Shown: piece after piece, positions 1-64,000 of the stretch
How positions within the stretch are numbered: position 1 is the first letter of the stretch
Layout: each line of letters begins with the position of its first letter
The notes under the pieces: generated by a model
What the model was told of the DNA's origin: nothing
Databases searched by the model: none
The model's input: the letters and a program-made list of their open reading frames with translations, nothing else
Assembly (NCBI GenBank): GCA_965230895.1
Contig: OZ246394.1
Location: forward strand, 29,723 to 93,722
DNA: 64,000 nucleotides
Direction: 5' to 3'
From: an uncultured Gammaproteobacteria bacterium
Lineage (GTDB): Bacteria > Patescibacteriota > Microgenomatia > Levybacterales > UBA12049
Position numbers and translations under genes: made by a program

Positions 1-62
1 GTAAAATCGGAGAGAATATCACAATTAAAAAGTTTATCCGATTTGAGATCTAAACTTACTTT

Positions 63-614
63 ATGGATCCAGTCTTAACTACTACAAAGCAAAAACTTCA
101 AAAGGTTCTCGATGTTCTTCGTGATGATATCGCAACAATTCGTACTGGCCGCGCAACTCCATCATTAGTCGAAAATATTACTGTTATGGCATATGGTGGC
201 TCCGCAAAACTTAAAGTTATGGAGCTTGCAACAATTGGAGCGCCAGACAATCAAACTGTTGTTGTCACACCTTTTGATGTTTCCACAATCCATGAAATCC
301 AAAAGGGGATTGAGCTTGCAAATGTTGGCTTTAATCCAATCATTGATGGAAATCTTCTTCGTATTTCTATCCCACCACTTTCTTTGGAACGTCGACAAGA
401 ACTCATTAAAGCGATGAAACAGAAGTTAGAGAACGGACGCATTATGGTCCGACAAGTTCGTCACGAAATGATTGAGGATATGAAGAAAGATTATGAAGGT
501 CGTGAAGATGATATCAAGCGTCTTGAAAAAGAAGTACAAAAAGCAGTTGATGATACTATTGAAACGATCGAAGAGTGGGGCAAACAAAAAGAACAAGAAC
601 TTCTACAAATTTAG
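63..614 (+). CDS. frr: ribosome recycling factor
   Basis: 183 aa; full-length similarity to RRF (VENITVMAYGG..., the C-terminal basic coiled coil). Confidence 0.9.
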   Translation: MDPVLTTTKQKLQKVLDVLRDDIATIRTGRATPSLVENITVMAYGGSAKLKVMELATIGAPDNQTVVVTPFDVSTIHEIQKGIELANVGFNPIIDGNLLRISIPPLSLERRQELIKAMKQKLENGRIMVRQVRHEMIEDMKKDYEGREDDIKRLEKEVQKAVDDTIETIEEWGKQKEQELLQI

Positions 615-1937
615 TAACGCTAGATAATCTCCTTGCGGTTTATCTTCTTCAATTTTCATCCCTGCAGATTCCATTATCTTTTTTCTCATAGCCAAAAGCG
701 TTTCATTGTCTTTTTCATCATCTGAATTGAATTCATCTTTACTATTTATATACGTTTTATGATTTTCTAAAGCACGAGTTAACGCGATCATAGCTTCGCT
801 TGCATTTGGTTCCGCAGTAGCGACATCTTCTAAGAAGTCAGCATCTTTTTCAGAAAGCTTAGGTAAGGTTGCAATCGCAAGATTTAAATCTTTCTCTCTT
901 GCTTCATATTGTACTGAAGCATAAGAATGTGTTCCGATGCTATCGGGATCTTCTATGCTAAAAGATGTGTTGAAGGAATAAAACTGTGTTCCATGGGGAT
1001 GCTTTGCGGAAAGATCAAACCCAACATCAATTCTTGTGTCCGGGAGAACTGCTACTTTAATAAATTTATCTGGATCATCTGCATCTTCGCTATGTTTGCT
1101 CAAAAAGTGGGTTGCAGCTCCAATTGCCTTCGTCCATGCTTCATATTCTTGATGTTTTTTATCTCCTTGATCTTTCATATCATCAAGCGCTGCTTCATAA
1201 AATAATTGGATATCTTCAAAAGTAATATCATTTTTTCCACGAAGTTGTTCAAGAACCAAAGTAATTTTATTTGGATCGTAAACATATTCTGGCAAGATCT
1301 CCTGATCAACCCGTTCTAGATTTCCACTTTCATGAGTATTTGCAAACTTTTCTATTTCATCTGTATCGCCATCGAGAGCGAGTGCTTCATTCCTGACTTT
1401 TTCTGCATCTTCTGCTGAAGGGAATACAGCTGCTCGGATGTCTTCGAATATTTTTATATTTTTTGCAGCTTCTTCACGCTGTGGTGCGGTTGCGTCTTCA
1501 TTTGCAGCTGCAACTTCCCAGCGAGTAATTTGATTATCAAGGTATTTGGATGTTATCGCATGCTCAGCCATCGTAATATCACTAAATTGGCCAACTGCAG
1601 CTTTGGCTACTGTATCTAAAACAACATTGAGTTTCCTTTCAGTAGGTTTTAAGAGGTCTCTTCCTCCAATGACATATGTTTTTTGCTCTTTGACGTCATC
1701 GAGCTCACATTTTACGACAGCTAATGCGTCAAAAACGCTAGCCTTTCTTCCGCCTTCGTCAGCAAGGTTCATTTGGAGCAATGAGAGTTGATTGGCTTGC
1801 TCTGGAGATTCGAATTTCGTACCTTCATGGTTAAAACGTTCCGGTAATGTCCTTTTTTGTTCAGCTGATGAAGGTCCACCTTCTGGTCCAAACTCACTCA
1901 TACACTTATAGTACCGTACCTGAGCAACATGAAGCAA
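603..1937 (-). CDS. acidic hypothetical protein (likely start near 1903, MSEFGPEGG)
   Basis: 444-aa ORF, strongly acidic, no recognisable domain; a second ATG 34 nt inside is preceded by 'actataagtgt'. Confidence 0.45.
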   Translation of the reverse strand: MLHVAQVRYYKCMSEFGPEGGPSSAEQKRTLPERFNHEGTKFESPEQANQLSLLQMNLADEGGRKASVFDALAVVKCELDDVKEQKTYVIGGRDLLKPTERKLNVVLDTVAKAAVGQFSDITMAEHAITSKYLDNQITRWEVAAANEDATAPQREEAAKNIKIFEDIRAAVFPSAEDAEKVRNEALALDGDTDEIEKFANTHESGNLERVDQEILPEYVYDPNKITLVLEQLRGKNDITFEDIQLFYEAALDDMKDQGDKKHQEYEAWTKAIGAATHFLSKHSEDADDPDKFIKVAVLPDTRIDVGFDLSAKHPHGTQFYSFNTSFSIEDPDSIGTHSYASVQYEAREKDLNLAIATLPKLSEKDADFLEDVATAEPNASEAMIALTRALENHKTYINSKDEFNSDDEKDNETLLAMRKKIMESAGMKIEEDKPQGDYLALLNL

Positions 1938-1996
1938 GTAAAGAAGCGTAATTAACTATTGTGTGCAAGAGTTAAAAACCTGCTATAATTAATTTT

Positions 1997-3190
1997 ATGA
2001 TCAGTATGGTTGTTACCGCATTAATTTTCCTTCTTATTCTTTCGGTGCTTGTCCTTATCCACGAAGCAGGTCATTATTTCGTTGCAAAGAAATTAGGTAT
2101 TAAAGTCGAAGAGTTTGGTTTTGGTTTTCCTTTGACCCCTGCGCTTTGGCAAAAGAAAATAGGTGAGACAGTCTATTCTTTCTATCCAGTCTTGATTGGT
2201 GGTTTTGTAAAGCTGTATGGTGAAGACGAAGCTGGTGGTGGGAAAATTGCTGCACCAAAAGAAGCAAAGAAGGGGAAAGACCCTGATGCAAAGCGAGCAT
2301 TCTTCTCACGACCTTTGTGGCAGAGAACAGCTGTTGTGGTGGCTGGTGTCTTCATGAATGCTATCCTCGCAGCAGTTATCTATTACATTTTCCTCGGTAT
2401 GTCTGGTTTCAAAACAGAACTTCCTCTTATCGGACAACATACGTTCTTTGGCGTAAATCAAACGGTGAATACGCAAGTTGTTGTCAGTGAAGTCTCAAAG
2501 AATTCACCTGCAGAACAGGCTGGGATAAAACCGTTCTCTCAAGTCGAAAGTATCAATGGCGTTCCAATGAACGATCTTGAAGCATTTTCTTCAACGATAA
2601 AAGAAAATAAAGGGAAGCCATTACAAATTACGTGGACTGAAGAAAAAACAGGTAAGTCTTCGACAGCGACCGTCACTCCACGGGTCAATCCACCAAAGGG
2701 TGAAGGTGCTCTGGGTGTAGCATTTTTCCCTGTCCAGACGGTGACACTTGCTTATGAAACTCCAACGCAAAAAGCACTTTCGGGTGTTGTTCATCCTGCT
2801 AACTTGATGGCATACAACTTCAATGTGCTTGGACAATTAATTGGAGTATCTGTCCGTGAGAAGACTGCAGAACCAATCAGCCAAGGTGTTTCTGGGCCTG
2901 TGGGTATTTACAATGTCGTTGGAACAATTGTTGACTTGCCTGATGCAAAAGAACGATTTTTGCAGCTGCTAAACTTAGCTGGATTACTCTCAATTTCACT
3001 TGCATTCTTTAATGTCCTTCCAATTCCTGGGCTTGATGGCGGAAGATTATTCTTCATTATTCTCGAAGGAATTATCGGAAAGAAAGTCAATCCAAAAGTT
3101 GAAGGTTATTTCCACGCAGTTGGTATGGTGCTTTTGATCGGGTTGCTGCTCCTTGTTACTATTAAAGATATAACCCAATTATTTAAGTAG
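1997..3190 (+). CDS. rseP: RseP-like site-2 zinc metalloprotease (M50) with PDZ domain
   Basis: N-terminal TM + HEAGH (HExxH); central PDZ-like segment; C-terminal 'FNVLPIPGLDGGRLFF' LDG motif; TM C-terminus. Confidence 0.85.
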   Translation: MISMVVTALIFLLILSVLVLIHEAGHYFVAKKLGIKVEEFGFGFPLTPALWQKKIGETVYSFYPVLIGGFVKLYGEDEAGGGKIAAPKEAKKGKDPDAKRAFFSRPLWQRTAVVVAGVFMNAILAAVIYYIFLGMSGFKTELPLIGQHTFFGVNQTVNTQVVVSEVSKNSPAEQAGIKPFSQVESINGVPMNDLEAFSSTIKENKGKPLQITWTEEKTGKSSTATVTPRVNPPKGEGALGVAFFPVQTVTLAYETPTQKALSGVVHPANLMAYNFNVLGQLIGVSVREKTAEPISQGVSGPVGIYNVVGTIVDLPDAKERFLQLLNLAGLLSISLAFFNVLPIPGLDGGRLFFIILEGIIGKKVNPKVEGYFHAVGMVLLIGLLLLVTIKDITQLFK

Positions 3191-3203
3191 TTTGATTCTT
3201 TAT

Positions 3204-3290
3204 GTTTGTCATGCTGAGTTTATTTCAGCATCCCCAATTAATAGCTTTCAATGTGAAATCCTGAATAAGTTCAGGATGACAGTGTATTTT
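3204..3290. repeat. double-hairpin intergenic repeat element, copy 1
   Basis: Two perfect hairpins (CATGCTGA..TCAGCATG; ATCCTGAAtaagTTCAGGAT); about 85% reverse-complement match to 39671-39748. Confidence 0.5.
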
Positions 3291-3291
3291 C

Positions 3292-4065
3292 TTGACTTTG
3301 TTTTTTCTATCTGTAAGACTAGATATGAGGGAAATTATGGTTAATGAAGAGCTAGTTGCAAATATTCAAACAAGATTCCAACAAGGGCAAAGACGGACAG
3401 AAATCCGCCAAGATTTAATGGAGGAAGGCTGGGAAGAGCAAGACATTGATGCCGCCATCTCATACATTCAAAATGAAGCGATAAAACAGATTCCTGGTAT
3501 TTCTCATATCTACAAATTTATCGATAATCTCGACAGCAAAACCGCTCATTCATCTCCCAAAGTAATTGCAACAGTTTTGGCATGTTGTTTCGGTGTTTTA
3601 CTCATTATCTTTGCAGCGCTCTATTATTTCTTGGACCCACTTGGATTTGGAGGAGTTGAAAGAGATAAGCAACGTGAAGCAGATATCGTAAAAGTTCGGA
3701 GTGCGATTGATAAGTATCAAGAAGAGAAAGGAAGATATCCTGGATCATTGCAGGAATTACTGCCGAAATATCTCCAGGCAATCCCACTTGACCCAGAAAC
3801 TGGTGGTCAATACAGTTATCAGACAATGGATAACAATTATAATTATGAACTTTGTGTAAACTTCGAATCTAAAGCCCCACAATGTGTCTCTTCATCAATT
3901 GATACATCTGATATTCCTATGGTGATAGCGACACCGACACCTGTTGCAACGGATACAGTTACTTTACCAGTAGAACCAGAGGCATCAGCACCAGCTGATT
4001 TGGAAGAAGCACCGATCGTAACACCTGCCCCCGAAATAACAGGAGAGGGAAGCTTGGCATTATGA
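3292..4065 (+). CDS. hypothetical membrane protein with pseudopilin (GspG-like) C-terminal fold signature
   Basis: TM helix then 'RSAIDKYQEEKGRYPGSLQELLPKYLQAIPLDPETGGQYSY' resembling the T2SS/T4P pseudopilin body; start uncertain (alt. 3338). Confidence 0.4.
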   Translation: MTLFFLSVRLDMREIMVNEELVANIQTRFQQGQRRTEIRQDLMEEGWEEQDIDAAISYIQNEAIKQIPGISHIYKFIDNLDSKTAHSSPKVIATVLACCFGVLLIIFAALYYFLDPLGFGGVERDKQREADIVKVRSAIDKYQEEKGRYPGSLQELLPKYLQAIPLDPETGGQYSYQTMDNNYNYELCVNFESKAPQCVSSSIDTSDIPMVIATPTPVATDTVTLPVEPEASAPADLEEAPIVTPAPEITGEGSLAL

Positions 4066-4823
4066 CTTCAGCCGCAGATATCGCCAAAAAGCATACTCAT
4101 CTCCATCACGCAAATCAGAATATAACGATAGCTCAAGTTTCAGATAGTGACCAGGGTATTGTCTTGGCGAAAAAGATTCTCTACGAAGTAACTGATGCAA
4201 CTACGACATTATATCTTTCGGGAGGAAGGACGCCAAAGTCCTTGTATGAGCAGCTTGCACAAGAAGAACAGATTAAACCTGGTGCAGTTGGTATGGTTGA
4301 TGAAAGGTTTGGGAAAAAATTCCATGGAAATAGTAACGAAAAAATGATTCGCGAGACCGGATTTCTTCGCTATCTTGAAATCCTGGATATTCCTTTTTAT
4401 CCAATTCTCCAAAATGAAACAAACCGTGAGGATACTGCACGTTTCTACGATGAAAAAGTGCGTCATCTTAATGCAACGTTTCATCAAAGTGTTGCAATTC
4501 TTGGCATTGGAACCGATGGTCATACTTCGAGCCTTGCTCCAAACAGGAAAGATTTCAAAAATCCTATGTTTGATCCGATGCGGAATCATTTACTTGTCTC
4601 AGAATTTAATGATCCAAAAAGTTTTTATGGTGAAAGAGTCGGAATGACTTTCCTTGGGTTATCGATGATTGATCTGCATATTGTCCTGATCTTTGGTGAT
4701 GATAAAAAAGATGCATTGGACGCACTCTTTGAAAATGGGGCAGAAGAAGAAATTCCATCACGGTTTTTCAAACGCCCTGATATAGCAAATAAAACTCTTT
4801 TCATTACCGACCAAAACGTTTAG
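4062..4823 (+). CDS. pgl: 6-phosphogluconolactonase
   Basis: 'LYLSGGRTPKSLYEQL' and 'ILGIGTDGHTSSLAPN' match the Pgl/NagB family motifs; overlaps the zwf operon. Confidence 0.7.
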   Translation: MTSAADIAKKHTHLHHANQNITIAQVSDSDQGIVLAKKILYEVTDATTTLYLSGGRTPKSLYEQLAQEEQIKPGAVGMVDERFGKKFHGNSNEKMIRETGFLRYLEILDIPFYPILQNETNREDTARFYDEKVRHLNATFHQSVAILGIGTDGHTSSLAPNRKDFKNPMFDPMRNHLLVSEFNDPKSFYGERVGMTFLGLSMIDLHIVLIFGDDKKDALDALFENGAEEEIPSRFFKRPDIANKTLFITDQNV

Positions 4824-4833
4824 AATAGGGAAT

Positions 4834-6267
4834 ATGTCTCCCTTTGTTTTTGTCATATTTGGCGCGACCGGTGATTTGGCCCGACATAAATTACTCCCAG
4901 CCCTCTTCTCATTATACAAGCACAATCAGCTTGGGCAGAAATTCTATATTGTTGGATTCGCAAGACGCGAATTTACAGACGAAGAGTATGCTCACATGCT
5001 TGGTGATGAACTAGAATTTCATAAAGATGAAAAGTGGAAGGCTTTTGCAAAGAATATTTATTATCAACAAGGATATTTCGATCAGCCTCAGGGATATGAA
5101 GAATTAATTGGAAAGCTCAATGGTTTTGATACTGAAATTGGAGCATGTATCACACGCGTTTTTTATCTTGCCACACCACCGGATAATTACGAAAATATTC
5201 TCCAACATCTTGAGTCGACGAAACTTTCCGAAGGCTGCGGACAAGGTTCTGAGAAATGGACACGATTGGCAATCGAAAAACCTTTTGGTAAAGATCTTGA
5301 TACAGCACGAGCTCTTGATAAAAAACTTTCAAATATATTTGAAGAAAAGCAAATTTATCGTGTTGATCACTATCTCGGTAAAGAAACAGTACAGAATATG
5401 TTGGCGTTTCGTTTTGCCAACAGTATCTTCGAACCAATTTGGAATAAGCAGCATATCGATAATGTCCAGATAACATTCGCTGAGAAAAAAGGAATCGGTA
5501 CGAGAGGAAAATTTTTTGATGGAGTTGGAATGCTTCGCGATGTTGCACAGAATCATCTGCTGCAGCTTTTTGCGACCGTGGCTATGGAGCAGCCAAAGAG
5601 TTTCACTAAGGAAAGCGTCCGTGACGAACGTGCGAAAGCAATCAAAGCGATCCGTCCATTAACGCAAGAAGATGTGAAGCGTCAAGTTGTTCGTGGACAA
5701 TATGTCGGATATACCAAGGAGAAAGATGTTGTTCCATCTTCACGGACTGAAACATTTGCTGCAATGAAACTTTTTGTGGATACTGAACGGTTTGCAGACG
5801 TTCCTTTTTACTTACGAGCTGGAAAAGAAATTGAGCAAAACCTCGTGGAGATAAAAGTTATCTTTAAACAAACTTGTCATATTTTATTTAAAGAATATGG
5901 TTGTCCTGAAGTCGGAAATGTCCTCACAATTCGTATTCAACCAGATGAAGGAATAAATCTTCGTGTGATGGCAAAGAATCCGGGAACTGAGCTTGCTCTA
6001 AGCACAGTTGATATGCATTTCTCTTATCATGCTACATTCGGACATCATGGTGCAGACGCCTATGAAAAAATTATGTTGGATATCCTGAAAGGTGACCAAA
6101 TCCTGTTTAATCGCTCCGATGAACTCGATTATTCTTGGTCGCTCATTTCGCAGATTCTCAAGGGATGGGAAGAGGACTCTGAGGATGTCCCTCAATATGA
6201 GAAAGGTAAATGGGGACCAAAAGAAGCATTTGATCTTATAGAGCGAGATGGAAGAAAATGGTTGTGA
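4834..6267 (+). CDS. zwf: glucose-6-phosphate 1-dehydrogenase
   Basis: 'VIFGATGDLARHKLLPAL', 'IYRVDHYLGKE' canonical G6PD motifs; 477 aa. Confidence 0.9.
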   Translation: MSPFVFVIFGATGDLARHKLLPALFSLYKHNQLGQKFYIVGFARREFTDEEYAHMLGDELEFHKDEKWKAFAKNIYYQQGYFDQPQGYEELIGKLNGFDTEIGACITRVFYLATPPDNYENILQHLESTKLSEGCGQGSEKWTRLAIEKPFGKDLDTARALDKKLSNIFEEKQIYRVDHYLGKETVQNMLAFRFANSIFEPIWNKQHIDNVQITFAEKKGIGTRGKFFDGVGMLRDVAQNHLLQLFATVAMEQPKSFTKESVRDERAKAIKAIRPLTQEDVKRQVVRGQYVGYTKEKDVVPSSRTETFAAMKLFVDTERFADVPFYLRAGKEIEQNLVEIKVIFKQTCHILFKEYGCPEVGNVLTIRIQPDEGINLRVMAKNPGTELALSTVDMHFSYHATFGHHGADAYEKIMLDILKGDQILFNRSDELDYSWSLISQILKGWEEDSEDVPQYEKGKWGPKEAFDLIERDGRKWL

Positions 6268-6309
6268 TTGGTATTTCTTCGCTGGTGTGTTATAAATAAT
6301 AAGTAAATT

Positions 6310-7293
6310 ATGCAAGTAGCTATTTTAGGACTCGGAAGAATGGGCAGAAATATTGCCGAGAAGTTGATGAAAGAAGGACATCATGTTGTGGTCTGGAATC
6401 GTTCTCGAGCAATCCTTGACGAGATGCGTCAGAACGAAACAGAATATATCGTTAATGGGCAGTTGGTATTAGCTCATACTCTTGAAGAACTTCGAGATAC
6501 ACTACAAAAACCTCGTATTCTCTGGGCAATGCTTCCAGCAGGAGATCCTACAGAAAATGTCATGACACAACTTCTGGAAACAGTTGTGGAGCAAGGAGAT
6601 GTTGTTATCGATGGAGGAAATGCTTTTTATAAAGATACCGAGCGAAGAGCGCAACAGTTTGCTCAAAAATCTGTGAAGTATCTTGGAATTGGTGTTTCAG
6701 GTGGTATCGTTGGTGCAACGAATGGATACCCTCTTATGGTTGGTGGAGACCAAACTGGATATGAATATATTAAGCCTGTTCTTGATAGTCTTGTAAAGCC
6801 AAATGGGGGACATGCATACTTTGGTACAGGTGGTGCTGGACATTTTGTAAAAATGGTTCACAACGGTATTGAATATGGGATGATGCAAGCTATTGCTGAA
6901 GGTTTTGGTGTCCTTGCCAAAAGTGAATATCGACCAAATCTTATTAGCGTTGCAAACACATGGCAAAAAGGAAGTATTATCTCTAGTTTTCTTGTCTGGA
7001 TGGCTGAAAATGCAATTAGTAAGGATCCAAACCTTGCCCAATTTGATGGTTTTATTGAAGCAACTGGTGAAGGGAAATGGACTAGTGAATTCGCGAAAGA
7101 AAATCACGTGCCAACTCCTGTTTTGGATGCATCAATTGATTTTCGTAATCGATCGCAATACGATAAGGGTGTACAAGAAACATATGTCGCGAAGCTTGTC
7201 GCTGCACTTCGTCATGAATTTGGTGGACATGCGATTCATAAAGAAGATCCAATCGCTAATGGATCTGGAACTCCTCCAACACAGACTTCATAA
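6310..7293 (+). CDS. gnd: 6-phosphogluconate dehydrogenase (decarboxylating), short form
   Basis: N-terminal 'VAILGLGRMGRNIAEKL' Rossmann; 6PGDH central/C-terminal similarity; preceded by 'TGTGTTATAAAT'. Confidence 0.8.
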   Translation: MQVAILGLGRMGRNIAEKLMKEGHHVVVWNRSRAILDEMRQNETEYIVNGQLVLAHTLEELRDTLQKPRILWAMLPAGDPTENVMTQLLETVVEQGDVVIDGGNAFYKDTERRAQQFAQKSVKYLGIGVSGGIVGATNGYPLMVGGDQTGYEYIKPVLDSLVKPNGGHAYFGTGGAGHFVKMVHNGIEYGMMQAIAEGFGVLAKSEYRPNLISVANTWQKGSIISSFLVWMAENAISKDPNLAQFDGFIEATGEGKWTSEFAKENHVPTPVLDASIDFRNRSQYDKGVQETYVAKLVAALRHEFGGHAIHKEDPIANGSGTPPTQTS

Positions 7294-7303
7294 GCCCTCA
7301 AGT

Positions 7304-7332
7304 TTGACTTAGCTTCACATTTTGGCTACAAT
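7304..7332 (+). promoter_or_regulatory. sigma-A type promoter for proS leader (TTGACT-17-TACAAT)
   Basis: ttgact at 7304-7309, 17-nt spacer, tacaat at 7327-7332. Confidence 0.5.
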
Positions 7333-7339
7333 ATGTTCA

Positions 7340-7568
7340 TAAAGCGTTGGAGTTTGGCATCCTACCAAACAATTTCATTTTTGAAACGCTGACTGTGGGT
7401 TTACAAGAACGAAGCAGTACGGAAAGCCTAACCGTATAAATAAGGAAACTGAAATCATTCGTATGAATAGAGTCAGTGAGTAAGGTTTCATTAGTGATAA
7501 TGAAGCGAACCAGGGTGGTACCACGAGAAATTACCTCGTCCTTGAGCTGTACAAGGGGGAGGTTTTTT
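7340..7568 (+). promoter_or_regulatory. T-box riboswitch leader (Pro-specific candidate) with terminator/antiterminator
   Basis: T-box sequence 'AACCAGGGTGGTACCACGAG' at 7508-7527; 11-bp terminator stem 7531-7561 followed by T7; candidate specifier CCU-A at 7361-7364; sits upstream of proS. Confidence 0.6.
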
Positions 7569-7569
7569 T

Positions 7570-7938
7570 GTGCCTGAAAAATATCGTAAAATAACAACAG
7601 AAATTATACTTGCGGGAGAACATGCTGAAGCATACTTAACAAGGAAAGAATTATTGGATAAAACGCATCGAAATGAGAATGGTGAATTCTTGGTCGGGAA
7701 ATTTGCTGGACGAAAAAGAAGATCTATTCTTGGAACAACCCATGTCGAGTTTGGTTTTGTAAAAGAAACAGGCAATCGAGAGGTCATTTTATTTGGAGGA
7801 TGGCTTGGAAACAAAAAGAAGGGGCGTAAAATTTCTGTTTCACCAGAAGGAGTTGGCTTTCAACAATTTACAAATGGTGTTGATATCGTGGTTAGAACAA
7901 ATGCTGAAACAGCAGTCTATGAAGAAAATATACGCTAG
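7570..7938 (+). CDS. hypothetical protein (GTG start), co-transcribed with proS under T-box control
   Basis: 122-aa ORF immediately after T-box terminator; no confident domain; position suggests a ProRS accessory or editing factor. Confidence 0.4.
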   Translation: MPEKYRKITTEIILAGEHAEAYLTRKELLDKTHRNENGEFLVGKFAGRKRRSILGTTHVEFGFVKETGNREVILFGGWLGNKKKGRKISVSPEGVGFQQFTNGVDIVVRTNAETAVYEENIR

Positions 7939-7959
7939 AGATTATGCTATACTAACAAC

Positions 7960-9192
7960 ATGAAATATTCGAAATTATATATCAAAACAAGTAAAAATGT
8001 GCCATCTGATGAAACTGCTAAAAATGCTCAGCTCCTCATCCAAGCGGGTTTTGTTTACAAAATAATGGCTGGCGTTTATGCTTATTCGCCACTTGGTTTG
8101 CGAGTGCTTGAGAATATCAAAAAGATTGTTCGAGAAGAGATGAATGCAGTTGATGGTCAAGAGCTGATCATGTCGAGTCTTCAAAATCCTGAAACATGGA
8201 AAATTACAACAAGATGGGATGATGATGTCGTCGATGTGTGGTTCAAATCAAAACTGAAAGATGAAACTGAAATTGGTCTTGCCTGGTCTCATGAAGAGCC
8301 AATTATGGAGATGATGCAGCATGTTATTACAAGTTACCGTGATCTTCCAACAAGTGTCTATCAATTCCAAACCAAACTTCGAAATGAATTGCGTGCAAAG
8401 AGTGGAATCATGCGCGGACGAGAATTTGTCATGAAAGATATGTATTCATTGCATGCTTCAGCTGAGGATCTGGACAAATATTACAACGAAGTAATTGAGG
8501 CATACAAGAAAGTCTATGATCGGTTAGGTTTGGGAGAGGACACGTATGTTACTTTCGCAAGTGGTGGTGCATTTACCAAGTTTAGTCACGAATTCCAAAC
8601 TATTTGTGAAGCTGGAGAAGATATCTTGTATCTACATCGAGGGAAGAATATTGCTGTCAATGAAGAAGTCCTTGATGAAGCAGTTAAAGAGCTTGGCATC
8701 GATAAAAAGGATCTTGAAAAAGTGAAGAGTGCAGAAGTTGGTAATATCTTTAACTTTGGTACGGAAAAAGCAGAACAAATGGGAATTACATTTACAGATA
8801 AAGAAGGTAAGCAGCAACCAATTTACCTTGCCTCATATGGTATTGGAATTACACGTGTCATGGGAGTTATCGTTGAGAAATTTGTAGATGAGCGAGGCAT
8901 TGTCTGGCCTGAAAATGTCGCTCCTTACAAAGTGTATTTGGTTTCAATTAAAGCAAATGACAAAGCAGAGAAGTTATATAAAAATCTTCAACAAGCTGGA
9001 GTAGAAGTTCTTTATGATGATCGCGAAGATGTGGGGCCTGGTGCGAAGTTCGCAGATGCAGACTTGATTGGAATTCCAGTAAGATTGGTTGTCTCACCAA
9101 AAACAGAAGAGAAAGTTGAATGGAAAAAAAGAACAGAAAAAGAATCAGAATTAATCAGTGTCGAAGAAGTCCTCAAACGCTTGAAGAAGTAA
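7960..9192 (+). CDS. proS: prolyl-tRNA synthetase, short form lacking the INS editing domain
   Basis: Class II motif 2 'FQTKLRNELRAKSGIMRGREFVMKDMYSLH', motif 1 and C-terminal anticodon-binding domain; 410 aa. Confidence 0.9.
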   Translation: MKYSKLYIKTSKNVPSDETAKNAQLLIQAGFVYKIMAGVYAYSPLGLRVLENIKKIVREEMNAVDGQELIMSSLQNPETWKITTRWDDDVVDVWFKSKLKDETEIGLAWSHEEPIMEMMQHVITSYRDLPTSVYQFQTKLRNELRAKSGIMRGREFVMKDMYSLHASAEDLDKYYNEVIEAYKKVYDRLGLGEDTYVTFASGGAFTKFSHEFQTICEAGEDILYLHRGKNIAVNEEVLDEAVKELGIDKKDLEKVKSAEVGNIFNFGTEKAEQMGITFTDKEGKQQPIYLASYGIGITRVMGVIVEKFVDERGIVWPENVAPYKVYLVSIKANDKAEKLYKNLQQAGVEVLYDDREDVGPGAKFADADLIGIPVRLVVSPKTEEKVEWKKRTEKESELISVEEVLKRLKK

Positions 9193-9990
9193 CTAGAATA
9201 AGAACGGTAAATTAAATACTTTAATCCAAAAAACTGTATAAATCGCAAAGAAAACTACTGCACCTACAATATACAAAACCCGAAGTAAGGATGATGCTTC
9301 ATGAGGTGCGTTTGCTTGAGAAACTTCAGCAGGTGAAGGCAATGGCTGTGTGAATACTTGCGCTTGGGGTTCTCCTGGCGCAGGATTATACGGAGTGACA
9401 GGTGCCATAGGATCTGCATCTGGCGTTTGATTCGAAGAATCAAGTGATGAGAATGCCTGTGGAGATGCCATTTCAGGTTGAGATGGAGTTTCTGAAGGCG
9501 CAGGATTATTGAAAAAAGCAGACGGCGAACTGCTCGGAGTAGCAAGACTTGATGTTGGTTCGGATGGTATAGGAGAAGGCTCATTCGTCGCAAAAAGTGT
9601 TGCTGAAGGATCAGTTGTTTCAGGTGAAGTTGGCGATGGTTGTCCAAAAGGATCATTCATTGGGGGCATTGCTGGTTCTGTCGGCATGGGATTTGAAAGT
9701 GTTGGATCTGTGATCGGAGTTGCTGACGGTGATGTCGACAAAACATTATTTGGATCGCTAGTATTAATGAGCGGATCAGTAGCTGAAGCTGAAAGACTAC
9801 TTGCCATAGGATCTGACGGCATTGCTGTATCTGCCGGTGTCGGTGTATTCACCGGAGTATCTGTCGGAGTTGTCCCTGATGCATCGTGTGCCACACCCAT
9901 GATTCGATCATAAGTTTCGCGTGCTTTCGGGTCAAGGTGATTAAGGGCTTTTGGATCCATAAGGTCTCTTTTAATCATCCCATTTTTCAA
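9193..9990 (-). CDS. Pro/Thr/Ser-rich protein with C-terminal TM anchor
   Basis: 265 aa, long low-complexity PT/PS tract, C-terminal 'LYIVGAVVFFAIYTVFWI' hydrophobic segment. Confidence 0.5.
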   Translation of the reverse strand: MKNGMIKRDLMDPKALNHLDPKARETYDRIMGVAHDASGTTPTDTPVNTPTPADTAMPSDPMASSLSASATDPLINTSDPNNVLSTSPSATPITDPTLSNPMPTEPAMPPMNDPFGQPSPTSPETTDPSATLFATNEPSPIPSEPTSSLATPSSSPSAFFNNPAPSETPSQPEMASPQAFSSLDSSNQTPDADPMAPVTPYNPAPGEPQAQVFTQPLPSPAEVSQANAPHEASSLLRVLYIVGAVVFFAIYTVFWIKVFNLPFLF

Positions 9991-10086
9991 ACTTTATTGT
10001 CAAGGGTCAGCGGAATGTACCATTGGGGTAGAGAACCGGAATGTCAGGTTAACACTAATACAGTTTGTTATAATACGTCCTATTAG

Positions 10087-28826: not shown

Positions 28827-30128
28827 ATGAGCCATCCTGAATCAAGACCAAATGGAGATCTGCGTTTCCAACGTACCTCATTTCGTGGAGAAGAGGCTTT
28901 GCCTCCACTTCCAGCAAAGATAGTAAGTCCTATCGAAGATAAGAAAGGCTTAGGTATCTCTTCCAGATTCAATGATCATAGATCTATCAAAGAAGGTCGA
29001 CGGATGCCACATACGAGGGTTACAGTTCAACTGCAAGAGGTTCCATTGATAGGAGATTTTGGTCATGTAGGATGGAAAAAAGGAGATACATCGACGAATA
29101 TGTTATCAACACATCCTGAGCTTGTAATAGATATGGTTGATCAAGGTCCTCTTGCATTGGATAAAGTCATTGCTGAAGGAGAGGATGTTACCGTCAATAC
29201 CGTCCATCTGCAAGATGCTCCCAAACCACATGTCGAATCTCCGCACGGATTATATATCATGCAAGTTGATGCAAAAAATGGTTTATTCCGTATGCATGAT
29301 GTTATCCCTGTTATTGCGGTTGATACAGCTACAGGTATAATGGATCAACCTTCTTTGGAAAAGCCTGAGAATGTCTATAATCTTCCTAATAGTGCTACTA
29401 CAATGGACGGGTTTATTTATCAAGGACTTAAGATAGCCGATCAGGTTCCAGCTGTCCATGATGTCTTCACCAATTTAGGATTTTCGTGGCAAGAATCTCT
29501 TCAAGTAACCCGTCCGGCCCCAACAGAACTTGTTAAACGAATGGATATGCTTCGTGAAACGGATACATCTTCAGGTCTCTATTATCCGGAATTAAAAGTA
29601 TTGCCAGTAGGAGATATTCCTCCTCAAGGATACCTAGAAGCTTATGCTGAGAATAAGTATCCTTTTGCTGCAAAAACATTTATGCATTATGATCACGATA
29701 TACCTTCTCACCATTTAGCTGCTTACATGGTATACGGTGAAATGGCTATGGATGTCTCAGTCCAATATAGTAGAGCAATCCTTGAATCAGACTACGCTAC
29801 ATTTGGCTATCTACCACATTTGCAGGGTGTTCCATTTGAAGGTGAGGCACGGCTTGGACATGCAGCATACGTAAATGATATTTTTACGACAGATTTAGGT
29901 AATATGGATTTACACGGTGAAGGTAGAGGGTTTGGTGTGTATGCAAATGTCCATAGCGATATAGTCAACACGCTTAAACAATCAGGCCGGCTTGGGGAAT
30001 TGAAATTAGTAGAATGGATGCAAGAGAATGGAATGGTGCGAGATTATATGGATATGACGGGTGAGGATCTGTTACAGGGTTTACTCGCTCAGTCTCGTGA
30101 ACGGTTGCTACAACCGCAAGGAGTTTAG
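28827..30128 (+). CDS. island leader-family protein, paralog of 37533-38717
   Basis: 'RFQRTSFRGEEALPPLPAKIVSPIED'; shares 'DTSSGLYYPE...LP...YLE[AS]YA..K[YH]P' and C-terminal blocks with the 37533 gene. Confidence 0.6.
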   Translation: MSHPESRPNGDLRFQRTSFRGEEALPPLPAKIVSPIEDKKGLGISSRFNDHRSIKEGRRMPHTRVTVQLQEVPLIGDFGHVGWKKGDTSTNMLSTHPELVIDMVDQGPLALDKVIAEGEDVTVNTVHLQDAPKPHVESPHGLYIMQVDAKNGLFRMHDVIPVIAVDTATGIMDQPSLEKPENVYNLPNSATTMDGFIYQGLKIADQVPAVHDVFTNLGFSWQESLQVTRPAPTELVKRMDMLRETDTSSGLYYPELKVLPVGDIPPQGYLEAYAENKYPFAAKTFMHYDHDIPSHHLAAYMVYGEMAMDVSVQYSRAILESDYATFGYLPHLQGVPFEGEARLGHAAYVNDIFTTDLGNMDLHGEGRGFGVYANVHSDIVNTLKQSGRLGELKLVEWMQENGMVRDYMDMTGEDLLQGLLAQSRERLLQPQGV

Positions 30129-30130
30129 TT

Positions 30131-31156
30131 ATGAGAGAAATCAATGGGCCAAGCGAGTTTCCAGCTATAGGGGCCTTTCAACAAGGGGAAGTCCGTCCAG
30201 CGCTCCCAAAACATATTGTGAGCGCTGATAAAGCAGGGACTAGTCATCCAGTACCTGCCAGAAAACAAGCCTCAATAGTCGAAGGTTACTTTGGTCCAAC
30301 TTGGAAAGATAGAACTGTTGCGAAACTTGTCAGTGAGAAAATGGTTAGAGAAGGAGTCGTAGATGAAAGAAACACTCCAGCTGGTGAGAACCCAAAATAT
30401 TTTACACTCTACGATTCTCCTTTAGAAAATACTGATTCCGAATCTTCTTCAAATGAAAATAATGGTCAACCAGCTTCTTATGGAAAAAGTTTTGAAGGAA
30501 TACCCCCTGATTATAAATCATTGAAAGAATACCTTGATGAATCCCTCCCCGAGCATCCCGTAGGTATCGATATTGGCGGAACAGGGAGTAAACTATTTCG
30601 AGGGTTTGATAAGCCTTTTGCCTTATCGCTTGGTCTCACACTTGTGGATAGGCGTGATCCTGCTACGCAACAATTGGATGCAAGCAGAGGCCATGGAGTT
30701 ATAGAAGGTGATATCCAATCAAATGCAGTGAAAGAAGCTGTGAAACGAAGCTTGGATGGTAGACAAGCTGATGTAATGTTCCTTCGTATGGGTGCTGGAG
30801 CAGATTACTTAGAGCAGAATCCTTATGCAATGGCAGACCATTTCAATGATTATTATCAGTTTCTTTCAGCTCAAAATGGGAAAATGTTTGTCGAAGTTCC
30901 TAAACTTCTTCTGCCTTTAACAAAGCAGTGGACATGGAAAGTTGGGACTGAGTTTGAGGGAAGGTTAGGCATAGTAAGCTCACCTTATTTAGAGGGATAT
31001 CTTGAACTCGAAAAACTCCCTGACGCACCAGAAGATATTCGAGATACCATGCTTCCGGCTCGCGATGTACGAGATACATATGATGTCTTTTTCGGTAAAA
31101 AGTTTAGCCAAGAGCGTTTTGAAAGAATCATTCTTGGGAGACCTTTGCGCCATTAA
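30131..31156 (+). CDS. island leader-family protein with GxGxG-containing domain
   Basis: 'PAIGAFQQGEVRPALPKHIVSADK'; 'VGIDIGGTGSKL' Rossmann/ASKHA-like glycine loop; operonic (3-nt gap). Confidence 0.5.
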   Translation: MREINGPSEFPAIGAFQQGEVRPALPKHIVSADKAGTSHPVPARKQASIVEGYFGPTWKDRTVAKLVSEKMVREGVVDERNTPAGENPKYFTLYDSPLENTDSESSSNENNGQPASYGKSFEGIPPDYKSLKEYLDESLPEHPVGIDIGGTGSKLFRGFDKPFALSLGLTLVDRRDPATQQLDASRGHGVIEGDIQSNAVKEAVKRSLDGRQADVMFLRMGAGADYLEQNPYAMADHFNDYYQFLSAQNGKMFVEVPKLLLPLTKQWTWKVGTEFEGRLGIVSSPYLEGYLELEKLPDAPEDIRDTMLPARDVRDTYDVFFGKKFSQERFERIILGRPLRH

Positions 31157-31298
31157 TATCAGTTCATTGCATTACATTTGGGTCTTGATACAACTGGTCG
31201 AAAAAGTATTCCACACGCTTTAACAATGGTATATCGTCCTCAAAAGTAGTCATCGTAATTCGACGACAGCTTTACTTTATGTGTTATACTACGTCATT

Positions 31299-32990
31299 AT
31301 GGCAGTACACAATGAATCATTCGATGGGAGTAGACAGTCAAAAGAAATCCGCCCAAGATCTTTCTCACAAGAAGCGACCGATGCACCTCCACCAAGAGTA
31401 AGAAGAATTGTTTCTCCAGACAAAGTTGCTGAATCAAGAGCTTTATCGAAACCAAGGCAAATTTTTCCATCAGTTACTGGAGAGACGACAAGAAGAGTTA
31501 GCCCTATGGACCGAGACGAATCGCCTGAAATTCATGCGTCTATTCCTCAGGACCAGATACCAGAAGAAGTTAAAACTCAGAACCAACCAATTCCACCTTC
31601 TGATCGATTGCCTCGTGATATTGTACAGCCTGATGAGATTGGAATACGTAGAGAGCCTAGAGATGAAAGAGTGCTTCCAAATGAACCTCATGACGAGCAG
31701 TCTCCTCAAGGAGACAAATTAGAGAAACTCGGGACGTACAGAAGAATAAGTAGATCTGCACGAGCAATTTATAGTTATCTTGAAAGAGTAGATGAGGCTG
31801 AAGAAACAGTAAACCAATATGGAGAAGTGCAACGTACTGCTTCGTGGAGTAATACATTGCGGGATGGAGACAGAATCACAACAATTACTTCATATCATCT
31901 CACGACTGACGGAAGCCTCGAGGGTTATGATGATAGATTAACACTAACAAGAAAAACCACGAATAGCATGCCTGACGGGGGGAGAATAATACGTGATACT
32001 TCATGGGTAATGCTTGGTGAAGGAACAGTGGTTGATTATGGGATTACGATAGCAGAGCCACCAGCAAAACTTCGTGGGACAACTGGTCCTGACGTTCCAG
32101 GTCCACGACATGCACTTCCAGAAGTAGAACTTCCTGGACAGAGAGATCCAGTAAGTGATAGTTTTCCTACTATTGGCAGAGCAGAACGATACGAGCCTCT
32201 CCAAGAACATAATGAACGGGTAGAACGAGGCGATCCTCGTGAAGGTAATGTTACGACTGCAGGAAGAGATGAGTTGATACGAATTCTTGAAGAACGAGCA
32301 GAAGGAACAATATTCCGAGTCGAGCATATCACCGAAGCTGCAGGTAAAGGGCCCGTAACCCTTGATAATCGTGCTCACGCGGCAGTACTCGGCACAAGTC
32401 TTGATGAGGTAATTGAGCTGATTCGTACAGGTGTGTTGAGAGAAACAGGTCCGGAGGATATTCATGCCGTACCTACACGAGTGTTGGAACCTGTCATCCA
32501 AACATTCAGTTCGGCTGCATCAAAACCTATACTTGATGCTCTTGAAGATCCAGCAGCAAGAGCTGAAGAATTGGGAGTAGCTGCTGGAAGAGATGCTCAG
32601 CTCCACGCGGCAAATAAAGCGCTTGGTTTGCCAATTGAAGATACAAGATTAGCTGGCTGGTTAGAACAGGCCGGAGCAGCATCTGATATTCCGGAAGAGC
32701 TTGGGTTGGCTACTGGCAGAGCAAATGCTGTTTATGAAGTCGCAAAGGAACGAAAAGGCTTTCTTCTTGCTATCGGAAATGCTGCCGCTCGGGCTAACGA
32801 TTTGCAAATTGCTCCCGGTGAACAAGGTGATTTTTCCGTACGTTTCCAAACAGGAGAAAATGGATTGCTCTATAAAATGATTTCAGGAATTCAGGCACTT
32901 GGACCTCAGGAAGAGGAGTTTATTAACGATTTGAGAACATCAAGAGATATCCAGGCTGTCCTCACAAAATGGGAAGCACCCATAGCATAA
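31299..32990 (+). CDS. island leader-family protein
   Basis: 'MAVHNESFDGSRQSKEIRPRSFSQEATDAPPPRVRRIVSPDK'; 'tgtgttatact' 8 nt upstream of ATG 31299. Confidence 0.6.
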   Translation: MAVHNESFDGSRQSKEIRPRSFSQEATDAPPPRVRRIVSPDKVAESRALSKPRQIFPSVTGETTRRVSPMDRDESPEIHASIPQDQIPEEVKTQNQPIPPSDRLPRDIVQPDEIGIRREPRDERVLPNEPHDEQSPQGDKLEKLGTYRRISRSARAIYSYLERVDEAEETVNQYGEVQRTASWSNTLRDGDRITTITSYHLTTDGSLEGYDDRLTLTRKTTNSMPDGGRIIRDTSWVMLGEGTVVDYGITIAEPPAKLRGTTGPDVPGPRHALPEVELPGQRDPVSDSFPTIGRAERYEPLQEHNERVERGDPREGNVTTAGRDELIRILEERAEGTIFRVEHITEAAGKGPVTLDNRAHAAVLGTSLDEVIELIRTGVLRETGPEDIHAVPTRVLEPVIQTFSSAASKPILDALEDPAARAEELGVAAGRDAQLHAANKALGLPIEDTRLAGWLEQAGAASDIPEELGLATGRANAVYEVAKERKGFLLAIGNAAARANDLQIAPGEQGDFSVRFQTGENGLLYKMISGIQALGPQEEEFINDLRTSRDIQAVLTKWEAPIA

Positions 32991-33047
32991 ACTATACTGA
33001 ACAATTACCGTTCTCATGCAAGGCTAAATGTGGTAAAATACGCCTTT

Positions 33048-34568
33048 ATGGAACTTGATAGAAGAGGTTTTGATAATGGAAAACCAGTAGGTAATGAAAC
33101 ACAGGGTTCATTTGGTCCCGGAAGTTCTGAATCCGTACCGGCAAGAACTCGGAAAGTTGTTTCCCCTGATAAAGTTGCAGGAAGAAACCGTCCAACTCCA
33201 GTGAGAAGACCTGTGGATCAAACTCCCCAAGAAACCCCAAGAGCATTTTTCAATATTGCGGAAAGATTAGGCTATCTTAGCCCTGAAGTTTGTTCTCTGC
33301 AGAGGGCACTTGATGCTGAGACCATTGACGTCGAACCAGATGGTGATGAAACAACTCCAGTACCGACAGCCTTAGACAATGTTATTGATCGGTTGGGCGG
33401 AGCGTTTACATTTGAAGCGCAGGCATTGCAGAGAGCAATGCTTCCTTCCGTGCCTGAACCTCCTGCACTTCCTGTAGCACCGAGTTCCAATAGACCGGCA
33501 ATCGAAGCAGTTGTGGGTAGTTTGGGAGGGAGTGAAACACCTGAAGCACAAGCACTATGGCGAGCCAACGAAGCTTCTGTACTGAAACCAGAAAGTAATG
33601 CTGAGCAATTGCCATTGCCTGAACACGGTGTCGATAAAATTGCTCCATTTGTTCAGACACATGGAAAAATTCACCCATCAGGAAGCTACCATAGCAATGC
33701 GAGTTTTGAGAATATAGACTTATACGTCAATCCGAGTACAGGTGATTTTATCGTAGTTGGTAATCAGCGAGCAAGAACAAAGGAAGATGATCCCACTACT
33801 GACTATGTAATTATTGATCCAGGAACAGGTACTCCTATAGCAGAGCCTGCTCGAACAATATGGCGCGTTAGCGAGAATTGGGTTGATACAAATGTAGGTG
33901 ATGAACGGAAAATGAAAGTTGTGGCAGCAGAAGATGCGGAAGTTCCTAATTGGCAGGATCGATTAAGATTTACAGAACCATATAAAAGATTTGACATTAC
34001 AGAACAACTTCCTACTCTGACTCCAGACGCATTGGTTGATCTTGCTGGTAGCATGGTTACTGATGGTGTACAACCTCGACTTGCACTGCGAGGTGTCATT
34101 GACGATGCTCGTGCGCAAGGCCATCAACCAAAACCAACAACGCCTCTCCGAAGTGATTTCAAGAAGAGTACCTTAAACCAACCGGAATACGCTCGACTCA
34201 ATCAGGTGCGAGTGGGACTTAACGCAACAGTACGTTTAGTTTCTTCGCTTATTCCTCGATCCGTTTTAGAAATGGAACAGCAATCATCTATTACTGACGC
34301 GCTCAATTTTGCTGCAGACGGATTTAAGAAAGAAGATTTTGCTGATTACAGCTATTGGACCGATGATCCCAAAACTGTTACAAATGTAGATATTGAAGAC
34401 GCACGTAACGCAGTGCGTAGATCACATGGCGAACTTTGGCAGCCAGAATCTTCGCCTAAGCAAACTATCATTGAAAATTACTTTGAGTACCTTATCACCC
34501 AGGCTGAAGCAAATGGGGGATTCATCACTGCTGATAAGATAAATGCAAAATTACTCAGCAGTGGATAA
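33048..34568 (+). CDS. island leader-family protein with internal 'LGG...EAQAL.RA' repeats
   Basis: 'MELDRRGFDNGKPVGNETQGSFGPGSSESVPARTRKVVSPDK'; 'tgtggtaaaat' 8 nt upstream. Confidence 0.6.
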   Translation: MELDRRGFDNGKPVGNETQGSFGPGSSESVPARTRKVVSPDKVAGRNRPTPVRRPVDQTPQETPRAFFNIAERLGYLSPEVCSLQRALDAETIDVEPDGDETTPVPTALDNVIDRLGGAFTFEAQALQRAMLPSVPEPPALPVAPSSNRPAIEAVVGSLGGSETPEAQALWRANEASVLKPESNAEQLPLPEHGVDKIAPFVQTHGKIHPSGSYHSNASFENIDLYVNPSTGDFIVVGNQRARTKEDDPTTDYVIIDPGTGTPIAEPARTIWRVSENWVDTNVGDERKMKVVAAEDAEVPNWQDRLRFTEPYKRFDITEQLPTLTPDALVDLAGSMVTDGVQPRLALRGVIDDARAQGHQPKPTTPLRSDFKKSTLNQPEYARLNQVRVGLNATVRLVSSLIPRSVLEMEQQSSITDALNFAADGFKKEDFADYSYWTDDPKTVTNVDIEDARNAVRRSHGELWQPESSPKQTIIENYFEYLITQAEANGGFITADKINAKLLSSG

Positions 34569-34614
34569 GACTTTTTAATAGAAAAGTCTTATAGTTTGTG
34601 GTAAACTACACGTG

Positions 34615-35835
34615 ATGCCAAATAATAGAGAATCATTTGAAGGTAAGCATCCTGCAGGAGACGTCAGTAGGTCCTTTGGTCCGACTACTCCCGACGGATC
34701 TCCACCACCGCTGAGAAGAATTGTTTCTCTTAATAAAGGAGAAAGAGGTGGGTCTGTATCCGCTATGGGTATTGATAATGGTAGTATTGATGTACCAGTG
34801 ACTCCCCAGTGGTGGAGACAGCCAAGTGCACAGAAAGAGAACGACATACAAGCCAATCCAGTTGTAGATTTTGCACTTAAGCATGTTGAATCAGTTGATG
34901 ATCTCCATGCTGAAACAGTCGAAGACGGTGCAAAGAAATTAGAATCAATAACGTCTTCAGCTCTTCGTAATATATCACTTGGAGAACCAGTAGGCGTAGG
35001 AGGTATATTTGATGTTCATACTATTCCTGGAGAACCTGACCTCGTTGTAAAACGCTTAAAAGCTCAGCAAGAATATGTAACTGTCGCTGAGGCAGACGAA
35101 GGGTTTGAAAAGCTTAGAGCGCAGCATCAAAAGTTTGTAGAAGCCTTCGGAGCTGATCACGTTCCTGCAACACAATTTGCAAAAATTGAGGATACGGATT
35201 TTGGAGATGCGCATAGGATAGCGCTTAATGGAGGAGAAAATGCCTTTTTTGCAGGGAGAGAATATGTAATGGTCCAAGAGAAATTGAGAGGTCTCCAATA
35301 TCAAGGAGTAACTGAGGATACTGAAGCCACCTTAAGAGATGCTGTGCAAGGATCAAGTGAAACAATGCGAGATCAAGTCAGAAGTTTTATCGAAAGATAT
35401 CGCCAATCACCGGTTCATCCTGATACAAATCAAGTTGTTTTTGATTTTACAGATGAGAAGGTCAGCATTGTAGACACCAATGCACCTTCTTCTACTACTT
35501 ATTACACTCACTTAAATTCCTATCTGCAAAAACTGGATATTGATCCAGCAAGTATAGTAAGTCAACAGCAATTAGCAGATGTAGTAATTGCAAATGTTCC
35601 TGAATTTGCGCATTTACAAGGAAGACCATGGGTCGAAATACGAGATATACTTCGCCCACGGTCAAGCCTACCCGCTAAAGCAGAAGCCGCAATCAATAAA
35701 AAATACAAACATGAAGGACCTGGCTCTGAGGGGTATGGTGACGATATGAATTTCTTATTGAGCGGGCTTGAAGATTTTCCGCCAGAGGGTGATAACAGAT
35801 ATGTTAGGACGTTAATTGATATATTTAGACTTTAA
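34615..35835 (+). CDS. island leader-family protein with protein kinase-like signatures
   Basis: 'MPNNRESFEGKHPAGDVSRSFGPTTPDGSPPPLRRIVSLN'; 'LVVKRLK' (beta3-Lys-like), 'VHPDTNQVVFDF...VSIVDTN' (HxD..N catalytic-loop-like plus metal-binding D). Confidence 0.5.
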   Translation: MPNNRESFEGKHPAGDVSRSFGPTTPDGSPPPLRRIVSLNKGERGGSVSAMGIDNGSIDVPVTPQWWRQPSAQKENDIQANPVVDFALKHVESVDDLHAETVEDGAKKLESITSSALRNISLGEPVGVGGIFDVHTIPGEPDLVVKRLKAQQEYVTVAEADEGFEKLRAQHQKFVEAFGADHVPATQFAKIEDTDFGDAHRIALNGGENAFFAGREYVMVQEKLRGLQYQGVTEDTEATLRDAVQGSSETMRDQVRSFIERYRQSPVHPDTNQVVFDFTDEKVSIVDTNAPSSTTYYTHLNSYLQKLDIDPASIVSQQQLADVVIANVPEFAHLQGRPWVEIRDILRPRSSLPAKAEAAINKKYKHEGPGSEGYGDDMNFLLSGLEDFPPEGDNRYVRTLIDIFRL

Positions 35836-35883
35836 GATTGTAATTTGTGATCATCTTTATTATCATTCATCAATGTTCTATGC

Positions 35884-36012
35884 TTGATATACTTAGCTCA
35901 TGAAAAATTATAGTTACGCATACCTCTCCAGATTGGAACGCAATTACCTCCATTTAGCTCTTAAAAAATACTTGGCTGGAATGATGTCAAGTTCAATTAT
36001 TTAAACCAGCAG
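35884..36012 (+). pseudogene. degraded duplicate of the DHH phosphoesterase 5' end plus upstream region
   Basis: About 85% identical over about 130 bp to 38748-38880; reads MKNYSYAYLSRLERNYLHLALKKYLAG..* versus MKIIVTHTSPDWDAITSVWLLKKYLAGW. Confidence 0.6.
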
Positions 36013-36120
36013 ATATTATTCCCAGCTATTGATAATTTCATCCTTAAAGATATATTAGAAATCGTGTAAAGGTAACCCAAATTGACTAGAAATATCTTAT
36101 AGTTTGTGATAAACTATAGT

Positions 36121-37494
36121 ATGGCTATTGGAGAATCTTTTGATAGTAGAAGACCCTCAAATGGTGAGACAGGCGGAAGATCATTTAGTGCGTCTATTCC
36201 AGAGGGGACACCTCCACCTTTGCGAAAAGTTGTATCGCCTGATACACGAGGAACTGGTGGGATTTCCCATGCTGCAAGACGTGTTGTGCCTCTTCCATCT
36301 CCTGACAGAGGTTATACACGGAAACATACAATACCTGCAGAAATTTCCGGAAGTGATATTACTGTTCCTGTTATTCCAACTACAGATACTTCGCCTCCAG
36401 ATCCCAAGCCCCGTTATGTACAAGAAAGAGAATTAGGTCATACTGTTACGTCAGTTCGTAAAGATGCCCAAGCCGTTGCAAGGGGAGTAGTCAGAGGAGT
36501 TGATCCAGAGAATGAAATGGGAGCAGCTGAAAGAACGAAATTATTCAATGATGAATGGAAGAAGATAGCAAGACAGAATGATGGTTTTGTTCAAGCCAGA
36601 GATACTTTAGCAGCTGGCCGTAGTGATGCTGCTCAGTTTACAGCCCATACTCACGCTTTTGATCCAGATACGCGTCCTGATCTCGAACAAGCTGCATCGC
36701 TTGGCGTATTACAAGCTGCTGAGAATTTCGATCCTGAGCGGTCTCAAAACTTTTTTATGCTTGCTTCTTTATCAGCTCAAAGTGAAGTTAACAGTGTCAT
36801 AAGAGGACAGCATCCCATCCATGTACCTCAACATGTTTTCCCAGAAAGAAAACAAGTACATACCGTAAATGATGTTTTAACACAAGAGCTACAAAGAGAA
36901 CCGACTGCACAAGAGATTGCAGAGAGAATGCATGAAGGATCTGATACTGATATCGATCCTGAGCGTGTAAGGTTATTGCTTCATTCTCCGGTATTTGATA
37001 GACATTTAATTCCTATTGGGACGAGTGATGTAACTGAAGGTTATCCAGTAGTTGATGAGGAGACTTTGCCGGATCAAGGCCGCCCAGTTGAAGACCACGC
37101 ACTTGATCAAGTGGAACTGCAGGGATTGATCGACAATGCTGGACTAACAGAGACAGAGGCATATGTACTTTTTCAACGATACGGGGAAGATCGGGAGAAT
37201 GGAGATATTGGTCAAGAATTATTTTATACTCCCCAAAGTATATCTCTAATTTCTCATGTAGCATTAGCAAAAATTAGAAACGCTGCAGGAATTCGACCTG
37301 ATGAAGAATCTTCTCGTAAAGGACAGCCTGCATCCTCAGCAGTCCTACAACGGAGAGCAGAATATTTACAACAAATGCGAGAACTACTCGATCCAGAAGA
37401 TCCAAAACCAAATGTGAAAGAATTAGCTGAGCAATTAGGAGTTTCTTTACGGACAGCATATAACTATTTAAATGAAATTAGGAGAGATCAATAA
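36121..37494 (+). CDS. RpoD-like sigma-70 family sigma factor with island leader and degenerate region 2.3/2.4
   Basis: Leader 'MAIGESFDSRRPSNGETGGRSFSASIPEGTPPPLRKVVSPD'; region 2.1/2.2 'FDPERSQNFFMLASLSAQSEV'; region 3 'IHVPQHVFPERKQVHTVNDVLTQELQREPTAQEIAERM'; region 4 'LTETEAYVLFQRYG...ELFYTPQSISLISHVALAKIRN'. Confidence 0.7.
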   Translation: MAIGESFDSRRPSNGETGGRSFSASIPEGTPPPLRKVVSPDTRGTGGISHAARRVVPLPSPDRGYTRKHTIPAEISGSDITVPVIPTTDTSPPDPKPRYVQERELGHTVTSVRKDAQAVARGVVRGVDPENEMGAAERTKLFNDEWKKIARQNDGFVQARDTLAAGRSDAAQFTAHTHAFDPDTRPDLEQAASLGVLQAAENFDPERSQNFFMLASLSAQSEVNSVIRGQHPIHVPQHVFPERKQVHTVNDVLTQELQREPTAQEIAERMHEGSDTDIDPERVRLLLHSPVFDRHLIPIGTSDVTEGYPVVDEETLPDQGRPVEDHALDQVELQGLIDNAGLTETEAYVLFQRYGEDRENGDIGQELFYTPQSISLISHVALAKIRNAAGIRPDEESSRKGQPASSAVLQRRAEYLQQMRELLDPEDPKPNVKELAEQLGVSLRTAYNYLNEIRRDQ

Positions 37495-37532
37495 CTCATT
37501 TTAGAGTCTTATAGTTTGTGTTAAAATAGCCT

Positions 37533-38717
37533 ATGGCAATAAATAGAGAATTTGATGGGAGAACTCCAATCGGAGGAGCTGAAAGAACTTTTAGCTCGGG
37601 CGTGGAGGGTGCACCACCGCCAGTACAAAGAATTGTTTCTTTACCGCAAGATGGCGCTGTCCGTGGGCGTCAGGAGCGAGAAGGTTTTTCATTTACGACA
37701 GTTACTGTGGCAGATGCTCAAAATAAAACCTTATTTCGTGGCAAGATGGCACCTATTCAATGGCAAGAACCTCAGCATACTGCAGCAGTACACACAACGC
37801 ATCCTGAAATAATGGCTTCAGTCTTTGCTGAAGGTCCTGCTGCTTTTGACAAGCTTGATACAGATGGAGTGTTGCAAGTAACGTCTGCGGATAGTCATGT
37901 CTTGCGTAGTTTTTGGTACGACAGTGATCGGCAGCTCGTGACAGTAGCTCGCGGGGTAGTTTTTTTCAGAGAAAAGATGGCTGAAGAAGATGTTGCGCCA
38001 ATTGAATTACCGTCTCCTCCAAAAGGAAGTTCTAATTCTCCTATTGAGATGAGTTCTGCCGTGGAATTTGAATTTAAAGAATCACCCCTATATAGAAAAA
38101 ATCCAAGGATACAACAATCCTTTGCTACATTGGGATTTGATATGGACGAAGCTCGAAGAATATTTCCAACACCCAAGAGTTTTGCTGCAACGTTAGACCA
38201 GCTTCGAGAGGCTGATACTTCAGGTCTTTATTATCCTGAAGTATCACTATTGCCAGTAAGCCAGATTGATGCGAAGCCTTATCTTGAATCCTATGCAGCG
38301 GGGAAGCATCCTGTCGGTACTCATGGTTTTTATCATTACACACATGATACATCTTCTGATCACGCTGGGACGCTTATGACATTTGGCAAAAATATGATGG
38401 ATCTTATCCAAGGATATTCTCAAGTCATTTTGGAACGAAGAGGTGATACAGTAACATTTGCAGATACAGAACCTATAGATATGTTTACTGGTTTGGCGGG
38501 GCTTGAGGATTTAGATGATATAAATAACATAGTTCCTCATCGTATCGTGCGCGCTCTAGAGGATGCTGATCGTTTAAAATCCACGAAGATAGCTCAATGG
38601 ATGCATGCAAAGGGTATGATCCATCGTTGGGATGAGCTTACCCCAGAAGTCCTTTCTCAAGGGCTTCGCGCGGAAGCAAAAGCGAGATTACATGATTACA
38701 ATAATGGAAGAAGATGA
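37533..38717 (+). CDS. island leader-family protein, paralog of 28827-30128
   Basis: 'MAINREFDGRTPIGGAERTFSSGVEGAPPPVQRIVSLPQDG'; shared blocks with the 28827 gene. Confidence 0.6.
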   Translation: MAINREFDGRTPIGGAERTFSSGVEGAPPPVQRIVSLPQDGAVRGRQEREGFSFTTVTVADAQNKTLFRGKMAPIQWQEPQHTAAVHTTHPEIMASVFAEGPAAFDKLDTDGVLQVTSADSHVLRSFWYDSDRQLVTVARGVVFFREKMAEEDVAPIELPSPPKGSSNSPIEMSSAVEFEFKESPLYRKNPRIQQSFATLGFDMDEARRIFPTPKSFAATLDQLREADTSGLYYPEVSLLPVSQIDAKPYLESYAAGKHPVGTHGFYHYTHDTSSDHAGTLMTFGKNMMDLIQGYSQVILERRGDTVTFADTEPIDMFTGLAGLEDLDDINNIVPHRIVRALEDADRLKSTKIAQWMHAKGMIHRWDELTPEVLSQGLRAEAKARLHDYNNGRR

Positions 38718-38763
38718 GCTATCGGAGCTTTGTTTTCGAAGCAAGAATTGATATACTTAGTTC

Positions 38764-39672
38764 ATGAAAATTATTGTTACGCATACCTCTCCTGACTGGG
38801 ACGCAATTACTTCCGTTTGGCTTCTTAAGAAATATCTTGCTGGTTGGAATGATGCTGAAGTTCGATTCGTGCCAGCAGGGAATAGACTGTCCGGACAGCC
38901 AGATCCATCAACGACCAAACACAAAGGTGAAGATCCGATTGAACGAATTGGTGATGATGAGATTATCCACGTTGATACAGGACTTCTTCCATTAGACCAT
39001 CATCAGATTCAAGACACAAATGTCTCTGCAGCATCTCTTGTATGGGATTATGTTCGTGAGCAAATTGCTCACGCAGGACATCTCACTTCAGAGCACGAAG
39101 AAGCTGTCTCTCGAATTGTCAAAATTGTTGTTGCTACTGATCACTTCAAAGAAGTTTTCTGGCCAGATGCTGCAGCCGATCGGTATGAATTTGCTTTTCT
39201 AGGACTGCTTGATGGCATGAAACTTGTAAAACCAAATCAAGATGTAGTCTATCTTGAATTTGGTATTACATGCCTGAATGCTATGACCGCACAATTTGAA
39301 AATCGCATCTGGGCGGAGCGAGAGATTGAACAAAAAGGAATAAAATTCGATACTCGATATGGCCAAGGGATCGGATTTGAAACAATTAATGATACTGTCT
39401 TGAAGTTGGCTCAAAAGATGGGATTTAAAGTGGTTATCCGTAAGGATCCTCGAAAGGGTTATGTCCGTATAAAGACACTTCCAGGAACGGAAAAAGATAA
39501 AGGTGCAGATTTGACCCTCGCTTATGAACAATTACGTAAAATTGATCCAGATGCTACATGGTTTTTACATATTTCCAAGAAAATGTTATTGAATGGTTCT
39601 CCAAAGAATCCCAAAATGCGTCCAACGAAATTAAGCTTGAAAGAGATTATTAAAGTGGTGGAGAGGGTTTAA
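38764..39672 (+). CDS. DHH-family phosphoesterase (NrnA-like)
   Basis: 'TSPDWDAITS' (DxD) and 'LLPLDHHQ' (DHH) motifs; 302 aa. Confidence 0.8.
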   Translation: MKIIVTHTSPDWDAITSVWLLKKYLAGWNDAEVRFVPAGNRLSGQPDPSTTKHKGEDPIERIGDDEIIHVDTGLLPLDHHQIQDTNVSAASLVWDYVREQIAHAGHLTSEHEEAVSRIVKIVVATDHFKEVFWPDAAADRYEFAFLGLLDGMKLVKPNQDVVYLEFGITCLNAMTAQFENRIWAEREIEQKGIKFDTRYGQGIGFETINDTVLKLAQKMGFKVVIRKDPRKGYVRIKTLPGTEKDKGADLTLAYEQLRKIDPDATWFLHISKKMLLNGSPKNPKMRPTKLSLKEIIKVVERV

Positions 39673-39748
39673 ATGTTAGTGTCATCCTGAACTTGTTTCA
39701 GGATCTCTAATTAAAGATGCTGAAATAAATTCAGCATGACAAATTCAT
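39671..39748. repeat. double-hairpin intergenic repeat element, copy 2 (inverted relative to copy 1)
   Basis: Reverse complement aligns to 3204-3290 with one roughly 13-bp indel; hairpins ATCCTGAActtgtTTCAGGAT and GCTGAAataaaTTCAGC. Confidence 0.5.
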
Positions 39749-40159
39749 ATGTCTGATTGTTTATTTTGCAAAATAATAGCTGGTGAAATTCCATCATTAA
39801 AAGTGTATGAGGATGATGCGACGTTGTCTTTCATGGAATTAACCCCTTCAGCTCCTGGTCATGTTATGGTAATTCTCAAAAAGCATGGGAATAATGTCTT
39901 GGAATATAATCAAGATGATCTCGGACAAGCAATGGCTTCAGTGCAAAAGGTTGTAAGGAAGATTGAGGCAAGCTTACATCCAGATTCGATTACCATTGGA
40001 ATTAACCATAAAGAAAAACGTGGTGTACCGCACATGCATATTCATCTCATCCCACGCTGGGAAAATGACAAAGGTCATGTCATACAAGGCGTGGTGAAAA
40101 ACACTCCAGAAGAGAGTAGAGAAGCGATTGCTGAAAAAATCCGCAATGCCTCTGTTTAA
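39749..40159 (+). CDS. HIT-family (histidine triad) protein
   Basis: 'HMHIHLIP' HxHxHxx motif; 136 aa. Confidence 0.85.
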   Translation: MSDCLFCKIIAGEIPSLKVYEDDATLSFMELTPSAPGHVMVILKKHGNNVLEYNQDDLGQAMASVQKVVRKIEASLHPDSITIGINHKEKRGVPHMHIHLIPRWENDKGHVIQGVVKNTPEESREAIAEKIRNASV

Positions 40160-41217
40160 GAAGCTTGAAATACCGTTTGATCCTTACCAACCCTTACTAA
40201 CCTTTTTTGTTCTGCAAGATGGAAGAATCTCATAGCTGTACCAATATCCTGAGCAGGTTCTTCAAATAATCCACTATGTCGACTCTCTATAATGGCAATT
40301 TCATCAAACTGACGGTAAACCTCACTCTCTGGATACAGTTCTTCTTGTACCCGTTCAACCGGAACCAGTGGATCCTTCTTACCGAAAATAGCATATGTAC
40401 TTATGCCCATTTCATTTATGACAGGGAGCATTGAGGAAAGCTGGATATTTGCTGCACCACCGCTTTCATGCCATGTTTGTATTGGTCTTCGCAAAGTGTG
40501 TCTGATTGAATAAAGATTTTCGGCAACGGTTCGATTTGAAAGAGATAGTTTTAGATAATCTGCTCGAGACATCTCTCCCATCATCCCTGCAGCGGCATAT
40601 CCTGTGTATGAAATACATTGCTCCTTCATTGCTCCAGCAACATATGCCCCTACTGCGCCTCCCATAGAGTGTCCGAAAACATGGAATCCTTGGATAGCTT
40701 CTATCTCCATAACATCATTGATAGATTGGATATTGGCGAGAGCTTTTTGCGTAATCACTGCAGGACTTACTTTGTGATGCAGCAAATCTTTCTTTTTACC
40801 AAAACTGTATACGCTCAGAACAGGCCACCCATTTTCAACTAAATGCCGCATAAATTCCTTTGCATCACCAGGTTCTTCGTGAACTCCAGTGATCACAGCA
40901 ACGAGAGGTTTCGTGGTTGGGTCTTCAGGGTTGGCAAAAGCGTAGCGTAATCCTTCAGGGAACTCAGGAGTAGTTACAATGCGAGGAGTATCAAATTGGA
41001 TGTCAAATGGAGTAGGCTCTGTAACTTCAGCACGAGCCCAGCGAGAGGTAAACATTCCAAATCTTTCTTTAGTTCGGTCGACGAATCCTGCGGTTTTATT
41101 TTTCACACCCTCGGCAACTTCTTTTGAAGTGATTTGCTTGGGAGCTGCAAATGCCTCAGCACTCATAATTTTAGTATAAGGATGAGTTTGGGGTTCTGCA
41201 AGACATATTTCAGACAA
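40156..41217 (-). CDS. alpha/beta-fold hydrolase
   Basis: 'HVFGHSMGGAVG' nucleophile elbow (GxSxG); 353 aa. Confidence 0.7.
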   Translation of the reverse strand: MSEICLAEPQTHPYTKIMSAEAFAAPKQITSKEVAEGVKNKTAGFVDRTKERFGMFTSRWARAEVTEPTPFDIQFDTPRIVTTPEFPEGLRYAFANPEDPTTKPLVAVITGVHEEPGDAKEFMRHLVENGWPVLSVYSFGKKKDLLHHKVSPAVITQKALANIQSINDVMEIEAIQGFHVFGHSMGGAVGAYVAGAMKEQCISYTGYAAAGMMGEMSRADYLKLSLSNRTVAENLYSIRHTLRRPIQTWHESGGAANIQLSSMLPVINEMGISTYAIFGKKDPLVPVERVQEELYPESEVYRQFDEIAIIESRHSGLFEEPAQDIGTAMRFFHLAEQKRLVRVGKDQTVFQAS

Positions 41218-41331
41218 ATGGACAATAATTTTGCGAAAGAGTTTTTGCTGTAGAGATTTACTTATTTACACTTTTAGAGTAAAATACATACTAGAAATAA
41301 TTTCTAATATTGAGGGGGTGTTTTTTCCTTT

Positions 41332-41520
41332 ATGGTTTTTGTTAAAAAGTTACCAGGACAATCAGATGATCAAATCATCCGAAACTTTTCTAAAAAAGTT
41401 ATGGATGCAGGTATCGTGCAAGAGGCAAAGCGACGCAAGTTCTACCTCAAACCTTCACTTGCAAAAAAGCTTAAGAAGAAGCTTAAGCAAGAAGAAGCTG
41501 CTCGTATCAAGCTAACATAA
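41332..41520 (+). CDS. rpsU: 30S ribosomal protein S21
   Basis: 62 aa basic protein; 'EAKRRKFYLKPS' matches the S21 core. Confidence 0.7.
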   Translation: MVFVKKLPGQSDDQIIRNFSKKVMDAGIVQEAKRRKFYLKPSLAKKLKKKLKQEEAARIKLT

Positions 41521-41912
41521 TGAGTAAACCCAAAGTTTTAATTTACGTAGAAAGCAGATATAAAGTCAATCGAAAGAGAATGAAAGCTGCAGTTGCTCAC
41601 GTGCTCGAAGAGCAAAATGTCCAAAGTCAGATCGAAGTTTCCATTGCTATTGTTGGTGATCGGAAAATGAAGGCTTTGAACAAGCAATATCGTGACAAAG
41701 ATAAAACTGCGAATATTTTATCATTCCCAATTTCAGAAGGCGGAGAATCTGTTTTGCCACCGGATTCTGATGTGACTCGCTTGGGGGATATCATTATTTC
41801 ATATCCTGAATTAATCCGAGAGGCTGCTGAAGAAGAAATGCTTGTAGATGATCGTGTTGATATGCTTGTCGAACACGGCATGCTCCATTTGCTCGGGATC
41901 CACCATCAATAA
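41520..41912 (+). CDS. ybeY: rRNA maturation endoribonuclease YbeY
   Basis: 'HGMLHLLGIHH' zinc-binding H..H.....H motif; 130 aa. Confidence 0.85.
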   Translation: MSKPKVLIYVESRYKVNRKRMKAAVAHVLEEQNVQSQIEVSIAIVGDRKMKALNKQYRDKDKTANILSFPISEGGESVLPPDSDVTRLGDIIISYPELIREAAEEEMLVDDRVDMLVEHGMLHLLGIHHQ

Positions 41913-41921
41913 ATGAGCTGG

Positions 41922-41952
41922 ATTCCCGCCTTCGCGGGAATGACAGTTTTGT
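41922..41952 (+). terminator. putative intrinsic terminator after ybeY
   Basis: ATTCCCGCcttcGCGGGAAT stem-loop followed by 'gacagtttt'. Confidence 0.4.
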
Positions 41953-41982
41953 GCTATTATGGATTCTACTATTTAGCTTCCT

Positions 41983-43488
41983 ATGGTTTACTACAGAAAA
42001 TATCGTCCACAAACAATCCATGATCTTGATAGTGCAGCAGTCCGTGAAACCTTAACATCAGTTCTCAAAAAAAGTGTTCCACATGCATTTCTTTTCACTG
42101 GGCCAAAAGGTTTGGGCAAAACTTCAACTGCGCGTATCCTTGCGAAAGCCGTAAACTGTACTGGCAAAAAAGATGGTGAAGTAGAGCCATGTAATACCTG
42201 TGAGCAATGTCTTTCGATAACCAATGGAACAAGCATTGATATCCTCGAAATTGATGCTGCGTCTAATCGTGGTATCGATGAGATTCGTGATTTGAAAGAA
42301 AAGATTCGATTGACACCAGTCTCTTCATTGAAAAAAGTCTATATCATTGATGAAGTCCATATGCTTACGACTGAAGCATTTAATGCGCTTCTTAAAACCC
42401 TTGAAGAACCGCCTGAGCATGCGATGTTCGTCCTTTGTACTACAGAACCGCATAAAGTACCATCAACGATCCTCTCACGCTGTTTCCATATAGCATTTGC
42501 TTTGGCAACACCGGAGGAATTAGTGCGCTCATTTAAGAGAATTATTACGAGCGAGAAAGCTGAAGTTGATGACAATTCACTTTTGATGATTGCCAAGTTG
42601 GCTGCTGGTGGATTCCGTGATGGAGCAAAGATGCTTGAAGAGATGGTGACATTGGCGCAAGGGAAAAAGATAACACCGGATTTTATTGAAGAGAAATATA
42701 AAGTTTCAAATATCTCTGTACAAGTTTCGGATTTACTACAGAGTTTGTCAGCAAAAGATGTCCAAAAAGGACTACAAATTGTTGCTGCATTAACCCAACA
42801 AGGGATCGATATGAAGCATTTTATCCAAAAGCTGATGGAAGCGTTGCACGAAGATATGCTTACACAAATCCAGGGAAAAGGGAAAGAATCAGTTTTCTCA
42901 CTTGATGAGATTAAAATATTATTTGCGCTTCTTGCTCGAGCGAATGGTGAGATGAAGTATGCAGTCTTGCCTCAATTGCCGTTAGAATTAGTCATTTTAG
43001 AATGGTGCGCAGGTACGGCAAATGCTTCTCCTTTAGTTGCGGGAGAAAATATTGAATCTGCTCCAATGGCTGTCGTGGTTGAAGATATCACAGTCAAAAC
43101 GCTTCGCAAGCAAGTCGGGGATATGAAGCGTAAAGAGGCGCTTTATGGAGCACCGAAAAAAGATCAAAATGCGGACGCAGATAAAGTAGTTATTGAAACA
43201 ACTACAGTTGAGTTGATGAAAACCGCAGGCAATGAAGTTACCAAAGATTGGCTTGATCTTTTCTGGAAGAATCTGATCAATGAGATGAAGAAACACAACC
43301 ATACCGTTGCTGGTTTGCTTCGAGGTTGTACAATTAAAAGCTTTTCAAAAGAGCATTTGGTAATTGAAGCTGGATACAAATTTCATAAGGAACGGTTGGA
43401 TGATACTAAGAATAGAGAATCCTTACTCAAGATTGCCAAAGCTTTGACTGGTAATGATATGGAAATTGAGGTAGAATTGAAGAAATAA
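41983..43488 (+). CDS. dnaX: DNA polymerase III subunit tau/gamma
   Basis: 'FTGPKGLGKTSTARILAKAVNC', Zn-finger CxxC, 'IDEVHML' Walker B; 501 aa. Confidence 0.9.
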   Translation: MVYYRKYRPQTIHDLDSAAVRETLTSVLKKSVPHAFLFTGPKGLGKTSTARILAKAVNCTGKKDGEVEPCNTCEQCLSITNGTSIDILEIDAASNRGIDEIRDLKEKIRLTPVSSLKKVYIIDEVHMLTTEAFNALLKTLEEPPEHAMFVLCTTEPHKVPSTILSRCFHIAFALATPEELVRSFKRIITSEKAEVDDNSLLMIAKLAAGGFRDGAKMLEEMVTLAQGKKITPDFIEEKYKVSNISVQVSDLLQSLSAKDVQKGLQIVAALTQQGIDMKHFIQKLMEALHEDMLTQIQGKGKESVFSLDEIKILFALLARANGEMKYAVLPQLPLELVILEWCAGTANASPLVAGENIESAPMAVVVEDITVKTLRKQVGDMKRKEALYGAPKKDQNADADKVVIETTTVELMKTAGNEVTKDWLDLFWKNLINEMKKHNHTVAGLLRGCTIKSFSKEHLVIEAGYKFHKERLDDTKNRESLLKIAKALTGNDMEIEVELKK

Positions 43489-43501
43489 ATAGAGGAGGTG
43501 A

Positions 43502-43804
43502 TTGATTATGGCATTTAATCCATTTGGACAATTAGGTGAATTAAAGAAAATGCGTGACCAGGCTATGGCTATGCAGCGTGAACTCAAAGCTCAAGAAGTT
43601 GAAGTCAACAAAAAGGGTGTTTACGTTCGTATCAGTGGTGACCAGGAAATCCGCGAAATCAAAAGTAACGGTAAATCAGATAATGATATTAGAGAAGCTG
43701 TGAACGAAGCTGTTAAGAAATCACAAGAAGTAGCTGCAAAGAAACTTCAAGAGATGACTGGCGGTATGGGTGGACTTGGTAGTCTCCTCGGCGGCGGTAA
43801 ATAA
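43502..43804 (+). CDS. ybaB: nucleoid-associated protein YbaB/EbfC
   Basis: 100 aa; conserved dnaX-ybaB-recR neighbourhood; SD 'ggaggtg'. Confidence 0.8.
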   Translation: MIMAFNPFGQLGELKKMRDQAMAMQRELKAQEVEVNKKGVYVRISGDQEIREIKSNGKSDNDIREAVNEAVKKSQEVAAKKLQEMTGGMGGLGSLLGGGK

Positions 43805-43816
43805 TATTCCTAATCT

Positions 43817-44776
43817 ATGGCAAATCTCACAATTGATGAACCAATCTTATTGACTGGAACTTCACATGTTGGGTTAGCGCGCGATATAGCAAAGATTTTG
43901 AAGCTCGATCTACATGAGCCAATTTCTATATTCTCTGATGGAGAGATCAGAGTTCGTGTCACTCCAAACATGCGTCGTCGCCATGTCTTTATCATCCAAC
44001 CAACAGCACCAAACGTGAACGATAGTATCATGGAAGTGCTGTTCATGATTGATGCTGCAAAGCGTGCTTCTGCATCAGAAATTTCGGTTATTATCCCTTA
44101 TTTCTCATATTCACGACAGGATCGGAAAGAGATGCCGAGGGTCCCTATCAGTTCATCAGTTGTTGCTCAAATGATAGAGAACACAGGTGCTTCAAGAATT
44201 GTCACTGTCGATATCCATTCAGAGCAGCAACAAGGTTTTGTCCAAATCCCATGGGATAATTTGTATGGAAGTTATGCATTGCTTCCATTTATCAAATCAA
44301 AGAACTTAAACGATATGGTGGTTGCATCTCCTGACAAAGGTGGGTTGCTCAGAGCGACAAGCTATGCAAAAATGCTTGAAGCATCAGCTGTAGCGCTCGT
44401 TTACAAACAACGTGATGTGACACTCAACAATCAATCAAAAGCCTTGGCAATGATTGGTGATGTTAAAGATAAGCATGTAATTCTTGTCGACGACATGCTT
44501 GATACAGGAGGGACAATTGTTCATGCGGCTGACTTTCTTAAGAAAGAAGGAGCCAAAAGTATTCGTGTCGCAGTAACTCATGGACTTTTTTCAGGTGACG
44601 CAATGAAGAATATCACGAGTTCTGCAATCGATGAAGTGATCATTACAGATACTTTGGCGTTGCGAGCAGATGTCTCCAAAAATCCAAAAGTAAAAGTAGC
44701 GACAGTTGCTCCATTGATCGCTGAAGCAATAAAACGTCTTCGTACTGGCGAGTCAATTAGTAGTCTTATCTTTTAA
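43817..44776 (+). CDS. prs: ribose-phosphate pyrophosphokinase
   Basis: 'IIPYFSYSRQDRK', 'VDIHSEQQQGF', PRPP-binding 'VLVDDMLDTGGT'. Confidence 0.9.
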   Translation: MANLTIDEPILLTGTSHVGLARDIAKILKLDLHEPISIFSDGEIRVRVTPNMRRRHVFIIQPTAPNVNDSIMEVLFMIDAAKRASASEISVIIPYFSYSRQDRKEMPRVPISSSVVAQMIENTGASRIVTVDIHSEQQQGFVQIPWDNLYGSYALLPFIKSKNLNDMVVASPDKGGLLRATSYAKMLEASAVALVYKQRDVTLNNQSKALAMIGDVKDKHVILVDDMLDTGGTIVHAADFLKKEGAKSIRVAVTHGLFSGDAMKNITSSAIDEVIITDTLALRADVSKNPKVKVATVAPLIAEAIKRLRTGESISSLIF

Positions 44777-44778
44777 TT

Positions 44779-45384
44779 ATGAAAATTCCAAAAGCAATTC
44801 AACAAGTTGTTGAGAGTTTTGAACGGTTGCCGGGCATTGGTCCAAAGACTGCAGAACGTCTCACGTTCTATCTTTTACATGTTCCTCAGGGTGAGCTCGA
44901 TCGTTTTGCGAGATCAGTCCAAAACCTTCGAATTGGGACAGTTACTTGCTCGATATGTTTCAATGTCGGTGAGACTGATCCATGCGATGTTTGCTCAGAT
45001 CCACATCGTGATAAGTCTGTTGTCTGTGTTGTTGAACAACCCTTGGATGTGATTGCTTTGGAGAAGAGTAGGAAGTTTAAAGGACTTTATCATGTGCTTC
45101 ATGGAAAGATTGATCCGCTTAACAATATCGGTCCCGATGAACTGCGTATCCATGAATTAGTCGCTCGTATACAAAAATCTGATGAAATTACTGAAGTTAT
45201 TTTAGCAACCAATCCAACAATGGAAGGTGAGGCGACTGCCATGTATATGGCAAAGCAGCTCAAGTCTTTAAATCCTGATGTGAAGATTTCCAGAATTGGA
45301 CGAGGACTTCCGATTGGATCAGATATTGAATACGCAGACCCAACCACTCTCGAACGTGCCATGGAAGGCCGCAGTGAGTATTAA
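44779..45384 (+). CDS. recR: recombination protein RecR
   Basis: HhH 'LPGIGPKTAERL', C4 zinc finger 'CSICFNV...CDVC', Toprim. Confidence 0.9.
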   Translation: MKIPKAIQQVVESFERLPGIGPKTAERLTFYLLHVPQGELDRFARSVQNLRIGTVTCSICFNVGETDPCDVCSDPHRDKSVVCVVEQPLDVIALEKSRKFKGLYHVLHGKIDPLNNIGPDELRIHELVARIQKSDEITEVILATNPTMEGEATAMYMAKQLKSLNPDVKISRIGRGLPIGSDIEYADPTTLERAMEGRSEY

Positions 45385-45419
45385 TTTGTTTCTTGATCTA
45401 TTTATAGTATTATAAAGAT

Positions 45420-46010
45420 ATGGGATTTAATCCATTTCATTCCAACTCAGAAGGTTCCAGTTTTGAAGAAGGTAATCCAATTAATGCTGGACTCAAAAAG
45501 AAAGCTCAAGATGCGGGCAATCAAGCTTCACAACAAGCAAAGGCTACCAATCAAACCTTTGTTGACCAACTCTATGGGAACGTCTCTTCCTCAGATTCGC
45601 CAGAGAAATTAGATCCCGGTGCAGATCCTGCCCAAGCAGCAGCACAAATCCAAAAAGCAGCCAGTCCAAGTGGCCCGATGCCAGCTGTAAACCCTGGAGA
45701 GCAATCAAAGCTTGATGAGACAAGACAAAAGTTATTGGAATTACAAAAGCAGCATAAAGAGACTTATTTTGGTGCAACATTCGGTGAGGAAGCGCAACAA
45801 AAGCGAAGAGAGCGTGAAGAAGAAGAGAGACAACTGAAGGAGCAGGAAGAAGAAGAGCGATTACAACAAGAGGAAGAAGAAAAAGCACGACTTGCAGAGT
45901 CTTTGCAATCATTTCAATCTCATGGCAAAGGTCCGGATAATTTGGGAGCTCCAGTAGCAGTTACGCAAGCAAAGACTCGAACAGAAATTAATCGCGGAAC
46001 AAGCGGCTAA
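45420..46010 (+). CDS. hypothetical Q/E-rich coiled-coil protein
   Basis: 196 aa, low complexity (EEEERQLKEQEEEERLQQEEEEK). Confidence 0.4.
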   Translation: MGFNPFHSNSEGSSFEEGNPINAGLKKKAQDAGNQASQQAKATNQTFVDQLYGNVSSSDSPEKLDPGADPAQAAAQIQKAASPSGPMPAVNPGEQSKLDETRQKLLELQKQHKETYFGATFGEEAQQKRREREEEERQLKEQEEEERLQQEEEEKARLAESLQSFQSHGKGPDNLGAPVAVTQAKTRTEINRGTSG

Positions 46011-46160
46011 CCCAGCCTTTTCCTATATTGACAAGCTTTTAGGAAATGATACACTCAACTTAATATATGGAATCCATCACAATTCATTCTCTCATTTGCA
46101 TTACAAATCTTCCACCAGGAAGGGTTTTATAGTGCAATGTAAATCAAGTTGTCTATAATA

Positions 46161-46186
46161 CCCTCCTAAATATGGAGGGTTTTTTG
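46161..46186 (+). terminator. intrinsic terminator
   Basis: CCCTCCtaaatatGGAGGG hairpin followed by TTTTTT. Confidence 0.6.
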
Positions 46187-46197
46187 TAAGAAGAATT

Positions 46198-46956
46198 ATG
46201 GCCGAAAGACCACGACCACAATCTAAAGGCGGTGAATTTAATAGTATCGTTCGTGACTTTTATGACGATCCTACGAAACTTAAACAAGTTCGAGATATAG
46301 AACGCGGATTTGGAAGATATGGTGAAAAAATAAATAAGCAGCTTTCGGGATTACAAGCTGAGCGTATTGGTAGAGTACATGGTGCCCCGTTATTATCTGA
46401 AGCAGGAAATGCGGATAATGCATATTTTGGGATTATGCTTGCAATTCCATTAACTGACGAGACTGTTACCGGACATGATAAGCGTGTTTTATTAGTAGTT
46501 CCTCATGGTAATGAGAATGTTTACGCAACTATTCGGCCTTTAAAATCTCATAATCCGGATGAGGCCGAACAACGTCTAGAAGATGAGCTTTATCTCCAAG
46601 CATTCGATGCACGGTATACGCCGTCGGAAGATACTTATCTACACCCTGATTGGAGACCTGATTTTGGTAAAACAGCGTATGAAACAGTAGTACGACGTCA
46701 GGATGAACTCTTTATGAAGATTGAATCTCAGGCATCCGAAAGGAAAAAAGATATGGTACTTTCTACGGCAGTGGCTACTGCACGGATAATCAAAAACAGG
46801 CGTATTGCAACAGATGATACAAGCTTGGAAAAATTACTTGGTGAAGATGTACTAATCGAGCTCACGGTCTTAAGTGATAATTTTGATTCAATTGGAAGAG
46901 AAGAAAGAATTATCTGGGAGAATGATATGCGTAACAGTGGCTTGGATGCTGCTTAA
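46198..46956 (+). CDS. hypothetical protein
   Basis: 252-aa ORF, no recognised motif. Confidence 0.4.
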   Translation: MAERPRPQSKGGEFNSIVRDFYDDPTKLKQVRDIERGFGRYGEKINKQLSGLQAERIGRVHGAPLLSEAGNADNAYFGIMLAIPLTDETVTGHDKRVLLVVPHGNENVYATIRPLKSHNPDEAEQRLEDELYLQAFDARYTPSEDTYLHPDWRPDFGKTAYETVVRRQDELFMKIESQASERKKDMVLSTAVATARIIKNRRIATDDTSLEKLLGEDVLIELTVLSDNFDSIGREERIIWENDMRNSGLDAA

Positions 46957-46998
46957 TTGACCTCCAGTTCTTTGCCATTCTGCTAGGTTCAATGTATA

Positions 46999-48432
46999 AT
47001 GCAAGATATGCTTAAGTTATACAATTCACTCGGACGTAAAGTAGAAGATTTTAAACCGATTCATCCATTGCAAGTTGGCATGTACACTTGTGGCCCGACA
47101 GTTTATTCATTTGCACATATTGGTAATTTCCGTACGTATACCTCAGCAGATCTTTTGCTTCGCGTTCTCAAATACAATGGATACGATGTGAAATATATCA
47201 TGAATCTCACAGATGTCGGTCATTTAACTGGTGACAATCTCGGTGATGCAGATCTTGGAGAAGATCGCATGGAGAAGGCAGCTGAGAAGGAAGGCAAAAC
47301 AGCATGGGAAGTGGCGCAATTCTATAGTGAGGTCTTTATCGAGGATTTCGGTAAGTTAAACCTCCAGAAGCCGCAGAAGTTTGCAAAGGCAACAGATCAC
47401 ATCAAAGAACAAATTGATCTAGTCAAACGGCTTGAAGAAAATGGCTATACGTATGAAACTTCTGACGGCATCTATTTTGATACTTCAATGTTTCCTCAAT
47501 ATGGTGAACTTTCAAATCTTGATGAGATTAAAGCAGGAGCGCGCGTCGAAATAAATCCTGAAAAGAAGAACCAACGTGATTTCGCACTCTGGAAATTTAG
47601 CCCTCCAGCTGACTCAGGGATCAAAAGACAAATGGAATGGAAGAGTCCATGGGGTAAGGGTTTTCCTGGCTGGCACATCGAATGTTCTGCAATGAGTATG
47701 AAATATCTTGGAGAGACTTTTGATATCCACACTGGTGGTATTGATCTTCGTGAAACACATCATCCAAACGAAATTGCTCAAGCGGAAGCTGCAACAGGGA
47801 AGAAATTTGTGAATTACTGGATGCATGGCGCATTTATTCTCGTGAATGGTGAGCGCATGAGTAAGAGTAAAGGTAATTTATATACTGTTTATGATCTCGA
47901 AAAAGAAAATTATGATGTATTGGCATTACGATATTTGTATCTTCAAACCCATTATCGCCAGGAAATGAATTTCACTTTCCAGGCTTTGGATGCAGCGCAG
48001 AATGCATATAAAAAATTAGTTATAGAAATTAGCAAATGGGAAGATGCGAATTTTGATAGTGGAGCTGTCCCAGCAGGTGACTTAAAAGAGTTTGAAGAAA
48101 AATTTCTCGATGCAATTAATGATGACCTTAACATGTCCAAAGCGCTTGCTGTGGTATGGGAATTAGTAAAAGCTGATATCCCAAGTGGAGCAAAGGCAAA
48201 GTTACTCTTTAAATTCGATAACGTGCTTGGCTTAAATTTGAAAGAACTCAGTGAGCAAGTCAGATTGGCACAAGGATCAGTTCCTGGACATATTCAACAT
48301 ATGGTTGAAGAGCGACAAAGACTTCGTAAGCAACATCAATTTAACGCAGCAGATAAACTCCGTGCTGATATAGAAAAACTTGGTTATATCATTGAAGATT
48401 CTCCAAAAGGGATGAAAGTTCGAAAGAAGTAA
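46999..48432 (+). CDS. cysS: cysteinyl-tRNA synthetase
   Basis: 'HIGNFRTY' (HIGH), 'KMSKS', Zn-binding Cys; 477 aa. Confidence 0.9.
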   Translation: MQDMLKLYNSLGRKVEDFKPIHPLQVGMYTCGPTVYSFAHIGNFRTYTSADLLLRVLKYNGYDVKYIMNLTDVGHLTGDNLGDADLGEDRMEKAAEKEGKTAWEVAQFYSEVFIEDFGKLNLQKPQKFAKATDHIKEQIDLVKRLEENGYTYETSDGIYFDTSMFPQYGELSNLDEIKAGARVEINPEKKNQRDFALWKFSPPADSGIKRQMEWKSPWGKGFPGWHIECSAMSMKYLGETFDIHTGGIDLRETHHPNEIAQAEAATGKKFVNYWMHGAFILVNGERMSKSKGNLYTVYDLEKENYDVLALRYLYLQTHYRQEMNFTFQALDAAQNAYKKLVIEISKWEDANFDSGAVPAGDLKEFEEKFLDAINDDLNMSKALAVVWELVKADIPSGAKAKLLFKFDNVLGLNLKELSEQVRLAQGSVPGHIQHMVEERQRLRKQHQFNAADKLRADIEKLGYIIEDSPKGMKVRKK

Positions 48433-48433
48433 T

Positions 48434-48859
48434 TTAAACCTTCCGCTTCGCTGCGATCAAAAAGCTGATAAAGAAATAAATTAAAAGTAATTGCCAAAAA
48501 AGTATTGAGATAAATGTCGTGCTCAAAAAGAGTGCAACTGCTTCTCGTTGCATTCCATAAACCACAATAAGAAGCGATCCAATTTTTGCAGTCAGGAACA
48601 GCAGTGCAACTGCAATCAATGGTGAAAAAATAACCGGGATAAGTACAGGCCTATGGACTGTATCTTTAATAGATTTATACGGAGTGAATGTCAGCCCCAA
48701 AAGCATTTTCGTCCAGATAAAACTGGCGTAAATAATAAAAGCTCTTTTTCTCATATAATTCCTCTGAACAATCTTAGAATAAAATCTGTGTACGAAGTTC
48801 CTCCAATAGCCCTTAATAAAAGCGAAATAAGAAATGCCAAGGGAATGAGGAAGCGCCAT
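48434..48859 (-). CDS. hypothetical multi-TM membrane protein
   Basis: 141 aa hydrophobic; overlaps the 48751-48981 ORF in another frame (possible frameshift or alternative gene). Confidence 0.3.
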   Translation of the reverse strand: MALPHSLGISYFAFIKGYWRNFVHRFYSKIVQRNYMRKRAFIIYASFIWTKMLLGLTFTPYKSIKDTVHRPVLIPVIFSPLIAVALLFLTAKIGSLLIVVYGMQREAVALFLSTTFISILFWQLLLIYFFISFLIAAKRKV

Positions 48860-48981
48860 GGATGATAGCTAAGCCATTCAATGACAAACTTAAAAAACTT
48901 CGGGAAGGGAACAACTTTCATTGCCTGTTCTTGTTCGCGTGCTCGATTCTGGAGTTTCAATAAAAATTCACGCTCGTTCAT
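48751..48981 (-). CDS. putative single-TM anti-sigma factor
   Basis: 76 aa with one TM, immediately downstream of and overlapping the ECF sigma gene stop. Confidence 0.3.
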   Translation of the reverse strand: MNEREFLLKLQNRAREQEQAMKVVPFPKFFKFVIEWLSYHPWRFLIPLAFLISLLLRAIGGTSYTDFILRLFRGII

Positions 48982-49501
48982 AGGATTTCATAAAACTTTG
49001 CCGTGCGCGATACAAACGTGACTCAGTCGCTTTATCAGACATATGGAGTGCAAGTGCGATTGCTTTGATGGACATCTCATCTTCATAATGCATTCGTAAT
49101 ATCTGCTGATAATGTGTGGCAATACTTAAAAATGCTGCTTCGATTCTGTCACGGATTTTGTTCTTCTCCATCTGGAATTCAGGTTGACTGATCTCATTGG
49201 CAATGATCGACAGATATGGCATTTGGGAGAACAAGAATGATTTAATCTTTCTTTTGCGATAAAAATCCGCGGTTTTATTTGAAGCGATTTTATAAAGCCA
49301 TGCTTGGACATTTGCCTCTTTTTGTAATGTAGGCAAAGCATCGACTGCTTCAAGAAAGACATCATTTAAGATTTCTTGCGCATCTTCACCTTGCGGTAAC
49401 TTATTCTTCAAAAACCGCAATATTCGAGGAGAATAAAAGTTATAGAAGGCTATAACAGCCTGCTCATCTCCTTGGAGCACCTTGTTAATTAATGAGCTCA
49501 T
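48968..49501 (-). CDS. ECF sigma factor (no island leader)
   Basis: Region 2 'ILNDVFLEAVDALPTLQKEANVQAWLYKIASNKTADFYRKRK', region 4 'MSIKAIALALHMSDKATESRLYRARQSF'; start taken at MSSLINKV (ORF extends to 49573). Confidence 0.7.
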   Translation of the reverse strand: MSSLINKVLQGDEQAVIAFYNFYSPRILRFLKNKLPQGEDAQEILNDVFLEAVDALPTLQKEANVQAWLYKIASNKTADFYRKRKIKSFLFSQMPYLSIIANEISQPEFQMEKNKIRDRIEAAFLSIATHYQQILRMHYEDEMSIKAIALALHMSDKATESRLYRARQSFMKSYERA

Positions 49502-49564
49502 GCTGACATTATAAGTAAAAACGAATGATTTAGCAAAAAAGTACGACTTATTAAGTAATCGTTT

Positions 49565-50335
49565 ATGAAGCATATATATTGCATAAAGCTTGGTGGCTCA
49601 ATCATAACCGATAAAGCCAAGCCATATACTGCTCAGGTCGGTACAATCCGAAAGATTGCCAAGGTGCTTAAAAAGGTGAAGCAGCCAATTATTATTGCGC
49701 ATGGAAGTGGGAGCTTTGGTCATACTTCCGCGCGAACGTATGGTGGCAAGACTGGGTATACAGATCGATGGGGCATCGCAAAAGTTGCACGAGATGCCCA
49801 AGAAATAAATCGAATTGTTATGGATATTTTCATCGAAGAGGGAATTCCTGCAATTTCTTTTAGTCCAAGAAGTATGATACTTACTGAAAGAGCCAATGTT
49901 CACGAAGTCTTTTTTCAAACATTGAGGGAGTCTCTCGATCAAGGTCTCATACCGGTTGTGTATGGCGATGTCATTTGGGACAGGTCACAGAAGACAACAA
50001 TCTTTTCAGGAGAAACCATTCTTAATGCTATTTGCCAATATCTGCAAAGACACGATTATGCAGTGTCTCGCATAATTCAGCTCTGTAATGTCGATGGCGT
50101 TCTCGATACACAGCAAAAAATTGTTCCTGAGATTACGAAAGAGAATTGGCTGGCTGTCCAAAAGTATTTTCAAGAAATTACCGTGGCAGATGTGACTGGA
50201 GGAATGAAGCACAAAGTTGAAGATGCCTTGGCATTATCAACATATGGGATAGAGACAATTCTTATTAATGCGAAAACATCTCGATTGCGTGCTGCAATCA
50301 ACGGAAAATCCACAGAAGGGACAATCATCAGATAA
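49565..50335 (+). CDS. isopentenyl phosphate kinase-like (amino-acid kinase family)
   Basis: 'IKLGGSIIT' and 'IIAHGSGSFGH' IPK signatures; adjacent to idi and uppS. Confidence 0.65.
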   Translation: MKHIYCIKLGGSIITDKAKPYTAQVGTIRKIAKVLKKVKQPIIIAHGSGSFGHTSARTYGGKTGYTDRWGIAKVARDAQEINRIVMDIFIEEGIPAISFSPRSMILTERANVHEVFFQTLRESLDQGLIPVVYGDVIWDRSQKTTIFSGETILNAICQYLQRHDYAVSRIIQLCNVDGVLDTQQKIVPEITKENWLAVQKYFQEITVADVTGGMKHKVEDALALSTYGIETILINAKTSRLRAAINGKSTEGTIIR

Positions 50336-51015
50336 TGTCAGTATCAGCAATTGAAGGGCTTAGAACTCCATTCTTCGAACAACAACAAGCAGAGCAAACT
50401 GTTATTGGTATTGGCGTTGTAATCGTTCTTAAGAATTTGGCTGAACTTGAAGATGAGCAATTACAGATTCTGGCAGTGAGGCAAAAAGAAGCAAAGCCAG
50501 AGACAGGAAGAGTTGCTGGAAGTTTATCAATTATCCAGGAAACGATAACAGTCGATCCAATAAATGGAGTTCCTGAAACTCCCAAGGATACATTGATAGG
50601 AGCAATGGACGAAGTGATTGATGAAAGGGGTGTCCGTGCTGTTGGTCATCACTTCCATAGAGTTGGGTATGATGCAAGGCCAGAGATTCCATTGCTTTCA
50701 CTTCCCGGAAGAGCTGGAGGGTTAGAGGTTGTAGTCTTTGATGGTCCCGCTCATTATGCTTTCAATCCTGCGGAAAAGCAAGAAATTGATGGAGCACCTC
50801 AATGGGTACGCGTTGGGAGTTTTCTTGATGAGCCAACGGCGAGAGATACATCGTTGGAGCTTTTAGGATATGCCGCTGGTAAGCGTCTTCTTACGGAAGG
50901 GATAAGAAAGCATGCAGTGGGTTTCACTGAACCAGTTTTTCCAGAAGGTCATCAATTTGACCAAGTTAGAGCTGCAAGATCGAAGCGACCAGATATAACC
51001 AAATTTAGAAAATAA
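50335..51015 (+). CDS. hypothetical protein
   Basis: 226-aa ORF between IPK and idi; no recognised motif. Confidence 0.35.
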   Translation: MSVSAIEGLRTPFFEQQQAEQTVIGIGVVIVLKNLAELEDEQLQILAVRQKEAKPETGRVAGSLSIIQETITVDPINGVPETPKDTLIGAMDEVIDERGVRAVGHHFHRVGYDARPEIPLLSLPGRAGGLEVVVFDGPAHYAFNPAEKQEIDGAPQWVRVGSFLDEPTARDTSLELLGYAAGKRLLTEGIRKHAVGFTEPVFPEGHQFDQVRAARSKRPDITKFRK

Positions 51016-51018
51016 ACT

Positions 51019-51555
51019 ATGACTGAAGAATTAATTGTATTAGTGAATGATAAGAATGAAGAGGTTGGTACGATGCCAAAGCTTGCAGCGCATAATGCCA
51101 ATACTCCTTTGCATCGTGCTTTTTCCTGTTATGTTTTTAATAGAAATGGAGATTTTCTTTTGACACAACGTGCCTTGATCAAAAAGGTCTGGCCAGGAAT
51201 ATGGACAAATAGTTGCTGTGGTCATCCTGGACTAGGGGAGGCAACTGAAGATGCTGTGAAGAGACGATTAGATTATGAGTTGGGATTGGTTCCATCAAGT
51301 CTCAAATTGGTTCTCCCAGATTTCCGCTACAAAACAGAATTGAATGGTATCGTCGAAAATGAAATTTGCCCAGTTTACATCACTCGAATTACTACTGAAC
51401 CAAAACCAAATCCTGAAGAAGTTGAAGCATATCGTTGGATACCTTGGGAGGAATATATACAGGAAGTTACGAAGAATCCAGAGGGATACTCATATTGGTC
51501 GGTCAAGCAAGTAGAGCAATTGAAAGAATTACCAATTTTACAAAAACTTATATGA
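51019..51555 (+). CDS. idi: isopentenyl-diphosphate delta-isomerase type 1 (Nudix)
   Basis: 'HRAFSCYVFN...LLTQRALIKKVWPGIWTNSCCGHP' matches IDI-1; 178 aa. Confidence 0.8.
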   Translation: MTEELIVLVNDKNEEVGTMPKLAAHNANTPLHRAFSCYVFNRNGDFLLTQRALIKKVWPGIWTNSCCGHPGLGEATEDAVKRRLDYELGLVPSSLKLVLPDFRYKTELNGIVENEICPVYITRITTEPKPNPEEVEAYRWIPWEEYIQEVTKNPEGYSYWSVKQVEQLKELPILQKLI

Positions 51556-52232
51556 TACAACACGTAGCATTTATCATGGACGGAAATAGACGCTGGGCAA
51601 AAGAAAAGCATTTGCCTACGTTGATTGGTCATAAAAAAGGATATGAAAATATAGAAAAAATTGTTGATCATGCATTACTCAAGGGGATAAAGCACGTAAC
51701 TTTTTGGGCATTCTCTACTGAGAATTGGAATCGAGAAAAAAAGGAAGTTGACTACCTGATGAATCTTTTCCGTGAACTTTTCGCTGGAAGAATGCTACAG
51801 AAAATTTTGAAGAAAGGTGGCAAAATACAAGTTCTTGGTGATATGACGGCCTTCCCTGAGGATATCCAAAAAGATACCCAAAAAGTTCTGGACCAGTCAA
51901 AAGATAATGACGCAATTACTATAAACATTGCGCTCAATTATGGAGGTCGTGCAGAAATACTTAAAGCTGTTAAAGAAATTGCTACAGAAAGGTTAGATTT
52001 ATCAGATATAAATGAAAAAACGTTTTCGCAATATTTATATACGAAAGATCAACCTGACCCGGATCTCCTTATCAGAACCGGTGGTGAACAACGATTAAGT
52101 GGATATTTACCTTGGCAAAGTATTTATAGCGAACTTTACTTCACAGACAAGTATTGGCCTGAATTTGACGAAAAAGCTTTCGATGAAGCATTAGAAGAAT
52201 TCTCCCGTCGGGAAAGACGATTCGGCAAATAG
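51552..52232 (+). CDS. uppS: undecaprenyl diphosphate synthase
   Basis: 'HVAFIMDGNRRWA', 'FSTENW', 'RTGGEQRLSGYLPWQ'; start overlaps idi stop (ATGA). Confidence 0.9.
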   Translation: MIQHVAFIMDGNRRWAKEKHLPTLIGHKKGYENIEKIVDHALLKGIKHVTFWAFSTENWNREKKEVDYLMNLFRELFAGRMLQKILKKGGKIQVLGDMTAFPEDIQKDTQKVLDQSKDNDAITINIALNYGGRAEILKAVKEIATERLDLSDINEKTFSQYLYTKDQPDPDLLIRTGGEQRLSGYLPWQSIYSELYFTDKYWPEFDEKAFDEALEEFSRRERRFGK

Positions 52233-52310
52233 TCTTTCTTCCTCCTTACATATTTTTATTTCCACTCTTACGGTTGAGATTTATCCTTACAATAGAAAGG
52301 AGGTGATAGT

Positions 52311-52496
52311 ATGCCAAAATATGGTAAAAAAGCGCAAGAGAAAGTGCATGAAGTAATGGATGAATATAAAAAAGGTGAATTGAAAAGTGGCCCAAATGGG
52401 AAAGGCGGTAAAGTTACAAACCGCAAACAAGCCGTTGCCATCGGACTTTCAGAAGCTCGTAAGAAGGGAGCAAAAGTTCCTCAAAACAAAAAGTAA
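52311..52496 (+). CDS. small basic conserved hypothetical protein
   Basis: 61 aa, 'GGKVTNRKQAVAIGLSEARKKG'; strong SD 'aggaggtg'. Confidence 0.4.
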   Translation: MPKYGKKAQEKVHEVMDEYKKGELKSGPNGKGGKVTNRKQAVAIGLSEARKKGAKVPQNKK

Positions 52497-52533
52497 CTTG
52501 AATCCTTAACGAATCCTCAGTATACTTTGGACT

Positions 52534-53520
52534 ATGAAGTATCAATTAGGAATTCTCGGTGGAACATTTGATCACCTGCATGCAGGACATAAAAAATTAT
52601 TGGATACTGCTTTTTCTGAAACGCAGAAAGTTATTGTAGGTGTTGCATCGAGTAAGTTATATGCGCACAAACAAAACGCGCATCTTATTGAGGAGTTTCA
52701 GATTCGTAAGGATGCAGTTTTAGATTACTTGAAGGAGAAGGGCTATGAAACCCGCGCAGAGATTATTCCTATTGATGACATCTATGGGAATAGTCTTACT
52801 GAAAAGAATATTGAAGTTATATTCGCCACAGAAGACAATCTTCCCAATGTTAAAAAGGTAAACGAGCAACGAACGCAGCGTGGATTTACGGCATTAGAAA
52901 TTGTGCATGTTCCATACGTTTTGGGAAGTGATGGAGAAGTTGTGACGTCAGCTCGGATCCGAAGGGGAGAAATCGACAGTGAAGGTTTTTCATTTGCTTC
53001 ATTGTTCACGAGAGATTTCAAATTACCTGAAGATTTGAAAGATGCTTTGCGCAAACCGTTTGGCGATGTCTACAAAGAAGCTTCTCAAGTAATTGAATTT
53101 TATAAAAATAATCTCATGATCTCAGTTGGCGATGTCATTTCGCTTTCTCTAGTAAAGTCAGATCATCAAGCCGATGTTAGTATTGTGGATCTAAAAACAA
53201 GAAGAAGTATGCTGCAAGAATCTGATATTGAGATATTCTATGCAATGGATTCTCTAACTTCAGCGAGAAACGCGGCTGGAACTATAGAGCAAAATGCAGC
53301 AGAACGTATTCAAACAGCGCTTAAATCATATGAAACAACGCAAGAAAAACAAACGATTGTTGTTGCGGGAGAAGAAGATTTACTTACAATCCCAGCCATA
53401 CTTTTGGCGCCACTCGATTCTGTTGTTGTGTACGGTCAATTTAATGTAGGTGTAATTGCAGTACATGTAACTGACACAAAAAAGCAGGAAGTTCTTAAGC
53501 TCCTTAAGCAGTTTTCCTAG
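52534..53520 (+). CDS. cytidylyl/adenylyl-transferase family nucleotidyltransferase (archaeal-type PPAT-like) fused to a C-terminal domain of unknown function
   Basis: 'LGILGGTFDHLHAGHKKLL' (GxFDxxHxGH) N-terminal about 150 aa; C-terminal about 180 aa uncharacterised. Confidence 0.5.
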   Translation: MKYQLGILGGTFDHLHAGHKKLLDTAFSETQKVIVGVASSKLYAHKQNAHLIEEFQIRKDAVLDYLKEKGYETRAEIIPIDDIYGNSLTEKNIEVIFATEDNLPNVKKVNEQRTQRGFTALEIVHVPYVLGSDGEVVTSARIRRGEIDSEGFSFASLFTRDFKLPEDLKDALRKPFGDVYKEASQVIEFYKNNLMISVGDVISLSLVKSDHQADVSIVDLKTRRSMLQESDIEIFYAMDSLTSARNAAGTIEQNAAERIQTALKSYETTQEKQTIVVAGEEDLLTIPAILLAPLDSVVVYGQFNVGVIAVHVTDTKKQEVLKLLKQFS

Positions 53521-54076
53521 CACGCTTTTCTCTGGATCTTTTTCCATTCTTTAATCCATTTTGTGAGCCGTAGAGTTGTTTTGTCAGGAATAATGGTGAT
53601 TGATGTTCTGCAAGGATAATCTTCATCAAAGAAATTGTCCTATCCAATGCAATTGGTAATATATCCGCATCTCTTATGCCACAGGTAAGTCGTATATGGA
53701 ATTTTCCTCGGGGATCTCGGATCCAGTTCCATTTCGTGTTGCCTGCATAAGAAGCTCTTTGAGCACCTTTTGCAATTTTTGATTGGCAAAGGTATTCCAA
53801 GAGGATATGTTCAAATAAATGACCGATTTCTGTATGTCGTACTTCAGTGCTGAAAGGAAGTCCTTCATCGTTATAACATTCGGTATAAAGAACATTTGGG
53901 AGGTGCTCTGTCAGGAGATCAACAATATGAGGAATATCTTTTGTATTGACCTGGTTATACAGGACCTGCATTACAATTCTTGTCGACGTCTGTTTCTGTG
54001 TTATATCAAGAGAAAAAAGATTTTCAACAAGAAATTGTTGTGATGACGGCAGCACCCGAGCTGTAGTGACGTTCAT
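53504..54076 (-). CDS. hypothetical protein
   Basis: 190-aa ORF, no recognised motif. Confidence 0.35.
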   Translation of the reverse strand: MNVTTARVLPSSQQFLVENLFSLDITQKQTSTRIVMQVLYNQVNTKDIPHIVDLLTEHLPNVLYTECYNDEGLPFSTEVRHTEIGHLFEHILLEYLCQSKIAKGAQRASYAGNTKWNWIRDPRGKFHIRLTCGIRDADILPIALDRTISLMKIILAEHQSPLFLTKQLYGSQNGLKNGKRSREKRARKTA

Positions 54077-54225
54077 AAGGGAATAGATAAGTTCTTACCC
54101 GTTTCTTACGGATATATTTCCACTCTATATCGTTTTAGAAAAAGTGTCAAGGTGAGCAGTAAATTTTCGTTTAGATTGCATTATTAAGATAAACGAATAA
54201 ATTCTAAAATAGATATAGCAATCAA

Positions 54226-56484
54226 TTAAGGATTAACCTGGACAGTAGGGATAAGTGTTGTCACAGGTCCAGAACCTGAGGTTGGTGTTGGGATCGGTGT
54301 GCTGGTCGGTTGCGGTGTGCTGGTCGGATTATCATCATTATTTTGATCATCAGGTTGATTTGTTGGTGTTGGCTGTTCTGATGGTTGTGGTGTGTCTGTA
54401 GGTCTTTCAGTTGGCGTATCACAAGACGGTGGTTGTGTCCCTGCAATAAAGAATTCTGTTATGCTAGTTGGACGACCGTTTCTACAAATAGGTTCACTGA
54501 CAACAAATGTCGGCTTCTTAAATTCTTCGACAGGTTTTCCCATAAGATAATGGCCCATCATATTTCTCCAAATTGGTGCTGCGCCAAGTGAACCAGCAAC
54601 ATTGTCCATGGGAGAGTTGTCATTATTTCCGACCCATACTCCAACTACAAGACTTGGAGTATATCCGACTGTGAGCGCATCTCTATAATCTTCTGTTGTT
54701 CCTGTTTTCACTGCAGCTGGTCTGGAAATTGTGAGAGAACCTCCAAATACTTCAGAGCGTGCGCGATTATCTGAAAGGATTGATGAAATCAGGAAAGAAG
54801 CTTCAGGGCTGATAACTTCTCTTTCTCCAGATCTATTTGCAGATCTGAACCAATTGAGTGGATTTAATCGCTCCCAGAAGCTTTGTGGTTGCGTTACTTT
54901 CTGATTATATTTATTGGTAATTTCCATAATGCCAGTCGGTTTATGATACACACCTTCATTTGCGAAAACCGCATATGCATTTGTCAATTCAAGAAGTGGT
55001 ACTTCACCTGTTCCAAGAACAAGCGACAATCCATAATTCCTGTCAGCATTTAATGTCGTTATTCCGAAATCGCTTGCAGTACTTAACCCGCGGGAAACTC
55101 CAACCATCTCCATAACTTCAACTGCTGGAATATTAAGGGAGTTAGCTAATGCTCGTCTGACTGTGACGTCACCACGATATCGTAAGTCATAATTCTTTGG
55201 TTTATAACTTCCTGCAAACGTTGTCTCTTTATCTTCAAGTTCTGTCGCTGGAGTGATCTGCTTATCTTCCAAAGCTCGTGCATAAATAAATGGCTTAAAA
55301 GAAGATCCAGGCTGTCGAGGTGTGATAGCCATATTTGTTTGTCCAAAGCTTTCATCATTCCAATCATAACTTCCGACCATTGCAAGGATCTGGCCATTCT
55401 TTGGATCGATTGCTACTGCTGCACCATTGCTTGCATCGTTATATTTTATTCTTTCAATTTGCGTTCTTACTGCATCTTGCGCATACTCCTGGAACTCGCG
55501 ATCCATCGTTGTTTTAACTCGAAAACCTTCACTGACAACACGTTCTTCACCAAACTCTTGAATCAATTGATTCCGTATGTAATTAGCGAAATGAAACGCA
55601 ATTGTGTTTGTGTCACGTTTGATTGGATTCGATTTATAGACAAGTGGTTCATCGTATGCGGCGTCAGCTTGTCCCTGAGTGATATAACCTTCTTCTACCA
55701 TTTCATCCAGAACGTATTGCTGTCTTATCTTTGCCTTATCATCAGGATTGGAAAGCGGGGAGTAGGCTGATGGAGCTGGGAGTACTCCAATAAGTAATGC
55801 GGATTGTGCAAGTGAAAGATCTTTGGCAGGAATTCCGAAATAAATTTGTGAAGCATTCTCTATACCAAATGCACCTTCGCCAAAATAGATAGAGTTCAGA
55901 TACATCTCCATAATATCTTCTTTACTAAATCGTCTTGTTAATTCGGCCGCTAGTACAATCTCTTGATACTTTCGGAGATAATTCCTCGATTGGCTCAGAA
56001 ACGCATTCTTTGCTAACCCTTGTGTGATTGTCGATCCTCCTTCAACTATTTGTCCTGCAAAGATATTAACCACAAACGCTCGAAGAATACCGGTTATTGA
56101 GAATCCTTGATTCGTGTAGAAATTTTTATCTTCAGATGATATAAGCGCCTCTTGGGCCGTAACAGGAATTTCAGAGAATGAAACATAAGAAATTTCTTTT
56201 GGTTGATAGAACGTATAAAATGGCTCACCATCTCTATCTTGTAATGTTAAACCTGTCAGTCCACGATTCATGACACTATCTTTATCTTTTAGATCTCGTG
56301 CGAAGTACAAATATGTCGCAGGAGGGACAAGTGCCAGAAATGTTATAAGTAAACATAGCGAATAGAATATCTTTCGTTTATGACGGGCAAGGAGGTTTTT
56401 CGTTGCCTCTTTAAGGCTAAAATTTTTCAAACTCCATTTTTTTTTAGGAAAGTGTGTATTCTTATGATCAAGGCGAGATCTCAT
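54226..56484 (-). CDS. class A penicillin-binding protein (PBP1A: glycosyltransferase + transpeptidase) with PT-rich C-terminal tail
   Basis: GT51 'EDKNFYTNQGF', 'SSFKP' (SxxK), 'KTGTT' (KTG); C-terminal P/T/Q-rich tail; N-terminal TM; ORF opens at 56565. Confidence 0.85.
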   Translation of the reverse strand: MRSRLDHKNTHFPKKKWSLKNFSLKEATKNLLARHKRKIFYSLCLLITFLALVPPATYLYFARDLKDKDSVMNRGLTGLTLQDRDGEPFYTFYQPKEISYVSFSEIPVTAQEALISSEDKNFYTNQGFSITGILRAFVVNIFAGQIVEGGSTITQGLAKNAFLSQSRNYLRKYQEIVLAAELTRRFSKEDIMEMYLNSIYFGEGAFGIENASQIYFGIPAKDLSLAQSALLIGVLPAPSAYSPLSNPDDKAKIRQQYVLDEMVEEGYITQGQADAAYDEPLVYKSNPIKRDTNTIAFHFANYIRNQLIQEFGEERVVSEGFRVKTTMDREFQEYAQDAVRTQIERIKYNDASNGAAVAIDPKNGQILAMVGSYDWNDESFGQTNMAITPRQPGSSFKPFIYARALEDKQITPATELEDKETTFAGSYKPKNYDLRYRGDVTVRRALANSLNIPAVEVMEMVGVSRGLSTASDFGITTLNADRNYGLSLVLGTGEVPLLELTNAYAVFANEGVYHKPTGIMEITNKYNQKVTQPQSFWERLNPLNWFRSANRSGEREVISPEASFLISSILSDNRARSEVFGGSLTISRPAAVKTGTTEDYRDALTVGYTPSLVVGVWVGNNDNSPMDNVAGSLGAAPIWRNMMGHYLMGKPVEEFKKPTFVVSEPICRNGRPTSITEFFIAGTQPPSCDTPTERPTDTPQPSEQPTPTNQPDDQNNDDNPTSTPQPTSTPIPTPTSGSGPVTTLIPTVQVNP

Positions 56485-64000: not shown

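Follow-up and report, generated by a model that had tools for sequence, protein, structure and literature searches.

The window analysed here, a stretch of 64,000 nucleotides, carries between positions 7304 and 9192 of its forward strand a promoter, a leader RNA with the parts of a T-box riboswitch, a small open reading frame (ORF) and proS, which encodes a prolyl-tRNA synthetase (ProRS). These features are as follows.

7304 to 7332, plus strand: promoter P1, TTGACT-17 nt-TACAAT, with 10 of 12 consensus matches and 8 nt separating its -10 box from the conserved leader
7341 to 7569, plus strand: complete T-box leader RNA of 229 nt, beginning with AAAGC and running through the U-tract
7343 to 7390, plus strand: Stem I, whose base helix AGC(G) 7343-7346 / (C)GCU 7387-7390 encloses two hairpins, that of the specifier and a small one specific to the lineage (7373-7386)
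7352 to 7370, plus strand: specifier hairpin GUUUGG-CAUCCUA-CCAAAC, 6 bp with a 7-nt terminal loop (7358-7364) that holds CCU (7361-7363) and then the purine A7364
7392 to 7418, plus strand: Stem II, ACUGU 7392-7396 / GCAGU 7414-7418, 5 bp without an S-turn
7420 to 7445, plus strand: Stem IIA (CGG 7420-7422 / CCG 7432-7434) and pseudoknot IIB (CCU 7427-7429 / AGG 7443-7445)
7486 to 7505, plus strand: Stem III, made of UUUCAUUA, a GUGA loop and UAAUGAAG
7508 to 7527, plus strand: T-box sequence AACCAGGGTGGTACCACGAG
7508 to 7544, plus strand: antiterminator including the T-box sequence, with A1 (CAGGG 7511-7515 / CCUUG 7540-7544), the bulge UGGUACC (7516-7522) and A2 (ACGAG 7523-7527 / CUCGU 7535-7539)
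7533 to 7569, plus strand: terminator or sequestrator hairpin (7533-7544 / 7552-7563), then U7 at 7563-7569
7570 to 7938, plus strand: ORF of 122 aa with a GTG start, encoding a small, basic, proline-poor protein of a rare unnamed family
7945 to 7959, plus strand: putative promoter P2, suggested by conservation, consisting of the extended -10-like box TGCTATACT (7945-7953) and a 6-nt spacer
7960 to 9192, plus strand: proS, encoding a 410-aa bacterial-type ProRS (TIGR00409) without the INS editing domain

The T-box sequence, the competing terminator, the CCU specifier and the two reading frames that a first-pass annotation of this DNA had proposed are all present. Folded alone, the truncated discriminator (7506-7546) adopts the antiterminator as its minimum-free-energy structure (-9.1 kcal/mol), whereas the hairpin at 7533-7563, which is followed by U7 and shares the 3′ strands of A1 and A2, is more stable (-17.0 kcal/mol, or -18.5 kcal/mol on a slightly longer segment). 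The Shine-Dalgarno (SD) sequence of the ORF, GGAGG at 7558-7562, lies within the 3′ arm of the same hairpin.

Standard annotation does not reveal this element. At the gathering threshold an Rfam scan gave no T-box match anywhere in the 64-kb window, but a permissive scan placed the Rfam T-box model (RF00230) on 7403-7546 (E=1.7e-5 for the leader region and E=0.003 for the whole 64-kb window); the default scan misses the leader because its 31.7 bits fall short of the gathering score of 93. Scores were likewise below threshold for the other homologous leaders that we scored (36.1 bits in L001, 27.2 in L039, 23.2 in L033, 54.7 in L114, 39.7 in L116, 31.6 in L117 and 25.0 in L118), eight leaders with that of the window. 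The permissive scan and the comparisons between leaders led us to drop the reading "no T-box here" that the default scan had suggested. The first-pass annotation had named the lack of a significant Rfam match as grounds for rejection, which, taken literally, would wrongly discard a real element.

The comparative evidence comes from 10 complete leaders and 1 partial leader, all adjoining proS in Saccharibacteria-like genomes; these are the 11 leaders known, some of them closely related, and their alignment was partly defined by hand. (MAFFT, run on whole leaders or on decoding modules, misaligned the length classes and the pseudoknot, and was replaced by script-checked hand segmentation and a model-based alignment.) In the decoding module 98% of cells are paired and 10 of 17 pairs show compensatory changes, a level that none of 500 shuffles reached, while slid controls stayed at or below 45%. 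Compensatory changes affect four of the five pairs of Stem II (ACUGC/GCAGU, AUUGG/CCAAU and CAUAC/GUAUG), and pseudoknot IIB occurs in seven complementary versions (CCU/AGG, CUU/AAG, GCUA/UAGC, GUCU/AGAC, GUCA/UGAC, GGU/ACC and CAC/GUG), with GGU/ACU of L033 as the G.U form of GGU/ACC. When IIB strands were paired across sequences in a hand table as a control, the result was near diagonal. Stem III has GNRA-type loops on differing complementary stems in L001 and L116. The discriminators of the 11 leaders all have the five A1 pairs and an unchanged UGGUACC bulge, and their A2 takes four complementary forms. The antiterminator thus folds alone and homologous leaders covary strongly, which establishes the T-box element itself as real; of its description as canonical, the antiterminator/terminator switch stands, and what does not fit is a Stem I that lacks ~70 nt including the elbow platform, a specifier in a terminal loop and the missed RF00230 threshold.

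The codon assignment is equally constrained. The base helix AGC/GCU of Stem I is invariant in nine tabulated leaders and L126 likewise reads AAAGC...GCU, while the stem of the specifier hairpin shows compensatory changes among leaders. Loop sequences of the relatives include CUUCCUA, UUUCCUG, UAUCCCG and UUCCCAG, and in all 10 complete leaders loop positions 4 to 7 read CC-N-purine, with U, C or A as N and A or G as the purine. Wherever it can be identified, the downstream synthetase is ProRS, which matches this specifier. A second CCU (7427-7429) was also weighed as the specifier but not accepted, since it is in the Stem IIA loop and base-pairs with AGG 7443-7445, a pair that becomes CUU/AAG in L001.

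Nothing remains in Stem I of the tRNA-elbow platform, that is, the AG bulge, the distal loop and the interdigitated T-loops. Between the strands of the base helix there are 29 nt in L114 and 41-43 nt in the window, where they hold the specifier hairpin and a 14-nt hairpin, and the Rfam alignments of the leaders press 69-86 model positions onto 9-32 nt. Of the nine other complete leaders, eight have a near-consensus promoter 6-11 nt upstream of AAAGC (the contig of L119 begins at AAAGC), and because of these promoters nothing of Stem I can be hidden 5′ of the leaders. A K-turn pattern is recognisable at the base of Stem I in L119 (canonical GC-GUU-GA...GA-GC) and, with one extra bulge nucleotide, in L114 (GC-GUUU-GA...GA-GC); in the window it is uncertain, since the 5′ strand reads GC-GUUG-GA but the 3′ strand has AA and an inserted hairpin. 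Stem II does not have the length for an S-turn, the element by which the codon-anticodon helix is read in solved structures.

Computation established the structure with its covariation, the signature of the codon, the linkage of the genes and coding selection on the ORF, and we consider it probable that 7341-7569 is a functional tRNA-Pro-responsive T-box riboswitch of minimal architecture. ARAGORN, run on the window and on 60 related loci (L001-L060), found no tRNA genes, hence no tRNA-Pro gene.

The synthetase downstream is as the first-pass annotation described it. It scores 380.4 bits against TIGR00409, above the cutoff of 306.7 and in two matched stretches, and contains PF00587 and the HGTP anticodon-binding domain PF03129 but not the tRNA_edit/INS domain PF04073; a tblastn search for INS-like sequence elsewhere in the window found none. 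With the INS-less ProRS described in NCBIfam (NF008979/PRK12325) it shares the class II core, the anticodon-binding domain, a bacterial-type N-terminus and the lack of the insertion domain, and it differs in falling below the PRK12325 cutoff (347.8 against 550 bits). An INS-less enzyme is the norm among the 80 related loci, which match the query from residue 1 to ~400-410 in a gene of ~1.2 kb. The loss of INS appears to have taken place within the lineage, as L117 and L118 have the same gene order and keep INS.

How far the T-box governs proS is less clear-cut. The proposal that it controls both the ORF and ProRS holds in that no terminator intervenes, so that a read-through RNA includes both genes; it has to be qualified in that proS probably also has a promoter of its own at TGCTATACT, giving a leaderless mRNA, as conservation of the box suggests. 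If so, the small ORF would be the gene that depends strictly on the T-box. A stronger version of this idea holds that the T-box controls only the small ORF, and that proS is transcribed independently and leaderless from 7945-7953, not meaningfully regulated by tRNA-Pro. It draws on the P2-like box, kept 6-7 nt before the ATG in all seven T-box and ORF loci with DNA sequence (TGCTATACTAAC, identical in the window, L001, L116, L117, L118 and L126, with TGATATACT in L119 and TGGTATACT in L120), and on the lack of an SD sequence for proS on the long transcript. However, with no terminator in the 21-nt spacer between ORF and proS, read-through RNA must contain proS; the spacing of 18-21 nt would permit re-initiation after the ORF; the specifier matches proS; and L033, L039 and L114 have the same T-box directly ahead of proS, without the ORF. 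We therefore regard control of the ORF alone as unlikely, and prefer a T-box that acts on both genes. The broader notion that leaderless proS is the norm in Saccharibacteria was weakened by the 80 related loci: 7 have a -10 box 5-8 nt ahead of the ATG where 3.3 are expected, which is only a mild enrichment, and 45 have an SD-like sequence before proS.

The switch looks transcriptional because a strong hairpin and then U6-U8 close each of the 11 leaders (10 of them folded, at -18 to -38 kcal/mol, and L126 read directly). It might instead be translational only, with 7533-7563 serving as an SD sequestrator in the manner of actinobacterial ileS T-boxes and the U-tract being incidental. This would account for the position of GGAGG within the hairpin's 3′ arm and for the GTG start directly after the U-tract, an arrangement in which the SD is sequestered that recurs in L001, L116, L117 and L126; moreover, ultrashort Stem I's have been described for translational actinobacterial ileS T-boxes (PMC7583486), and insertions in Stem III and helix A2 are common to those T-boxes and to our leaders. 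Yet the U-tract directly follows the hairpin in every member, and six of the 11 leaders (L033, L039, L114, L118, L119 and L120) have no SD in the hairpin, the next start codon lying 7-44 nt further on, so that termination is the only mechanism available to them. We thus judge a purely translational switch to be quite improbable and favor transcription termination, which in the window can coexist with SD sequestration. Transcriptional T-boxes are considered generally to need the long Stem I platform for tRNA binding that is fast enough (PMC7583486, section 6.2), and a co-transcriptional switch without the platform is accordingly unexpected and unproven.

Since a T-box at proS is the exception (3 of the 80 related loci, the other 77 being without one), the RF00230 score is only one third of the gathering score and most of Stem I is gone, the leader could also be read as the decayed relic of a canonical T-box that no longer regulates anything. 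A relic would hardly show the same reduced architecture across lineages whose co-located protein is only ~30% identical, compensatory changes in every helix, an invariant UGGUACC bulge, a proline codon that is always kept and intact terminators, and we hold this explanation to be very improbable; a working minimal T-box remains our reading of the locus.

The 122-aa ORF is a real gene, as its dN/dS of 0.23 and the preserved frame indicate. Its family is rare (20 representatives among 1.84 billion proteins), and every one of its 12 contexts places it after a T-box-sized gap and before proS. Comparison with Pfam, NCBIfam, PADLOC and a PDB sequence profile gave nothing convincing. A confident AlphaFold2 model (pLDDT 85.8), compared by Foldseek with PDB and BFVD, showed no YbaK-like fold; the best resemblance was to an EVH1/PH-like domain (E 0.025, TM 0.3), which at a TM of ~0.3 is a lead only. 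An identical-protein look-up returned only the same strain from other samples.

That the protein is a free-standing YbaK/ProXp-type editing factor replacing the lost INS domain of ProRS, the trans-acting role raised in the first-pass annotation, is the least credible of the readings considered here: its location next to an INS-less ProRS and its proline-specific control would suit such a role, but the protein itself has no PF04073 match, 22 family members gave no hit to PF04073 or to another family even with E values up to 1 allowed (the same tool readily detects PF04073 in the ProRS of L117 and L118), the PDB profile search and Foldseek yielded nothing of the kind, and the ORF also precedes ProRS enzymes that retain tRNA_edit/INS in L117, L118 and the P0015 context. 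A resemblance of its GxGxQQ to the GGQ motif of release factors was likewise rejected, as the second glycine is not conserved and there is neither an RF-1 match nor a fold match. An accessory role, the other suggestion made for it, is possible, and our working guess is that it associates with RNA or ProRS and is required while tRNA-Pro is uncharged.

Comparison with known T-boxes places the leaders between established types. With the canonical transcriptional T-boxes of RF00230 (Bacillus subtilis tyrS and glyQS; proBA/proI) they share the T-box sequence with its UGGN bulge, A1 and A2, Stem III, an intrinsic terminator with a U-tract that excludes the antiterminator, a purine after the specifier codon, the IIA/B pseudoknot and control of the cognate synthetase. 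Proline-specific proBA/proI T-box leaders, too, use CCU. Unlike canonical members, which occur in Firmicutes and have a long Stem I with AG bulge and distal loop platform, our leaders come from Saccharibacteria of the CPR, have a Stem II of only 5 bp and score 23-55 bits against the gathering score of 93; as the codon sits in a 7-nt terminal loop, there is no internal specifier loop with an S-turn. The translational (class II) ileS T-boxes of actinobacteria, with intermediate or ultrashort Stem I's, likewise miss the elbow platform, decode through Stem II and the IIA/B pseudoknot and bury the ribosome-binding site in the OFF-state hairpin, as happens in the window; this comparison, which involves structures from M. 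tuberculosis and N. farcinica, rests on reviews, including PMC7583486. They differ in serving Ile and ileS in another phylum and in having a far longer Stem II, and also in the OFF-state hairpin, which in our leaders looks like an intrinsic terminator given its U-tract in every member and the lack of an SD in six of 11. T-boxes of the minimal glyQS type are also naturally reduced and transcriptional, but they keep the long Stem I and have lost Stem II and IIA/B, the reverse of what is found here.

The mechanism that we infer involves tRNA binding, with termination as the operative step. Transcription would start at P1 (7304-7332), and the nascent leader would form a compact decoding module from the short base helix, the 6-bp hairpin, the 5-bp Stem II and the Stem IIA/B pseudoknot, with the hairpin displaying CCU and its purine in the terminal loop (7358-7364) and no distal platform for the tRNA elbow. 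Pairing of the tRNA-Pro anticodon with CCU would follow. With an uncharged tRNA, the NCCA end might base-pair with UGGU of the bulge (7516-7519) and stabilise the antiterminator (7511-7544); with a charged tRNA or none at all, the stronger hairpin 7533-7563 with U7 would form and transcription would terminate, the hairpin also hiding the GGAGG ribosome-binding site on any full-length RNA. From a read-through RNA the 122-aa protein would be expressed first and then proS, into which transcription would continue because no terminator intervenes, and proS would probably have in addition a basal leaderless transcript from TGCTATACT.

We tentatively suggest, as a possibility somewhat short of probable, that Saccharibacteria/CPR have a distinct minimal T-box class, of which these leaders would be the first examples recognised and which would terminate transcription without elbow platform or Stem II S-turn and present the codon in a 7-nt hairpin loop, and that the small protein between switch and proS is a new tRNA-Pro/ProRS factor made only when tRNA-Pro is uncharged. 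On the current view, a long Stem I with elbow contact goes with transcriptional switches and a truncated Stem I with slower translational ones. Were the minimal class to hold, elbow contact would not be a general requirement for co-transcriptional T-box function, and a natural family supported by covariation that joins an ultrashort Stem I to an intrinsic terminator offers a direct test of the Stem I rule. The host organisms are tiny symbiotic bacteria that must import amino acids from a host. The strict linkage of T-box, small ORF and proS makes the protein family a candidate player in proline and tRNA-Pro physiology. Also, as standard Rfam annotation misses this class of leaders, tRNA-sensing regulation in the CPR is probably under-counted.

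The leaders can be recovered by a dedicated model. Our model R1 scores 93.1 bits on the window leader (7341-7451), finds only these leaders in the ~720 kb searched and recovers leaders outside its building set (L033 and L039 at E ~0.03, L126 at E 2e-8), with no match to T-box leaders of ordinary Firmicutes control loci. Of 35 loci from a pattern scan of metagenomes, L114 alone proved relevant; the others had matched by chance or carried ordinary Firmicutes T-boxes, and these T-boxes served as negative controls for R1. To our knowledge, inducible-expression tools are still lacking in Patescibacteria. At ~165 nt L114 has the smallest leader, which could serve structural studies or engineering as a very compact tRNA-specific switch, for inducible expression in these bacteria among other uses.

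The leader RNA of the window (7341-7569), which lies upstream of a 122-aa ORF and a prolyl-tRNA synthetase (ProRS) gene, is a genuine proline T-box, in a compact form that falls below the Rfam threshold. All sequence features named in the first-pass annotation were found in place; its observation is confirmed, and its interpretation is partly supported. The features of the locus are as follows.

Features of the proS locus (window positions)
4834-6267, + strand: G6PD
6310-7293, + strand: 6-phosphogluconate dehydrogenase
7294-7569, + strand: non-coding stretch, 276 nt
7304-7332, + strand: promoter-like TTGACT-17-TACAAT (P1), ending 8 nt 5' of the conserved AAAGC at the start of the leader
7511-7515 with 7540-7544, + strand: helix A1, CAGGG with CCUUG, in the fold of 7506-7546
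7516-7522, + strand: 7-nt antiterminator bulge UGGUACC, same fold
Within 7506-7546, + strand: helix A2, ACGAG with CUCGU, same fold
7533-7544/7552-7563, + strand: competing hairpin followed by U7, -17.0 kcal/mol
7558-7562, + strand: Shine-Dalgarno GGAGG, in the 3' arm of the terminal hairpin
7570-7938, + strand: 122-aa ORF, GTG start
7939-7959, + strand: 21-nt spacer between the 122-aa and 410-aa ORFs
7945-7956, + strand: 12-mer TGCTATACTAAC, identical in the window, L001, L116, L117, L118 and L126
7960-9192, + strand: 410-aa ORF (ProRS)

The discriminator of this RNA is textbook. The segment 7506-7546 alone folds as an antiterminator (-9.1 kcal/mol), and across 11 leaders (that of the window and those of ten loci in relatives) helix A1 is paired at all five positions, with covariation in L118, helix A2 occurs in four complementary versions, and the bulge is always UGGUACC, which predicts discriminator base A73. 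The leader as a whole is not canonical: Stem I is reduced, and an Rfam scan gave no match at the gathering threshold anywhere in the 64-kb window. What the scan did return, at permissive settings, was RF00230 at 7403-7546 with 31.7 bits, where the gathering score is 93 (E = 1.7e-5 for the leader alone, 0.003 for the whole window), well aligned over Stem III, the T-box sequence and the antiterminator, and badly over Stem I (13 nt for 69 model positions). Sub-threshold T-box matches of 23-55 bits were found in all relatives scanned (L001, L033, L039, L114, L116, L117 and L118). Because P1 ends 8 nt before AAAGC, the RNA should begin at the base of Stem I, with no extra Stem I sequence upstream. 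A separate sub-threshold match, to Phe_leader at 46071-46188 (+ strand; 30.3 bits versus 55, E 0.5), is probably due to chance.

The leader evidence base comprises 11 sequences in a partly hand-made alignment. The window itself belongs to a genome of the Saccharibacteria. Among the 80 closest ProRS loci in species-representative genomes, mostly Saccharibacteria (TM7, CPR/Patescibacteria) MAGs, a T-box core lies upstream of proS in three: L001, with the architecture of the window including the small ORF, and L033 and L039, where the T-box is directly 5' of proS without it. L114, a T-box followed by proS with a leader of 164 nt, came from a metagenome pattern scan anchored solely on the Stem II/IIA junction and the T-box core, and L116, L117, L118, L119, L120 (partial) and L126 from the genomic contexts of small-ORF homologues. 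A limited literature search found no paper on T-box riboswitches in Saccharibacteria or Patescibacteria.

The specifier is displayed in a 7-nt hairpin loop, with CC at positions 4-5 throughout, U, C or A at position 6 and a purine at position 7.

Specifier loops (codon at positions 4-6; position 7)
Window and L119: CAUCCUA, codon CCU; A
L001 and L116: CUUCCUA, codon CCU; A
L114, L118 and L126: UUUCCUG, codon CCU; G
L117: UAUCCCG, codon CCC; G
L033 and L039: UUCCCAG, codon CCA; G

Read from the alignment, this CC-N-purine loop has the classical form of a proline specifier with the conserved purine after it. The synthetase 3' of every leader is a ProRS or has a ProRS-like N-terminus, and loop and gene together bear out the earlier candidate CCU at 7361-7363 as the specifier, its proline-codon loop being kept in relatives. 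A second CCU, at 7427-7429, was rejected as part of pseudoknot IIB.

All ten complete leaders share one order of modules: a base helix AGC/GCU, one hairpin with the 7-nt loop, optional lineage-specific hairpins, a 5-bp Stem II, and a 3-bp Stem IIA whose loop forms IIB with a segment lying 5-8 nt further 3'. A linker, Stem III (vestigial in L033/L039), antiterminator and terminator follow. A script check of the hand segmentation found two non-canonical pairs in total and canonical pairing everywhere else. IIB occurs in complementary versions (CCU/AGG, CUU/AAG, GCUA/UAGC, GUCU/AGAC, GUCA/UGAC, GGU/ACC and, in L126, CAC/GUG), with L033 carrying GGU/ACU, the G.U form of GGU/ACC. When strands were crossed between sequences the control was near-diagonal; the window and L116 share one version, and the only three chance matches all involve 3-nt strands of L033 or L039. 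Furthermore, a covariance model (R1) built from the decoding module of seven leaders, leaving out L033, L039 and L126, recovered L033/L039 (E ~0.03) and L126 (E 2e-8). Over ~720 kb of the window and loci it found these leaders only, including a same-strain copy (L121), the only other matches being L090/L092 (E 0.33), more than 1 kb away from the T-boxes there; the T-box leaders of ordinary Firmicutes control loci were not matched. In the R1 alignment 98% of cells are paired and 10 of 17 pairs show both-sided changes, values reached by 0 of 500 shuffles, while slid partners pair at no more than 45%.

Stem I consists of the base helix and a single specifier hairpin; the AG bulge, the distal loop and the internal specifier loop with its S-turn are all missing, and an S-turn would not fit into the short Stem II. 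The Stem I junction of L119, GC-GUU-GA...GA-GC, is a canonical K-turn pattern; the 3' strand in the window has AA and an extra hairpin, and in L114 the base-helix strands are only 29 nt apart. Transcriptional T-boxes generally need a long Stem I with an elbow-binding motif (PMC7583486, a 2020 review, section 6.2), whereas intermediate and ultrashort forms of Stem I belong to the translational T-boxes of actinobacterial ileS, and in translational T-boxes Stem III and helix A2 tend to contain insertions (PMC7583486). The leaders resemble the translational ileS class in their short Stem I, and translational T-boxes in their insertions in Stem III (L118, L119) and A2 (L033, L039, L119, L120). However, each of the 11 ends in a strong hairpin with U6-U8 directly behind it (-18 to -38 kcal/mol in the ten folded). 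In 6 of the 11 this hairpin contains no ribosome-binding site, so that termination is the sole mechanism on offer there. The terminal hairpin could also block translation in five leaders (window, L001, L116, L117 and L126), where its 3' arm holds the Shine-Dalgarno sequence and the start codon comes directly after the U-tract. The leader of the window therefore combines an ultrashort Stem I with a predicted intrinsic terminator, and a conserved small protein is linked to it. Inside Stem III of L118 (1858-1877) and L119 (137-158), 5' of the T-box sequence, sits a GC-rich hairpin with U6-U7 after it, resembling a terminator or pause site.

Conservation marks the small ORF as a real gene: the window and L116 versions, 63% identical, have kept the same reading frame and length, and their dN/dS is 0.23. 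It evolves with dN 0.30 in this pair versus 0.034 for ProRS in a different pair (window and L001). An exhaustive profile search of 1.84 billion proteins gave only 20 cluster representatives; the conserved motifs are NREV, LRRKG..R.VSV and G.G.QQ.T.GV...V.T.AP..FE.N.R. The family is basic (pI ~9-10.5 in 20/22 members) and poor in proline, at 1.9%; as a rough background, long window ORFs have 5.8%. AlphaFold2 gave a confident, mostly beta model (pLDDT 85.8, pTM 0.77), for which Foldseek found only weak EVH1/PH-like similarity (E 0.025, TM 0.3). In 12 contexts (window, L001, L116, L117, L118, L119, L120, L126 and four others) a 250-360 nt gap always precedes the ORF, and the next gene is 18-21 nt away in nine; in L116, L119 and L120 the called proS start lies 64, 103 and 109 nt downstream, beyond an extra hairpin. 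That gene is ProRS by Pfam or NCBIfam in 7 of the 12, was taken as ProRS in L001 by 94% identity to that of the window, and in the remaining four, which end at a contig edge, was called from N-termini or position alone.

The 410-aa protein is a bacterial-type ProRS (TIGR00409, 380 bits versus a cutoff of 307, in two matched stretches), and its Pfam matches are the class II core and the anticodon-binding domain, with no tRNA_edit/INS editing domain, as first annotated. INS was probably lost within the lineage, since some relatives with conserved gene order keep it. The small protein had been put forward as a possible trans-acting editing or accessory factor; however, three ProRS proteins next to the small ORF retain tRNA_edit/INS, which argues against a replacement for the lost domain. 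No library searched, Pfam and NCBIfam included, names the family, and a PDB sequence profile search gave nothing relevant. The strict linkage, the dependence on the T-box, the basic charge and the low proline content make it the most economical guess that the protein acts in connection with ProRS or uncharged tRNA-Pro.

The order (6PGL)-G6PD-6PGD-[T-box]-small ORF-proS is kept between the window (4834-9192) and L117 (541-6055), though the small ORF is only ~30% identical. Downstream, a 265-aa Pro/Thr/Ser-rich ORF with a hydrophobic C-terminus (9193-9990, - strand) and a 988-aa ORF (10087-13053, + strand) have no Pfam match. The closest of the 80 loci, L001, has a ProRS 94% identical to that of the window; the record titles of L001, L005, L011, L013, L017 and other MAGs read Gammaproteobacteria, Bdellovibrionales or Nevskiaceae, with ProRS 67-94% identical to the Saccharibacteria-type enzyme, and these are probably mislabelled bins. 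A protein identical to that of the small ORF also lies on a 1.61-Mb NCBI contig, and the L001 contig spans 1.32 Mb. These genomes are possibly larger than the typical Saccharibacteria genome, and "reduced genome" may overstate the case.

The 12-mer before proS has the counterparts TGATATACT in L119 and TGGTATACT in L120, and the box lies 6-7 nt 5' of an ATG in all eight loci (window, L001, L116-L120 and L126). It fits the extended -10 consensus, with a geometry placing the transcription start at the A of the ATG, and, by its conservation, is probably a second promoter, P2 (7945-7953), for proS; as this ATG is the proS start in the window, a P2 mRNA would be leaderless. Among the 80 related proS loci, a -10 box in similar geometry occurs seven times versus 3.3 expected, a mild enrichment. 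If P2 is real, proS would have basal expression plus a T-box-dependent boost through read-through, as no terminator lies between the two genes, and the small ORF would be entirely T-box-dependent. In L116, L119 and L120 the ATG after the box is followed by a conserved hairpin, with the proS start further downstream. This AUG-hairpin, absent from the window, lies between the TGnTATACT box and the proS ATG (L116:1158-1182, L119:718-742, L120:577-600). It reads AUCCU-UCGACUUUGCUC-AGGAU in L116 and L119 and GCCCU-UCGGCUUCGCUC-AGGGU in L120, the stem changes being compensatory, and could be a 5'-terminal stabiliser or a proS operator.

Follow-up and report, generated by a model that had tools for sequence, protein, structure and literature searches.

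Three genes of a tagged-protein island in a Patescibacteria/CPR bacterium near Levyibacteriota are each preceded by a near-identical 22-nt block, the downstream half of which reads as a textbook extended -10 promoter (TGTGn + TAAAnT) positioned for leaderless transcription, and the identical spacer of which suggests, short of proof, that the three genes are regulated together. Within the window, the 64-kb stretch of the 1.61-Mb genome that we analyzed, TCTTATAGTTTGTGnTAAAnTA occurs in three copies against 0.02 expected, each 5-7 nt 5' of an ATG. The block consists of CTTATAGTTTGTGNTAAANTA and the preceding T; exact CTTATAGTTTGTGNTAAANTA matches are found at 34588-34608, 36096-36116 and 37508-37528, all on the + strand, and the window holds no further site with up to three mismatches (0.02 expected from shuffles). 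The initial annotation had reported three near-identical sites here, with coordinates that proved correct within 1-2 nt, and had rightly placed an extended -10 close to each start codon. The elements of the three promoters and their genes are as follows.

34579-34584, + strand: weak -35-like TAGAAA of copy 1, 17 nt 5' of its -10
34587-34608, + strand: 22-mer copy 1, TCTTATAGTTTGTGGTAAACTA; TGTG at 34597-34600, -10 hexamer TAAACT at 34602-34607, 7 nt to the ATG at 34615
34615-35835, + strand: gene 1, orphan, 406 aa; likeness to genes 2 and 3 confined to the N-terminal tag (~45 residues)
35884-36010, + strand: decayed DHH fragment, ~83% identical to the 5' end of the DHH gene at 38764 (promoter plus initial ~125 nt)
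36087-36092, + strand: weak -35-like TAGAAA of copy 2, the same hexamer as in copy 1
36095-36116, + strand: 22-mer copy 2, TCTTATAGTTTGTGATAAACTA; TGTG at 36105-36108, -10 hexamer TAAACT at 36110-36115, 5 nt to the ATG at 36121
36121-37494, + strand: gene 2 (457 aa), in which the N-terminal tag is followed by a divergent sigma-70-family core at residues ~145-388 (regions 2-4) and an additional C-terminal HTH_11 (418-455)
37500-37505, + strand: weak -35-like TTTAGA of copy 3, with a 16-nt spacer
37507-37528, + strand: 22-mer copy 3, TCTTATAGTTTGTGTTAAAATA; TGTG at 37517-37520, -10 hexamer TAAAAT at 37522-37527, 5 nt to the ATG at 37533
37533-38717, + strand: gene 3, orphan, 394 aa, paralogue of gene 28827-30128

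Directly 5' of the hexamer stands TGTGG, TGTGA or TGTGT in copies 1, 2 and 3, respectively, and all three hexamers keep T1, A2 and T6. Because the sequences that separate hexamer and ATG (ACACGTG, ATAGT and AGCCT) hold no Shine-Dalgarno sequence, a leaderless mRNA beginning with AUG is the natural reading for all three genes, and it is from this geometry that we infer their start sites and leaderless status. The core motif extends to other members of the island: TGTGnTAWAMT has six matches in the window against 0.76 expected, all immediately 5' of island genes, and the three that lie outside the 22-mer copies have a different spacer.

25016-25026: TGTGnTAWAMT core of another island promoter
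31280-31290: TGTGnTAWAMT core of another island promoter
33029-33039, + strand: TGTGnTAWAMT core of another island promoter

This layout is normal for the lineage. When counting start-proximal hexamers, we found TAnnnT 4-9 nt 5' of the start in 27 of 54 window genes, with a mode at 6 nt, against ~5 expected from a background frequency of 0.0166 per position; Shine-Dalgarno-like sequences are rare (7/54). The same TAnnnT peak is present in four related Patescibacteria loci (L004, L005, L006 and L008) and was not found in proteobacterial and firmicute control loci. The earlier remark that a -10 box stands 5-13 nt ahead of the ATG in most island genes is accurate as a count (13/17) but does not describe a property of the island, given that 19 of 37 non-island genes carry one too; the leaderless extended -10 layout is the default across the window and the related Patescibacteria loci. 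Leaderless-mRNA promoters have also been mapped in Deinococcus and archaea. Those of Mycobacterium tuberculosis have been mapped as well (Cortes et al. 2013, cited in PMC12641261). In all of these, as in half of the window genes, the -10 ends ~6 nt before the ATG and no Shine-Dalgarno sequence intervenes, whereas the host here belongs to the Patescibacteria/CPR and its leaderless layout is read from the sequence. A full-text literature search for leaderless or Shine-Dalgarno usage in Patescibacteria/CPR found no relevant paper.

What sets the three promoters apart is their spacer. The segment TCTTATAGTT is 100% identical in the three copies, while the same positions in 25 other window promoters carry ~0-0.25 bit each. 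In the three-way alignment, pairwise identity is 20-21/22 (91-95%) across the 22-mer, as compared to 38-54% over the 60 nt of upstream flank, too diverged to align, and 60-63% over the first 120 nt of coding sequence. Extended -10 sigma-70/SigA promoters (TGn; the Gram-positive ‘-16 region’ TRTG) likewise have TGTGn adjoining TAnnnT, a weak or dispensable -35 and the correct orientation 5' of the gene, but generic ones, including the 25 in the window, need no identity of the kind seen here, where the whole 15-nt spacer is the same in three copies. Since the three promoters are far more similar than generic promoter function needs, a shared constraint or co-regulation is plausible. The initial proposal of co-regulated leaderless expression is supported in its leaderless part by the missing Shine-Dalgarno sequences and the 5-7 nt distances, and is plausible in its co-regulation part.

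A shorter element of the block, CTTATAGT, recurs elsewhere. Among its seven exact copies in the window and in the sister-genome locus L004, six point in the direction of a tagged island gene within 60 nt downstream and stand 4-8 nt ahead of a -10-like hexamer, and two of these six precede unrelated island genes of the sister genome. Apart from the three 22-mers, one site in the window has the following layout.

13066-13074, + strand: fourth exact CTTATAGTT, 52 nt 5' of the tagged gene 13118, followed after 8 nt by TATTAT, with a second TATAAT closer to the ATG

By raw count, CTTATAGT alone is not enriched in the window (5 observed versus ~3.5 expected), and TTATAG shows a modest enrichment in upstream regions (5/18 island versus 1/37 non-island, uncorrected p = 0.012). 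Between the window and the sister genome, the orthologous promoters of DHH and dnaX share little beyond a -10-like block (TATACTTA for DHH). Exact searches with the 18-mer CTTATAGTTTGTGNTAAA returned more than 120 single matches in JGI metagenomes and six in IMG/VR, in heterogeneous contexts that lacked both a consistent ATG and a tagged protein, and we treated these scattered singles as chance.

The island comprises ~18 orphan proteins with one common ~45-residue Pro/Arg-rich N-terminal tag, among them two sigma-family members (the gene 2 protein and an ECF-like protein encoded at 14560-15417) as well as a HerA/DUF87-type ATPase of ~1150 aa; in the sister genome this chromosomal position is occupied by unrelated proteins, which have a tag in common at the C-terminus rather than the N-terminus. 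The bodies of genes 1-3 are unrelated to one another, and gene 3 is 28% identical over its full length to its paralogue 28827-30128, with a different promoter. Searches of 5.8 billion proteins gave distant RpoD matches but no other relatives for the sigma-like protein and the 37533/28827 family, a profile search with the N-terminal tag scored nothing, and the sigma-like protein had no match among genome contigs. The AlphaFold models made for 37533 and 34615 were unusable (mean pLDDT 36 and 38). We also considered a prophage or defence-island origin and rejected it on sparse or distant matches: in a PHROGs scan of ten island proteins, two had hits, phrog_351 for the sigma-like protein (82.7 bits) and a single family of unknown function for the ATPase (E = 8e-6), and the rest had none; IMG/VR searched with the ATPase and the ECF-like sigma gave only distant ECF-sigma matches; GenBank phages searched with the sigma-like protein gave only distant sigma-domain matches; and in PADLOC the ATPase alone scored, with a weak mad8/HerA-type match. 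The promoter is ordinary in kind, and the tagged-protein island is the more unusual feature.

We consider it probable that these are housekeeping-type leaderless promoters belonging to a duplicated promoter-plus-tag module and subject to a further, sequence-specific constraint that probably reflects a regulator site. Each 22-mer would form the core of a housekeeping-sigma-type promoter, with a weak -35 (TAGAAA or TTTAGA), a spacer of 16-17 nt, TGTGn as extended -10 and a hexamer that departs slightly from consensus (TAAACT or TAAAAT), from which RNA polymerase would start at or beside the A of the ATG to give a leaderless mRNA, apparently the usual mode in this Patescibacteria lineage. The duplicated 5' module (promoter and ~45-codon N-terminal tag) would have been joined to the three unrelated gene bodies, and the spacer (about -28 to -19) appears to have been kept invariant beyond generic promoter needs by a sequence-specific contact. 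That contact would most likely be with a putative transcription factor co-regulating the three genes and some other island genes, although the internal TATAGT may instead act as a second, upstream -10-like element.

A more specific proposal, made in the initial annotation, was a palindromic operator over the -10. The inverted repeat TATAGTTT/AAACTATA indeed has perfect arms of 6+6 nt in copy 1 and 8+8 nt in copy 2 (36098-36105/36111-36118), no repeat of at least 6 nt occurs at this position in 20 other window promoters, and one occurs in 2-9% of shuffles. If the dyad TATAGTTT-N5-AAACTATA bound a dimeric repressor that switches the three genes together, the only candidate regulators would be the gene 2 sigma-like protein (36121-37494), through its extra HTH_11 domain, and factors encoded beyond the window, and the gene 2 protein would then regulate itself; the arrangement would resemble LexA, TetR and phage Cro/CI operators, where 6-8 bp inverted repeats straddle the -10 as in copies 1 and 2. 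The palindrome fails in copy 3, however, which retains three contiguous pairs (5/8 overall), and the half-sites are unequal: the left is invariant in the three copies, while the right varies and coincides with the -10 hexamer. Moreover, CTTATAGT, the left half, stands without a matching right arm 5' of gene 13118 (at 13066) and twice in L004. The dyad is therefore not kept in every copy, nor are both half-sites constrained, and a symmetric operator for a dimeric regulator seems to us unlikely, if still worth entertaining. The identity of the three copies might also be purely historical, through duplication of the module or homogenisation by gene conversion, with the 22-mer serving only as an ordinary promoter. 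In the tag tree, genes 1-3 group together along with 31299, copy 1 matches copy 2 at 86% over a 35-nt stretch (34574-34608 and 36082-36116), and the DHH 5' fragment points to a recent insertion or duplication at exactly this spot, where it marks what appears to be the insertion of a two-gene block (~36.0-38.75 kb, with 22-mer copies 2 and 3) beside gene 1. Given this recent rearrangement, part of the identity could reflect shared ancestry or gene conversion rather than selection, and the three copies of one duplicated module are non-independent observations; the Logan contigs that contain this locus match the window at 100% identity. Against history as the whole explanation, both flanks have dropped to levels far below the block, as the alignment above shows, the neutral DHH pseudo-fragment has already fallen to ~83%, a conversion tract of exactly 22 nt without flanking homology would be unusual, and CTTATAGT is found before unrelated genes of another genome too. 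We regard a purely historical origin as rather improbable.

Long near-identical promoters before several genes are typical of dedicated sigma or RNA polymerase systems, and the island encodes two sigma-70-family genes that could supply one: the 22-mer might be the cognate promoter of the ECF-like protein (14560-15417) or of the sigma-like protein (36121-37494), the latter itself preceded by a 22-mer and so part of an autoregulatory loop. We judge this very unlikely, because the -10 hexamer and TGn are indistinguishable from housekeeping and non-island promoters of the window, so that no -35/-10 pair distinct from the housekeeping consensus is seen; the extra conservation falls at about -28 to -19 and not at -35, and no GGAAC/CGTC-type ECF motif was seen on reading the three upstream regions by eye. 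In the alignment of the gene 2 protein to SigA, the segment FSTYATWWIRQAI, which we take to be the one with the region 2.3 aromatic melting residues, reads FFMLASLSAQSEV, and this replacement of the aromatics argues against a conventional -10-melting sigma, insofar as that assignment holds. T7-like, sigma-54-like and MerR-type geometries were rejected on reading the sequence, as conservation stops at -28, GG-N10-GC is missing and the centre of the dyad falls on the -10 and not in the spacer. A hairpin in RNA or single-stranded DNA, serving for instance to process or terminate read-through transcripts, is another way to read the palindrome, and copy 2 does form a 9-bp AU-rich stem (-7.5 kcal/mol, z = -1.9). 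Copies 1 and 3 form none, with fold energies no better than shuffles (z = +0.6 and +0.05), no T-tract follows, the terminator scan is empty at these sites and an Rfam match is absent; the fold energies of copies 1 and 3 together with the terminator scan effectively refute an RNA hairpin, and we give this reading almost no credence. By analogy only, the arrangement resembles phage T4 middle promoters, in which a MotA box at ~-30 replaces the -35, and other repeated phage promoters: a conserved element lies just 5' of a normal -10 and is repeated before several genes of one cluster, which encodes sigma-like proteins, but nine of the ten scanned island proteins lack a named phage family, the exception being the sigma-like protein with phrog_351.

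Overall, the shared-promoter finding is modest. In CPR/Patescibacteria, promoters and the signals of translation initiation have hardly been studied, and the window makes a clean sequence-level case that a Levyibacteriota-related lineage uses leaderless extended -10 promoters by default. Gene-start annotation is affected as well, with ORF extension moving several starts back to a GTG within the TGTG promoter motif. For the island itself, the near-identical promoters with their 10-nt spacer element give a testable handle on the regulation of a large set of orphan genes whose host cannot be cultured alone. There is an outside chance that the 22-mer, or CTTATAGT-N4-8-TAnnnT, is the cis-element of a dedicated circuit for this hypervariable orphan-gene island, with the tagged sigma-like/HTH protein of gene 2 possibly acting as regulator on its own promoter; were that so, the tags of this CPR bacterium would represent a signal for targeting, loading or processing of a kind not yet described, with the promoters as the switch of the system.

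A motif search of the 64-kb window located CTTATAGTTTGTGNTAAANTA on the + strand at 34588, 36096 and 37508, and returned no further match in the window with three mismatches allowed (0.02 expected from shuffles); scanning metagenomes and viral contigs for the exact motif gave chance-like matches only. With the preceding T added, the shared block is 22 nt long, and its three copies lie before three genes as follows, the -10 hexamers having been read directly from the sequence:

34587-34608, + strand: copy 1, hexamer TAAACT, 7 nt from the ATG at 34615 (gene 1, 34615-35835)
36095-36116, + strand: copy 2, hexamer TAAACT, 5 nt from the ATG at 36121 (gene 2, 36121-37494)
37507-37528, + strand: copy 3, hexamer TAAAAT, 5 nt from the ATG at 37533 (gene 3, 37533-38717)

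Each copy reads, in order, TCTTATAGTT, TGTG, one variable base, the hexamer and an A, and by the same reading none of the three intervals between hexamer and ATG resembles a Shine-Dalgarno sequence. The triplicate block reported in the initial annotation is real, with coordinates correct to within 1-2 nt, and it is a sharp island of identity between diverged flanks. Further upstream, copies 1 and 2 share a weak -35-like TAGAAA at 17-nt spacing (86% identity over 35 nt), and the corresponding hexamer of copy 3 is TTTAGA, spaced by 16 nt.

Pairwise identity among the three loci in the three-way alignment
60 nt upstream: 38-54%
22-mer: 20-21/22
Coding sequence, nt 1-120: 60-63%
Beyond that: 33-49% (18-31 identities among 55-66 aligned positions)

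The window has six occurrences of the extended -10 pattern TGTGnTAWAMT (0.76 expected), always on the + strand and directly 5' of genes of the island, a run of orphan genes with a shared N-terminal tag to which the three genes belong. When counts were anchored on the 54 gene starts of the window, 27 genes (~5 expected) had a TAnnnT hexamer ending 4-9 nt 5' of the start codon (mode 6 nt), comprising 10 of 17 island genes and 17 of 37 outside the island, and only 7 of the 54 had Shine-Dalgarno-like motifs. Matches to the flanking prs gene are Patescibacteria/CPR genomes near Candidatus Levyibacteriota, and a sister genome (L004, CAZDOJ010000001.1; Prs identity 90%) is represented by a 1.32-Mb contig, the window's own contig being 1.61 Mb. 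With gene starts taken from a crude, non-circular gene call, L004 has 16 TAnnnT hexamers at the same peak over 21 genes and the related Patescibacteria loci L005, L006 and L008 have 9, 9 and 12, whereas the peak is missing from the control loci (0 in each of the proteobacterial L019 and L053, 1 in a firmicute). Leaderless-type placement and scarcity of Shine-Dalgarno motifs also extend to housekeeping genes and to these four related loci, and the control loci show neither. The leaderless extended -10 reading is thus well supported by geometry, although not as an island trait, since the layout is also seen outside the island and in related Patescibacteria; there is good support for regarding it as the probable normal expression mode of the lineage. 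Our literature search on leaderless or Shine-Dalgarno usage in Patescibacteria/CPR found nothing relevant. Across 25 other promoters of the window, the information profile has its signal at the hexamer, with weak T-5, T-3 and G-2, a faint TTG at -35 and essentially no information in the spacer, and TGn is present in 13 of them. The three promoters are new members of a known promoter class and in kind ordinary.

This arrangement bears on gene annotation, as mechanical extension of open reading frames moves four starts back to GTG codons (31281, 33030, 34612 and 36106). Three of these, at 31281, 33030 and 36106, belong to the TGTG of an extended -10, and that at 34612 lies just 5' of an ATG. Alignment of the tag shows the predicted true starts to be the ATGs 3-18 nt downstream, and gene callers could mis-annotate all four. 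A promoter matching the consensus perfectly (TTGACA, 16 nt, TATAAT) is found at 27939-27966, 25 nt 5' of the ATG at 27992; this gene is among the few in the island predicted to have a leader, which lacks an obvious Shine-Dalgarno sequence.

The palindromic operator for a dimeric regulator that had been proposed to overlap the -10 was not borne out. Perfect inverted-repeat arms measure 6 nt in copy 1 and 8 nt in copy 2 but 3 nt in copy 3 (5/8 overall), the right arm is the -10 hexamer itself, and the left half recurs alone. An inverted repeat of at least 6 nt arises in 2-9% of shuffles and in 0 of 20 other window promoters, so that the dyad is mildly unusual in copies 1 and 2, yet not conserved. 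A hairpin forms on RNA folding in copy 2 only, and neither a terminator scan nor Rfam gave a match at the three sites.

What stands out is the spacer (TCTTATAGTT plus TGTG), which is identical in all three copies. Similarity among the three proteins is confined to the first ~40-45 residues (42-49% identity), beyond which the gene bodies are unrelated, and genes 37533 and 28827 are paralogues with different promoters. As a control, the promoters of the orthologous DHH and dnaX genes show little likeness between the window and L004 beyond the -10-like block, kept as TATACTTA in DHH. Judged against the generic promoter background, the diverged gene bodies and this control, the spacer identity appears to exceed what generic promoter function or duplication age would predict, which argues for some sequence-specific constraint on about -28 to -19. 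Exact CTTATAGT, the left half, has seven copies in the window and L004 combined, six of them no more than 60 nt 5' of island genes, in gene orientation and 4-8 nt before a -10-like hexamer:

Three sites, + strand: within the three copies of the 22-mer
13066: 5' of gene 13118
L004 2383: within tatCTTATAGTatttagTATAATttctgaATG
L004 3225: 5' of an island gene

Because the left half also precedes island genes of L004 that are not related to the window's own, its recurrence favours a trans-acting factor or a promoter subtype common to both genomes over a simple relic of duplication. The statistics are thin (5 copies in the window against ~3.5 expected), and k-mer enrichment of island over non-island upstream regions is modest. 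Alternatively, the conserved element may hold a tandem -10, its internal TATAGT being a good -10-like hexamer 12 nt 5' of the functional-looking one. The sequence-specific constraint on the spacer, and with it a possible co-regulation of the three genes as first suggested, is plausible. The candidate regulators are two sigma-family proteins of the island, neither of which could be linked computationally to the 22-mer, whose -10 looks housekeeping-type. Gene 36121-37494 (+) encodes a divergent, group-3-like sigma-70-family protein (Pfam regions 2, 3 and 4; best NCBIfam match SigB/F/G at 66.8 bits, far below cut-off; phrog_351 at 82.7 bits) that bears the N-terminal tag and, at its C-terminus, an additional HTH_11 domain. 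Aligned with SigA, this protein has FFMLASLSAQSEV in place of FSTYATWWIRQAI, the segment that we interpret as the aromatic melting region 2.3, and the aromatic residues are thereby replaced. The other, gene 14560-15417 (+), encodes a tagged ECF-like sigma factor (region 2 plus region 4_2).

The common tag, approximately M..ESFDG..P....RSF....EG.PPP..RIVSPD, is encoded by every gene of the island (10087-38717; ~18 genes, two on the minus strand). Its protein sequence is conserved while the DNA carries synonymous changes, and neither Pfam nor NCBIfam has a match to it. These ~45 residues, Pro/Arg-rich and free of hydrophobic segments, sit on orphan proteins, and could serve as a signal for targeting, loading or processing. 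A ~1150-residue HerA/DUF87-type ATPase (16943-20401, -; Pfam DUF87, weak PADLOC mad8 match) begins with the tag MSNHETGRGAPEAGRNISFSGAETTPTRPPIRSL; the longer frame, reaching 20815 and overlapping gene 20474, is probably an over-extension. Homologue searches with island proteins were fruitless, with no close relatives of the three genes found; comparison with viral contigs and phage records, and with families of defence systems, gave no informative origin, and structure predictions (genes 37533 and 34615; mean pLDDT 36-38) were unusable.

In the tag tree the three genes and 31299 form one group, which 33048 and 22231 join next, and five of the six genes with TGTG promoters are the three plus 31299 and 33048; this overlap suggests that promoter and tag moved together as a 5' module. 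At 35884-36010 the DHH gene (38764) has a decayed duplicate of its promoter and its initial ~125 nt, ~83% identical and containing a frameshift and a stop. From this apparent insertion scar we infer that the block of two genes with copies 2 and 3 (about 36.0-38.75 kb) was inserted beside gene 1 fairly recently. This neutral fragment is more diverged than the 22-mers. At the same chromosomal position in the sister genome, 5' of the syntenic DHH gene (L004 383-4956), lie four unrelated ORFs that share not the N-terminal tag but a C-terminal one, IDWSGxNDxDxGPRRSL followed by the stop. As the ORFs of the two genomes are unrelated here, the locus appears to be hypervariable, each genome having its own protein family with a terminal tag, and this island of tagged orphan genes, with its C-terminally tagged counterpart in the sister genome, is the most unusual feature near the three promoters.

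Follow-up and report, generated by a model that had tools for sequence, protein, structure and literature searches.

How did a piece of a core gene come to lie 2.86 kb upstream of the gene itself? In the Levybacteria (CPR) genome studied here, a decayed copy of the 5′ end of a DHH-family gene precedes the intact gene, and the two copies bracket exactly a leader-tagged sigma gene and the gene at 37533 (g37533), as a reading made from the sequence alone had described. That reading took the arrangement as the footprint either of single-crossover integration of a circular cassette or of site-specific integration into the 5′ end of the gene. We analysed the whole stretch of DNA concerned (hereafter the window), which makes up 64 kb of a roughly 1.6-Mb contig. 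Rather than pointing to a mobile element, the fragment is most plausibly an ordinary recombination scar, left once at the margin of a rapidly changing gene island.

A decayed second copy of the DHH 5′ end

The decayed copy (A) and the copy at the start of the intact gene (B) (Table 1) are identical at 102 of 114 aligned bases (89%) in a local alignment with five indel events, and 84.3% identical over 121 columns when gaps are counted. Their alignment score was 139, compared with 17.5 ± 2.3 for shuffled sequences (maximum 32), and self-BLAST returned the pair as the top non-self match of the entire window. The 23-mer that opens the repeat occurs exactly twice in the window, where chance predicts 0 occurrences. 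Copy A was also found by an nhmmer profile of 76 orthologues (E = 1.2e-16) and by a protein profile (E = 8.8e-10). The partial duplicate is real: its identity of 84–89% lies above the 70% that the sequence-only reading had set as a lower limit, and the match is not that of a generic promoter.

The edges of the repeat are sharp, with similarity ending abruptly both upstream and downstream, in copy A after 35998 or 36012. A 7-mer, CCAGCAG, is common to both copies at a 3-nt offset (36006–36012 and 38872–38878) and agrees with the slightly longer end points, 36012 and 38880, given earlier. Copy A is 115–130 bp long and covers the DHH promoter and the first 35–39 codons or so; it contains the −10-like box TATACT, an ATG at 35901 and the remnants of about 35 codons. 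Self-BLAST and DNA and protein profiles of the 76 orthologues revealed no other DHH 5′ remnant in the window, and the profile searches found none at the approximately 14 other gene junctions or at the left edge of the island. A search of the whole window against Rfam gave no match, and the DHH 5′ region thus corresponds to no known RNA element.

Table 1. Features of the DHH locus (positions in the window)
Feature	Position	Strand	Remarks
Lineage-specific island, ~28.7 kb	10000..38747	+	From minus-strand conserved gene 9193–9990 to DHH promoter
Leader-tagged g34612, 406 aa, directly left of copy A	34615..35835	+	Only leader in common with module genes
Copy A, truncated decayed DHH 5′ fragment	35884..35998, possibly to 36012 via CCAGCAG	+	84–89% identity to copy B
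Unique spacer, end of copy A to sigma promoter motif	36013..36081	+	Proposed illegitimate joint at its left end
Shared promoter motif TCTTATAGTTTGTG.TAAACTA	36082..36116	+	Other copies at 34574–34608 and 37494–37528; family D1, 74–86% identity
Leader-tagged sigma-70-family gene, 457 aa, first of module	36121..37494	+	Sigma70 r2/r3/r4; SigB/F/G-like, E = 2e-18
Leader-tagged ORFan g37533, 394 aa, second of module	37533..38717	+	Distant paralogue (28% identity) of gene 28827–30128
Copy B, functional DHH 5′ end	38748..38867, possibly to 38880	+	16 nt upstream plus codons 1–35
Intact DHH-family gene, 302 aa	38764..39672	+	Conserved core gene of Levybacteria

Compared with copy B, copy A carries an extra A directly after the ATG, which shifts the frame, a TGG>TAG stop and four deletions, so that one copy is intact and the other decayed, as had been noted. 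The frameshifted remnant reads MKNYSYAYLSRLERNYLHLALKKYLAGMMSSSII* (35 aa); the frameshift had been recognized correctly before, but the end then quoted (…YLAG*) is not what the sequence encodes. All non-synonymous, nonsense and indel differences that outgroups can polarize are derived in copy A (four of the five substitutions were polarized, CGA>CAA being ambiguous), and copy B has at least one derived synonymous change. Codon 8 is ACC in both copies and in none of about 30 inspected orthologues, which indicates that both copies come from this species-level lineage. Third-position differences between the copies (6/11) are not in significant excess (binomial p ~0.12, by hand); such an excess, were it significant, would suggest allelic divergence predating the event.

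An assembly chimera of two strain alleles was ruled out, because the frameshift, stop and deletions of copy A are unfit for a functional allele and because the junctions are reproduced in five independent assemblies. Five Logan contigs from separate runs (L001, 35076–41379, covering both copies; L083, 30976–37685; L084; L085; and L086) cross copy A and its junctions at 100% identity to the window. Exact-protein look-ups with the DHH protein, g34612 and g37533 led to 11 contigs; each of them matches the window at 100% identity and has the same arrangement, and no variant lacking the module was among them; the arrangement around g34612 was identical in four contigs.

The first 20 nt of the repeat, from the −10-like box through the ATG, differ at one position, and differences are fewer in the 5′ half (5 over 62 columns) than in the 3′ half (12 over 59). 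This pattern would be consistent with a fragment kept for its function, in which copy A, as a DHH-type promoter with a 35-codon ORF, would drive or tune transcription into the sigma gene. Such a role would explain why the fragment persists, not how it arose, and it is doubtful, given that the contrast between the halves is not significant (p ~0.07, estimated by hand) and that the sigma gene has a promoter motif of its own just upstream.

The island and its border with the DHH gene

Orthologues of the DHH gene are present in 75 species at 44–93% identity (homologues, n = 1621). The Pfam DHH match of the 302-aa ORF is weak (E = 3e-5, below the gathering score). The gene order aaRS – small gene – DHH – HIT – S21 – YbeY – DnaX is found in about 70 Levybacteria species. 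In relatives, the class II aaRS, the small gene and the DHH gene are separated by 12 nt to a few kb; across the roughly 70 species, the aaRS–DHH interval varies between 12 nt and over 10 kb, and here it measures 29.6 kb. Each of the closest relatives (L008, L009 and L087) has its own set of unrelated ORFans in this interval, spanning at least 10 kb. The interval before DHH is a hot spot that holds wholly different lineage-specific ORFan arrays in close Levybacteria relatives. It resembles in this respect the flexible (‘additive’ or ‘replacement’) genomic islands, whose content between two core genes differs completely in close relatives while the flanks are syntenic. However, those islands are a general concept and not a defined system, and here the island genes all carry a lineage-unique N-terminal tag.

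The two-gene module and copy A sit at the right end of the island, and the module is native to it. The N-terminal tag is common to 15 island genes, both module genes included, and is absent from other public proteins: a profile of the tag matched only 13 proteins among 1.84 billion representatives, two of them bearing identifiers of this genome's proteins and all 13 having the lengths of island ORFs. The module genes also have their promoter motif in common with g34612; the promoter and leader motifs of g34612, the sigma gene and g37533 are spaced 1508 and 1412 nt apart. Each gene has its own promoter. A simple promoter and terminator scan gave the same counts as expected from shuffled sequence.

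A search with the sigma protein returned only itself and weak RpoD matches. Orthology of the sigma gene with the sigma-like genes beside DHH in L090 and L009, or with the gene at 27992, was rejected for want of meaningful similarity. The product of g37533 found only itself among 5.8 billion proteins and had no Pfam match, and nothing of the module was found in viral contigs. As the module genes have no homologues elsewhere, the donor cannot be traced. For g34612, the sole homologue in JGI metagenomes is 24% identical, untagged and on a contig with unrelated context. A PDB sequence search and PADLOC on the DHH and module genes gave nothing useful.

The left edge of the repeat falls between TTGA and TATACT, the latter being the −10-like box that Levybacteria keep 7–12 nt before the DHH ATG, and it coincides with the island/core boundary, 16 nt before the ATG. 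Similarity to relatives around DHH starts at 38749–38752. Taken together, these positions indicate that g34612 and g37533 adjoin DHH sequence at one and the same border between island and core. The loci of the 75 species and six further contigs of the closest DHH homologues (about 80 genomes in all, those with islands at this site included) contain no second DHH 5′ copy.

Alternative routes to the repeat

Site-specific integration, one of the two routes suggested earlier, would have a tyrosine or serine recombinase insert one or more 2.7-kb modules at an att site overlapping the DHH 5′ end, with A and B as attL and attR and with the cassette bringing a replacement DHH 5′ end. Direct repeats do surround a discrete module (A and B flank 36013–38747), the target gene is restored, and the site before DHH is variable across the clade; attL/attR islands and prophages likewise have a partial duplicate of the end of the target gene bracketing the insert while the target stays intact. 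However, Pfam scans of all window ORFs of 120 aa or longer detected no domain of an integrase, transposase or recombinase, in agreement with the earlier statement that no integrase is present there; a recombinase encoded outside the window might still act in trans. The module also has no mobility genes, and its proteins recur nowhere beyond this genome. It is of the island's own gene type, sharing with its neighbours a promoter motif and the tag unique to this lineage, and its repeats are 11–16% diverged with indels. Furthermore, there is a single scar in this island and no second DHH 5′ copy in the related genomes, and the lineage-specific synonymous state shared by A and B means that an ‘att mimic’ would need a same-species source. 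We therefore regard site-specific integration as unlikely.

Two other kinds of mobile element were rejected. A transposon or IS with target-site duplication does not fit a duplication of 115–130 bp (not 2–14 bp) with neither a transposase nor terminal inverted repeats at the module ends. An integron gene cassette does not fit either, as there is no integrase, the cassette junctions have no inverted repeats and each gene has its own promoter.

A small ectopic duplication is another proposal, in which about 130 bp of the DHH start would have been copied, for example by template switching or patch repair, into the g34612–sigma spacer of a pre-existing gene order, with nothing inserted between the copies. 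It needs neither a second haplotype nor DNA transfer, and the fragment would partly explain why this intergenic gap is unusually long (285 nt vs 38–57 nt for the neighbouring gaps). Nevertheless, the left end of the copy lies within a few nt of both the island/core boundary and the −10-like box, which would be a coincidence for a random patch and is expected if a gene–DHH junction was carried along. About 60 nt of extra unique sequence (36013–36065) would still need explaining; the spacer resembles neither downstream DHH sequence nor any other part of the window. On balance, we give this proposal a low probability.

The roughly periodic motif spacing and gene sizes would be in keeping with a tandem segmental duplication, in which a unit of about 2.86 kb with its end within DHH was doubled and the two gene copies then diverged. 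Whole-unit homology is missing, however: only promoter and leader are common and the gene bodies are unrelated. Both g34612 and g33030 have only the leader of about 40 aa in common with g37533 and the sigma gene; the relative of g37533 is instead the gene at 28827, and that of g34612 is an unrelated protein without the tag. In addition, the promoter and leader DNA of the sigma gene and of g34612 (36087–36261 vs 34579–34752) is 69% identical over 180 nt, less than the 84–89% of the unconstrained DHH fragment, so the genes diverged long before the DHH duplication. A tandem origin is thus highly improbable.

A proposed recombination between island variants

Copy A is probably the scar of one recombination event, anchored by homology and independent of an integrase, in which two variants of the island from the same species took part. 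We infer two alternative right ends of the island, one in which g34612 directly preceded DHH and another in which the sigma gene and g37533 did, and the event would have joined them. In both configurations the border between the island and the DHH promoter would have lain at an identical position, 16 nt ahead of the ATG, and the conserved DHH 5′ end would have served as the homologous anchor. The other joint would have been illegitimate, fusing DHH at about +104 to +117 to a point some 108 nt ahead of the sigma gene's start codon, so that DNA would have been added, not replaced. Afterwards, selection would have kept the intact copy while the truncated one gained its frameshift, stop and small deletions. 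Neither of the proposed parental arrangements was found in any genome or contig searched.

Two routes would give this outcome, neither with any part for a dedicated integrase. The first is homology-facilitated illegitimate recombination (HFIR) of a linear fragment, for example after uptake of conspecific DNA (de Vries and Wackernagel, 2002; Prudhomme et al., 2002; both as cited in PMC5361080). Consistent with this route, copy B runs on without a break into DHH and the syntenic core, and at the opposite end lies a new joint without homology, next to a unique spacer. Near that joint, the one shared stretch to be seen is CCAGCAG. The second is a Campbell-type single crossover in which the incoming fragment is circular and has about 130 bp of DHH. 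As in Campbell integration, direct repeats of exactly the homology segment flank the insert and one gene copy is truncated and the other complete, although no circular form, plasmid or replicon functions were seen here. Of the earlier proposals, recombination through DHH 5′ homology therefore stands and site-specific integration is disfavoured, while a Campbell circle is indistinguishable from linear HFIR. The footprint is likewise symmetric as to the direction of insertion: it could equally have arisen if g34612 and a DHH 5′ fragment had been added on the left side of a sigma–g37533–DHH arrangement already in place.

HFIR has been proposed to create ‘sequential displacement’ arrays in T6SS effector–immunity, Rhs and CDI loci (PMC5361080). 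There, as here, a conserved segment beside a variable region acts as a one-sided anchor, DNA is added, a truncated leftover stays and no integrase is involved. In those loci, however, anchoring is by the constant part of the effector or toxin gene, and series of orphan 3′ ends or immunity genes accumulate. Here an unrelated gene of housekeeping type provides the anchor with its 5′ end, there is one scar, and the route is deduced from a single genome.

A broader possibility is a process of cassette capture without an integrase that builds and reshuffles the tagged-gene array, sigma factors included, and that regularly uses the DHH 5′ end as its right-hand anchor. Copy A would then be the sole visible scar, older ones having been lost to deletion bias (copy A itself shows four deletions vs one insertion), and it may have been co-opted as an extra promoter before the sigma gene. 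We think it improbable that the locus works in this way. The earlier conclusion of island growth through modular insertions at the right boundary generalized from this single scar, and the other junctions and the left edge carry no further remnant.

To our knowledge, the creation and exchange of such ORFan arrays by ultra-small CPR genomes are poorly understood. The repeat alone is a small piece of genome archaeology; more broadly, it is useful for marking the locus, where it pins the island/core boundary to the nucleotide. A single recombination between conspecific variants would mean that at least one change of gene content here came by DHH-anchored recombination, within the species and without a mobile-element integrase. 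Given more conspecific genomes, the scar would offer a ready test of additive vs replacement recombination.

A decayed duplicate of the DHH 5′ end

Comparison of the window with itself by BLASTN revealed that its strongest non-self match in 64 kb links copy A, a decayed DHH fragment, to copy B, the 5′ end of the intact DHH gene (84.3% identity over 121 columns, E 3e-26). Local alignment gave 102 matches in 114 aligned columns with five indel events, and a score of 139 against 17.5 ± 2.3 for shuffled sequence. The intact ORF gives a weak match to the DHH domain. In copy A, an additional A directly follows the ATG, a TGG>TAG change creates a stop and four short stretches are deleted; the frameshifted ORF of this copy reads MKNYSYAYLSRLERNYLHLALKKYLAGMMSSSII*. 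Exactly two genes lie between the copies, a sigma-70-family gene and the ORFan g37533. The sequence-only reading was therefore right that the two stretches are real paralogous DNA flanking this two-gene module and nothing else; the frameshift it described also stands, although the actual remnant ORF is slightly longer than it had read. The similarity ends abruptly at both edges, apart only from the 7-mer CCAGCAG, shared with an offset of 3 nt, which accounts for the slightly longer end points (36012/38880) first proposed. Logan contigs L001 and L083–L086, assembled independently from several runs, match the window at 100% identity through copy A, copy B and the module between them; therefore, the arrangement is not an assembly artefact.

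Several independent Logan contigs end at identical points (L004, L006 and L007 at 39709; L001 and L002 at 41379), which may reflect strain variation or repeats at these positions. Position 39709 falls inside a short two-hairpin intergenic element, TGTCATCCTGAACTT(GTTCAGGAT)...GATGCTGAAATAAATTCAGCATGACA, present in two copies; in the DHH–HIT copy the first hairpin is incomplete. The element could be terminator-like or a miniature repeat element.

Features of the window around the DHH locus and its island
Feature	Position	Strand	Description
Two-hairpin element, DHH-distal copy	3205–3281	−	
Class II aminoacyl-tRNA synthetase	7960–9192		counterpart of the gene 5′ of DHH in relatives
Small gene	9193–9990	−	counterpart of the gene next to the synthetase in relatives
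Tagged gene starts (approximate)	10087, 13118, 14575, 20474, 22231, 23121, 25038, 27992, 28827, 30131, 31299, 33048, 34615, 36121, 37533	+	
Tagged sigma factor, first	14560–15417	+	
Minus-strand island genes	16943–20815; 15418–16881	−	only two inside the island
Direct repeat in tagged gene 25038–27833	26902–26958; 27009–27066		58 nt, 86% identity
g34612	34615–35835	+	leader-tagged, immediately left of copy A
Copy A	35884–35998		decayed DHH 5′ fragment
Sigma-70-family gene	36121–37494	+	ATG at 36121; SigB/F/G-like
g37533	37533–38717	+	ORFan, 394 aa
Copy B	38748–38867		16 nt upstream of ATG to about codon 35 of DHH
Intact DHH ORF	38764–39672		302 aa
Two-hairpin element, DHH–HIT copy	39680–39743	+	

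The interval before DHH and the island

The DHH protein was found in 75 species-level relatives, most labelled Candidatus Levybacteria or Levyibacteriota (Patescibacteria/CPR group). On the 3′ side, the order DHH–HIT–(hydrolase)–S21–YbeY–DnaX is kept in nearly all of them; on the 5′ side, DHH is preceded in most by a class II aminoacyl-tRNA synthetase, frequently with a small minus-strand gene in between. Synthetase and DHH lie between 12 nt and a few kb apart in relatives and 29.6 kb apart in the window, where a block of about 28.7 kb (~10000–38747) has been added directly before DHH. Nucleotide similarity to relatives begins at 38749–38752, exactly at the left edge of the repeat (TTGA/TATACT, the slash marking the edge), and TATACT is a −10-like box kept 7–12 nt 5′ of the DHH ATG across the clade. 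Such a box (TATACT, TATAAT or TAAACT, often with TG just before it) also lies about 7–15 nt 5′ of the ATG in many island genes, as in DHH here (38752–38757) and in relatives; judged from sequence, this short spacing suggests that mRNAs of the lineage have no leader or a very short one.

In the closest relatives for which long flanks are available, L008, L009 and L087 (93%, 85% and 84% DHH identity), DHH is preceded by 10 kb or more of plus-strand ORFans, none of them related to the island genes of the window; thus, the pre-DHH interval is a hot spot whose content is replaced completely between close lineages. These arrays (L009:62–9952, L008:1643–9955, L087:395–9945) have recurring N-termini of their own, MA(V/A)E...P.G(R)(S/T)LD...LP.V.K in L009 and M(T/V/I)ER(R)P.... 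in L008 and L087, and include HTH- and sigma-like proteins, which suggests a clade-wide, fast-diversifying locus of tagged proteins.

In the window, fifteen plus-strand genes with unrelated bodies, two of them sigma factors, share an N-terminal tag of about 45 aa (consensus roughly M..NRESF..P.G...RSF.....PP...RIVSPD), and the three rightmost (g34612, sigma and g37533) share a promoter motif. An exhaustive search of 1.84 billion representative proteins with the tag profile gave only 13 matches; two bear identifiers of proteins from this genome, and each of the 13 has the length of an island ORF. Against a 5.8-billion-protein collection, the module genes are ORFans. Taken together, the tag, the promoter motif, the confinement of the tag and the ORFan status show that the bracketed module is native to the lineage's island and did not come from elsewhere.

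The body of g34612 has a full-length, 24%-identical homologue without the tag in a core-gene context of another uncultured bacterium (L093:7668–9179, JGI contig Ga0265340_10000116), which indicates that the island genes are fusions of the tag with recruited domains. Of the two minus-strand island genes, that at 16943–20815 encodes a protein of 1290 aa whose ATPase domain is of the HerA/DUF87 type (Pfam E 1.3e-5; PADLOC mad8 E 4e-12), putatively machinery that may handle the tagged proteins or DNA; the other encodes a 487-aa ORFan. The direct repeat listed in the table lies in a gene for a 931-aa tagged protein.

Origin of the duplicate

Codon 8 is ACC in both copies, a synonymous state absent from all inspected orthologues, so both copies stem from this species-level lineage. 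Where outgroups allow polarisation, every non-synonymous, nonsense and indel change is derived in copy A (4/5 substitutions; CGA>CAA is ambiguous), and copy B shows one or more derived synonymous changes; these differences fit decay of A. The share of third codon positions (6 of 11 coding substitutions) hints at some allelic divergence that was already there, but is not significant (p ~0.12, by hand).

At g34612 as at g37533, the junction with a DHH promoter falls on the same nucleotide. In the simplest reading, the island once had two alternative right ends, '... g34612/DHH' and '... sigma-g37533/DHH', and the present genome would be an out-of-register merger of the two. One joint would be homologous, within the DHH 5′ end. 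The other would be illegitimate, a site some 108 nt 5′ of the sigma start codon being joined to DHH around position +104 to +117. The merger could have proceeded from a linear fragment, by homology-facilitated illegitimate recombination, or from a circular one, by Campbell-type single crossover; both routes leave one and the same footprint, which is equally silent on which side was the newcomer. At T6SS, Rhs and CDI loci, the linear route has been put forward to explain displaced-fragment arrays beside conserved anchors (PMC5361080), and the corresponding anchor in the window would be the DHH 5′ end.

Of the origins offered by the sequence-only reading, recombination through DHH 5′ homology is supported, with the Campbell circle as one of two fitting routes, whereas site-specific integration into a gene 5′ end is disfavoured. 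In line with that reading, which saw no integrase in the window, none of the window ORFs of 120 aa or more contains a domain typical of integrases, recombinases or transposases. The module has no mobility genes, the event does not recur in about 80 related genomes, and a module copy was not found elsewhere, viral contigs included. It is possible that a short piece from the DHH start was copied ectopically into a pre-existing g34612–sigma spacer, but the match between the fragment's left end and the island/core boundary would then be accidental. It is also conceivable that the fragment was kept as an extra putative promoter for the sigma gene, its first 20 nt being nearly intact.

Tandem duplication of a gene together with the DHH 5′ end was rejected: g34612 and g33030 have only the leader in common with g37533 and sigma, and the promoter-plus-leader DNA of g34612 and sigma is 69% identical, more diverged than the unconstrained DHH fragment (84–89%). 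DNA and protein profiles (76 orthologues) revealed no further DHH remnants in the window, and the proposed growth of the island by repeated insertion at its right boundary, which rests on one scar, is not supported.

In summary, the observation is confirmed and its first interpretation supported in part. The feature is of an ordinary kind, a recombination scar or a partly duplicated gene where a variable island ends, and is in itself modest; what is unusual is its setting, in this organism and beside a lineage-specific gene array. The uniquely tagged gene array and the pre-DHH hot spot are more remarkable than the scar.
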